A DNA stretch of 63,247 bases, the filler included, from Octopus bimaculoides (taxonomy: Eukaryota), in NCBI RefSeq assembly GCF_001194135.2. It is 7 parts of 7 records of this genome, joined end to end, with 100 filler letters (N's around TTAATTAATTAA, not from the genome) between each part and the next. Parts side by side here need not be neighbours in the genome. Positions count along the whole stretch, not along the records: positions 45,198 to 57,378 come from NC_069004.1; 6 more parts are not named here. One strand, written 5' to 3'. A model generated the notes under the pieces. That model saw only the letters and a list, made by a program, of their open reading frames with translations, did not search any database and was not told where the DNA came from. Positions within the stretch are counted from its first letter, which is position 1. Every line of letters begins with the position of its first letter. A program made the translations under genes and the position numbers. Below, in pieces: positions 1 to 63,247 of this stretch.

Positions 1-1488
1 ATATATATATATATATATATATATATACAGCACAATTATATATATATACAGCACAATTAAAGGTTACAAACCGCATTCAGGGATAGCAAAATCCAATGAA
101 AGTACTGATTAGTTACCTATACATAGAATAGTGAACATTGTATTTAATACTCAACTGCAAGGTAACTATATAAATCATGGTTTATATTTATTTATTACAA
201 TAATTATATGAGGAAAATAGAGAGGTAATTAAATTATTATTTATCAATTAAAATATTGACAAACATCCCTTACGGCTGTTGACATTTTAGACCGGAAAAT
301 TAATTAATTAAATAAAAAATTATTTCAAAGTCGAATCTCTTCAGAGGTAGATAAAGTTATACAAAACAGATGTACAATTTCGGTATGTTGAGTAAACGGC
401 TGCAAACCTTTAACTGATAAAATTTATACATAAAAAAATAATATAAACAAACAGAGACCGTAGAAGGGGAGTAAGGTTGTGTATAAAGAATTGTAAAACA
501 ATATATTCATCTGGAGTGTTTAAGTATAAGAAAGCTCAAGAAGATATAATTGGTAAAAATGTCATATTGTGTTACTATGTGCATTCTTATTAAATCAATA
601 TAAAATTAATATGTAGAGTGTGTATAGTTACTAATATTTAGTTAAGGTTCAAGACATTCAAGCAATATTTTATTTATCATAAATATCGAAATAGTTAAAA
701 GAGCCATATGAATTTTAACTTCATGTTAGGGTACATAAAAATTATAGATAAAATATGAATAAAGTAAAGTAGATAAATAAAAAAATATAGAGAGTAAAGA
801 GTAAAAATCGAGAGAGAAAAATAAATAAATGAATAAAGAATTATAATTTATTACCTTTCCCCGCTTAAAAAAAAATTATTATTCAGCTACACTAATAAAG
901 ATAAAGCACTGTTGGACAAAAGTGAATTTTAATATTTCAGATGTGCAGCATTCGTATAGTGAAATACCGGATATAAATATGTTAAGTTGCTAATGTACGG
1001 AGATATGGTATTTAACATAAATAATAAATACAAAAATAGGAATTATAGGGGATAAAAAAAATGCAAATAAAAGTGATAATAAGGGCTTAAATATGGGTCA
1101 AGTTAACAAAGTTAAATTAAACTTTATTAATAAAAATATTTCAATAGTTAAATATATAAATAGTTAAATATGAATTCCTCAAAACCGGAAATAGGTATTC
1201 ATATAGAGGTGAACGGCTGAAGAAAATCTAGGAATGATGTAATTTAGAAACATGCCGAAGCGAAAACAGGTAGAAGTAAATAATTGTTATTTACAGTGAG
1301 TTAGGAAATAGCTATAGGTTTCATTCGTATAGTACAGTTAATTTGATATAGAGACGAGCTTACGAAAAACTAGTTATGAACTAAATTAAGGATATACACA
1401 AAATACGAAACGGTGAATGCAAATGTTCATGTAAATGGATAAAAAGCTTAAAAATTAGTATACACATGATGATAGACATGCTTTTAAA

Positions 1489-1920
<432 letters not shown>

Positions 1921-2867
1921 AAGAGTGAGATGGGTAGAGATACATAGACAATTAGATATAGATATATAAGTATATCCATACATATACACTCATACATATA
2001 TAACAATGTATGTATATATGTATGTATCTATGTAATTATGTACGTATATAGTGAGTTTTAATGAAGCCTTATCGCAATGAGAATGAGAAATAAAAGGGAA
2101 TAAAATATGGTATGGTATTGCCAATAAATAAGAGATAAAGATGTAGTCATATCTAAAATTCAATTTCTGATATGCCAATATTTCGGCATAAAAAATCCTT
2201 TGTACGGGTATTGTACGTAAAGTTATCTGAGTCATTTCGCAGCCAGGTCGATCTGTCTTCTGAAAAAAAAAAAAAATTTTTTTTCGTATCATTTTAAGGA
2301 CAGAGCAGCGTTGTATACTGGTCAAGCAGACGTTTAAACACTGTCAAAACCATATCGTGGTTTACATATTAAGGAATATATAGTGTTAGATACGAGTCGA
2401 CCTGCAGATAATATAGTACAATCTGAATATGTGGGCTGTTTGTGGTGTGTGCGGTGTGTAAATGAAGGAGAGACGCGAGTAGCAGTGTCGTGTCCAGAAG
2501 CAAAGTAAATTGTCATTTACACCACATTGTAAAAACAGCGTTCTGCAGAGATCTCTTCGGGTACTACAAGTCATCTCTTCCACACAGTGTTAAAAACAAC
2601 TACATTCAAAATGAATTCACCTCCATTCGCCACAATTGCTGCGATACAACTGCCTGAGTCATCCACACTGCTCAATTCCGTAAGATCCTGTATCGTAAGA
2701 GAAGCCCTGTTTTGCTCAACCTCTTGTAAACGACAAAAGCAGAACACGCAACAATTATACAATAATACATGCTCGGAGTGCTAGATGCTAGATGCGTGCG
2801 TGAATACGTTGTCAATCAGATATAATGAAATGAGTTTGGAAAGCACTTGCTCAAACAAAATCTATAC

Positions 2868-3222
2868 CCGTGGTTCTCAACCAGGATCCATATAGCCCCT
2901 GAGGGTCCATATGAATTTTTTGGGGGGGTCCACCTAACAAAATAATAGATTGGTGACCCACATTAGTAGTTTAATTGCCCCTGAAAAAAAAATTGATTTA
3001 GATGTGTGCATTACTATATATTGCAAGAAACAGCTAGGTTTCTTGCTACAACATTTTTACATAGTTCAACCTACACAATTTAATGATTGAAAAATAAAAT
3101 AGGAATTTTGAAAGAAGTTTCTATAAAACTAGTCTTTGAATATCGAATGGTTATAGGGGTCTACCGGAATGAAATTGTATTCAGACTGGTCCATAGATGA
3201 AAAATGGTTCGGAACACATCTG
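2868..3222. mobile_element. Non-autonomous hAT (Charlie-like) MITE
   Basis: Degenerate TIRs ccgtggttctcaacc / ggttcggaacacatctg (consensus CAGTGGTTCTCAACC). Flanks atctatac / gtctagat resemble the NTCTAGAN target preference. Confidence 0.6.
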
Positions 3223-3691
3223 TCTAGATTCTAGACAGATGCCACAACTACGAAATACCGTGACATCGGAAACATGAGAAGTAAGGAAACCATTATTAAA
3301 AGGAATTTTACATCCGTAATGTATACAGGAAAGAAATCATCGGCCCCACCACCACTAGCAGCAAGTCACGGTTTCCTTATATGATACTACCTTGCAACCA
3401 TCTCCCACCTGAACATAATACACGCCCTGCTTACTGACTTTACCAAATTTATTATTCTTTTCAATCGTTTCTAATAATTTCTGATAAATTGATTAACTTC
3501 CAGTTTGCTTATGACATTTCTACTTATTCTTATTTCTATTACCTTTCATTCTATTTTTCGTTCACTTGCATTATTGTTTAACTACTGTTATATTCTGAGC
3601 AGTAGTTATGGATGAATACTACACGCGGGCTTCTTCCTCACGAAATTACTCGAACCCACACATTCGAGCACGCATGCAGGAATATATACAT

Positions 3692-3770
<79 letters not shown>

Positions 3771-3920
3771 CGCACACAAAAGCATACGCACACATGCTCA
3801 CAATTATATGTACGTTTGGATGTATTTATGTATGTATGTATGTATGCATGCATGTATGTATGTATGTATGTGTGTATGCATGTATGTATGTATGTATGTA
3901 TGTCTGTATGCAAGTATGTA

Positions 3921-4325
3921 ACTAGGCAGGCGTGACTGTGTGTGGTAGGAAGTTTGCTTTCCAGCCACAAAGTTACAGGTTGAGTCCCACTGCCGGCTAC
4001 CTTGGGCAAGTGTCTTCATATATAACCTCTGAACGAACAGAGCTTTGCACGGGGATTTGGTAGACAGAAACTGAAAGAAGCACATGGGTGTGTCTAGATA
4101 GATAGATACATACATACATACATACATAAATTATATGTGTACTTGTCTTTGAGTTTGTGTTTGTCCCCCAGCCCCAACCCCACTTGACAACAACAGTTTC
4201 ACAAGAGCCAATAGAATAAGCACTAGGCTTTACAAAATACGTACTGGGGTCGATTCGTTAGACCTATATTCTTCAAATTCGTCACGGCTGTGTCCCAGGA
4301 ATGCCACAGTCTAATGAATGAGAGA
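3921..4325 (+). mobile_element. tRNA-derived SINE, family A (CORE-like ccttgggcaagtgtctt, central microsatellite)
   Basis: Head gtgactgtgtgtggtaggaagtttgc..ggttgagtcccactg; body gatttggtagacagaaactgaaagaagc; ctggggtcgattcg. Many copies in the window. Confidence 0.8.
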
Positions 4326-5028
4326 TATAAAAATAATGATACACTGTGATTCCCCTATTTTACCCACCTACACAGCATACCCATAGTACCTAGTCACTCT
4401 CGCACTGTCCCTATCTGACCAGTTGACCAATGGCTGGCATTCTCCACAGATTATGATTAAAAGAAAAACCCGAATATGCCAGTAGACAGTGCTTGACTGC
4501 CGTTTGAACTGTATACGAAAGTGCTATGCTATAAAATGATACTGAAAACTATTTTCTATCAGACAAAACAACGCTCTCGCTATCAACAAACTGGAAGAAG
4601 TGGTTTCACGATAGCCAATGAAGAAATTTAATTTTTTTCATCTCCAACTGTAGGCTTATTGAAGATGGAATTTTAGATATATCTAAGTCTTTGTTATTTA
4701 NNNNNNNNNNNNNNNNNNNNNNNNNNNNNNNNNNNNNNNNNNNNNNNNNNNNNNNNNNNNNNNNNNNNNNNNNNNNNNNNNNNNNNNNNNNNNNNNNNNN
4801 NNNNNNNNNNNNNNNNNNNNNNNNNNNNNNNNNNNNNNNNNNNNNNNNNNNNNNNNNNNNNNNNNNNNNNNNNNNNNNNNNNNNNNNNNNNNNNNNNNNN
4901 NNNNNNNNNNNNNNNNNNNNNNNNNNNNNNNNNNNNNNNNNNNNNNNNNNNNNNNNNNNNNTACTGCTGACAAATCACAATGCTGCAAAGTAATTTTTAA
5001 CCTTTCACACGCATACATATCTATCTAG

Positions 5029-5063
<35 letters not shown>

Positions 5064-5240
5064 CCTCTCTCTCTCTCTCCCTCTCGCTCTCTTTGTCTCT
5101 CTCTCTCTCTCTGTGCGCGCGCGTTTTATGTATGTATATGTATATATATAAGAGACCATAATGTGCGTACGCCGCTATACTTTTCTACATAAAACATACA
5201 CATATGAGACAAGAAATCAAAACATCCAGACAGTTAGTTG

Positions 5241-5791
5241 ATACAAAAAAGGGACAACAAAACATCCAGACAGACGATTCAAAGTAAACAAGGACGGGTC
5301 ATTCGGAGTTTTCGTTCCACAGTCGAGTTCCAGATTATCTTTGCAATTTCGGCTGGCTATACTCGAGATAGCTTCAATATGGCCAGCCCCAAGGAAAACT
5401 AAGCTAAGGGCATTAGATTCCTTGGAAGAAAGCAGCGAATGTATACGAAGACAAGGATGGAAAAAAAACCGGAGAAATGTTACACAAATACAAATGCAAA
5501 TCACAGGACATAACAACGGGTGTCTTTCGACTAAGGACGAATCGTGTAACGTTTCTCCATTTTTTCGTCCTAGTTTTCGCATACATTCGCTGCTCTCTTC
5601 CAAGGAATCTAATGCTCTTAGCTTATTTTTTCCTTGGGGCTGGTTAGATTGGAGCAATCTCGATATATAACAAGCCGAAATTGCAAAGGTAATCTCGAAC
5701 TCGACTGAAGAAAGAAAACTCCGAATGACCCGTCCTTGTTTTTTTTGAATCGTCTGTCTGGATGCTTTGCGTTCTTCTCCCATTTTTGTAT
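5241..5791. repeat. Foldback/MITE-like inverted repeat, ~245-bp arms, 58-bp spacer
   Basis: 5241-5485 is the reverse complement of 5544-5791 (e.g. gcattagattccttggaagaaagcagcgaatgtat / atacattcgctgctctcttccaaggaatctaatgc). Confidence 0.9.
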
Positions 5792-7687
5792 TTTTTATAT
5801 GTGTGTGTGTGTGTGTATATTAATATACGTATGTGTGCATGTGTGTGTACGTGTGTGCGTGCACGCGCCCGCTGACAGGCATATGNNNNNNNNNNNNNNN
5901 NNNNNNNNNNNNNNNNNNNNNNNNNNNNNNNNNNNNNNNNNNNNNNNNNNNNNNNNNNNNNNNNNNNNNNNNNNNNNNNNNNNNNNNNNNNNNNNNNNNN
6001 NNNNNNNNNNNNNNNNNNNNNNNNNNNNNNNNNNNNNNNNNNNNNNNNNNNNNNNNNNNNNNNNNNNNNNNNNNNNNNNNNNNNNNNNNNNNNNNNNNNN
6101 NNNNNNNNNNNNNNNNNNNNNNNNNNNNNNNNNNNNNNNNNNNNNNNNNNNNNNNNNNNNNNNNNNNNNNNNNNNNNNNNNNNNNNNNNNNNNNNNNNNN
6201 NNNNNNNNNNNNNNNNNNNNNNNNNNNNNNNNNNNNNNNNNNNNNNNNNNNNNNNNNNNNNNNNNNNNNNNNNNNNNNNNNNNNNNNNNNNNNNNNNNNN
6301 NNNNNNNNNNNNNNNNNNNNNNNNNNNNNNNNNNNNNNNNNNNNNNNNNNNNNNNNNNNNNNNNNNNNNNNNNNNNNNNNNNNNNNNNNNNNNNNNNNNN
6401 NNNNNNNNNNNNNNNNNNNNNNNNNNNNNNNNNNNNNNNNNNNNNNNNNNNNNNNNNNNNNNNNNNNNNNNNNNNNNNNNNNNNNNNNNNNNNNNNNNNN
6501 NNNNNNNNNNNNNNNNNNNNNNNNNNNNNNNNNNNNNNNNNNNNNNNNNNNNNNNNNNNNNNNNNNNNNNNNNNNNNNNNNNNNNNNNNNNNNNNNNNNN
6601 NNNNNNNNNNGGGGGGGGGTTATAGAAAAAGAAATTTGAACTGAGTGAACCACAAACTTAAACTGATATCCCACAATGCATCTTATCAGTCGTTCTATTC
6701 ATTCTGTCAGTTCATCCATCGACTTGCACGTTTATTTTATTTATTGACCTAGAAAAAGTGTGTGAAAAACAAATCTGACCTTACTGAAATTTGAATTTAG
6801 AACGCAGAGAGGCGGTACTCATACTGCAAGATTTTCTCTCTAGCGCTCGATTCGTCGCTGGAGCGCTATGTGCACATTTGATATCTACATTATTTTTGTG
6901 TTTATTGTTTGCTGCAATAACTATGTAATGCCTGTATAATCTGTATGAAGCACTCAAATACTACTCATATATATTTATATAGGAAGCAGTGATATTTATA
7001 TAAGTGCTGCGTTAACGATTTGTCTTGCTTAAAACCAAGCTAGCTTTAATTAGACTAGACGTACATCAGCATACCAAAACTACCTCTGCTGTGCTTTTAT
7101 TATATCTAAAATATCTTCGTTGCATTTATGCTTATCTATTTAAGTGTAAGTAAAATGTTGAATATAAGTATTTAAGAAAGTGTTTAGCTCTAAATTCTCA
7201 GCAGAAGTTCTTGCTATAGATATGAATACTTGAAAATTTGTATTTTCCCTTCTACTAATGTGCATTCACAATGCCTATACTTAAAATAAAATGAAACAAA
7301 ATATAATAAAATAAATATGAACAACTTATTCAACAGCAGGAAATGCTTAGACATGTTTATGGCAAAATCACATTTTTTTCAAAAATAATTAAATCTAATT
7401 AAGTATGATTATTAAAAATTAAAAAAAAAAAAATGTCTCAGAACTCTAAAAGAAAATTAGTTGAAAGAAAACGGTTAATTTTCTTGTATTTAAATACAGA
7501 AAAAGAATATCGTAATTAAAAAGTATTAAATGAAAGAAGAAACAATTAAAAAAAGATAGAAATACAAAAGCATTTTAATTTAGATAAAATGGGAGAGGAA
7601 AAACTTTAATCAATCACTTGAATAATGAACTAATATCATAATTAGACGTGGTTTGTTTTGAAATAATATTTCGTTCATCACTGTGCT

Positions 7688-8008
7688 CGTCGTCGTCGTC
7701 GTCGTCGTCAACGACACCATCATAATAATCAGCATCATCTTTGTAATAACGATAATCGTTGTCCTCCTCAAGATTCTAAGCCACATCAGTATCAAGATTA
7801 ACATCATATTCTTCTTCTTCATCGTCATCATCATCCTCATCATCATCATCATTATTATCCTTGTCTCCATTATCATTAACGTCACCAGCAACAATATTAC
7901 CAGCGTCACCAGTACCATCACTACCACATTCATCATGATCTTCATTATTTTCAAATTTCTATTTTCCACCCGAACAATTTCATTTGTCCACATTATAAAC
8001 CCTTCCTA

Positions 8009-8081
<73 letters not shown>

Positions 8082-8083
8082 GA
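7688..8083. repeat. Trinucleotide low-complexity tract ending in (ACT)n
   Basis: Direct reading. Confidence 0.9.
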
Positions 8084-8169
8084 TGGTGTTGTTGGTTCTT
8101 ATTGTTCCGAGATTCAGCCAGAGATGATTTCGTGTAACAGCAAGTTAGACGTTTGACTATGGCTAGTAT

Positions 8170-8760
8170 TTATGATTAGCAATGACATACTGTACGGGAA
8201 GAAGGCCAAGATCTGAGAACTGAGAATCTGTTATGTTTGTAATATTTCGTTTATGAAACTAGTTACTTTAAGCCATGTTTTTCTTATGATGTGAGAAGTA
8301 TCCATTTTTTGTAGTTCTGATGCCATGGAATATAACGGAATTGTCCCATAATGTTTAAGAGCGCCTCTTTGTTATTATCTCCAAATCTCCAATGATCACA
8401 TGTACAGTTGTTGCATTTTAAAGCTCTATTTCAGGGTCCTATTTTTAGCAGATTTGAAGTTGGCTGGGAATAACGTATCTATCAGCAGATATATTTGGTT
8501 AACATGATTGGATTATGTAGTACAATCATTTTGGTTGTTAAAGTCCCAAATTGGCAGGCTTATGTTTCCACCAGTCCGTTTATATATGGGACTCCAGACT
8601 TAGCGCATATGATCCAGCGCAAATACTGTCCAAGACCACCCTGGCCACTAATATATTCCTTTCAGGCTTATGTAGAGCTTTCAAAGATGAGATTGTCAAT
8701 TGTTTCACTGACTGCGTCAAAAAGGCGGCTACCAGGATTAAAGGTAGGTTAGGGCAAAAA
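8170..8760 (-). mobile_element. Possible very decayed non-LTR retrotransposon C-terminal (zinc-knuckle) region
   Basis: Stop-ridden frame GQGGLG..RWIICAKSGVPYING..RYSQPTSNLLKIG..KCNNC..KEALLNIMGQ resembles post-RT/CCHC regions; weak. Confidence 0.3.
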
Positions 8761-11154
8761 ATTTAATATACCGATGTAAGATTACGTCAGAAATTTCCTA
8801 CTTCTATATCGGTGCGTGCTCCACGAACTTCAAATCGAGGCTTGCAAACCATTTAAAATATTTTAAGGATAAGTTTAAAATGCATGACACCAGCTTGAGC
8901 TCGTTTGTCTGGTCCAATAAGGATAGAAACTCTTGCTTTAGTATAGAATTGGAAAAAAATAGCATGGCTGTACCTTATACAAAAGGAAGAAAAAGAGATG
9001 AAAATTTAGAACAAGTCTTAAGATATCGGGATGTATATATATATANNNNNNNNNNNNNNNNNNNNNNNNNNNNNNNNNNNNNNNNNNNNNNNNNNNNNNN
9101 NNNNNNNNNNNNNNNNNNNNNNNNNNNNNNNNNNNNNNNNNNNNNNNNNNNNNNNNNNNNNNNNNNNNNNNNNNNNNNNNNNNNNNNNNNNNNNNNNNNN
9201 NNNNNNNNNNNNNNNNNNNNNNNNNNNNNNNNNNNNNNNNNNNNNNNNNNNNNNNNNNNNNNNNNNNNNNNNNNNNNNNNNNNNNNNNNNNNATATATAT
9301 ATATATATATATATATAGTTATCAGAAAAATACAAGACGAAGAAATTTTACTTATTGGTGAAGTTGTCTGTACTGGAAGAAATTTGGGAAGAGGACCGCC
9401 ATAGAAAACTTCCAGAAATATTTCCAGCTTGAGGTACACTTCGTAGACGCGGTAGTTCCGCCAGACAAGTTTACTTCATCTCGACGAATTGACGAAGCTG
9501 ATCTGCGTGCACCAATTCACTTTGAGAACTTGAAAATCAACTGCTTTATTGCATTGTTGAGTTTTGTGATTCGTATCACGTGTCGTATAGGACGCATCTC
9601 GAGAGCGAGCCAAGCCCCCTCGGATTAGTTAATCTTACACTTATTTTTAATTCTTTTACAAAATAAAGTACGAGTTTTAATTAATATTTACTTATAAAAT
9701 TTGAGATGGAAGATCCTTATATTCAACGCAAAATATCTTTGTTTTTGTAACGTAACCCCAGAATCAAAGGGAAAAAAACTAATTAGATTAAAAACAAGCA
9801 CACAATTTCATGCAGAGAATGTGATACTTATGCTTGCGCTGATTATTAGGAGTATGGTCACTGCAAGCATTTCATCAATAAAAGCAACACGTTCTTACAT
9901 GTTAATCAAACGAAGAGCATTACATTTGTCTTATTTTTTAAAGACACTTATTTAAGGGGAAATCCAGCTTGATCTTGAGCAAACGCAATTTAAAGCATAC
10001 AAAACTTGGACATGGTGCATTTTGATGAAAGAATACCTCACGACAGCATTATTCTGCACAAAGAAGTGCGTATCTGACTGAAACACTGATTCTCACGTAA
10101 AGAAAAGACAGATGATCTACTAAGCATTGTGAAAGCACAGTGTAATAAATGCGAGTTTCACCGGAAAAATGTACGGATGATGATATTACCTTCTGAATCG
10201 TAGTTGCTTTCTTAGCAAAATACGCGAAAGTGCTCATCGCTGACGTAATATTAATCGATGTTAACTCATTAGGTCGTCATGTCTCCCAAATTAGCACAAA
10301 ATCTTCGCGGATTTATGTCTTGTTGCGGCGGGAGATGGAGTTCTGTAAAAGGTAAACAGACTTCATTCAGTGTTGAAATCATTGCTGTTACACATTCGAC
10401 AATTGAAAAATAAAAAGAATGTGTATCAGTGCAGTACGAGGAGATAATAGATAATGACACTATGACCTACAGGCTGTAACTCCAGAAGCATCAAAAGTAA
10501 CTTCTCATCTGCGGTTTCCAGAACGGATCAGGAAATCGTGTGACAGCACTCCTAAATTAATCAACTACGCTCCACATCCCCTGCTGGTAATGAAACAGAA
10601 TCGAGAAATAGCTGTAAAAGAGTGTGTAAAGCGATGAATTGAGCAACCGGATAAAAGAAGTCAGACACAAAGAAAGGAACGCAAAACCTATTAGAAGGTC
10701 TCTATATTCCATGGTCTTCGCCGTTATGAATTTCACGGATCAACTTAGAAGTGAAGAACTGATTTGACTACTAAACTATTAATACATATATCTACTACGT
10801 AGGTACAGAAAGGAGAAAAATAAAAGCTGGTCATTGATTAGTTTGTATTTGTAAAAATTATTTTGTATTCAAAACATTTCTGTTTTTAGCTGGATAAATT
10901 TCAGATTTAAATTCCTGAAAGCAAGTAGCATTGTTCACGCCCAAAAGATTTTCAAAGAAAAAAATTATGGTGAATAGAGAAAATATAAACAAATATTGTA
11001 AAACATGACGGGAAAAAATTATGTAAAACAAATGCAATTACAAACAGAAAAAACAAATATGCACTCTTCGGAACATACAGAGAAAAATACTATTAAAATC
11101 ATGGGTACTGTAAACATATATACTAGCGATATTTATAAAGCGTACAATTTCTCG

Positions 11155-11362
11155 ATAGCTTCGTCAGTCACTGGACTACGTCCATGCTGGGGCACCGCCT
11201 TCAAAAGTTTGGTGGGACAAATCGAGCCTAGTATTTATTTTTTTTAATGTGTGGTACTAACTCTATTGGTTTGATTTTTCCGAACAGCTAAGTTACGGGA
11301 GTGAGACAGTCCAATACCGGACAAACACAGAGAGGTTCACACATATACATATAATATACCTA

Positions 11363-11413
<51 letters not shown>

Positions 11414-12026
11414 ATCTATATCTATCTATCTATCTATATATATATATATATATATATANNNNNNNNNNNNNNNNNNNNNNNNNNNNNNNNNNNNNNNNNN
11501 NNNNNNNNNNNNNNNNNNNNNNNNNNNNNNNNNNNNNNNNNNNNNNNNNNNNNNNNNNNNNNNNNNNNNNNNNNNNNNNNNNNNNNNNNNNNNNNNNNNN
11601 NNNNNNNNNNNNNNNNNNNNNNNNNNNNNNNNNNNNNNNNNNNNNNNNNNNNNNNNNNNNNNNNNNNNNNNNNNNNNNNNNNNNNNNNNNNNNNNNNNNN
11701 NNNNNNNNNNNNNNNNNNNNNNNNNNNNNNNNNNNNNNNNNNNNNNNNNNNNNNNNNNNNNNNNNNNNNNNNNNNNNNNNNNNNNNNNNNNNNNNNNNNN
11801 NNNNNNNNNNNNNNNNNNNNNNNNNNNNNNNNNNNNNNNNNNNNNNNNNNNNNNNNNNNNNNNNNNNNNNNNNNNNNNNNNNNNNNNNNNNNNNNNNNNN
11901 NNNNNNNNNNNNNNNNNNNNNNNNNNNNNNNNNNNNNNNNNNNNNNNNNNNNNNNNNNNNNNNNNNNTATATGTACGTTTATATATATAGGTAGATAGTT
12001 AGATATGGACATACACACACACACAC

Positions 12027-12069
<43 letters not shown>

Positions 12070-12230
12070 CGATGGGCTATTTTTTCGTTGTCGACAACCA
12101 AATCCACTTACAATGCTTTCATCAGCACGGGACTCTTATAAAAGACACTTGCTCGAGATGTCATGCAGTGGGGCCGAACCTGAAATCATGGCGTTGGCAA
12201 GCAAAATACCTAGCACGCAGTCACGCGTGC
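11155..12230 (-). mobile_element. SINE family A spanning a gap, with expanded internal microsatellite
   Basis: 3' half at 11155-11330 (ccatgctggggcaccgcc) and 5' half at 12070-12230 (accaaatccac..gacacttgc..cagtggg), same orientation. Confidence 0.7.
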
Positions 12231-13030
12231 GTCTGTATGCCAACCCTGTGAAAAAGTAATTACGGGAATAATTACCTTGTTTTCTGTCTATCTACCAGAT
12301 CATTGATAAACGAGTAAGGTCCTGTTACTCTGGAAATGTGCAGATTCGTCCAGTGTCCATAAGATAAACAAATAAACGGATTCCTGTGGCGATGTGATTT
12401 CCATATAGCTTTGTGTGCTTAGTCAAAAAAATTAGGTATGAGGCGAGAAGATGAGTCAGCGTCTCTCACACTAGTGTAACGTCTCGTACCACTGGATCAC
12501 ACCTAGGAACATTATTTTCAATTTTGACATATAACATCTAAAAATAAGCAACTTACAAGCGGCTGGACAACCAAAAATGATATTTGTTTCAGTTTGGTTT
12601 GAATAGAATAGACGGATCTAATGACCTCTGTAAATCACGAGTAAATGCCAGAGTCCAAGGAAATCGAAGTAAGACAGAAATATTTTAAGGCTAATTTTGC
12701 TTGACACCATTTTCAAAGTAATATTCATCCCCCACTTAAACGCGGATATTATGTTAGGTATATTAGATGTTCTTCATATTGCTGGCGGGAAGTCGAGTCG
12801 CTGCTATATCCGGCGGACGATATACATAAATATACCGAGTCACTTTTAAAGTGACACACAGTCACTGATCTCCTAAAGAGGGAAACAATTAATTTGAAAT
12901 CTCTGAGCGAGAAGTAAGTAGTGACAGTACTACAGAATAAAATCCATTTGCCAACGTAAATTGGCAGTCCTGATTAGGACGATGTTACTACCTATTTTAA
13001 TCCCAGGAAAACATCTTTGCGAGCTGGTTA

Positions 13031-13421
13031 CCGGCGTACAACTGCATCCTTATTCCACTCAGTTTTAAATGGTACCTGTGGACAATGGTTTTTGGGTTAT
13101 CAACTTCATTGACACAGGAAAACTGTTGGCTAGAGATGGCAGCACTAGGCCTTGTTCGAGGTATATACTTTTAAAATGACAAACATTCACTGATTTCGTA
13201 AAGACGAAAACGATTAGTAGCAACAGTACTATAAATTAAAATCTATTTGCCAACGTAAAGTATATACCTCGAACAAGGCCTAGTGCTACTTCTCTAGCCA
13301 ATGGTTATCCTGTGCCGATGAAGCGAAATAACCCAGTAACTATGGTACGCAGGTACCGTTTAAGGCTGATTGGGGACAGTAGCTCCCTTGTTCGAGGTGT
13401 ACAGACGCAGTTGTGCGTCGG
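13031..13421. repeat. Inverted repeat, ~140-bp arms, with rearranged spacer
   Basis: agcactaggccttgttcgaggtatatacttt / aaagtatatacctcgaacaaggcctagtgct; outer ends ccggcgtacaactgcatc / gacgcagttgtgcgtcgg. Confidence 0.85.
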
Positions 13422-13676
13422 TAGTACACTTTTACTCTGTTGTACTCTTACTACTTAATTCTGTCTCAGAGATTTAAAACTAATAGCTTTTCTCTTTGAT
13501 ATATAACTTTACAATGTATATATCGTAAAATAACTGAAGTACCGGAGATGATGTAATCATTTTGTTCTTTCAACGTAAATGTGAAGTCACGCGACTAAGC
13601 TAAAACAAATTAAGATAGCTATGAAGTTGATGGTAGGAAGAGAAGAGGGTGGTACTGTAGGAAACTAATGGAATTT

Positions 13677-13880
13677 GACGATGACGATAATGATGATGAT
13701 GAGGAGACAATGATTACTGCCATCACAATAACGACGCCGAAGACGATGATGATAATAATAATGGAGATAAGAGCTGAAGGATTAACAATGACGACGGTGA
13801 TGATGGTAACGATGATGATGACGATGATGACGATGATGATGACGATGATGACAATGATGACGATAACAATGGTGATGGTG
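13677..13880. repeat. (GAT/GAC)n low-complexity tract
   Basis: Direct reading. Confidence 0.9.
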
Positions 13881-14161
13881 AAACTGACTGATGTGTCTTT
13901 ATCGTTGTTATTCAATGATTTTTCTACAAGAAAAATATTAATAAACTAAAAAAAAAAAAAGAAAAAGCCGTATCTAATTAATAATTGTCTTAAGCCACAA
14001 TGTATAATTAGAAAAATACTCCCTTATACAATTCTTCACCCTCATTCTCTCATTTCACCCACCCAACTCTCTGGCTTTCTCGTATGACTTCTCTCTCTTT
14101 TATCCTTTATAACTGTTCGTCTACTTGTTTTTTAGGTTTTTTCTTTTTCCTCTATTTCAAC

Positions 14162-14216
<55 letters not shown>

Positions 14217-14487
14217 TACTCATTATTTATTCCTTCTCCCCTTCCTCCTCTTCCTCCTCCTCTTCCTCCACTTCCTCCTCCACTTCCTCCTCCTCGTCCT
14301 CATCTTCCTCCTCTTCATCCTCCTATTCCTCTTCCTCTTCCTCCTCCACTTCCTCCTCCTCCTCTTCCCCTCCACTTCCACCCCTCCTCTTCCTCTCCAC
14401 TTCCTCCCCCTCCTCTTCCTCCTCCACTTCATCCTCCTCCTCTTCCCCCCTCCACTTCCTCCCCTCCACTTCCTCCTCCTCCTCATC

Positions 14488-14543
<56 letters not shown>

Positions 14544-14690
14544 GAGGCTACTGCTGCTGTTGTTGCTATCTATGCTGCTACTGCTACTGATGCCACTGAG
14601 GCTACTGCCGCCACCTCCACCATCGCCGCCTCCGCCTCTGCTGCCGCCACCTCGACCACCGCTGCCGGCGCCTAACGATTCCTCCCGCTC
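14162..14690. repeat. (AAT)n, (CCT/CTT)n polypyrimidine tract, (CTA)n, (CCG/CCA)n
   Basis: Direct reading. Confidence 0.9.
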
Positions 14691-15027
14691 ACCGACTTAA
14701 TCGTTACAAAAATAACATACGCTGTACGTCGAGTGGATGGTAGGTGACCTGGAACTAAGGCAAAATATCGGCATTAATCTTTCACCGTGGGCAGCCCTAA
14801 ACATCTTCAACAATATCGTTTGTGTCATCACCATAATGTAAACCCTAATATCCGTCATTGTCGTCGTAACAAAAGCCTCCGTCTATGTTCCACATAAAAA
14901 GCTAATACTTGCGTAGGACAGGCAAAACCGGTTAATTTATCTTCGATTCAAGAATTATAATTCTTATTCACACGTCTATGAACAAGTGTTGTTGATGTTC
15001 TCTGCTGCTGTAAAAAGTAACAATGTG

Positions 15028-15347
15028 TAGCAGCGTGGCATAGTGGTTAGGGAATTCGGCTCACAATTGTAAGGTCGTGAGTTTGATTCCTGTAGATGCG
15101 TTTGATTCTTAAGCAAGACACTTTATTTAACGTTGCTTCAGTCCACTCAGCTGGCAAAAATGAGTTGTAACTATAATTCAAAGGCCCATCTTTATCACAC
15201 TTTGTGCCACACTGAATTTCTCTGAGAACTATGTTAAGCATACGCGTGTCTGTGGGGTGCTGAGTCAGTTGCACATTAATTTCACGAGCAGGCTGTTCTG
15301 TTGATTGAATAAGCTGGATCCTCGTCGCTGTGACCGACTGAGTCCCA
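15028..15347 (+). mobile_element. SINE sharing the family C 3' domain but with a different central domain
   Basis: Head gcgtggcatagtggttaggg..gagtttgattcc; centre aagcaagacacttt..cagtccactcagctg; 3' domain gagaacta..ttaatttcacgagcaggctgtt as in family C. Confidence 0.8.
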
Positions 15348-16577
15348 GTTGTTTAAAGTTACAGTAAAATTGAGAAAGATTTTTTTTCCTTCTGAATTTT
15401 CATTTGTTTTTATATATTTTCCCATTTCGATCTAAGTTTTTCAAATTGTGGTGTAATTCCTCTTCGTCCTCTGTTTGTTTTATCTGTTGTAATATTTGAG
15501 ATTTTATGGGAGCGTGCACAAATTGTATTTTCATTTTATTCTTGTCGGCAATTTCACATGAAGACAAAATCATCAATATTGAAAGATCGTGTGTACATCT
15601 GTGTGTGTCTGTGTATGTATATATATATATATGTANNNNNNNNNNNNNNNNNNNNNNNNNNNNNNNNNNNNNNNNNNNNNNNNNNNNNNNNNNNNNNNNN
15701 NNNNNNNNNNNNNNNNNNNNNNNNNNNNNNNNNNNNNNNNNNNNNNNNNNNNNNNNNNNNNNNNNNNNNNNNNNNNNNNNNNNNNNNNNNNNNNNNNNNN
15801 NNNNNNNNNNNNNNNNNNNNNNNNNNNNNNNNNNNNNNNNNNNNNNNNNNNNNNNNNNNNNNNNNNNNNNNNNNNNNNNNNNNNNNNNNNNNNNNNNNNN
15901 NNNNNNNNNNNNNNNNNNNNNNNNNNNNNNNNNNNNNNNNNNNNNNNATATATATATATATATACATATATATATAGGCAAGACACGTAGATGTATTACG
16001 TAATCTGATTATGAAAGTATCAGTCATTGATGTACTGTATGAAGTTGACAACAATACAGGGTTTCAATGCCCGTTTCAGGTTATTGTTCTCCACTTATAA
16101 GAGAAATAGAAGTTTAATTAAGTCGACCGCTTTGCTCAATATTAAGACCAAGCTGAGTATTATATTCTATATCTAATATTCTAACGTAAACTGAATTGTC
16201 AATTATCCATTTGGACATCTGTAAAATATCTAGACGTTACTTGCATTTGAGGTAGTTCTGAATGACAACACCTTTATATGGAACATATTTCAAAATTTCT
16301 CTTTTTCTTTTGGTTATACGTTGTGTTAATTATGAAGTTAACTCTTTGATGATACAGTTGGGTTTTACTAACATCTAAAAATAGTATAATTATTAAGCGT
16401 TGTATAGATATCAAGGTATACCAATATTTATATATGTAACTTGATAAGTGTCCGAAACACACGGCCACATAACCTATATATGCCCGCCAACTATCCGGAA
16501 ACTTAGGTTTTGTTTTCAAGCATTCGAACCAGTGCTTGTAATAATAGGACAGGTTGACGAGAGATTAGCATTATCTA

Positions 16578-16652
16578 AAGAAGAAGAAGAAGAAGAAGAA
16601 GAAGAAGAAGAAGAAGAAGAAGAAGAACAACAACAACAACAACAACAACAAC
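16578..16652. repeat. (GAA)n-(CAA)n compound repeat
   Basis: Direct reading. Confidence 0.95.
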
Positions 16653-17066
16653 ACTAATAACGACTAGAGTAGTATCCAATTTTAAAGCGGTTAAATACTC
16701 CGAGTACTTCTACATCATCATAAAATGCATTCTTTCTCCCATTTGTTCAATCTCTCATAGAAAGAGATTGCATAGTGGAGAAGGTGTAATTTAACGAATT
16801 TATAAGATTGCATACATTATGGTTTACCACTGCATAACAGAGAGAGCTGTGTGTTCTTCCAGTTGTTTGCTGATTTGGTTCTACGCATAAACAATTACTG
16901 ACGGGCCAGCGACAACTGCAACAGCAAAAGCAACTTATGTTCCATAGAACCTGTTATGTAGAGCACACCTGAAATTCGAACAGAATTGAAATGTTTAATT
17001 AGCAGTTTTTGTTCTGACTGTTTATCTTTTGATTAACCCTTGACGCTAATAATTATTTAAAATTAG

Positions 17067-17302
17067 GGCTGCAAGCTGCCAGAATCGTTAGCACGCCGGG
17101 CGAAATGCTTAGCGGTATTTCGCCTGCCGTTAGTTTCTGAGTTCAAATTCCACCGAGGTCGACTTTACCTTTAATTCTTTCGGGTCGATTAAATAAGTAC
17201 CAGTTACGCATTAGGGTCGATGCAATCGCCTTAATCCCTCAGTTTGTCTTTGTTTGTCCCCTCTATGTTAAGCCCCATGTGGGTAATAAAGAAATAAATA
17301 TT
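17067..17302 (+). mobile_element. tRNA-derived SINE, family B
   Basis: gcagaatcgttagcacgccgggcgaaatgcttagcggtatttcg..ctgagttcaaattccaccgaggtcgacttt..aagtaccagtt. Confidence 0.85.
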
Positions 17303-17342
17303 TATTTAAAAACGGTTAATAATAATTTTAATTTTGTCACAA

Positions 17343-17540
17343 TAGCAGCAATTTCGAGAGGAATGGCAAGAGGATTACATTGACTGCAGTACTTGACTGA
17401 GAATTTAATTGACCGACCCAAAAAGGATGAAAGGAAAATTTGACCTCGGAGGAATTTGGACTCGGAAGAATATGTGTAGGAATTAATGCCGCAAAGCATT
17501 CTATCGAATATACTAACAATTCTGCTAGATTCTTGCCCTC
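17343..17540 (-). mobile_element. SINE family B, inverted relative to 17067-17302
   Basis: Reverse complement gcagaattgttag..aatgctttgcggcatt..gagtccaaattcctccgaggtc. Confidence 0.75.
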
Positions 17541-18209
17541 CGACAGTTAATAATTTATCCAAAATAGTCTCAAGACTTGAATTTTTTTAAGGAAGCAAGA
17601 TACTCTATTAGATCTTTCTTCGTATTTGACTGGTGATTCGGAGGGATGAAAAACAAATTTCTATCGCGAATTTTCAATTCAGAGCGTAAAAACCCGGCAC
17701 AAATATCGCAAAATATTGTTTCGGGCGCATTATCTATTCTGCCATTCCGTAAAATAGTTGTTTCTAAATTAGGCAGGACATTTGTCAGAGGAAGGATTAG
17801 GTTTATATCGTCGACTCTAGTATTTGACTGTTCCTTCATTTTGTCGACTCGGATAGGATAAAAAGCAAATTTGGCTTTGACGAAATCTGAACTTTGAGTA
17901 TAAACAGCCAGAACGAACGTTGCAAAATCTTATTTGTTTTTTTTCTTCATGATGTTCTAACAATTTTGCCGTTCAATGGTAACAATAATATGGTCTCTAA
18001 CACTGGCACATTGTCACAATCTTTACCAGAGTGATCTAGAACGGTTATCAAAACTTCTTTTATCTATAGCGTGAGATTGAGAAATAGGGTCATTATGGGG
18101 TGAGATTGAACCAGTAACAGAATTCAGCTTGACATTTTACCTTCCGATTGTGACACAACTAACACCACGGGTTTTAGGAATACGGTTTCACGGAAAATCG
18201 CTATGATCA

Positions 18210-18830
18210 CCGCCTTCGCCACCACAAACATTGTTACCACCACCAACAACACTACCACTAGTGACAACAACAATGATAAACAACAATGATAAACAACAAT
18301 GATAAACAGAACAACAATAACGACGACAACAACCAAAAACAACAGCAAAATAGAAAACAACAGCCGCAACAGCATTAAAAATAATAACTAGCATGAGTAT
18401 GAGAAACTTAGCAACCCAATTATCGCCAATGACAATACACACACCAACGGGATCAACATCAACAACAAGCTCACAAACAAGGAAAATAACAACATTATCA
18501 AAGCAAATAAAACCACGATCGTCATCGCTAAGAGATATTATCACCAATGCAACAGCAACTGTACAATTATCAATAAACATGTTCAACAACGAGTGTGAAT
18601 ACACCGAAGCCGAGAACAACAAGAACAAAACACTAACACCGAAAGCGCCAACATCATCATCATCATCATCATCGTATCCGCCTCATCATCGTCATCATCA
18701 TCAACCAGCAATAGCAACAAAGACACCAACTACAAAAAAAAAACAATAATGGGCAACAGCTCCACCACCAGAGTGACAACGACTAAGAAAGCAGATGCAA
18801 CACCTAACAACGACAACATTTACTACATTT
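18210..18830. repeat. (AAC/CAT)-rich low-complexity tract
   Basis: Direct reading. Confidence 0.85.
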
Positions 18831-19289
18831 AAATCGAAACTAACCATGGCTATATATATATATATTTATATATATATATATATATATNNNNNNNNNNNNN
18901 NNNNNNNNNNNNNNNNNNNNNNNNNNNNNNNNNNNNNNNNNNNNNNNNNNNNNNNNNNNNNNNNNNNNNNNNNNNNNNNNNNNNNNNNNNNNNNNNNNNN
19001 NNNNNNNNNNNNNNNNNNNNNNNNNNNNNNNNNNNNNNNNNNNNNNNNNNNNNNNNNNNNNNNNNNNNNNNNNNNNNNNNNNNNNNNNNNNNNNNNNNNN
19101 NNNNNNNNNNNNNNNNNNNNNNNNNNNNNNNNNNNNNNNNNNNNNNNNNNNNNNNNNNNNNNNNNNNNNNNNNNNNNNNNNNNNNNNNNNNNNNNNNNNN
19201 NNNNNNNNNNNNNNNNNNNNNNNNNNNNTATATATATGCATGTATGTAATTATGTATGTGTATGTGTGAGAGCCCTTAGTCTGTAAAAT

Positions 19290-19420
19290 TGTTTCCCACC
19301 ACCACTTGACAACCTATGTTGTATTTACGTCCCCGCAATCTAGCGGTTCGGCATGCGAAAAGGATAGGCTTAAACATAATAAGTCCTGGGGTCAATCTCT
19401 TCTATTAAAAGCCTTCCAGG
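19290..19420 (+). mobile_element. SINE family A, 3' fragment
   Basis: cacttgacaacc..tttacgtccccg..gcggttcggca..aataagtcctggggtc. Confidence 0.7.
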
Positions 19421-19792
19421 CTTTATTTCAGCATATCTGCGCTCAAATGAATGAAATAAGGGAAGGTTAAAAGAAATATAGATACGAATATGTAATAAAC
19501 AGCATATCTACATTCACCATCACCATCACTACCACCATGAAGGACACTACTATGACTGTATAAACATCATCAACACCACCGCTATCAGTAATAGAGCGAC
19601 CAAATGTACCGGTATCAAGAACACGTCGACGACCAATACAGCTCATATCAAAACCAGCAACAAAGCAACTCCCCACAACAAAACTATCACTGACACCATC
19701 ACAATAAACCCAGTAGCAGAACCAACGACAAGAACAACAACAACAACAACAATGATACCATCGTATCCATGGAAACCATCTAGCACAATGAC

Positions 19793-19865
<73 letters not shown>

Positions 19866-22006
19866 GAGCAACGCATAAACCATCTCTAAGCAGCTTCTAG
19901 AAATTCAACAAACAATGATGAAAATCTCATAAACAATACAATAATAGCATGGCAATACGTACTGCCACAACAGTAACGTATGTATGTTGCAGCCCCATGA
20001 TGAACACAAGAAAATCTACGACCATAACATCATCAATAATAACACAAGCGAAAACAACAAATGCTACAGCAAAAACATATGTCTTGGAAGCCATCTTTCA
20101 AGTGAAACCCAAAACAAAATAACAGAAATCCATTGGCACATATGTATGTTAGCGTGCGTGTGTGTGCGTACGTGTGCCTGTGTGTGTGAACATAACTGTA
20201 CACACGCGCGCACACACACACATATGATTTATAGATATATGTATTATATATAACATATATAACGGGAATTTTATGCATATATGTACATTTGCATATATAC
20301 ATACACACACACACACAACCCCCCCCACACATATATATATATATATATATATANNNNNNNNNNNNNNNNNNNNNNNNNNNNNNNNNNNNNNNNNNNNNNN
20401 NNNNNNNNNNNNNNNNNNNNNNNNNNNNNNNNNNNNNNNNNNNNNNNNNNNNNNNNNNNNNNNNNNNNNNNNNNNNNNNNNNNNNNNNNNNNNNNNNNNN
20501 NNNNNNNNNNNNNNNNNNNNNNNNNNNNNNNNNNNNNNNNNNNNNNNNNNNNNNNNNNNNNNNNNNNNNNNNNNNNNNNNNNNNNNNNNNNNNNNNNNNN
20601 NNNNNNNNNNNNNNNNNNNNNNNNNNNNAGTAAAGCTTTTCCACCGACTTAACGTTGCACGTGATGTTGTAAACGAGTGTTTTAGCTCATTCAAGCAGAA
20701 GATTCTCTAAGAATAGCCTTGACAAATATTCATATGGTGCTATTGATTCTACTTCAACAAGAAGAATTCTAACGCTGCTTTTTCCATTCTGTTCTTTACT
20801 TATTCTTCTTGTTTCTCTTAGTCCCACCACCTCGCCACCACCACCACCAAGCTTCATTTCTTTCAGCATTTCATTCATTCATTCATTCATTCTTCCTTTC
20901 ATTATCTCATTCTTCCCCTCTGCTTTTCCCTTCTGGTGCTTTACTTCATTCCTTCACACACTAAACATTACAAAATGTCGGCCAGAACTAAAGAAGGAAT
21001 ATATGGTATGGAAAATGTTGGCAGAGGAGAAAGACATCTAATATATACTGATTATGGCATAGTGAATATAGATTCAGATTTGACGTACTCAGGGGAAAAA
21101 TGCTCGGTTCTCCCTCCATTTCTCTTTTCATATGCAGCTCCTCCTATCTCTCTTTCACTTCCTCTGTCTCAACCGCCATCACTCACAAATTATTAGATTC
21201 ATACATATATTCTTATATATATACACATAAACGTGACATCACAAATAAGTATTTCTGTTACTCTATATATGTATACATATATATACACACATACACACAC
21301 ACGCACGCATACACACACATATATGCGTGCATATGTGTGTGAGTGTGTATGTGTATACTTAAATATCTTTGTATGTATGTATTAACAACAAATGTGTGCC
21401 TGTATGTGAACGTGGATGTGAGAAATATACTTATTCGCAAACATATGCATTTGTTTATATGCTTGTTTGTCTCAGTCGCTTTCCACCTCTCTTTACTTCA
21501 TTCTCTGTTTCTTTCTCTCTGTCTCTCTCCTTCTCTCTGTCTCTCTCCTTCTCTCTGTCTCTCTGAATATACTTTATATATCTATATATTTATACACACA
21601 CATACGTTTAAGCACCCACGCAAATGTGTTTGTGTGAGTGCATCTGTGTCTGTATGTGTGTTAGTATCAATATCTCTCTCTATATATATATACATATTTG
21701 TACGTGTAGGTGTGTATAATGATAAGTGTTTGTGTGTGAGTTCGTATGTGTTTGAGAGACTTGTATTAACTTGACTTGTTTGTGCAATGTAAACTCCAAG
21801 TAACATAAAATGTATATCATAAAAATGTGCGAGATATCTTGACAATTGCTGCTGTAAATAGAAAATGTTTATTTTATCATTTCACGTGTAATAAAATTGA
21901 TGAAATAACATACGATTGCAAACATGTATTTAAGAAAAAAATATATCTAATTTTATGAGAGGAAGCGTATATAATTAAATATACATACATACATACATAT
22001 ATATAC

Positions 22007-22106
22007 NNNNNNNNNNNNNNNNNNNNNNNNNNNNNNNNNNNNNNNNNNNNTTAATTAATTAANNNNNNNNNNNNNNNNNNNNNNNNNNNNNNNNNNNNNN
22101 NNNNNN
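22007..22106. other. Assembly join spacer N44-TTAATTAATTAA-N44 (not genomic)
   Basis: The same 100-bp pattern occurs six times; the 12-mer gives stops in all six frames. Confidence 0.95.
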
Positions 22107-22180
<74 letters not shown>

Positions 22181-22419
22181 TATATGTATACATATACATG
22201 TATATGTACAGGAGAATTTATATGTACACGTCTATGTATAGATATATATATATAGATATAGATCTATATGCATACATGTATATGTATACATATGTGTAGA
22301 TGTATATATATTGGTGTACATCTAATATGTACTCATATATACACATATATACATGCATAAAGATATCTATACATATATACACCCATACACACACACATAC
22401 ATATGCATACAAACACACA

Positions 22420-24112
22420 CATTAGTCATTTGTTTTCTTATCCAAAACTACGTCAAAAGTACTGAATAGATTTTTGTGAAATTTGGAAATTATATTCTAT
22501 GCATAATGGCCATAACCCCCATGAAAATTCATATATTTTTGATGTTGCTGAAATTTTAACCATACATATTACACACAAATAAAGTAATATTTCTAAAAAA
22601 TTTTCTTCTTAGAAGTTACAAAGACTCCTTCATGGGTACTTCACACCCACATTTTAGTCATTTTTCCTAAGCAAAGACGAATACAGTTGTACCATTGGTA
22701 GCGATAGGGTCACCCGAACATAACAGATGAGCATTATTTGTAATTCAACGGTACAACAGTGTAAGACTACCCTTTCAGATATACTTACATTGTGATTTCT
22801 GCAATGTGGTGCATAAATTGTCAAGTAAATGAGACGCNNNNNNNNNNNNNNNNNNNNNNNNNNNNNNNNNNNNNNNNNNNNNNNNNNNNNNNNNNNNNNN
22901 NNNNNNNNNNNNNNNNNNNNNNNNNNNNNNNNNNNNNNNNNNNNNNNNNNNNNNNNNNNNNNNNNNNNNNNNNNNNNNNNNNNNNNNNNNNNNNNNNNNN
23001 NNNNNNNNNNNNNNNNNNNNNNNNNNNNNNNNNNNNNNNNNNNNNNNNNNNNNNNNNNNNNNNNNNNNNNNNNNNNNNNNNNNNNNNNNNNNNNNNNNNN
23101 NNNNNNNNNNNNNNNNNNNNNNNNNNNNNNNNNNNNNNNNNNNNNNNNNNNNNNNNNNNNNNNNNNNNNNNNNNNNNNNNNNNNNNNNNNNNNNNNNNNN
23201 NNNNNNNNNNNNNNNNNNNNNNNNNNNNNNNNNNNNNNNNNNNNNNNNNNNNNNNNNNNNNNNNNNNNNNNNNNNNNNNNNNNNNNNNNNNNNNNNNNNN
23301 NNNNNNNNNNNNNNNNNNNNNNNNNNNNNNNNNNNNNNNNNNNNNNNNNNNNNNNNNNNNNNNNNNNNNNNNNNNNNNNNNNNNNNNNNNNNNNNNNNNN
23401 NNNNNNNNNNNNNNNNNNNNNNNNNNNNNNNNNNNNNNNNNNNNNNNNNNNNNNNNNNNNNNNNNNNNNNNNNNNNNNNNNNNNNNNNNNNNNNNNNNNN
23501 NNNNNNNNNNNNNNNNNNNNNNNNNNNNNNNNNNNNNNNNNNNNNNNNNNNNNNNNNNNNNNNNNNNNNNNNNNNNNNNNNNNNNNNNNNNNNNNNNNNN
23601 NNNNNNNNNNNNNNNNNNNNNNNNNNNNNNNNNNNNNNNNNNNNNNNNNNNNNNNNNNNNNNNNNNNNNNNNNNNNNNNNNNNNNNNNNNNNNNNNNNNN
23701 NNNNNNNNAAACTATTAAAGTGAGACTATACTCTCACATATATACAGGCATACTATAAGACCCAAGTTAAAAACATTCCCAACAATTCAACTTCTCTGGT
23801 TGACATTAACACTCCCACCCCCAATAGGGACCTTCATTCCCACATTTTAGAGCTCCATGAGCTCCATTTTTCAGGAGCAAAATCTTTTTTACAGGTTCCA
23901 GAAGACTGAAATTTTGGAATATGCGCATAAAGATCAATAGTATGGGATACATGTCTCATGATTAGAATTTTTTTAAGGTGTGTAAAGAACCCTCATGTGC
24001 AATTTTGATGAAATTCGAATCATATGTATTCCAGTTCCTTACAGAAAATATAACAGAAAAGTCTCATTTTTCAATTGCATGTAACTCGGGCAACGCCGGG
24101 TATCTCTGCTAG
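22420..24112 (+). mobile_element. Non-autonomous Helitron-like element (gap inside; 5' boundary approximate)
   Basis: 3' hairpin actcgg-gcaacg-ccgggt (24084-24101) followed 8 nt later by CTAG|T (24109-24113). The 5' part carries aaagtactgaatagatttttgtgaaatttgg, typical of such elements. Confidence 0.65.
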
Positions 24113-24807
24113 TATATGTATATGTGTGTATTTCGATATATGTGCATATAGGTATATGTACACATATATCTAAACAGATATATACATACGTGTTTGCTAT
24201 TGTATGTATGTATATGTATACGTGTTTGTGCATGTAATTGAGTAGGTATTTGTGTATGAGTATGTGTATAACTGTGGATACACTTGTATATGTGCGTGTA
24301 ATTTTCCCCTTTGCTAATCTGTTTCATCACTCTTGTTGTCTACTTCAAAGAGCCCCTGTCAACTGTATCAGAAACATAGTTTGTTTTATTTACAACCCCA
24401 AGTTTCATCCTATCACCTTTTATGAGGTCCAACTCTATCGTACTTTTCCCTCCTACTTCTCCCTCTTTTCTTCTCTTTCCATTTCCCTCCTTCCACTTCT
24501 CCCCTACCTCCTGCCTTTATTCTGTTCCCTACAATGAGTTCATTAATATAAACTTAGTAACAGCTTAAGTTACTCATTCCCCTGCAAACATTAGGTTGCT
24601 TGAGTCGTCTGGCACTGTGTTCTCTTTTGTGAGAAGTTCTAATTGTTAATTTTTATCTTTATTCACCAAAAGAAAACGTGTTTTTTTTTTGGGGGGGGGG
24701 GGTTGCATGATGTAACACTTTTCTTTATCAACAAAGAACTCGCCTGAAACAGCTATAGTGAACCATCACCCATGTATATATAGGAAGTGGTCGGTCAAAG
24801 AGTGACT

Positions 24808-25882
24808 ATTGGTCTTGCACCTATAAAACGCTTAGCAGTATAGGCGACTCGTCAGACTGAAATAGCTGAAGGCGTATAACCAATCTAGAAACTGGAAGAA
24901 GAAATACGTAACGGACAATTGGTTGTGTGGGCAAAAAATAATTGTCCATGTTGCGGGTGGGACGGGTTAGCGGGACACGAATTTTTTTCCCACGAGATTT
25001 CCGGACCCTGGTAATAAACTCATTTGCATATAGCCAATCCAAAGCTCACCTTGAAAATCCACATACTGTGTACTATTACAGTACAGCCAGTCAGACATAG
25101 AAAGGTGTATGTCACTCTGTGAGTACAGCATACCAAGTCTCACGTAAGCACCACAACCCCTAACACCACCACTACCACCACCATCCTTATAGATCAATTG
25201 AGCGCCATCTCTATATGGAACTAGCATTAGGTACCAATGTTCAGACTGAGATTAGTGATATTGCTTGTACCCATTGATATATGCAAGGAGGGCGCAATAC
25301 GACACAACACCATATTGATTACGATGTTTCCAGATCAACACCAACATTTTAAATTAGGAATGTACAAAATCAGACAAACAATTAGGAAACTACACTCATT
25401 TACATTTTCTAATAAATTACGCAAATTGGCAACACTTATGGCATCATCGGTGAACAGCTCTCCATTCACTTTATACACTAAATTTCATATTTGTCACCCC
25501 TATTGACCCGTTTAGAACAGTTAGATTTTGCTATAAACGCACATTTTCCACTGAACTCAACCAGAGTATTTTCCTGTCTAGGTGGACACTAGTTTGATAG
25601 TTGAGCTCTGATCGGTTGTATACAAATGAGTTCATAACTGGTATCCGGAACTCTCGTGATAAAAAAATTTCGCTACTGGAACGGGGTAGCGGGATGGGGT
25701 TAGCGGGGCGGAGTTATCCCCCTTACATTGGTTCCTTGTAATATTACCATGTATCTCGTCCCACCTGCAGCACAGACAATTATTTTTGTTTACAAAACCA
25801 AATGACCGTGACAAATTTCTTCCTTCAGCCATTTGAGTTTGACGAGTTACACTGCTAAGCGCTTTATAGGTGTGAAACCAAT
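24808..25882. mobile_element. ~1.07-kb non-autonomous element with ~250-bp diverged terminal inverted repeats
   Basis: cacctataaaacgcttagcagt / actgctaagcgctttataggtg at the ends; homology continues inward to about 25052 / 25600. Confidence 0.75.
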
Positions 25883-26095
25883 TACTAGCCATAGCTTAGC
25901 CTTATAGACGGCTCTTCAGGCTCTAATGATCATAGCGTTTTTCTATCTCCAGTTTGAAAAGAGGTTATATGCCTGACGAATTATATGACCGGCCATATAA
26001 TTAACTTCCTATAAAATATAAATGCGTGTATGTGTGTGCGTGTGTGTATGTGCGCGTTTGTGTGTGTGAGCGTACGTGCGTGCGTGCGTGCGTGC

Positions 26096-26193
<98 letters not shown>

Positions 26194-26219
26194 TTGAAAT
26201 TTATAGAAAAACAAGAGAC

Positions 26220-26345
26220 GAAAACAGATGTATGAACAACAAGCAGGTGTATTAGTTTGACGCTCGGGAAAATGAAAAAGTCTTTTACGTTTCGAGCCTA
26301 GGCTCTTCAACACAAAGGACTAAGAGAAAATAAACTGAGAGAGAA
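26220..26345 (-). mobile_element. Penelope-like terminal-repeat fragment containing a degenerate minimal hammerhead motif
   Basis: gtccttt-GTGTTGA-A-GAGCC-TA-GGCTC-GAAA-CGTA-aaagac on the minus strand (26320-26279). Confidence 0.5.
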
Positions 26346-26384
26346 TGAAAAAAAAACTTGAAGATTTAGCAGTCAAGCATTTAT

Positions 26385-28420
26385 GTATGCATATGTAAAC
26401 ATATCGCCCACCAGATGCTCCAAATCACACATCCAAGTTTGAAAACTACCTCACAAACACAGAAGAATTTCTTACAAAATTGGAGCAACACACACATCAA
26501 TGTATTGCTTTTGGGTGGCTTCAACTACATCTATGCGGGACGGTCCTAGAATCTAATGTTCTCAGGAATGACACACTGGCAACAAGCACAAGTGGAGTCC
26601 CTGCTCAACTTTACCAATACTTCAATCAACCAGGACAAATAATATACTGGATTCCTGCTTCACAAACAATAGGGACATCATCCATAATATGAAAGTGACA
26701 TCGACACTGATCTCGGATCACAACATAATAGAGCTATGTAATGGGCCAAAAGCGCCTACAGACATACTGCCTATACGAAGCACCCGAAATTTCTCTTGTC
26801 TAGACTTTCATAAAGCTAACTGGAAATCGATTGAGAAAGGGATCCCCAAACAAGATTGGCCTAAATGTCTATCCACACCAGAGATTGACATGAAACTCAA
26901 ACATTTCATGTCCGCAATGCAAGCCATATGCGAAAAATCTGTCCCAGAGCACAAGGCCAACACACACACTAAAACAAGATCCCTAGGGAGAGGAAAATTC
27001 TCATGAGACAACGGACAAAGATTGCAGCCTGCCTGAGCAAACATCTCAAAAGTAGTGAAAAGTTCCTCCTGAAAAGAACGTTGTTTGAGACTGAGAAAAG
27101 TCTGCATCAATAGCATGAAAAACAGAGATCAGGCAAGCAGGCTTCGGTTATAGAAAATATTAAGTCAAACCCTAAAACTTTCTTTAACTTTGCCAAAGAA
27201 ACAGCCTCAGTGGTCAATACCCAACAAGATAGGGCCCCTCTACCAAAATGATGGCTCTCTCTCACAGGAAGCCCAATGAGGATAAGTAAAATATTGAATG
27301 AACGGTTCAAAAGTGTGCTCACTTTCCCTGTGGGACACAGGCAAGTGTACACAGCAGATTTCTTTGCCACTTCACCTTTAGCTAAAGAGGCGATAATAAT
27401 TGATTACATCAGCATTAAGGATGAAGACGTGAACTCAGTTGCTGGACCTGCAGTAATCCTTCTCAAATCATGCAAACGAGTCCTTGGAAAACCACTGAAG
27501 CTTCTTTTTCAGAGCTTCCTTGCAAGTAGTAAGCTTCCTTGCAAGTAGTAAGCTTCCTTGCAAGTAGTTAAGCTTCCTTGCAAGTAGTTAAGCTTCCTTG
27601 CAAGTAGTTAAGCTTCCAGGCAGTTTGAAGGAGAGAATAACATGCCCTATCCACAAAGGAGGAAGCAGAGTAAATGATAAAATTTATAGGTCTATCTCTC
27701 TGATGTCACACATAAACAAATTCCTCAAACTAATAGTTCGCAGGAAACTAATTGCATTCCTTGAAGAGTTAGACTTGCTGACTAACACCCAGCATGGTTT
27801 CCGATCGGGTAGAAGCTGCTTGACACAGCTCTTACAGCACTACGACTGGGTGTTAAAGCAGCTACTCAAGAACTCAAATGTAGACCTGATATATCTCGAC
27901 TTTGCAAAAGCCTTAGATAAAGTCGACCATGGTATGATATGTCACAAACTGTGTGGTCTCGGCATAGTCGAAAAACTTTCTAAAAGATAGAAGTCAAGCA
28001 GTGGTAGCCAATGGAGCCAATGGAACCAATGAAAACACATATAGAGAAAGGTGATCCAAAGGGTACTATCTTTGAATCACCGCTATTCATAATATCAGCT
28101 ACTCAGATAACCACCCTTGTTAGCAATGCAGACGACACAAAAGTCTCTCAAAGGATTCAGAACCCTGGAAATATTGCGTATCGACAACGTGAGTTGGACG
28201 CAAAATACAGGAGAGCTGAGGATAATATCCTAGAAGGACTTGTACCAAACTTTGGCATTGTAAGTTACATAAACAGCAGCACGTGGTGCTACTGAATAGT
28301 GCCAAGGATTTCAACATCGTCTTCAAAATATAGGACCCGACACTACATCTTGGCTTTCAAGGGCCCACATCTTTAATAGCCTTGCAAAATTCCTGAGAGA
28401 CCTGTATAGGTATCTTCAAA
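26385..28420 (+). mobile_element. Decayed CR1-group LINE ORF2 (APE endonuclease + reverse transcriptase), frameshifted
   Basis: APE motifs TYRPPD, LLLGGFN, ISDHN; linker FHKANW and IKSNPKTFF; RT motifs PIHKGG, QHGFRSGRSCLTQLL, LIYLDFAKALDKVDH, NADDTKV, spread over several frames with stops. Confidence 0.9.
27513..27617 (+). repeat. 19/20-bp minisatellite (5.4 copies) inside the CR1 ORF2
   Basis: agcttccttgcaagtagta x2, agcttccttgcaagtagtta x3, then agcttcc. Confidence 0.95.
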
Positions 28421-28793
28421 GGAACACTCTTTAACTCTCTTACTTTTTATACCTTTTTTTCTTATTCTTACTCCTCTTTATAATTTAGTTCTTTGTATAA
28501 TACATCTCTCTACAATATTACCACCTTTCTATTTTATCCATCTTACACCTCCTGGTTATTCATATGCCATTCTAAACCCACCCACCCCTACCTATGTTAT
28601 ATGACCCTTTCATATCTTTATCTTCAATAGTGAAACCTATACCATATATTCATATATCTTGCCCTATTACTCAATACATTTGTTTAGACTAATTTTTTAC
28701 CACCACTTAAAATATATACACAAATATATACATTTATTGCTTGTTATATATTTTTCCACACATTTCTCACCTATCATTAGTATTACTACTTAT

Positions 28794-29183
28794 ATTGTTG
28801 TTGTTGTTGTTGTTGGCACTCCGTCGAGGGTTCCAGTTGATCCAATCAACGAAACAGCCTGCTCGTGAAAAATAACGTGCAAGTGGCTGAGCACTCCACA
28901 GACACGTGTACCCTTAAATTAGTTCTCGGGGAGATTCAGTGTGACACAGAGTGTGACAAGGCTGGTCCTTTGAAATACAGGTACAACAGAAACAGGAAGA
29001 AAGAGTGAGAGAAGGTTGTGGTGAAAGAGTACAGCAGAGTTCGCCACCATCCCCTGCCGGAGCCTCGTAGAGCTTATAGATGTTTTCGCTCAATAAACAC
29101 TCACAACGCCCGATCTGGGAATCGAAACCGCGATCCTATGACCGCGAGTCCACTGCCCTAACCACTGGGCCATTGCGCCTCCA
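28794..29183 (-). mobile_element. tRNA-derived SINE, family C, full length with (ACA)n tail
   Basis: Head gtggaggcgcaatggcccagtggttaggg..gtttcgattcccag (A and B boxes); tail gagtgccaacaacaacaac. Near-identical to 33233-33613. Confidence 0.9.
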
Positions 29184-31756
29184 CACTACTTATATTATTA
29201 TTATCATAATCAACTATTGCCGATCTATTTGTTTATCTTTTATCTTTTTTTGTTGATGTACAAATACATTCTTTAATAATATTTTTTAGGTGTATACTTT
29301 TTACCCTAATTTATCTTTTTTTTATTTCTATTTTCCTTTATTCTTTTCACCCTTCTCTTTACTTCTATACTTTCTTCTTCTTAATCTTTTTTCTTACACT
29401 TTTTCCTTTTCCTTTTTTTATATAATTTGTTTGTTTTTTTCACATATGCCCCACATACGTGTGCGTTTGTATATGTTCATGTATGTATGTGCATGTTGTG
29501 TATGAGTATATATTTGTGTACATACATATGTATATATATATATATATATACATATATTTACATATGCCTACACGTGTGTATATGTGCATGTATGTATGTA
29601 TATATATATATATGTATGTATATGTATCTGTATATGTGTGTATGTGTATGTGTTTTTATATGTGTACGTATGAGTGTATATGTAAATGTACATATATATA
29701 TATNNNNNNNNNNNNNNNNNNNNNNNNNNNNNNNNNNNNNNNNNNNNNNNNNNNNNNNNNNNNNNNNNNNNNNNNNNNNNNNNNNNNNNNNNNNNNNNNN
29801 NNNNNNNNNNNNNNNNNNNNNNNNNNNNNNNNNNNNNNNNNNNNNNNNNNNNNNNNNNNNNNNNNNNNNNNNNNNNNNNNNNNNNNNNNNNNNNNNNNNN
29901 NNNNNNNNNNNNNNNNNNNNNNNNNNNNNNNNNNNNNNNNNNNNNNNNNNNNNNNNNNNNNNNNNNNNNNNNNNNNNNNNNNNNNNNNNNNNNNNNNNNN
30001 NNNNNNNNNNNNNNNNNNNNNNNNNNNNNNNNNNNNNNNNNNNNNNNNNNNNNNNNNNNNNNNNNNNTCTCTCTTACTCTACTTCCTTGTCTCTCGTTGC
30101 TCACCTATGTTCAACTTCCTCCCTTTTCCTCTCTCTACCACTCCTCGTTGATCACACGTGACCTGTGGTCAGTTCTTCCATTCGGCCAGCATAAAGGCAA
30201 CACGAACTGCTATCTCTCTCTGCTCAAGTTCGTCACATCACAGCGTTCAGTATCTCATCTCGTTCGGCCTAACGGCCCTCAACGTTGTTTTCCCCTGTGT
30301 TGGTTTCTGTTTGCTACTTTGGAATCCTCCGCGTAGCAGATTTCACCTAATTTACTTCGCGGGAAGAGTTATTCTAAGAGTGCCTTCTGCCTCATCTTCG
30401 AAACGCCTAGTTTAGAATAGAGGCAGCTAATGAAGGAAAAGTTCCATATGTGACTTGTCTGTTTTCCTATGTGTTCATTCTGTGGTCCGTAAAAAAAAGT
30501 TCGTTTTTTGTGCTTTGTTTATGTTCCCGTTCCTTTTTTGACGTCCTGTACCCGGATATGCATCTATACATACATGTAGATGTAGGTACGTACATATATG
30601 TATGTATATATGCATATGCTCACATATCATTTGCATTATATATATATATCACTACTCTATTACATCTCTTTTTTTCATATCCAGTTTCTTTATTCTTTTC
30701 TGTATTTTAACATACATAGCAGAGTTTTTTTACATTTAAATATAGTTCGTACATACCTTAGAAAATATTTTACCTGAAAATCTACTTAGCATTATCTCCC
30801 CTCCACTAATTCTCTAATCTATAAATTTTGAATAAATTTTTTTTCTCATAACAGTATCTTTTTTTCTCTCTAAATTCTGTAAAATTAATAACTTTTCCCT
30901 CTTTCTAACAATCGAATATAACACTATCTAACCATTTTTATTAGCATTATTTCACTATTATATAACTCCAATTAATTTTCTTCCCTAGCCCTTGATTTTC
31001 TATCTACTCATATAAATAAATCTAATCTACCTACACTCCCTATCCTAGCTATTTTAGCAACTGGTTCTTTTCTTTAAATTTTTAACAATTTTTATTCCAA
31101 ATATTTTTTTCATTTTACGCTACTCGTAATGATCAATCCACATAATAATTTAAATATGACTATGAAGTACCACTGAACGCTCATTCTTTATATGCTTTGT
31201 GTGTATATGTGACTGTATATATGCGTGTTTATTGATATGTATACAATATAATTTATTCCTTATGATATATACTTATATGGTATGTATTTCACAATATTAC
31301 CTATGCCCATAGAGAGAATGCTTCTTAATATTTCTAAATATCCGTTAGCCATACCATTTTTAGTTCCTACACAACTAGACCCAACACTACATAACCTTGT
31401 TTTTATATTTTATATTTCATCTTTCCTATTCTTTTTTTATTAATACCCAAGTGAGTTTATCCAACACGGACTCAGTGCAGTATCCTGTAACAACATATTT
31501 CTTCTTCTGATACGACTTTTCTCATGTTTCCTTCATTTTTTGCACTGACGAGAATGGTGATATATAATTAAATTAATTATAATTAACTTAATCTCTTCCA
31601 TGTTTCTTACATGTTGATGTTACCATTTGAAACGATCGTATGCATGGATTAAAATATTATCAAACTTTTGACATCTTCTCTTCTCCATCTTTAATTGTTT
31701 TGTTGAGTTTATATTAGGACTGTGCTCTTATAAATGCTCATAATACACCTTATACT

Positions 31757-31793
<37 letters not shown>

Positions 31794-32320
31794 NNNNNNN
31801 NNNNNNNNNNNNNNNNNNNNNNNNNNNNNNNNNNNNNNNNNNNNNNNNNNNNNNNNNNNNNNNNNNNNNNNNNNNNNNNNNNNNNNNNNNNNNNNNNNNN
31901 NNNNNNNNNNNNNNNNNNNNNNNNNNNNNNNNNNNNNNNNNNNNNNNNNNNNNNNNNNNNNNNNNNNNNNNNNNNNNNNNNNNNNNNNNNNNNNNNNNNN
32001 NNNNNNNNNNNNNNNNNNNNNNNNNNNNNNNNNNNNNNNNNNNNNNNNNNNNNNNNNNNNNNNNNNNNNNNNNNNNNNNNNNNNNNNNNNNNNNNNNNNN
32101 NNNNNNNNNNNNNNNNNNNNNNNNNNNNNNNNNNNNNNNNNNNNNNNNNNNNNNNNNNNNNNNNNNNNNNNNNNNNNNNNNNNNNNNNNNNNNNNNNNNN
32201 NNNNNNNNNNNNNNNNNNNNNNNNNNNNNNNNNNNNNNNNNNNNNNNNNNNNNNNNNNNNNNNNNNNNNNNNNNNNNNNNNNNNNNNNNNNNNNNNNNNN
32301 NACACACACACACACACACA

Positions 32321-32875
32321 CAGGGTGCGATGGGTAAATTGTTGTCATTTTTTTTTTTAATTCACGCATGCGCATTGTTTGTATTTGATTTTGTCGACTA
32401 CACAGTATAGCGGGGTCAGTTGGGCTCCGTCTGTGAGAAAAACACCACCATGACATAATTCACTGTGACAGAAATTTGGAAACGACATGCTGTACTGATT
32501 GGCATTTGCGCCGGAACCTCCAATACGAACATTTCAGAGTGTTTGGGACAGTGCAATCTGAGGACATGTACTGAGAGTGATATAAATCAAACATCCAGTC
32601 AACATCATGGTGTTCGAAGTGATAACTAGTGATGACGACTTTATGCCTTCATTCAACTTCCCACACAGCCTCAGACTCAACACGGCGGCCTACATCAAAT
32701 GCCTGGAGGAAGTAGTGCTGCTCTAGGACAAGAGGGTGGATGCTGGAAGACCTATGTCTGAGAACAGGACTCTGCACTATGCCACACAAGCAGGAGAACT
32801 CAGCCATGGCTGTCAGACAATTTCTGCGACCACATCACCCCTAACATCTAGCCAACTAACCCCCCAGACTGCAAC
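32321..32875 (+). mobile_element. maT/DD37D Tc1/mariner fragment (5' TIR + catalytic part)
   Basis: Starts cagggtgcgatgggtaaatt; decayed KHPVNIMVF, QDSA..HTSRRTQ, NSPDCN. Same family as 62436-63230, with a different deletion breakpoint. Confidence 0.85.
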
Positions 32876-33056
32876 CAAAAATTATCAAATACAACACGGA
32901 ATAACTTCTGAAATACGAAATTTTGTCAAACTGTTTAGCTAAAAACAGATAATTTTTAAAATCTGTGAACAAAACTGAACAGATCCGTTCTATTTAATAG
33001 GAACAAAGATTTTTTGCAGGATAGAGTTGTCATTTAGGGGAAATAACTCAAGATTT

Positions 33057-33135
33057 TACTTGCAAAGTTACTTCCCTTTGTATTATAAATCAATAATACT
33101 TGCAAAGTTACTTCCCTTTGTATTATAAATCAATA
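33057..33135 (+). repeat. Exact 40-bp tandem duplication
   Basis: tacttgcaaagttacttccctttgtattataaatcaata(a) twice. Confidence 0.9.
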
Positions 33136-33232
33136 GCAATTCGTTTTACTATTACTGCTTTCATATAAACACATACATACATACATTCATACATACATAC
33201 ATACATACATACATACATACATACATACATAC

Positions 33233-33613
33233 ATTGTTGTTGTTGGCACTCCATCGCGTACGACGTCAAGGGTTCCAGTTGATCCGATCAACGGAACAGC
33301 CTGCTCGTGAAATTAACGTGCAAGTGGCTGAGCACTCCACAGACACGTGTACCCTTAACGTAGTTCTCGGGGATATTCAGCGTGACACAGTGTGACAAGG
33401 CTGATCCTTTGAATTACAGGCACAACAGAAACAAGAAGTAAGAGTGAGAGAAAGTTGTGGTGAAAGAGTACAGCAGGGTTCGCCACCATCTCCTGCCAGA
33501 GCCTCGTGGGGCTTTAGGTGTTTTCGCTCAATAGACACTCACAACGCTCGGTCTGGGAATCGAAACCGCAATCCTACGACCGCGAGTCCGCTGCCCTAAC
33601 CACTGGGCCTCCA
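33233..33613 (-). mobile_element. SINE family C, full length (8-bp deletion in head)
   Basis: Colinear with 28794-29183. Confidence 0.9.
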
Positions 33614-33773
33614 CAACGCACATACATACGCACATACATGCATACGCACATATATACACACGCACATACATACACACGCACATACATACATACGCACATA
33701 CATACATACGCACATATATACACACGCACATACATACATACGCACATACATACATACGCACATACATACATAC
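33614..33773 (+). repeat. 16-18-bp compound minisatellite running into a gap
   Basis: (acgcacatacatacat)n variants. Confidence 0.85.
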
Positions 33774-35992
33774 NNNNNNNNNNNNNNNNNNNNNNNNNNN
33801 NNNNNNNNNNNNNNNNNNNNNNNNNNNNNNNNNNNNNNNNNNNNNNNNNNNNNNNNNNNNNNNNNNNNNNNNNNNNNNNNNNNNNNNNNNNNNNNNNNNN
33901 NNNNNNNNNNNNNNNNNNNNNNNNNNNNNNNNNNNNNNNNNNNNNNNNNNNNNNNNNNNNNNNNNNNNNNNNNNNNNNNNNNNNNNNNNNNNNNNNNNNN
34001 NNNNNNNNNNNNNNNNNNNNNNNNNNNNNNNNNNNNNNNNNNNNNNNNNNNNNNNNNNNNNNNNNNNNNNNNNNNNNNNNNNNNNNNNNNNNNNNNNNNN
34101 NNNNNNNNNNNNNNNNNNNNNNNNNNNNNNNNNNNNNNNNNNNNNNNNNNNNNNNNNNNNNNNNNNNNNNNNNNNNNNNNNNNNNNNNNNNNNNNNNNNN
34201 NNNNNNNNNNNNNNNNNNNNNNNNNNNNNNNNNNNNNNNNNNNNNNNNNNNNNNNNNNNNNNNNNNNNNNNNNNNNNNNNNNNNNNNNNNNNNNNNNNNN
34301 NNNNNNNNNNNNNNNNNNNNNNNNNNNNNNNNNNNNNNNNNNNNNNNNNNNNNNNNNNNNNNNNNNNNNNNNNNNNNNNNNNNNNNNNNNNNNNNNNNNN
34401 NNNNNNNNNNNNNNNNNNNNNNNNNNNNNNNNNNNNNNNNNNNNNNNNNNNNNNNNNNNNNNNNNNNNNNNNNNNNNNNNNNNNNNNNNNNNNNNNNNNN
34501 NNNNNNNNNNNNNNNNNNNNNNNNNNNNNNNNNNNNNNNNNNNNNNNNNNNNNNNNNNNNNNNNTTCCAAAAATTTAGCACATAAATACATATGCATGCA
34601 TCTAGACATAAAAACGCATCCATAAAACAAACTTACAAATCTGCGCATACACTAACACCAAATACTGCACACACACACATATGCTCAAATACCTAGATGA
34701 TGTTGATGAAAGTTCCAATGAAGGAGCCTTGAATCTATGTTAGAGTCCGGCTCTTTCTCTATAGACAAGAAATACAGAAATGAAACTGATTGATAACATA
34801 CATACATACATACATACATACATACATACATACATACATACATACATACATAGGTACCATCAACATCGGACGTGCAGGTGTAGAAGACCGTTTAAAAAGT
34901 CCATTTTGAATGCCTTCCTCTAGAAATATGCCGACTTCTCCAGCCTAAATCGGTAACTAGTTTATTTCTCCAATAATTAATATGAGAAACACCTTTTATT
35001 CGCCATCGTAGCGTTATCCTAAACAGATTTTAAAATATACACTTACACCACGTGGAATCTCGCTAACACGATTATGCTGAAACTAACACCACCACAGATG
35101 AAACTAACAACGTCACCACCGATGAAAACAGAACTTCTTTAGCAGTAAGTCATTTAAGAAGACCTAAGTACTCTTCTCAACAATTAATCCAAGATTTACT
35201 TCGGTGCTATGAATATGCCCGAGATGAGCCTTCCATCGGAAACATGAAGTGGTTNNNNNNNNNNNNNNNNNNNNNNNNNNNNNNNNNNNNNNNNNNNNNN
35301 NNNNNNNNNNNNNNNNNNNNNNNNNNNNNNNNNNNNNNNNNNNNNNNNNNNNNNNNNNNNNNNNNNNNNNNNNNNNNNNNNNNNNNNNNNNNNNNNNNNN
35401 NNNNNNNNNNNNNNNNNNNNNNNNNNNNNNNNNNNNNNNNNNNNNNNNNNNNNNNNNNNNNNNNNNNNNNNNNNNNNNNNNNNNNNNNNNNNNNNNNNNN
35501 NNNNNNNNNNNNNNNNNNNNNNNNNNNNNNNNNNNNNNNNNNNNNNNNNNNNNNNNNNNNNNNNNNNNNNNNNNNNNNNNNNNNNNNNNNNNNNNNNNNN
35601 NNNNNNNNNNNNNNNNNNNNNNNNNNNNNNNNNNNNNNNNNNNNNNNNNNNNNNNNNNNNNNNNNNNNNNNNNNNNNNNNNNNNNNNNNNNNNNNNNNNN
35701 NNNNNNNNNNNNNNNNNNNNNNNNNNNNNNNNNNNNNNNNNNNNNNNNNNNNNNNNNNNNNNNNNNNNNNNNNNNNNNNNNNNNNNNNNNNNNNNNNNNN
35801 NNNNNNNNNNNNNNNNNNNNNNNNNNNNNNNNNNNNNNNNNNNNNNNNNNNNNNNNNNNNNNNNNNNNNNNNNNNNNNNNNNNNNNNNNNNNNNNNNNNN
35901 NNNNNNNNNNNNNNNNNNNNNNNNNNNNNNNNNNNNNNNNNNNNNNNNNNNNNNNNNNNNNNNNATATATATATATATATATATATATATAC

Positions 35993-37200
35993 CAGTGAAC
36001 TAAGGTAACACCTCTTATTTTCGAGCACCAGCCGGAGTATTCGAGCGGTTCCAAGCAGTGCTATTTTCTGCAAGCGCCCCTCTCTTATTGCAGCCCCTAT
36101 TTGTTCCACGTATTTCTCACGTATTTTACTCACTGTTCCACAGGGCTCCGACAATTATTGGTATTACAACCACCTTTTTCATCAACCACAATTGTTTAAC
36201 CTCCCAAGCTAACCTGTCATATCTATCGACTTTTCTTTCTTCTCTTCCTTATCGCATATCTTGTTGCCAGCTGGGCATGCTATATCTATGATCCAGCTTC
36301 GTTTGCTTTCTTTCTCAACTAAGACTATATCCGGCTTCCTATTCTCTATCTCATGGTTGCACTGACTCATAAAATCCCATAGGATCTTTGCATTATCATT
36401 TTCGATGATGCCTTCGGATTTATGTTCGTACCACTTTTTTGTTCTGTCAAGTCCATACTTGTTCCAGTGTCCAATGGACAATCTTTGCCATATTGTCATG
36501 ACGTCTCATATTCTTTCTGGTCTAGTGGCGTATATTGACTGGTAATATGCCATACGGTTTGACCATTCTATCCACAAATTCTGCACTTATCATTTTCTGA
36601 TGTGTTGTCTATTCTGTATTTGATGTAATTGGTTCTTAATGCTTGCTCTTGGGCAGCACAGATTACAGCCTTCGCTTCCAGTTTTAATTCACTTCTAGTC
36701 ATCCACAGCCATCTTTTTTCTCTGTCTTATCTTCAACATCCCTATGAAACTGTCCATACATTCTTTTCTTTATCCAGCTATTTTCAGTTTCATTCATTCT
36801 CAAGTCTTTGTCAGCGCTTTATGTTTGCAATCTTCCATCCTAACAAACATGACATTCTTACTTCCAATAATAGCGGTTCTGTGGCAGTTTTTACATACCA
36901 TGCTATGTTGTTTTCTTCTGCTTTAAACTTAAAGTGGAGCACTTGCCTAGATACGCAAGTACTCCACCTTAAATTTTTCTGTCGTTTCTTTCTCCATCAA
37001 TTTATCCATTTCCAGTATCCCGAAATACTTATTGCCCGTCTCTTCTATCTGCTTCATAACGTCCCCCGACGGCATCGCTAGCCAATCCATACATTTGATT
37101 TTGCCTCTCTTCAAGACTAACACACCACACTTTTTCAGTCAGAACTCCATTCTGATATCAGCACTAAAAGTATACACAGTATTAACAAGGCACCATTGAT
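35993..37200 (-). mobile_element. Second, different R4/Dong-like element (late RT to RLE, 5'-truncated, decayed)
   Basis: FSADIRMEF*LKKCGVLVLKRGK (late RT), KILWDF, RKPDIVLV, IIDIACP, PIIVGALG, LQKIALLGTARILRLVL. Confidence 0.85.
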
Positions 37201-37207
37201 ATGGTGT

Positions 37208-38153
37208 ATTATTATTATTATCGTTCAGTAGTTTAATTTTTATAGCATGCTTTCACTTCACTACCGAGCGCAGCTCTGTGTGCCTTGGGTATGTGCTGTG
37301 GTTTGCTGTGATGCTCTTATGGTTACTGTATTGAAAGTGTTTTGCGTAGAATGTGTGCAGTGCCCAGTAGTGCAATTTTCTGTATGTTATATATGTCTGT
37401 AAGTCCTGGTGTTTTGTTATGTATTTGTCTGAATATATTTTATTATACCTAAGGCACCTACTATGATAGGAATTGTTTCTGTTTTTAGATTCCACATTCG
37501 AGTTACCTCTATTTCCAGGACTTTGTATTTTGAAAGTTTCTCCATTTCTTTTAGGGAAACGTTGTCATCTGCTGGTATTGATACATCAATTAGAAAGCAT
37601 TTTTTTTCTTCATGATCTTTGACAACTATATCTGGTCTATTTGCCTTAATTTCTCTATCTGTGTATATTGGCATAACCCACAGTATGATTGCTTTCTCGT
37701 TTTCTTGGACCTTTTCTGGCGTGTGTTTATACCATCTTTTTTCGGTTGTAATTCCATAGTGTTGGCATAGCTTCCAGTGTATATAGGTCCCATCTCTGTC
37801 CTGTCTGTGAAAATATTCCTTCTTAGCCAGGACTGGGCAGCCAGAGATAATATGATTTCTTGTTTCTTGTCCATCTCCACATATTCTACAGTTACTTGTT
37901 ATGTTTCTTTTCATTATATGTTTTTGGTAATTTCTGGTGGGGATGCTTTGGTCTTGTGCAGCAATTAAAAATCCTTCAGACTCTGCTTTGAGTTCTGAGC
38001 TTCTCAACCATTGCTGGGATTTTTCTCTGTCTATTTCTTTTGCATTTAGTTTAGCCCAGTATTTACCATGTAGAGGCTTTTCTTGCCATCGTTTTATCAT
38101 GGTCCGTTGCTGTTCTAGTTTGTTTGGATTTCATTTGTTTTATAGCTTTTATT
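37208..38153 (-). mobile_element. R4/Dong-clade non-LTR retrotransposon 3' end (CCHC knuckle + restriction-like endonuclease, 3' UTR, (TAA)n tail)
   Basis: WQEKPLHG, AAQDQ, CRICG..ETRNHIISGC, NRPDIVV, LIDVSIP, KLSKY, PIIVGALG. The 3' UTR ends in taataataat at about 37208-37225. The same 3' UTR recurs at 41548-41626. Confidence 0.9.
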
Positions 38154-38253
38154 NNNNNNNNNNNNNNNNNNNNNNNNNNNNNNNNNNNNNNNNNNNNTTA
38201 ATTAATTAANNNNNNNNNNNNNNNNNNNNNNNNNNNNNNNNNNNNNNNNNNNN
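38154..38253. other. Assembly join spacer
   Basis: N44-TTAATTAATTAA-N44. Confidence 0.95.
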
Positions 38254-38857
38254 ACAGCTGATCTAAAGCGCTACATCGGTATGGCGGAAAAAACTGTTGA
38301 ACTAACGACTTTTTCAACCTTTCTTTTTTTTCATCAGGCACATGCAGCCATGCAATGCAATAAAACTTACAAACTATGATGTGTTATTGAAAGAGATAAG
38401 GGCGGCATATGATATGAGGCTGGAAGAAATCCTAAAATGTAGGCCATGCATGAATGGTATCAGAAAATGAGACTTCTGTAGCACTGAATAGTTGGACTTT
38501 AACAGTCCTGGCTTCGCTGAATTATATTTGAACACTAAATCAGAGGCACCCGTCTCCTGTCCTCTTGCAGTGTATTCGCAGCTTCGCTATTTTGAATTTA
38601 CAATCGTTCAGAGCAACTCCGCTCAGGAATAAACGCTGAAATAATCAAGGATGGAGTCGATGCACGTGTGGTATCCCTGATAAAAATAGTAAATAAACAT
38701 CCCTCAAATTACACCACTTCGGAGAAAATACAAACCAAACAATGTAAAACCCCAGTGAGATGCACATAAATCGGGATGGGCATGACTGGATTACCTCTAA
38801 CTAAAGGGTTGCACGAAGGAAAAGATAAACGCAAGAAGAAGACTGTAATGTACTTAC

Positions 38858-39155
38858 GAACTGTCATCTCCGGGATACGGAAGATAATCGCATGTCTTAC
38901 TCTTTAAATCACAAGAATTACTAATTTTTAAAAGTTCCGTCGTTTGGCGAGCCGATGCGGGTGGTTTACAATGTTCAGCAGGAATGATGTTACAACTTCT
39001 GCTAGCGCTATCAAACAGTTTGTTGTTTGGACACATTCCAACACAACCGATCATTATGTCGCTGCAGACAATGAATCTACGAGTGTCCGCTGGGTCATGT
39101 TGCACAAAGATCTTTTGTTGCAGTGCTTTGCGAGTACACAGCAAATTGGTAAAAT
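38858..39155 (-). CDS. Internal exon encoding a CBM14/peritrophin-A-like chitin-binding domain plus the start of a second one
   Basis: Acceptor tttctgcttcttctag with upstream CTAAT branch-like site; donor TC|GTAAGTA at 38857 (phase 2). Translation ..LC..HDPADTRRFIVC..CPNNKLFDSASRSC..EHC matches the CBM14 pattern P-x-D-C-x-x-F-x-x-C...CP-x-x-x-x-FD-x5-C...C. A second repeat begins SC..YLPYPGDD. Downstream exons were not found; a scaffold join lies at 38154-38253. Confidence 0.8.
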
Positions 39156-39353
39156 CTAGAAGAAGCAGAAAGTACACTCAGGGTTAATTAGTCGAGCGCT
39201 AGAAGAAGAAAATAGCAAATTTAATTCATTGACCCATATATATATACATACTTACATACTTACGTCCATTTACACATCATACGTATATGACAGTATATGC
39301 GTAGTATGCATATATATATATATATATATAAGAATGTATATATATATATATAT

Positions 39354-39534
39354 ATCAAAATATGCAACAAGGATATCCAAAGGTAATGCAGTGCGATCGT
39401 TTCATGCATCTCCATTTAATTGAACAATGTAATCATTACATCATTACAACAATGATTACATTGTTCAATTAAATGGAGTTGCATGAAACGATTGTATTGC
39501 ATTACCTTTGGATATCCTTGTTGCTTATTTTGAT
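39354..39534. repeat. Near-perfect hairpin, 84-bp arms, 13-nt loop (intron 2 of the chitin-binding gene)
   Basis: atcaaaatatgcaacaaggatatccaaaggtaatgca..ttgaacaatgtaatcatt versus its reverse complement at 39451-39534. Confidence 0.9.
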
Positions 39535-39823
39535 TTTAATCACCTTACTTTGAAATTGTGTGGATAACACCGAACTAAATTCTGGTGCCTCAACTTAAGT
39601 ACCATATTCACCTGAATCTGAATTTTTGCTTACATATACATAGCTGAACGGTTTTCCTTATCTTAATCAGATGTAAGAAGTTATCAATAATATTACAACT
39701 CCATGCTATCATAAGAAGTTTTTGTTCCACCTTAATAGGAGAATGGTGGTACATACATACATAGGCCAACAGACAGACATACAGACAAACAGTCAGATAG
39801 ATAGATAGATAGATAGATAGATT

Positions 39824-39870
<47 letters not shown>

Positions 39871-39884
39871 TGATAGCAGCATTG

Positions 39885-40070
39885 CATGTGAAATATGGCC
39901 GAAAGGTTAAGAAGCTCGCCTCCTGACTATGAAGTTCAGGGTTCGATCACACAACGCGGCAACTTGAGCAAATATCGTTTTCTCTAGTCTCAGGTCGATC
40001 CACATTTTGTTGATGAAGTTTAGTAGGCAGAAACTTAACGGACGCCCACCTGATGGATTGTACCTTTAAT
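39885..40070 (+). mobile_element. SINE family A, 5' half, diverged
   Basis: atggccgaaaggttaagaagctcgc..gggttcgatc..ttgagcaa..tagtaggcagaaact. Confidence 0.6.
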
Positions 40071-40107
40071 TCAAACGGTACCTTCTTATTGTGCCAGCAA
40101 TTTTTAT

Positions 40108-40290
40108 GAAGGGGTTAAGTCGATTAAGTTGACCCCAGTACTCAACTGGTGCTTATTTTATCAACCCAGAAAAGGTGAAACGCAAAGTCAACCTCGGTAG
40201 AATTTGAATTTAGAACTTAAAGATGGACGAAATGCCACTAAGCATTTCTTTCCACGCATGCAAACGATTCTGCCAGTTAACAGCCTTCAA
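40108..40290 (-). mobile_element. SINE family B
   Basis: gaccccagtactcaactggtgcttattt..gtcaacctcggtagaatttgaa..aacgattctgccag. Confidence 0.8.
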
Positions 40291-40325
40291 TCACCAAATG
40301 TTTTTAAAACTAAAAAGATACTTAC

Positions 40326-40355
40326 TGGCGTTAACGGTTATGGAACTGTCACAAT
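40326..40355 (-). CDS. 30-bp phase 1-1 microexon of the chitin-binding protein gene
   Basis: Flanked by acceptor tttctcttcttttcag (AG at 40357-40356) and donor GTAAGTAT (40325). Encodes (D)CDSSITVNA(N) in frame with both neighbours. Confidence 0.7.
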
Positions 40356-40469
40356 CTGAAAAGAAGAGAAATATTTTATATACAGTGGAAGTCATTGAGG
40401 GCTAAAAGATAATACTGACATTCATTGTTCTCAGAGGTAATGGTTTCAAATTTGGCCACAAATACAGCA

Positions 40470-40642
40470 GTTTCGGGGAAGAGAGTAAAGTCGGTTACAT
40501 CGACACCAGTATTTAACTGGTATTTATTTTATTGGCCCCGAAACGATGAAACATTGGCGTAATTTCAACTCAGAACGTAACGACGGACGAAATACCGCTA
40601 AGCTTTTTTTTACCGGTATGCAAACGATTGTAGCTCGCCGTC
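40470..40642 (-). mobile_element. SINE family B
   Basis: catcgacaccagtatttaactggtattt..aactcagaacgtaacgacggacgaaataccgctaagc..gctcgccg. Confidence 0.8.
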
Positions 40643-40645
40643 CTA

Positions 40646-40647
<2 letters not shown>

Positions 40648-40719
<72 letters not shown>
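40648..40719. repeat. (AAT)24
   Basis: Direct reading. Confidence 0.95.
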
Positions 40720-40720
<1 letters not shown>

Positions 40721-41547
40721 TGCATCTCTGATCACGAGCAGAAGTAGTGGGGGAGCATCATAGTCATGTGTTGAGAAGAACTCTTTNNNNNNNNNNNNNN
40801 NNNNNNNNNNNNNNNNNNNNNNNNNNNNNNNNNNNNNNNNNNNNNNNNNNNNNNNNNNNNNNNNNNNNNNNNNNNNNNNNNNNNNNNNNNNNNNNNNNNN
40901 NNNNNNNNNNNNNNNNNNNNNNNNNNNNNNNNNNNNNNNNNNNNNNNNNNNNNNNNNNNNNNNNNNNNNNNNNNNNNNNNNNNNNNNNNNNNNNNNNNNN
41001 NNNNNNNNNNNNNNNNNNNNNNNNNNNNNNNNNNNNNNNNNNNNNNNNNNNNNNNNNNNNNNNNNNNNNNNNNNNNNNNNNNNNNNNNNNNNNNNNNNNN
41101 NNNNNNNNNNNNNNNNNNNNNNNNNNNNNNNNNNNNNNNNNNNNNNNNNNNNNNNNNNNNNNNNNNNNNNNNNNNNNNNNNNNNNNNNNNNNNNNNNNNN
41201 NNNNNNNNNNNNNNNNNNNNNNNNNNNNNNNNNNNNNNNNNNNNNNNNNNNNNNNNNNNNNNNNNNNNNNNNNNNNNNNNNNNNNNNNNNNNNNNNNNNN
41301 NNNNNNNNNNNNNNNNNNNNNNNNNNNNNNNNNNNNNNNNNNNNNNNNNNNNNNNNNNNNNNNNNNNNNNNNNNNNNNNNNNNNNNNNNNNNNNNNNNNN
41401 NNNNNNNNNNNNNNNNNNNNNNNNNNNNNNNNNNNNNNNNNNNNNNNNNNNNNNNNNNNNNNNNNNNNNNNNNNNNNNNNNNNNNNNNNNNNNNNNNNNN
41501 NNNNNNNNNNNNNNNNNNNNNNNNNNNNNNNNNNNNNNNNNNNNNNA

Positions 41548-41626
41548 CCACAGCACATACCCAAGGCGCACAGAGCTGCGCTCGGTAGTGAAGTGAAAGC
41601 ACGTTATAAAAATAAAACTACTGAAC

Positions 41627-41653
<27 letters not shown>
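41548..41653 (+). mobile_element. R4/Dong 3' UTR with (AAT)n tail (body in gap)
   Basis: Near-identical to the reverse complement of about 37225-37305 (cacagcacatacccaaggc..cagagctgcgctcggtagtgaagtgaaagc), followed by (AAT)9. Confidence 0.8.
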
Positions 41654-41657
<4 letters not shown>

Positions 41658-42225
41658 GCCCGGATGCAACAGGCAGTGGCTCTCATGGCTTCTGATCTTA
41701 ATTGGTTGGAAGTGTTATCATGTACATTGTTTTGTCTTGGTATAAAAATGGGCTACAGCAAATATTCTGCTTAATACCACAGATTTGCTTGTCAGTTGTT
41801 TGACCTTAACCAGTTGAGCATGTCCCTTGGTGGCTGACGATATGTGGATCTCTGATCACGAGCAGAAGTAGTGGGGGAGCATCATAGCCATGTGTTGAGA
41901 GGAATTTTTGGGGGTTTGAATGATTCATCTTTGGAAACATGGGTGTTTTGTTCAACATCCTTAAACAACTCTTATTCAGGGACCTTTTTATCGGGATGGG
42001 CTACTCGATTTGAAGAAAATTGTAACTAGGTCCCACCTGCGAAGTCATGCGCTGTTTATCTTGATATGAGATCACCATGTTGCATACATATGGTTGTGAT
42101 GCATGTGCCTGGTGTACCCTTATCAGACTGGTAGTCATGATGTGTATACTGGGCTTTGTATATTTTACCCCAGTGTCACTTTGATGGCATGCATTGCTCT
42201 CTCACTCAATAATAATAATAATAAT
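41654..42225 (+). mobile_element. Non-coding ~550-bp interspersed element with (AAT)n tail; second 5'-truncated copy at 40720-40786
   Basis: Bounded by AAT repeats on both sides, with no ORF. 40720-40786 matches about 41844-41909 and also starts directly after an (AAT)24 tract. Confidence 0.6.
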
Positions 42226-43189
42226 TGCAGAAGAACTGTACAAATTTCTTGATGAGATCGCTACATAACCGATGGAATACAAAGGCAGAAGATGGAGATG
42301 GAAAGGTACGGAAGATCAACTATTGGTATACAAAATAGTAATGCAAGATTGTAACCGAAGGAGAACAAATTTGGGAATGGCCTGGATGGACTATCACAAA
42401 GCTTATGATATGATTCCACATTCGTGGATCATCGAATGCTTAGATCTGTGATGTAACGTATTTGCTGAAGAGAAGTATGGTGGGATGGAAAATTGAACTG
42501 ACATCTTACGGGAAATGTTTGGGCACCCTGGGTATCAGAAGAGGGATTTTCCAGTGTGTCAGCCTATCTCCGTTGTTTTTTGCTCTCTGCATGATGCCAC
42601 TGACCTTGGTACTCAGGAAAATGAGCCTAGGGTGCCAGATAAAGGGAAAATCTCAAACAATCAACTGTACAATTGACTGTACACGGAACCTACAACCCTA
42701 AGAGTTACACCCATAGGTTGTACTTGTCCGGAAGAAAGGGTGGGCGAAGTTTGATCAGTTGCTAGGACTGCATCGAAGCAGAGAAAAACAGCTTAGGATG
42801 GTATATAAAATGTGGCGTGAGGCCATTGTTGAAGCATCAGAAGAAGACCGGCGTCATCAAAACTGAAAATTGTGTAATGAAAGAAAAATTCAAAGAAGGA
42901 ATGAACACAAAAAAGAAAAAGCATGGAAGGAAAAAATATGTATGGTGGGTTTGCAAGAGATGTGAACACCAAGACAGATACAAAGGACCGGTGGCTGTGG
43001 ATGAGGAGGAGTGACCTGAAGATGGAGCCAGAAGCACTAAGAACAAACTACATAAAATACAGAAGAGACAACAGAGAAGAAAGTGATAAGTGCAGAATCT
43101 GTGGATAAAATGGCGAAACCGTATGGCATATTACCAGCCAATGTACGCCACTAGCCCAGAAGGAATATAAGAGACGCCACGATAATATT
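42226..43189 (+). mobile_element. R4/Dong-like element, internally deleted (RT + CCHC)
   Basis: GTEDQLLV, AWMDYHKAYDMIPHSWI, GIRRGIFQCVSLSPLFF, DKCRICG..ETVWHITSQC..LAQKEYKRRHDNI. Confidence 0.85.
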
Positions 43190-43556
43190 TGGGGAAATAT
43201 GGATGGAAACTCAATCTTTCAGAATGAGAATACACTAATTCACACAGCTAAAGTTGTTACTGAATGGCACAAGGAACATTCTAGTGAAGTTGAACATCTT
43301 ATCTGGCCACCACAGTCCCCAGATCTTAATATTATTGAACATTTATGGTGCATTTTAGAAAAACAGGTAAGGAGTCGGTATCTTTCACCATCATCACTAC
43401 AAGAACTGGAGACTGTTTTAGCTGAAGAATGTACAAAAATTCCTTTGGAAACAATTCAAACTTTGTACGAGTCCATACCTCGTAGAATTCAAGCTGTAAT
43501 TACTGCCAAAGGCAATCCTACCTCCATGTTAGAATAAATTTTTTTGAAATTTTAAG
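43190..43556 (+). mobile_element. Tc1-type (DD34E) transposase C-terminal fragment
   Basis: FQNENTLIHTA (decayed FQxDNAxxH), WPPQSPDLNIIEHLW, SIPRRIQAVITAKG. Confidence 0.9.
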
Positions 43557-44429
43557 NNNNNNNNNNNNNNNNNNNNNNNNNNNNNNNNNNNNNNNNNNNN
43601 NNNNNNNNNNNNNNNNNNNNNNNNNNNNNNNNNNNNNNNNNNNNNNNNNNNNNNNNNNNNNNNNNNNNNNNNNNNNNNNNNNNNNNNNNNNNNNNNNNNN
43701 NNNNNNNNNNNNNNNNNNNNNNNNNNNNNNNNNNNNNNNNNNNNNNNNNNNNNNNNNNNNNNNNNNNNNNNNNNNNNNNNNNNNNNNNNNNNNNNNNNNN
43801 NNNNNNNNNNNNNNNNNNNNNNNNNNNNNNNNNNNNNNNNNNNNNNNNNNNNNNNNNNNNNNNNNNNNNNNNNNNNNNNNNNNNNNNNNNNNNNNNNNNN
43901 NNNNNNNNNNNNNNNNNNNNNNNNNNNNNNNNNNNNNNNNNNNNNNNNNNNNNNNNNNNNNNNNNNNNNNNNNNNNNNNNNNNNNNNNNNNNNNNNNNNN
44001 NNNNNNNNNNNNNNNNNNNNNNNNNNNNNNNNNNNNNNNNNNNNNNNNNNNNNNNNNNNNNNNNNNNNNNNNNNNNNNNNNNNNNNNNNNNNNNNNNNNN
44101 NNNNNNNNNNNNNNNNNNNNNNNNNNNNNNNNNNNNNNNNNNNNNNNNNNNNNNNNNNNNNNNNNNNNNNNNNNNNNNNNNNNNNNNNNNNNNNNNNNAT
44201 ATATATATACATATATACATGTATAAATAGAAATAGACACATACACATACACATACATATACATCAACGCCGGGTACATATGTTATATTTCCTTGAAAGA
44301 CACCAAAAAACTCTCGAAGTCAAATAGAAAACATTTATGTGGTCAGTCGACTTGTTAAAAGTAGCCCAGAAATACCGCTCAAACTCCATTCTACCCCCTT
44401 TGAAACTTAGGCTAATATCTTATTTTTTG

Positions 44430-44611
44430 TCTGCTACTTGTTTCTATCATTAGACTGCGGCCTTGTTGCAGCACTGTACTAAAGGATTGGTTTAGTCAAA
44501 TGAATCAACCACACCGAGTCTCGTTTCTATTTTTTTTTAACACTGCTACTATTGTGTCGTTCGCTTATGTCGAACCACTGGGTTGGGAACACGATACACA
44601 CATGTGTTTGT

Positions 44612-44620
<9 letters not shown>
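44430..44620 (-). mobile_element. SINE family A, 3' half, diverged
   Basis: cttgtttc..cattagactgcggcc..gcagcac..gtcgaaccact. Confidence 0.55.
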
Positions 44621-44689
<69 letters not shown>

Positions 44690-44875
44690 ATGCGACGGAC
44701 ATCCATCAGTTTGGTTCTGCTTTTCTAGCAAGTAGGGGTAAAATGAGAGCCGTCACAGCTTGAATGCTTTTCCTCATAAATCTGGATTATCACGACTGAC
44801 CTGAGATTAAAATAACAACAACAACAACGACGAACTCCATAACATTTCCCCATTTAAACAATAGACACCTCTTAC

Positions 44876-44960
44876 CTTGTGTAGTCAACGCCTGAGAAAG
44901 GTGTAAAAGTGTTGCAATGAACACCGTTGCAAATACAAGAAGATTCATGCTTGTTGCCAT
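44876..44960 (-). CDS. First coding exon (signal peptide) of a secreted chitin-binding type-2 protein
   Basis: ATG at 44960; MATSMNLLVFATVFIATLLHLSQA-LTTQ has a hydrophobic core and an S-x-A cleavage motif. It ends in a strong phase-1 donor CAAG|GTAAGA at 44875, phase-compatible with the downstream exons. Confidence 0.75.
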
Positions 44961-45030
44961 TACAAGATTTAGTACAAAGATTAATGGAGAATAGAGTTAA
45001 ACTGTTTCATATATCTGTACTCATGTATAT

Positions 45031-45069
<39 letters not shown>

Positions 45070-45097
45070 ATACAAGCATATATATATATCAATTATA

Positions 45098-45197
45098 NNN
45101 NNNNNNNNNNNNNNNNNNNNNNNNNNNNNNNNNNNNNNNNNTTAATTAATTAANNNNNNNNNNNNNNNNNNNNNNNNNNNNNNNNNNNNNNNNNNNN
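45098..45197. other. Assembly join spacer
   Basis: N44-TTAATTAATTAA-N44. Confidence 0.95.
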
Positions 45198-45268
45198 AGA
45201 CAGACAGATAGATAGACAGATAGATAGACAGATAGATAGATAGATAGATAGATAGATGTTCTTTATTA

Positions 45269-45331
<63 letters not shown>

Positions 45332-45789
45332 ACACACACACACACACATGTACATTACTGAGACGTACTTGCAAGGCTAGTTTAGGTGTGAAATCGTGCT
45401 GCCGCCGCGCCCAACAACTCTATAACGACAACTGTCATTATTATTACTGCTACTACCACTACCACTACTACTATAATGAAGACGACCTCTACTACTACCG
45501 CTGCCGCCGCCGCCACCACGATTAATACTACAACAATAATAACAATTATTGGGTTGGTGCATAATTATTGCGGATTTTTTTTTCAACAAAGTTTATTCAA
45601 CAAAAAAACGTGTAACAAAAACAACTTTAAATGATTATTCTGGAGCATATTCACCATCTACTTCAATTACTGCTTCCCATTTGTTTGGTAGACGGCCAGA
45701 CCGTCACTTTAAGAAGTTTTTGTTAAATATTGTTATTGCTTTTGTGGAATAAAGTTTGTTGAAAAAAGGCTGCAATAATTATGCGTCAA

Positions 45790-45811
45790 CCCACAACAAC
45801 AACAACAACTG

Positions 45812-45860
<49 letters not shown>

Positions 45861-45886
45861 CACTACTACTACTACTACTACTACTC
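45790..45886. repeat. (AAC)n-(TAC)n
   Basis: Direct reading. Confidence 0.95.
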
Positions 45887-45894
45887 AATATATC

Positions 45895-46100
45895 ACAAGA
45901 TTGTGGTTTCATTTCTTGAACCTGGTGGTGCATTGTGTTCTTCAGCGAAACCAGTCATCTCACGTGTAAGATAACACAGAAGGTGGGCGGTGTTACCCCC
46001 GAAAAGGGTTATGGTAAATATGGAGAAGAAGACCATCACCTACAAGGTACTCCAATAAGACCACAGTCAAATGACTGGAACAAGTAAAAGAATAAAAGAA
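45895..46100 (+). mobile_element. SINE-like element with the family A 3' tail on a different body
   Basis: B-box-like gtggtttcatttcttgaacc; ends cacagtcaaatgactggaacaagtaaaagaataaaagaa. Confidence 0.5.
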
Positions 46101-46104
46101 GATA

Positions 46105-46356
46105 TATATTTTTTTAAAAGGACAATAATAACAATATACATACATGTATAAACATATTATGCTTTACATATATAATATATGAAATATAAAATACCAGTAA
46201 TTATTAAAATATATAACTTAGAGCATATCCTTCTTTCTATGCTCTACGTTATATATTTGAATAATTACTGGTATTTTATATTTTATATATTATATATGTG
46301 AAGCATAATATGTTATACATGTATGTATATTGTTATAATTGTCTTTTTAAAATATA
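46105..46356. repeat. AT-rich near-perfect hairpin, ~120-bp arms, 10-nt loop
   Basis: ..aaaataccagtaattatt..tagagcata-tccttctttc-tatgctcta..aataattactggtatttt.. Confidence 0.9.
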
Positions 46357-46419
46357 ATTAGACATAATATAATGTCTTAAAGTTGATGAATACTACCTCT
46401 TGATCCCCTCCATTGCTAA

Positions 46420-46555
46420 AATGGTACTTCTTTTATCAGCCCCAAAACGACGAAAGGCAAACTGGAACTCTGCGGAATTTGAAGCCACAACGGAAAGACG
46501 GACAAAACTGCGGCTATGCATTATATCCGGCGTATTAACGATTCCACCATCTCGT
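46420..46555 (-). mobile_element. SINE family B, diverged
   Basis: ggtacttcttttatc..gaaaggcaaa..gcggaatttgaa..taacgattc. Confidence 0.6.
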
Positions 46556-46615
46556 CACATTATAATGTAACAAATATATTAATAACATGAAAGCTTTATA
46601 GGTCATAAAATATAA

Positions 46616-46621
46616 TTTATT
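46616..46621 (-). terminator. Candidate polyadenylation signal (AATAAA) for SLC17 copy 1
   Basis: AATAAA about 660 nt after the stop, inside a block also present downstream of copy 2, where it is retained at 51714-51719. Confidence 0.4.
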
Positions 46622-47032
46622 AGTTCATTATTCTCAGTTGAAGAACAAATGTATGCTTATGGATGGAGTTTAGATGGACATACGTTCATCTTGCAATTGG
46701 TCAATGTGTGCATAAAATATAATGGCAAAGATATTCTGACGAGGTCTATTCGAAACTGAAATACAGGGTTGACAACTTTATTTCACCCGGTAAGCTAATA
46801 TTCGATTGCATACTTCAGCCAACATACACATTCAATTTTGAAATTGCCTCGCCTTATTACACTGAACTGCTAATAATTTCGAGAAAATTTTATGTACCTA
46901 TTCTGGACGTAAAACAATGTTTTAATGTATAAAGAAGTTACCACGTGCGGTGTTCGGTACATCATACACTCACTTGTTTTACATATACATACAAGCAGAC
47001 ATACATAAAAACATATANNNNNNNNNNTATAT

Positions 47033-47066
<34 letters not shown>

Positions 47067-47280
47067 TATGTCTATATATATTTGAGAGAAGAAAATAGTT
47101 ACCATAAGCTATCTGTTCGACGATTTAGCTTGTGATATTTTAAATAAAATATATTAATGTTAATTGTATAGCTACACTGTTTACTTAACAGATATATACA
47201 TACTTACATTACACAGACACCGGTGTAAACAAATGTAAGATCTTGTCAGGTTTGATCTCGCTAAGATTCCAGTAATCTAG

Positions 47281-48744
47281 TTAAACCGTTGTATTTGTGT
47301 TCATATCGTTAAGAGGAACAGATAAAGCAAAGTCTTTCGAAATCGCCCATTTTTCGGTTTCTCCCTTTGCCAATATTGCGTACAATATCGCACCGACTAC
47401 ACATATAGCAGCACACAAGGCTAACACAATCTGCCATTCTTCTTGTGTACCGTTTGGGGTTAGAGCTTTTGTAGTTAAGGAACTGATACTACCAGACATT
47501 GTTGCGAAAGCATTAGCAATTCCAAATACGGTCCCAGCATAACTTGGAGCAATATCACTGTTGTTGACGAGAACACCACCACTGGTAAATGATAAAGTTA
47601 TTCCAATGAGAAACAAGAGCGTAATTATTGGAATGGTTTGGTCGCATCTGAGGAATCCTACGGCAATCAACAGACATGCTGAAGCAATTAGTGCAAAGGT
47701 TTGGAATAAAACTCGAACACAACGAGTTGACATATATTTCTTTAAACGTATAAAATCAGCTAAGTTCCCCCACAGGGGTAGTGCGATGATCAGTCCAAGC
47801 GATGGAACAGATGACATTAAACCGTTGGAGGTTGCATTAACGTTTAAGGCTTCTTTCATATAGAGAGGAAGCAACACCTGGAAAGACAAATCAGTCCAAC
47901 TATGAGCAAACCAACCAAAGCAAATGGCCCAAACTGCAGGTGAAGAAATCAGTTGTATCCATGGCACTGTTTTAACTACCTTTTCACTTATTATACTTCT
48001 GTTTAAATAAGAATGTTCTTTTTCGCTGATAGTTGGATGGACATCTGGAGTATCATAAACAACATAAAACCACACACAACTAAACACTAACGATAATCCA
48101 CCGAATACATAAAATATAGAACCCCATCCATTGTCAAAGCCATAAACACAAAGATAACCTGATGTTGAAAGACCTACAACACTCCCTAGAATTTGACCTG
48201 CAAATGTAAACCCAACCAATAAACTGATTTCTTGCGGAGGCGCCCAACGACCATATAAGGACTGAACTGCTGGGATTATCGGTCCTGATAACAAACCTGT
48301 TAAAATTCTGAGAACAAGCGTAATGTAACCACTAATTCGAGACAAACTTGGATGAAGAATGGTCAGAATGCCTGCTGAAAGTATTGAACCTGCGACAACT
48401 CTTTTCCCACCGTATTTATCAGCCAATAAACCACCTAGAATGTTTGTTATTACATATCCATAGAAGTACCCAGCCAGCATGTTCGATTGTAACGTATCAC
48501 TCCATTCGAATTCTCCTTTAAAATTTTGATTTATGGAATGATTATCTGAACTGGAACACTCTTGGTTGTTTGCAGAAATGTTAACTTCTTCGTTTGTACG
48601 ATTGGGCGTTTTCAACATACACACAAATGCCATACTTAGATCAACTCTTAATGTTTGCATAACGAGAAACGCTGCAGTAGAGGCATAACATAATCTCCAT
48701 CGGCATGAGTAATAACGTTTAATCCAGCTGGTAAATTTAGACAT
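47281..48744 (-). CDS. SLC17: SLC17 / anion:cation symporter family MFS transporter (sialin-like), 487 aa, single coding exon (copy 1)
   Basis: Uninterrupted ORF, ATG 48744-48742 (context CAAAATGT) to TAA 47283-47281. About 12 hydrophobic segments. Family motifs align with human sialin: LRVDLS (LRVNLS), YFYGY, GGK, RWAPPQE (SWAPPLE), PWIQL, LLPLYMKE, DIAPSYAG, EWQIV, AKGE..W. Luminal loop 1 has three N-glycosylation sequons (NRT, NIS, NHS). Orthology within SLC17 is not resolved. Confidence 0.96.
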   Translation of the reverse strand: MSKFTSWIKRYYSCRWRLCYASTAAFLVMQTLRVDLSMAFVCMLKTPNRTNEEVNISANNQECSSSDNHSINQNFKGEFEWSDTLQSNMLAGYFYGYVITNILGGLLADKYGGKRVVAGSILSAGILTILHPSLSRISGYITLVLRILTGLLSGPIIPAVQSLYGRWAPPQEISLLVGFTFAGQILGSVVGLSTSGYLCVYGFDNGWGSIFYVFGGLSLVFSCVWFYVVYDTPDVHPTISEKEHSYLNRSIISEKVVKTVPWIQLISSPAVWAICFGWFAHSWTDLSFQVLLPLYMKEALNVNATSNGLMSSVPSLGLIIALPLWGNLADFIRLKKYMSTRCVRVLFQTFALIASACLLIAVGFLRCDQTIPIITLLFLIGITLSFTSGGVLVNNSDIAPSYAGTVFGIANAFATMSGSISSLTTKALTPNGTQEEWQIVLALCAAICVVGAILYAILAKGETEKWAISKDFALSVPLNDMNTNTTV

Positions 48745-48801
48745 TTTGTGTAAATTTCAATTTTTACCAATTTTCACAACGTTTTACTTGATGATCAGAA
48801 T

Positions 48802-48815
48802 CTGAAAATATAATC
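48802..48815 (-). promoter_or_regulatory. Splice acceptor of a 5'-UTR intron, SLC17 copy 1
   Basis: tatattttcag|ATTC, 57 nt before the ATG, and conserved in copy 2. Candidate donors: TG|GTAAAT at 49027 (conserved in copy 2 at 55628) or AG|GTATGT at 49253. Confidence 0.6.
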
Positions 48816-61537: not shown

Positions 61538-61835
61538 TAGATGCAGGCAGAGTGTTGTGGAATAGTGCATATAGCCTGACGCGGCGCACAAAGCTATGAA
61601 TATCAGCACGGGTCTGAAATTCGTTACTGGATGGAGTGAGGGAGATGAAGCGCAGATCCTTACTGAGAAGGGAGCGCCCCCCCCCCCCTCAGAAAAGGGA
61701 GGATCAGGAGGAATGGTAATAGCAGACTGACGTGGAGAGGGGGTAGATGAGTTAGATGAAGGAAGGGTGGTCGAGGTAATGGAAGGCTGGAAGGTAATGG
61801 AAGGCTAGGAAGAGAGAGAGGAGGAGTAAGTACAT
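61538..61835 (-). mobile_element. Penelope-like element, N-terminal ORF fragment
   Basis: AITIPPDPPFSEGGGRSLLSKDLRFISLTPSSNEFQTRADIHSFVRRVRLYALFHN matches the PLE pre-RT motif (TIPxDLPLSxxExxxLSKGLxFxPT...DxxxFxRRxRL). Confidence 0.7.
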
Positions 61836-61994
61836 GATGGGATATATATATATATATATAATATGAGTGTTATTAAAGGTAAGTTTCCAAATTATGTTGG
61901 TAGGGTACCGTATTAATTTTACCGGTTTATCGGTAAATTCATACGTCTCTATAGAGTTTGCATGTTGTCAGTAGAGAAGAAATAATGAATTAAA

Positions 61995-62392
61995 AATAAG
62001 GAGAATAGAGATTCATATATCCAGGTTTATTCTACTGTCAGTCACGTATTACCACTTCTGCACCTACATATGTTTCTGCTGCAATTTCGTGCACACTATA
62101 AAATTTTGCTTCTAGGTGTGCATTTTGGTGTTAACTGTCGCTTCTTCAAGGTGCTATTAACAGCGTGTCGGATCCCAACGCTGGGATCCCAACGCTGGGA
62201 TCCCAACGAAGGGATCCGTACCGCTGTTAATAGTACCCTAAAGAAGCGGCAATCAACACCAAAATGCACACTTAGAAGCAAAATTTTGCTATGTGCACGA
62301 AATTTCAGCAGAAACATATGTAGGAGCAGAAGTAGAAAGACGTGACTGACAGCAGAATAAAGCTGAGTACATGAATCTCTATTCTCATTATT
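61995..62392. repeat. Foldback element, ~180-bp arms, 14-bp tandem repeat at the centre
   Basis: 61995-62176 versus 62211-62392 (gagaatagagattcat / atgaatctctattctc); centre (aacgctgggatccc)x2 plus aacg. Confidence 0.9.
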
Positions 62393-62435
62393 AATTTATT
62401 ATTATTATTATGATATATATATATATATATATATA

Positions 62436-63230
62436 TAGGTGCGGTGAATAAACTGTCGTCTAAATTACGCAAAAATGAAACTAACATTGACATCTCATTT
62501 TAAGATATATTTACTAAAATTACGTAAAAATATATTGAAATACTAAAGAGTAAATTTATTCAATAGATTCGCCATTGGCTTCAAGCACAGTCTCCAGACG
62601 ACTTTGGAGTCTCCTGCAACTCTTCTGGACGGTCTCCTTGTTTAAGTTGATGAATACTGCCATAATCTTCACCTTCAGTTCATCTTTGTTACAAGCAGTT
62701 TTGTAGCCTGGGGCGTTAGATGATCAGATGTTAGAAGTGGTATGGTCGCAGAAATTGTCTGACAGCCATGACTGGATTCTCCTGCTTGTGTGGCATGATG
62801 CAGAGTCCTGTTGCCAGACATAGGGTCTTCCAGCAGCCAACCTCTTGACCCAAGCATTTGATGTACGCCCCCGTGTTGAGTCTGAGGCCGTGTGAGAAGA
62901 TGAATGGAGACATAACGTCGCCATCACTAGTCATAACTCCAAACACCATGAGGTTGACCGGATGTTTGATTTTTATCTCACTCGGTACATGTTTTGGGGA
63001 CACGGCAAGCCAACGGTTGTTTTGTGTGTTCCCCATCTAATCGAATGCCAATCAGTACAGCATGTCGTTTCCAAATTTCTGGCAGAGTGAATTGCGTAAG
63101 GATGCTGTTTTTCTCACAGACGGTACCCAACTGACCCTACTATACTGTGTAGTCGACAAAATCAACAGCAAACAATGCGCCTGCGCGAAATAAAAAATAT
63201 AAATGGCGACAATTTACCCATCGTACCCTG
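62436..63230 (-). mobile_element. Internally deleted Tc1/mariner element of maT/DD37D type with both TIRs, in (TA)n
   Basis: TIRs cagggtacgatgggtaaattgtcgcc (63230 end) and taggtgcggtgaataaactgtcgtc (62436 end), TA flanks. KHPVNLMVFGVMTSDG, YVWQQDSASCHTS; C-terminus ..ANGESIE. Confidence 0.88.
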
Positions 63231-63247
63231 TATATATATATATATAT

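What the first reader, a model, noticed from the sequence alone, without database searches (positions are those of the whole stretch)
47281..48744. SLC17 transporter with a rebuilt proton-coupling and substrate pocket
Seen: hand alignment to human sialin (sequence from memory) keeps the R39, R57, Y119, K136 and R168 equivalents (R15, R33, Y97, K114, R146). It replaces the TM4 acidic residues E171->T149 and E175->S153, plus H183->Q161, R195->I173 (PPLERS->PPQEIS), Y54->Q30, H298->W278, Y301->H281 and Y335->S315. Two new aspartates appear within helices: N59->D35 (RVDLS) and F305->D285 (WTDL). Known: the TM4 glutamate (sialin E175, VGLUT2 E191, DgoT E133) is a protonation site, and Y54/R57/Y119/H298/Y301/Y335 line the sialin pocket; VGLUT has Arg at the Y301 position. 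Inference: probably neither a sialic acid/H+ symporter nor a VGLUT, and possibly a transporter with a new substrate or relocated or absent ion coupling. Sialin-like genes have been reported as an expanded family in the octopus genome.
Basis: partly seen in the sequence, partly recalled or inferred. Interest (0 to 1): 0.75.

Follow-up and report, generated by a model that had tools for sequence, protein, structure and literature searches.

The report
Octopus intronless sialin-like transporter copy
This is an intact, selectively maintained member of an octopus-specific tandem array of intronless SLC17 (sialin-like) membrane transporters; the "missing" proton-coupling glutamates are ancestral to a large invertebrate clade, and only the remodelled substrate cavity and gates are specific to the octopus array.

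Summary
Window 47281-48744 (-) is a 487-aa single-exon ORF from Octopus bimaculoides.

Loss of both TM4 glutamates is not a rebuild in this gene. It is shared by molluscan, annelid, nemertean and brachiopod "sialin-like" proteins, and by 97 of the 137 closest 50%-identity cluster representatives. T149, S153, D35 and H131 are already fixed in the multi-exon octopod progenitor gene, which keeps a sialin-like pocket. Octopus also keeps a separate E/E-type SLC17 gene.

The following are specific to the octopod array:
- All coding introns were lost, which points to a retrocopy, and the copy was then duplicated in tandem with a period of about 6.5 kb.
- The N-terminus is trimmed to 15 residues.
- Otherwise conserved cavity and gate residues were replaced (Y54Q, R195I, K197L, Y306L, Y335S) and constraint on those sites was released.
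- D285 was gained in TM7.

dN/dS is about 0.22, so the gene is functional. It is most likely an organic-anion transporter that does not use the sialin TM4 proton relay. Its substrate is unknown. The family expansion has been on record since 2015.

The parts
47281..48744 (-). Complete single-exon CDS (487 aa plus stop) of an SLC17/sialin-like MFS transporter; 12 predicted TM helices
   Evidence: ORF; MFS_1 2.3e-54; sialin 3.9e-93, VGLUT2 1.4e-70, DgoT 3e-12; AF2 pLDDT 84, pTM 0.84; Foldseek best hit sialin 8u3f, TM 0.94, rmsd 2.5 A; identical to O. bimaculoides CM046624.1
48700..48744 (-). Trimmed 15-residue N-terminus MSKFTSWIKRYYSCR, ending at R15 (= sialin R39); no [DE]xxxL[LI] dileucine motif
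   Evidence: Conserved across the whole intronless clade. The progenitors have 23-70-residue acidic tails
48640..48657 (-). TM1 segment Q30-T-L-R33-V-D35: Y54Q (specific to the array), the conserved substrate arginine R33 (= R57), and D35 (= N59, an N-domain tunnel position)
   Evidence: tunnel and pocket roles from PMC9858498
48352..48354 (-). H131 (= sialin T153, tunnel-lining); His in the octopod progenitor and in 19 of 27 array members
48286..48309 (-). TM4 segment R146-I-L-T149-G-L-L-S153: R168 equivalent kept, both glutamates (E171, E175) replaced
   Evidence: The state is ancestral:
48220..48228 (-). I173-S174-L175 (= R195-S196-K197, the cytosolic-gate salt-bridge residues of sialin); two of the three charged or polar partners are lost
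   Evidence: R is invariant and K/R is invariant in 29 other molluscs; gate roles from PMC11116495
47878..47913 (-). TM7 cavity stretch W278-F-A-H281-S282-W-T-D285-L286-S-F-Q289 (= H298, Y301, N302, F305, Y306, L309)
   Evidence: Ungapped alignment to sialin and VGLUT2; these positions are among the most variable between paralogues
47800..47802 (-). S315 (= Y335, a gate-supporting Tyr that is invariant in 29 other molluscs)
53826..54332 (-). C-terminal 169 codons of the next tandem copy (81% aa identity); its 5' part is lost in the N gap 54334-55293
   Evidence: tblastn; dN/dS 0.25 against the query
46559..46965 (.). 3'-flank segment of the duplication unit, repeated at 51660-52090 (66% identity)
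   Evidence: Self-blastn
48923..49034 (.). 5'-flank segment of the duplication unit, repeated at 55524-55635 (72% identity); unit period about 6.5 kb
   Evidence: Self-blastn
48802..48813 (-). Possible splice acceptor (TTATATTTTCAG) 58 nt upstream of the ATG. If real, a non-coding 5' exon would exist
   Evidence: Read from the sequence only; not verified

Best explanation
The ORF is a functional paralogue in an octopod-specific, head-to-tail array of intronless SLC17 ('sialin-like / slc-17.2-like') transporter genes.

Origin: the array arose when a processed copy of a multi-exon cephalopod gene (P0043/P0121 type, at least 11 coding exons) was inserted on another chromosome and then amplified in tandem. 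This happened before Octopus and Argonauta split.

What the protein keeps: the SLC17 fold, the two anion-binding arginines (R33, R146), Y97, N411 and the MFS motif-A-like loops. I therefore expect it to be an alternating-access carrier of an anionic, probably carboxylated, solute.

What it lacks: the TM4 Glu-Glu proton relay of sialin. That loss is ancient and shared across Lophotrochozoa. Transport is therefore not sialin-type H+ symport through TM4. It is probably driven by membrane potential or is facilitative, unless D35/H131 (inherited from the octopod progenitor) and D285 (gained within the array) act as substitute counter-charges or protonation sites for R146 and R33.

What is new in the array: a trimmed N-terminus without a lysosomal dileucine signal, replacement of otherwise invariant cavity and gate residues, and release of constraint on those sites, so that paralogues carry different cavities.

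Shown: gene structure, array, phylogenetic position, purifying selection, residue states and their distribution. Inferred: anion substrate, coupling mode, non-lysosomal location, different substrates for different paralogues.
For: Identity and fold.

Source and array: there is a 100% match on O. bimaculoides CM046624.1. Neighbouring single-exon copies lie on the same strand at 5-6 kb spacing in L001 and L005, and in O. sinensis L004. The unit within the window is about 6.5 kb.

Retrocopy origin: P0043 has at least 11 coding exons spread over about 34 kb on a different chromosome. The query, the most basal member P0028, and P0026 are single exons.

Functional gene: dN/dS is 0.216 against the collinear O. 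sinensis orthologue (63.5 synonymous and 50.5 non-synonymous differences) and 0.25 against the tandem neighbour.

Phylogeny: the intronless clade is monophyletic, sister to P0043/P0046/P0047, and nested in the glutamate-less molluscan clade. Argonauta sequences interleave in three subclades.

Ancient TM4 loss: and 53 (97 of 137 with no TM4 acid, 16 with E/E).

A separate octopus E/E-type gene, P0334, is closer to human sialin (45% against 37% identity).

Cavity: entropy at 14 literature-defined pocket sites is 1.48 in the array against 0.96 in other molluscs, although overall entropy is lower in the array (0.94 against 1.30); permutation p = 1e-4. Between paralogues, cavity identity is lower than overall identity, whereas in other molluscs it is higher. 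Parsimony steps at pocket plus gate sites are 0.54x the mean in other molluscs (P = 0.0006) against 1.26x in the array.

Charge bookkeeping: acids at positions 59 or 305 occur in 0 of 24 sequences with a TM4 acid and in 40 of 133 without. Formal cavity charge is 0/-1 (E/E types), mostly +2 (other glutamate-less), +1 (progenitor), and mostly 0 (array).

N-terminus.
Against: There are no expression or transport data for this gene or for any glutamate-less SLC17 relative in the literature I could search.

The excess of change at cavity sites over the average site is only marginal once phylogeny is respected (P about 0.05-0.06). Relaxed constraint therefore cannot be separated from adaptive diversification.

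Two of the three cytosolic-gate salt-bridge residues and the gate Tyr are lost, which could mean altered or impaired alternating access.

No poly(A) remnant or target-site duplication was found to prove retroposition.

The tree is a distance (NJ) tree without support values.

Residue orientation rests on homology to sialin, not on measured coordinates.
Confidence: 0.7

Rival explanations
1. Relocated proton coupling. The protein is still an H+-coupled symporter. D35 (TM1, paired with R146, with H131 nearby) and D285 (TM7, paired with R33) take over the roles of E171 and E175.
For: N59 and T153 line the lumen-accessible tunnel that ends at E171/R168, and F305 lines the central constriction next to R57 (PMC9858498). 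Acids at 59 or 305 occur only on glutamate-less backgrounds (0 of 24 against 40 of 133). Formal cavity charge returns to 0, as in E/E-type proteins. DgoT uses a TM1 aspartate (D46) as a second protonation site.
Against: The counts are dominated by one clade and so are not independent. Most glutamate-less relatives have no compensating acid at all and are conserved, so compensation is not required. D285 is present in only 16 of 27 array members. DgoT D46 aligns to sialin L56 (query L32), not to position 59. No distances or pKa values could be computed.
Confidence: 0.2
2. One reading: this particular protein, or cephalopods alone, rebuilt the SLC17 proton-coupling site, making it an exceptional SLC17.
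For: Both structural papers describe the TM4 glutamate(s) as conserved across SLC17, so relative to the characterised members the change looks unique.
Against: The glutamate-less state is found in bivalves, gastropods, chitons, a nemertean, annelids, a brachiopod, rotifers and a nematode, and in 71% of the 137 nearest diverse representatives. The T/S/D/H combination is inherited from the multi-exon progenitor.
Confidence: 0.05
3. Relaxed or lost transport function. After retroposition the copies lost the ancestral substrate. The cavity and gates drift, and the proteins are kept for another reason (for example as a receptor-like 'transceptor', a chaperone, or a leak or channel-like anion pathway), or they are slowly decaying.
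For: Residues that are invariant in other molluscs are replaced (R195, K197, Y306, Y335, T434, Q123). Cavity sites evolve at about the average rate rather than more slowly. The array contains fragmentary copies.
Against: The 487-codon ORF is intact, and dN/dS is 0.22-0.25 against the orthologue and the neighbour. R33, R146, Y97, N411, D330 and the motif-A-like loops are conserved. Cavity residues are 24-26 of 27 identical between the closest cross-species pairs. The 12-TM model is confident. Some of the fragments are explained by assembly gaps.
Confidence: 0.12
4. It is simply the octopus orthologue of sialin (SLC17A5) and exports sialic acid from lysosomes.
For: Human sialin is the best PDB hit. 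NCBI names several clade members 'sialin'. Sialic acids have been reported in octopus (PMC10225777).
Against: Both coupling glutamates are absent, and E171Q/E175Q abolishes or strongly reduces sialin transport. Of the 14 literature-defined pocket positions only 3 are retained (R57, Y119, N430). There is no dileucine motif. A different octopus gene, P0334, is closer to human sialin and keeps E/E and most pocket residues. The gene is one of many lineage-specific copies.
Confidence: 0.03

Closest known systems
Human sialin (SLC17A5; PDB 8DWI, 8U3D-H, 9AYB)
   Same: 12-TM MFS fold (TM-score 0.94 to 8u3f); 36-37% identity; equivalents of R39, R57, Y119, K136, R168 and N430; glycosylation sequons in the TM1-TM2 luminal loop.
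   Different: Both H+-coupling glutamates are replaced (T149, S153). 11 of 14 pocket positions differ. The cytosolic-gate residues R195 and K197 and the gate residue Y335 are replaced. The N-terminus is 24 residues shorter and has no dileucine motif. The CDS is intronless.
Octopod multi-exon 'sialin' (P0043 in O. sinensis, P0121 in O. bimaculoides, P0122 in Argonauta), the likely parent gene
   Same: T171, S175, D59, H153, R57, R168; sister clade in the tree; 45% identity.
   Different: The parent has at least 11 coding exons over about 34 kb on another chromosome and a long acidic N-terminus. It also has a fully conserved sialin-like pocket and gates (Y54, H183, R195, K197, H298, Y301, N302, Y306, Y335, H414).
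Lophotrochozoan 'sialin-like / slc-17.2-like' proteins (bivalves, gastropods, chitons, annelids, nemerteans, brachiopods)
   Same: No acid at either TM4 position; R57 and R168 kept; 36-42% identity; the octopod clade nests among them.
   Different: They keep Y54, R195, K/R197, Y306, Y335, T434 and Q123 almost without exception. They usually have N59 and N305, which gives a formal cavity charge of +2.
Rat VGLUT2 (SLC17A6; PDB 8SBE, 7T3N/O)
   Same: Fold (TM-score 0.88-0.90); R184 equivalent (R146); a basic residue (H281) where VGLUT2 has the substrate arginine.
   Different: The VGLUT2 allosteric H+ sites H128 and E191 correspond to L90 and S153 here. Identity is about 30%.
E. coli DgoT (D-galactonate/H+ symporter; PDB 6E9N/O)
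   Same: Fold (TM-score about 0.87); R47 and R126 equivalents; an acidic residue in TM1 near the substrate arginine.
   Different: DgoT D46 aligns to L32 and E133 to S153, so neither DgoT protonation site is present. Identity is about 20%.
Bilaterian 'MFS9/sialin' E/E-type SLC17 clade (octopus member P0334)
   Same: Same family and fold.
   Different: This clade keeps E171, E175, H183, H298, F305, Y306, Y335, S411 and H414. It is 53-62% identical across phyla and closer to human sialin than the query is.

Membership tests
Major facilitator superfamily | 12-TM MFS fold / Pfam MFS_1 domain | tested here: met
   PF07690 at 2.3e-54; AF2 model with 12 TM helices, pLDDT 84; all top Foldseek hits are MFS transporters
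SLC17 (ACS) family | Closest relatives are SLC17 members; the two cavity arginines are conserved (sialin R57/R168 = DgoT R47/R126) | tested here: met
   Sialin 3.9e-93, VGLUT2 1.4e-70, DgoT 3e-12; R33 and R146 present
SLC17 (ACS) family | TM4 glutamate (sialin E175 = VGLUT2 E191 = DgoT E133), stated to be conserved across the family | tested here: not met
   S153 at this position and T149 at E171. However, 97 of 137 of the nearest diverse relatives also lack both, so the feature defines only the characterised members
Sialin (SLC17A5) orthologue | E171/E175 H+ relay | tested here: not met
   T149/S153
Sialin (SLC17A5) orthologue | Sialic-acid pocket residues (Y54, R57, Y119, H298, Y301, N302, F305, Y306, S411, N430) | tested here: not met
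   Only R33, Y97 and N411 are retained
Sialin (SLC17A5) orthologue | N-terminal dileucine lysosomal sorting motif | tested here: not met
   The 15-residue N-terminus has no [DE]xxxL[LI]. That this motif sorts human sialin is from my own knowledge
Sialin (SLC17A5) orthologue | Orthology by phylogeny or similarity | tested here: not met
   Lineage-specific multi-copy clade. Octopus P0334 is closer to human sialin (45% against 37%)
Sialin (SLC17A5) orthologue | pH-driven Neu5Ac transport | not testable with these tools
   Needs an uptake assay
VGLUT (SLC17A6-8) | H128, R184, E191 and the TM7 substrate arginine | tested here: not met
   L90, R146, S153, H281
DgoT-type 2H+ symporter | D46 and E133 protonation sites | tested here: not met
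   L32 and S153 at the aligned positions
Lophotrochozoan glutamate-less 'sialin-like / slc-17.2-like' clade | Nests in the clade; no TM4 acid; R57/R168 kept | tested here: met
   NJ tree; residue tables
Octopod intronless sialin-like tandem array (the 'sialin' expansion of the octopus genome paper) | Single-exon CDS; head-to-tail neighbours; Q54 with T171/S175; 15-residue N-terminus | tested here: met
   I could not check that this is the set of genes meant by Albertin 2015 because the paper is not held
Processed retrogene | All parental introns are absent | tested here: met
   The parent has at least 11 coding exons; the query, P0028 and P0026 are single exons
Processed retrogene | Poly(A) remnant and target-site duplications | tested here: inconclusive
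   There is no A-tract within 500 nt downstream, only one ATTAAA at +357, and a (CA)n run plus an N gap interrupt the flank. Such marks are expected to erode after ancient tandem amplification

The most novel reading that the evidence does not exclude
The octopod intronless SLC17 array is a set of carriers with paralogue-specific cavities. In them the SLC17 arginine counter-charges have moved from TM4 to TM1 (D35 with R146, plus H131) and across the domain interface to TM7 (D285 with R33). This would create a new coupling or gating mechanism and allow substrates outside the classical SLC17 range. It would be a lineage-specific transporter radiation comparable to the octopus expansions of receptors.
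Probability: 0.15. Interest if true: 0.7.

Novelty: new variant of a known kind. Interest (0 to 1): 0.42.

Why it matters
Structural work on sialin, VGLUT2 and DgoT treats the TM4 glutamate(s) as a family-wide coupling element. This window led to the finding that most of the protein's nearest relatives across Lophotrochozoa lack them. That offers natural test cases for how SLC17 carriers work without the relay.

Within that clade, the octopod array is a dated and compact example of a retrocopy followed by tandem amplification. Constraint on the cavity and gates was released, and new acids appeared next to the two substrate arginines. If the paralogues prove to be expressed in particular tissues and to carry different solutes, the array would be a transporter counterpart of the other octopus-specific gene expansions.

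As it stands, the gene is an annotated member of an expansion reported in 2015, with no functional data. The finding is therefore of moderate interest, not exceptional.

Tried and rejected
1. Pseudogene or decaying retrocopy: rejected by the intact ORF and dN/dS of 0.22-0.25.
2. Reading the octopus genome paper for what it says about 'sialins': not held under the PMC id or the DOI. Only a secondary citation was found.
3. Measuring whether D35 and D285 face the pore: structure prediction returns no coordinates, so only homology to described sialin positions could be used.
4. Looking for a functional precedent among glutamate-less invertebrate SLC17s. The C. elegans VST-1 paper gives no TM4 residue information. 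The Drosophila HisT paper only lists SLC17 genes as negative candidates. The Drosophila MFS paper shows Na-dependent phosphate uptake by MFS13, but I could not place MFS13 relative to this clade.
5. Other genes or transposon domains in the piece: six-frame ORFs are low-complexity and Pfam finds nothing above threshold.
6. Retroposition hallmarks (poly(A), target-site duplications): not found.
7. Entropy-based evidence for 'diversifying' cavity evolution was re-tested with parsimony on the tree. The claim was downgraded to 'constraint released, excess marginal'.
8. Identifying the species of the unnamed Logan and ENA relatives, to decide whether squids share the array: the sample accessions alone do not name the organism.
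9. P0002 as a possible annotation of this ORF: it is a fused 1.5-copy model of another paralogue.
Full report
WHAT IS THERE

Within the piece 45198-57378, the minus strand carries an uninterrupted 487-codon ORF at 47281-48744. Pfam assigns it to MFS_1 (2.3e-54). Against all PDB sequences the best matches are human sialin (3.9e-93), rat VGLUT2 (1.4e-70), VGLUT3 (1.1e-66) and E. coli DgoT (3e-12).

An AlphaFold2 model built on a 59-sequence alignment is confident (pLDDT 84, pTM 0.84) and shows twelve TM helices. It superposes best on lumen-open sialin 8u3f (TM-score 0.94 normalised to the target, rmsd 2.5 A), then on VGLUT2 and DgoT.

The protein is 100% identical to a gene on Octopus bimaculoides chromosome CM046624.1. 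A second copy lies about 6.5 kb away on the same strand. Only its last 169 codons are visible (53826-54332, 81% identity) before an assembly gap. Patches of both flanks are duplicated with it. Nothing else in the piece looks like a gene.

CHECK OF THE OBSERVATION

The HMMER alignment to 8dwi_A uses native sialin numbering, which I verified residue by residue.
- Kept: R15, R33, Y97, K114, R146.
- Changed: T149, S153, Q161, I173, Q30, W278, H281, S315, D35, D285.

The background statements are also correct. The one refinement is that Y335 is described as a gate-supporting residue, not a substrate contact.

HOW UNUSUAL ARE THE CHANGES?

Across 120 relatives of the query, nearly all molluscan 'sialin-like / slc-17.2-like' proteins lack both TM4 glutamates. 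They carry L/I/V/M/T at position 171 and T/S/A/Q at position 175. The rotifer and nematode hits show the same. A second search extends this to a nemertean, annelids and a brachiopod, whereas deuterostome sialins keep E/E.

In an exhaustive HMMER search of 1.84 billion cluster representatives, 137 of the 150 best hits align at R168. Of these, 97 have no acid at either position, 24 have one and 16 have both.

[quoted passage not shown] Loss of the relay is the normal state for this protein's relatives, not a rebuild in this gene.

By contrast, the following states are rare among the same 137 representatives:
- Q at position 54: 3
- I at position 195: 3
- S at position 335: 3
- L at position 306: 3
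- an acid at position 305: 4
- an acid at position 59: 8

ORIGIN

An NJ tree places all the close octopod hits (O. bimaculoides, O. sinensis, O. vulgaris, Argonauta hians) in one clade. Its sister group is a small set of cephalopod genes (P0043, P0047, P0046), and both nest inside the glutamate-less molluscan group. E/E-type proteins fall outside.

P0043 (annotated 'sialin', O. sinensis) lies on a different chromosome and has at least 11 coding exons spread over about 34 kb. The query, its O. sinensis orthologue, the most basal array member (P0028) and a distant member (P0026) are all single-exon genes. They sit head to tail at 5-6 kb spacing.

Simultaneous absence of all parental introns is the signature of a processed copy. 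No poly(A) or target-site remnants survive.

Argonauta sequences interleave with Octopus sequences in three subclades, so much of the amplification predates that split. The whole clade shares a trimmed, conserved 15-residue N-terminus. The progenitors have long acidic tails.

THE GENE IS ALIVE

Against the collinear O. sinensis orthologue (89% nucleotide identity over 3.2 kb, including 1.5 kb upstream), dN/dS is 0.216 with dS 0.215. Against the tandem neighbour it is 0.25.

WHICH CHANGES AROSE WHEN

- T171, S175, D59 and H153 are fixed in the multi-exon octopod progenitor orthologues (P0043, P0121, P0122, P0047, P0123). These otherwise keep Y54, H183, R195, K197, H298, Y301, N302, Y306, Y335 and H414.
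- The intronless clade then replaced Y54 (Q in 26 of 27), R195 (I in 14 of 27, never conserved), K197, Y306, L309 (Q in 23 of 27), Y335 (S in 18 of 27) and T434. These positions are invariant or nearly so in 29 other molluscs. The clade also gained D at position 305 in 16 of 27 members.
- W278 with H281 is specific to the query's own small orthogroup.

CAVITY EVOLUTION

I used the pocket and gate residues defined in the two sialin structure papers.
- Entropy: at the 14 pocket sites it is higher in the array (1.48) than in other molluscs (0.96), even though the array is less diverged overall (0.94 against 1.30). Permutation gives p = 1e-4.
- Pairwise identity: between paralogues, cavity identity is lower than overall identity (for example 0.51 against 0.62). 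In other molluscs it is much higher (0.80 against 0.58). In the closest cross-species pairs it is 24-26 of 27.
- Parsimony control: this respects the tree and is more sober. Pocket plus gate sites change at 0.54x the mean rate in other molluscs (P = 0.0006) and at 1.26x in the array (P = 0.058).

Release of constraint is therefore solid. An adaptive excess is only suggested.

MECHANISM

Shown: the fold, R33, R146, Y97, N411, D330 and the motif-A-like loops are retained.

Inferred: the protein is still a carrier for an anionic solute. Because E171Q/E175Q cripples sialin and the equivalents here are Thr and Ser, it cannot use the sialin TM4 relay. Neither DgoT protonation site (D46 to L32, E133 to S153) nor the VGLUT2 allosteric sites (H128 to L90, E191 to S153) are present. 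The default expectation is transport that is driven by membrane potential or is facilitative.

The alternative is that D35, H131 and D285 substitute for the missing glutamates. It has some support:
- N59 and T153 line the N-domain tunnel that ends at E171/R168, and F305 lines the central constriction next to R57.
- Acids at positions 59 or 305 are never seen where a TM4 acid remains (0 of 24 against 40 of 133).
- Formal cavity charge goes from 0/-1 (E/E types) to +2 (most glutamate-less proteins), +1 (progenitor) and back to about 0 in the array.

These counts are not phylogenetically independent, and no distances could be measured.

Two of the three cytosolic-gate salt-bridge residues are lost, so altered gating is possible. 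The missing dileucine signal suggests a non-lysosomal location. That this motif sorts human sialin is from my own knowledge.

RELATION TO WHAT IS KNOWN

The protein is a member of the MFS and of SLC17 in the broad sense. It is not a sialin orthologue. Octopus has a separate E/E-type gene (P0334) that is closer to human sialin (45% against 37% identity) and matches it at 19 of 22 tabulated positions. It is also not a VGLUT.

The octopus 'sialin' expansion is listed among the octopus genome's gene-family expansions. In the library available to me I found no paper that analyses its gene structure, residues, expression or function.

VERDICT

The interesting residue is not the missing glutamates. 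It is an octopod-specific, retrocopy-derived tandem array of SLC17 carriers under purifying selection, with unconstrained cavity and gate positions and new acids next to the substrate arginines. I rate it a new variant of a known kind, with interest 0.42.

Noticed in passing
L006 2001-3611 (ENA ERZ21867824 ctg109893l): P0124, a 536-aa relative of the octopod progenitor group (G59, Y153, S171, S175), is also a single-exon gene on a 107 kb genomic contig of an unnamed assembly. This could be a second, independent or older, intron-less copy in another cephalopod lineage.
   Followed up: partly
P0002 (NCBI 'sialin', O. bimaculoides, 695 aa): This gene model is a fusion of about 1.5 tandem copies: residues 1-466 and 477-692 both align to the query, the second block to query residues 255-470. 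Automatic annotation of the array is unreliable, and counts of family members taken from it will be off.
   Followed up: partly
L001 4413-4919, 14701-15054, 19696-20106, 20347-21087: The array around the query contains several partial copies, some out of order. Part of this is due to assembly gaps, but some may be real fragments or pseudogenes.
   Followed up: no
window 47284-47295 (-), C-terminus: The query ends in -TTV and its O. sinensis orthologue in -KTV, a class-I PDZ-ligand-like tail. Other paralogues end differently.
   Followed up: no
Proteins P0102, P0334, P0320, P0351, P0112, P0326: A bilaterian 'MFS9/sialin' SLC17 clade is 53-62% identical across molluscs, insects, hemichordates and brachiopods. 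It keeps E171/E175 and nearly the whole sialin pocket, but has Glu at the Y301 position. It looks like the conserved single-copy counterpart of sialin in protostomes.
   Followed up: partly
Literature: PMC9858498 and PMC11649914: Both papers state that the TM4 glutamate(s) are conserved across the SLC17 family. In the exhaustive search only 16 of the 137 nearest representatives have both glutamates and 97 have neither.
   Followed up: yes
window 45256-45330, about 47030-47075, about 50000-50030, about 53640-53680, about 56130-56190: There are dense dinucleotide microsatellites ((CT)n, (CA)n, (TA)n) between the copies. One (CA)n run abuts the 10-N gap at 47018-47027. Larger N gaps lie at 50217-50545 and 54334-55293.
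   Followed up: no
window 48802-48813 (-): A polypyrimidine-AG (TTATATTTTCAG) 58 nt upstream of the ATG could be a splice acceptor for a non-coding 5' exon. Several paralogues are annotated with 'isoforms', which would fit alternative 5' exons.
   Followed up: no
L007/L008 (Logan SRR11869390/91, 2590-nt contigs): Identical 2.6 kb contigs from two sequencing runs carry a full-length paralogue (P0029, closest to P0023) with 656 nt of 5' flank and 527 nt of 3' flank. If the runs are RNA-seq, this is evidence that at least one array member is transcribed. The run type could not be checked.
   Followed up: no
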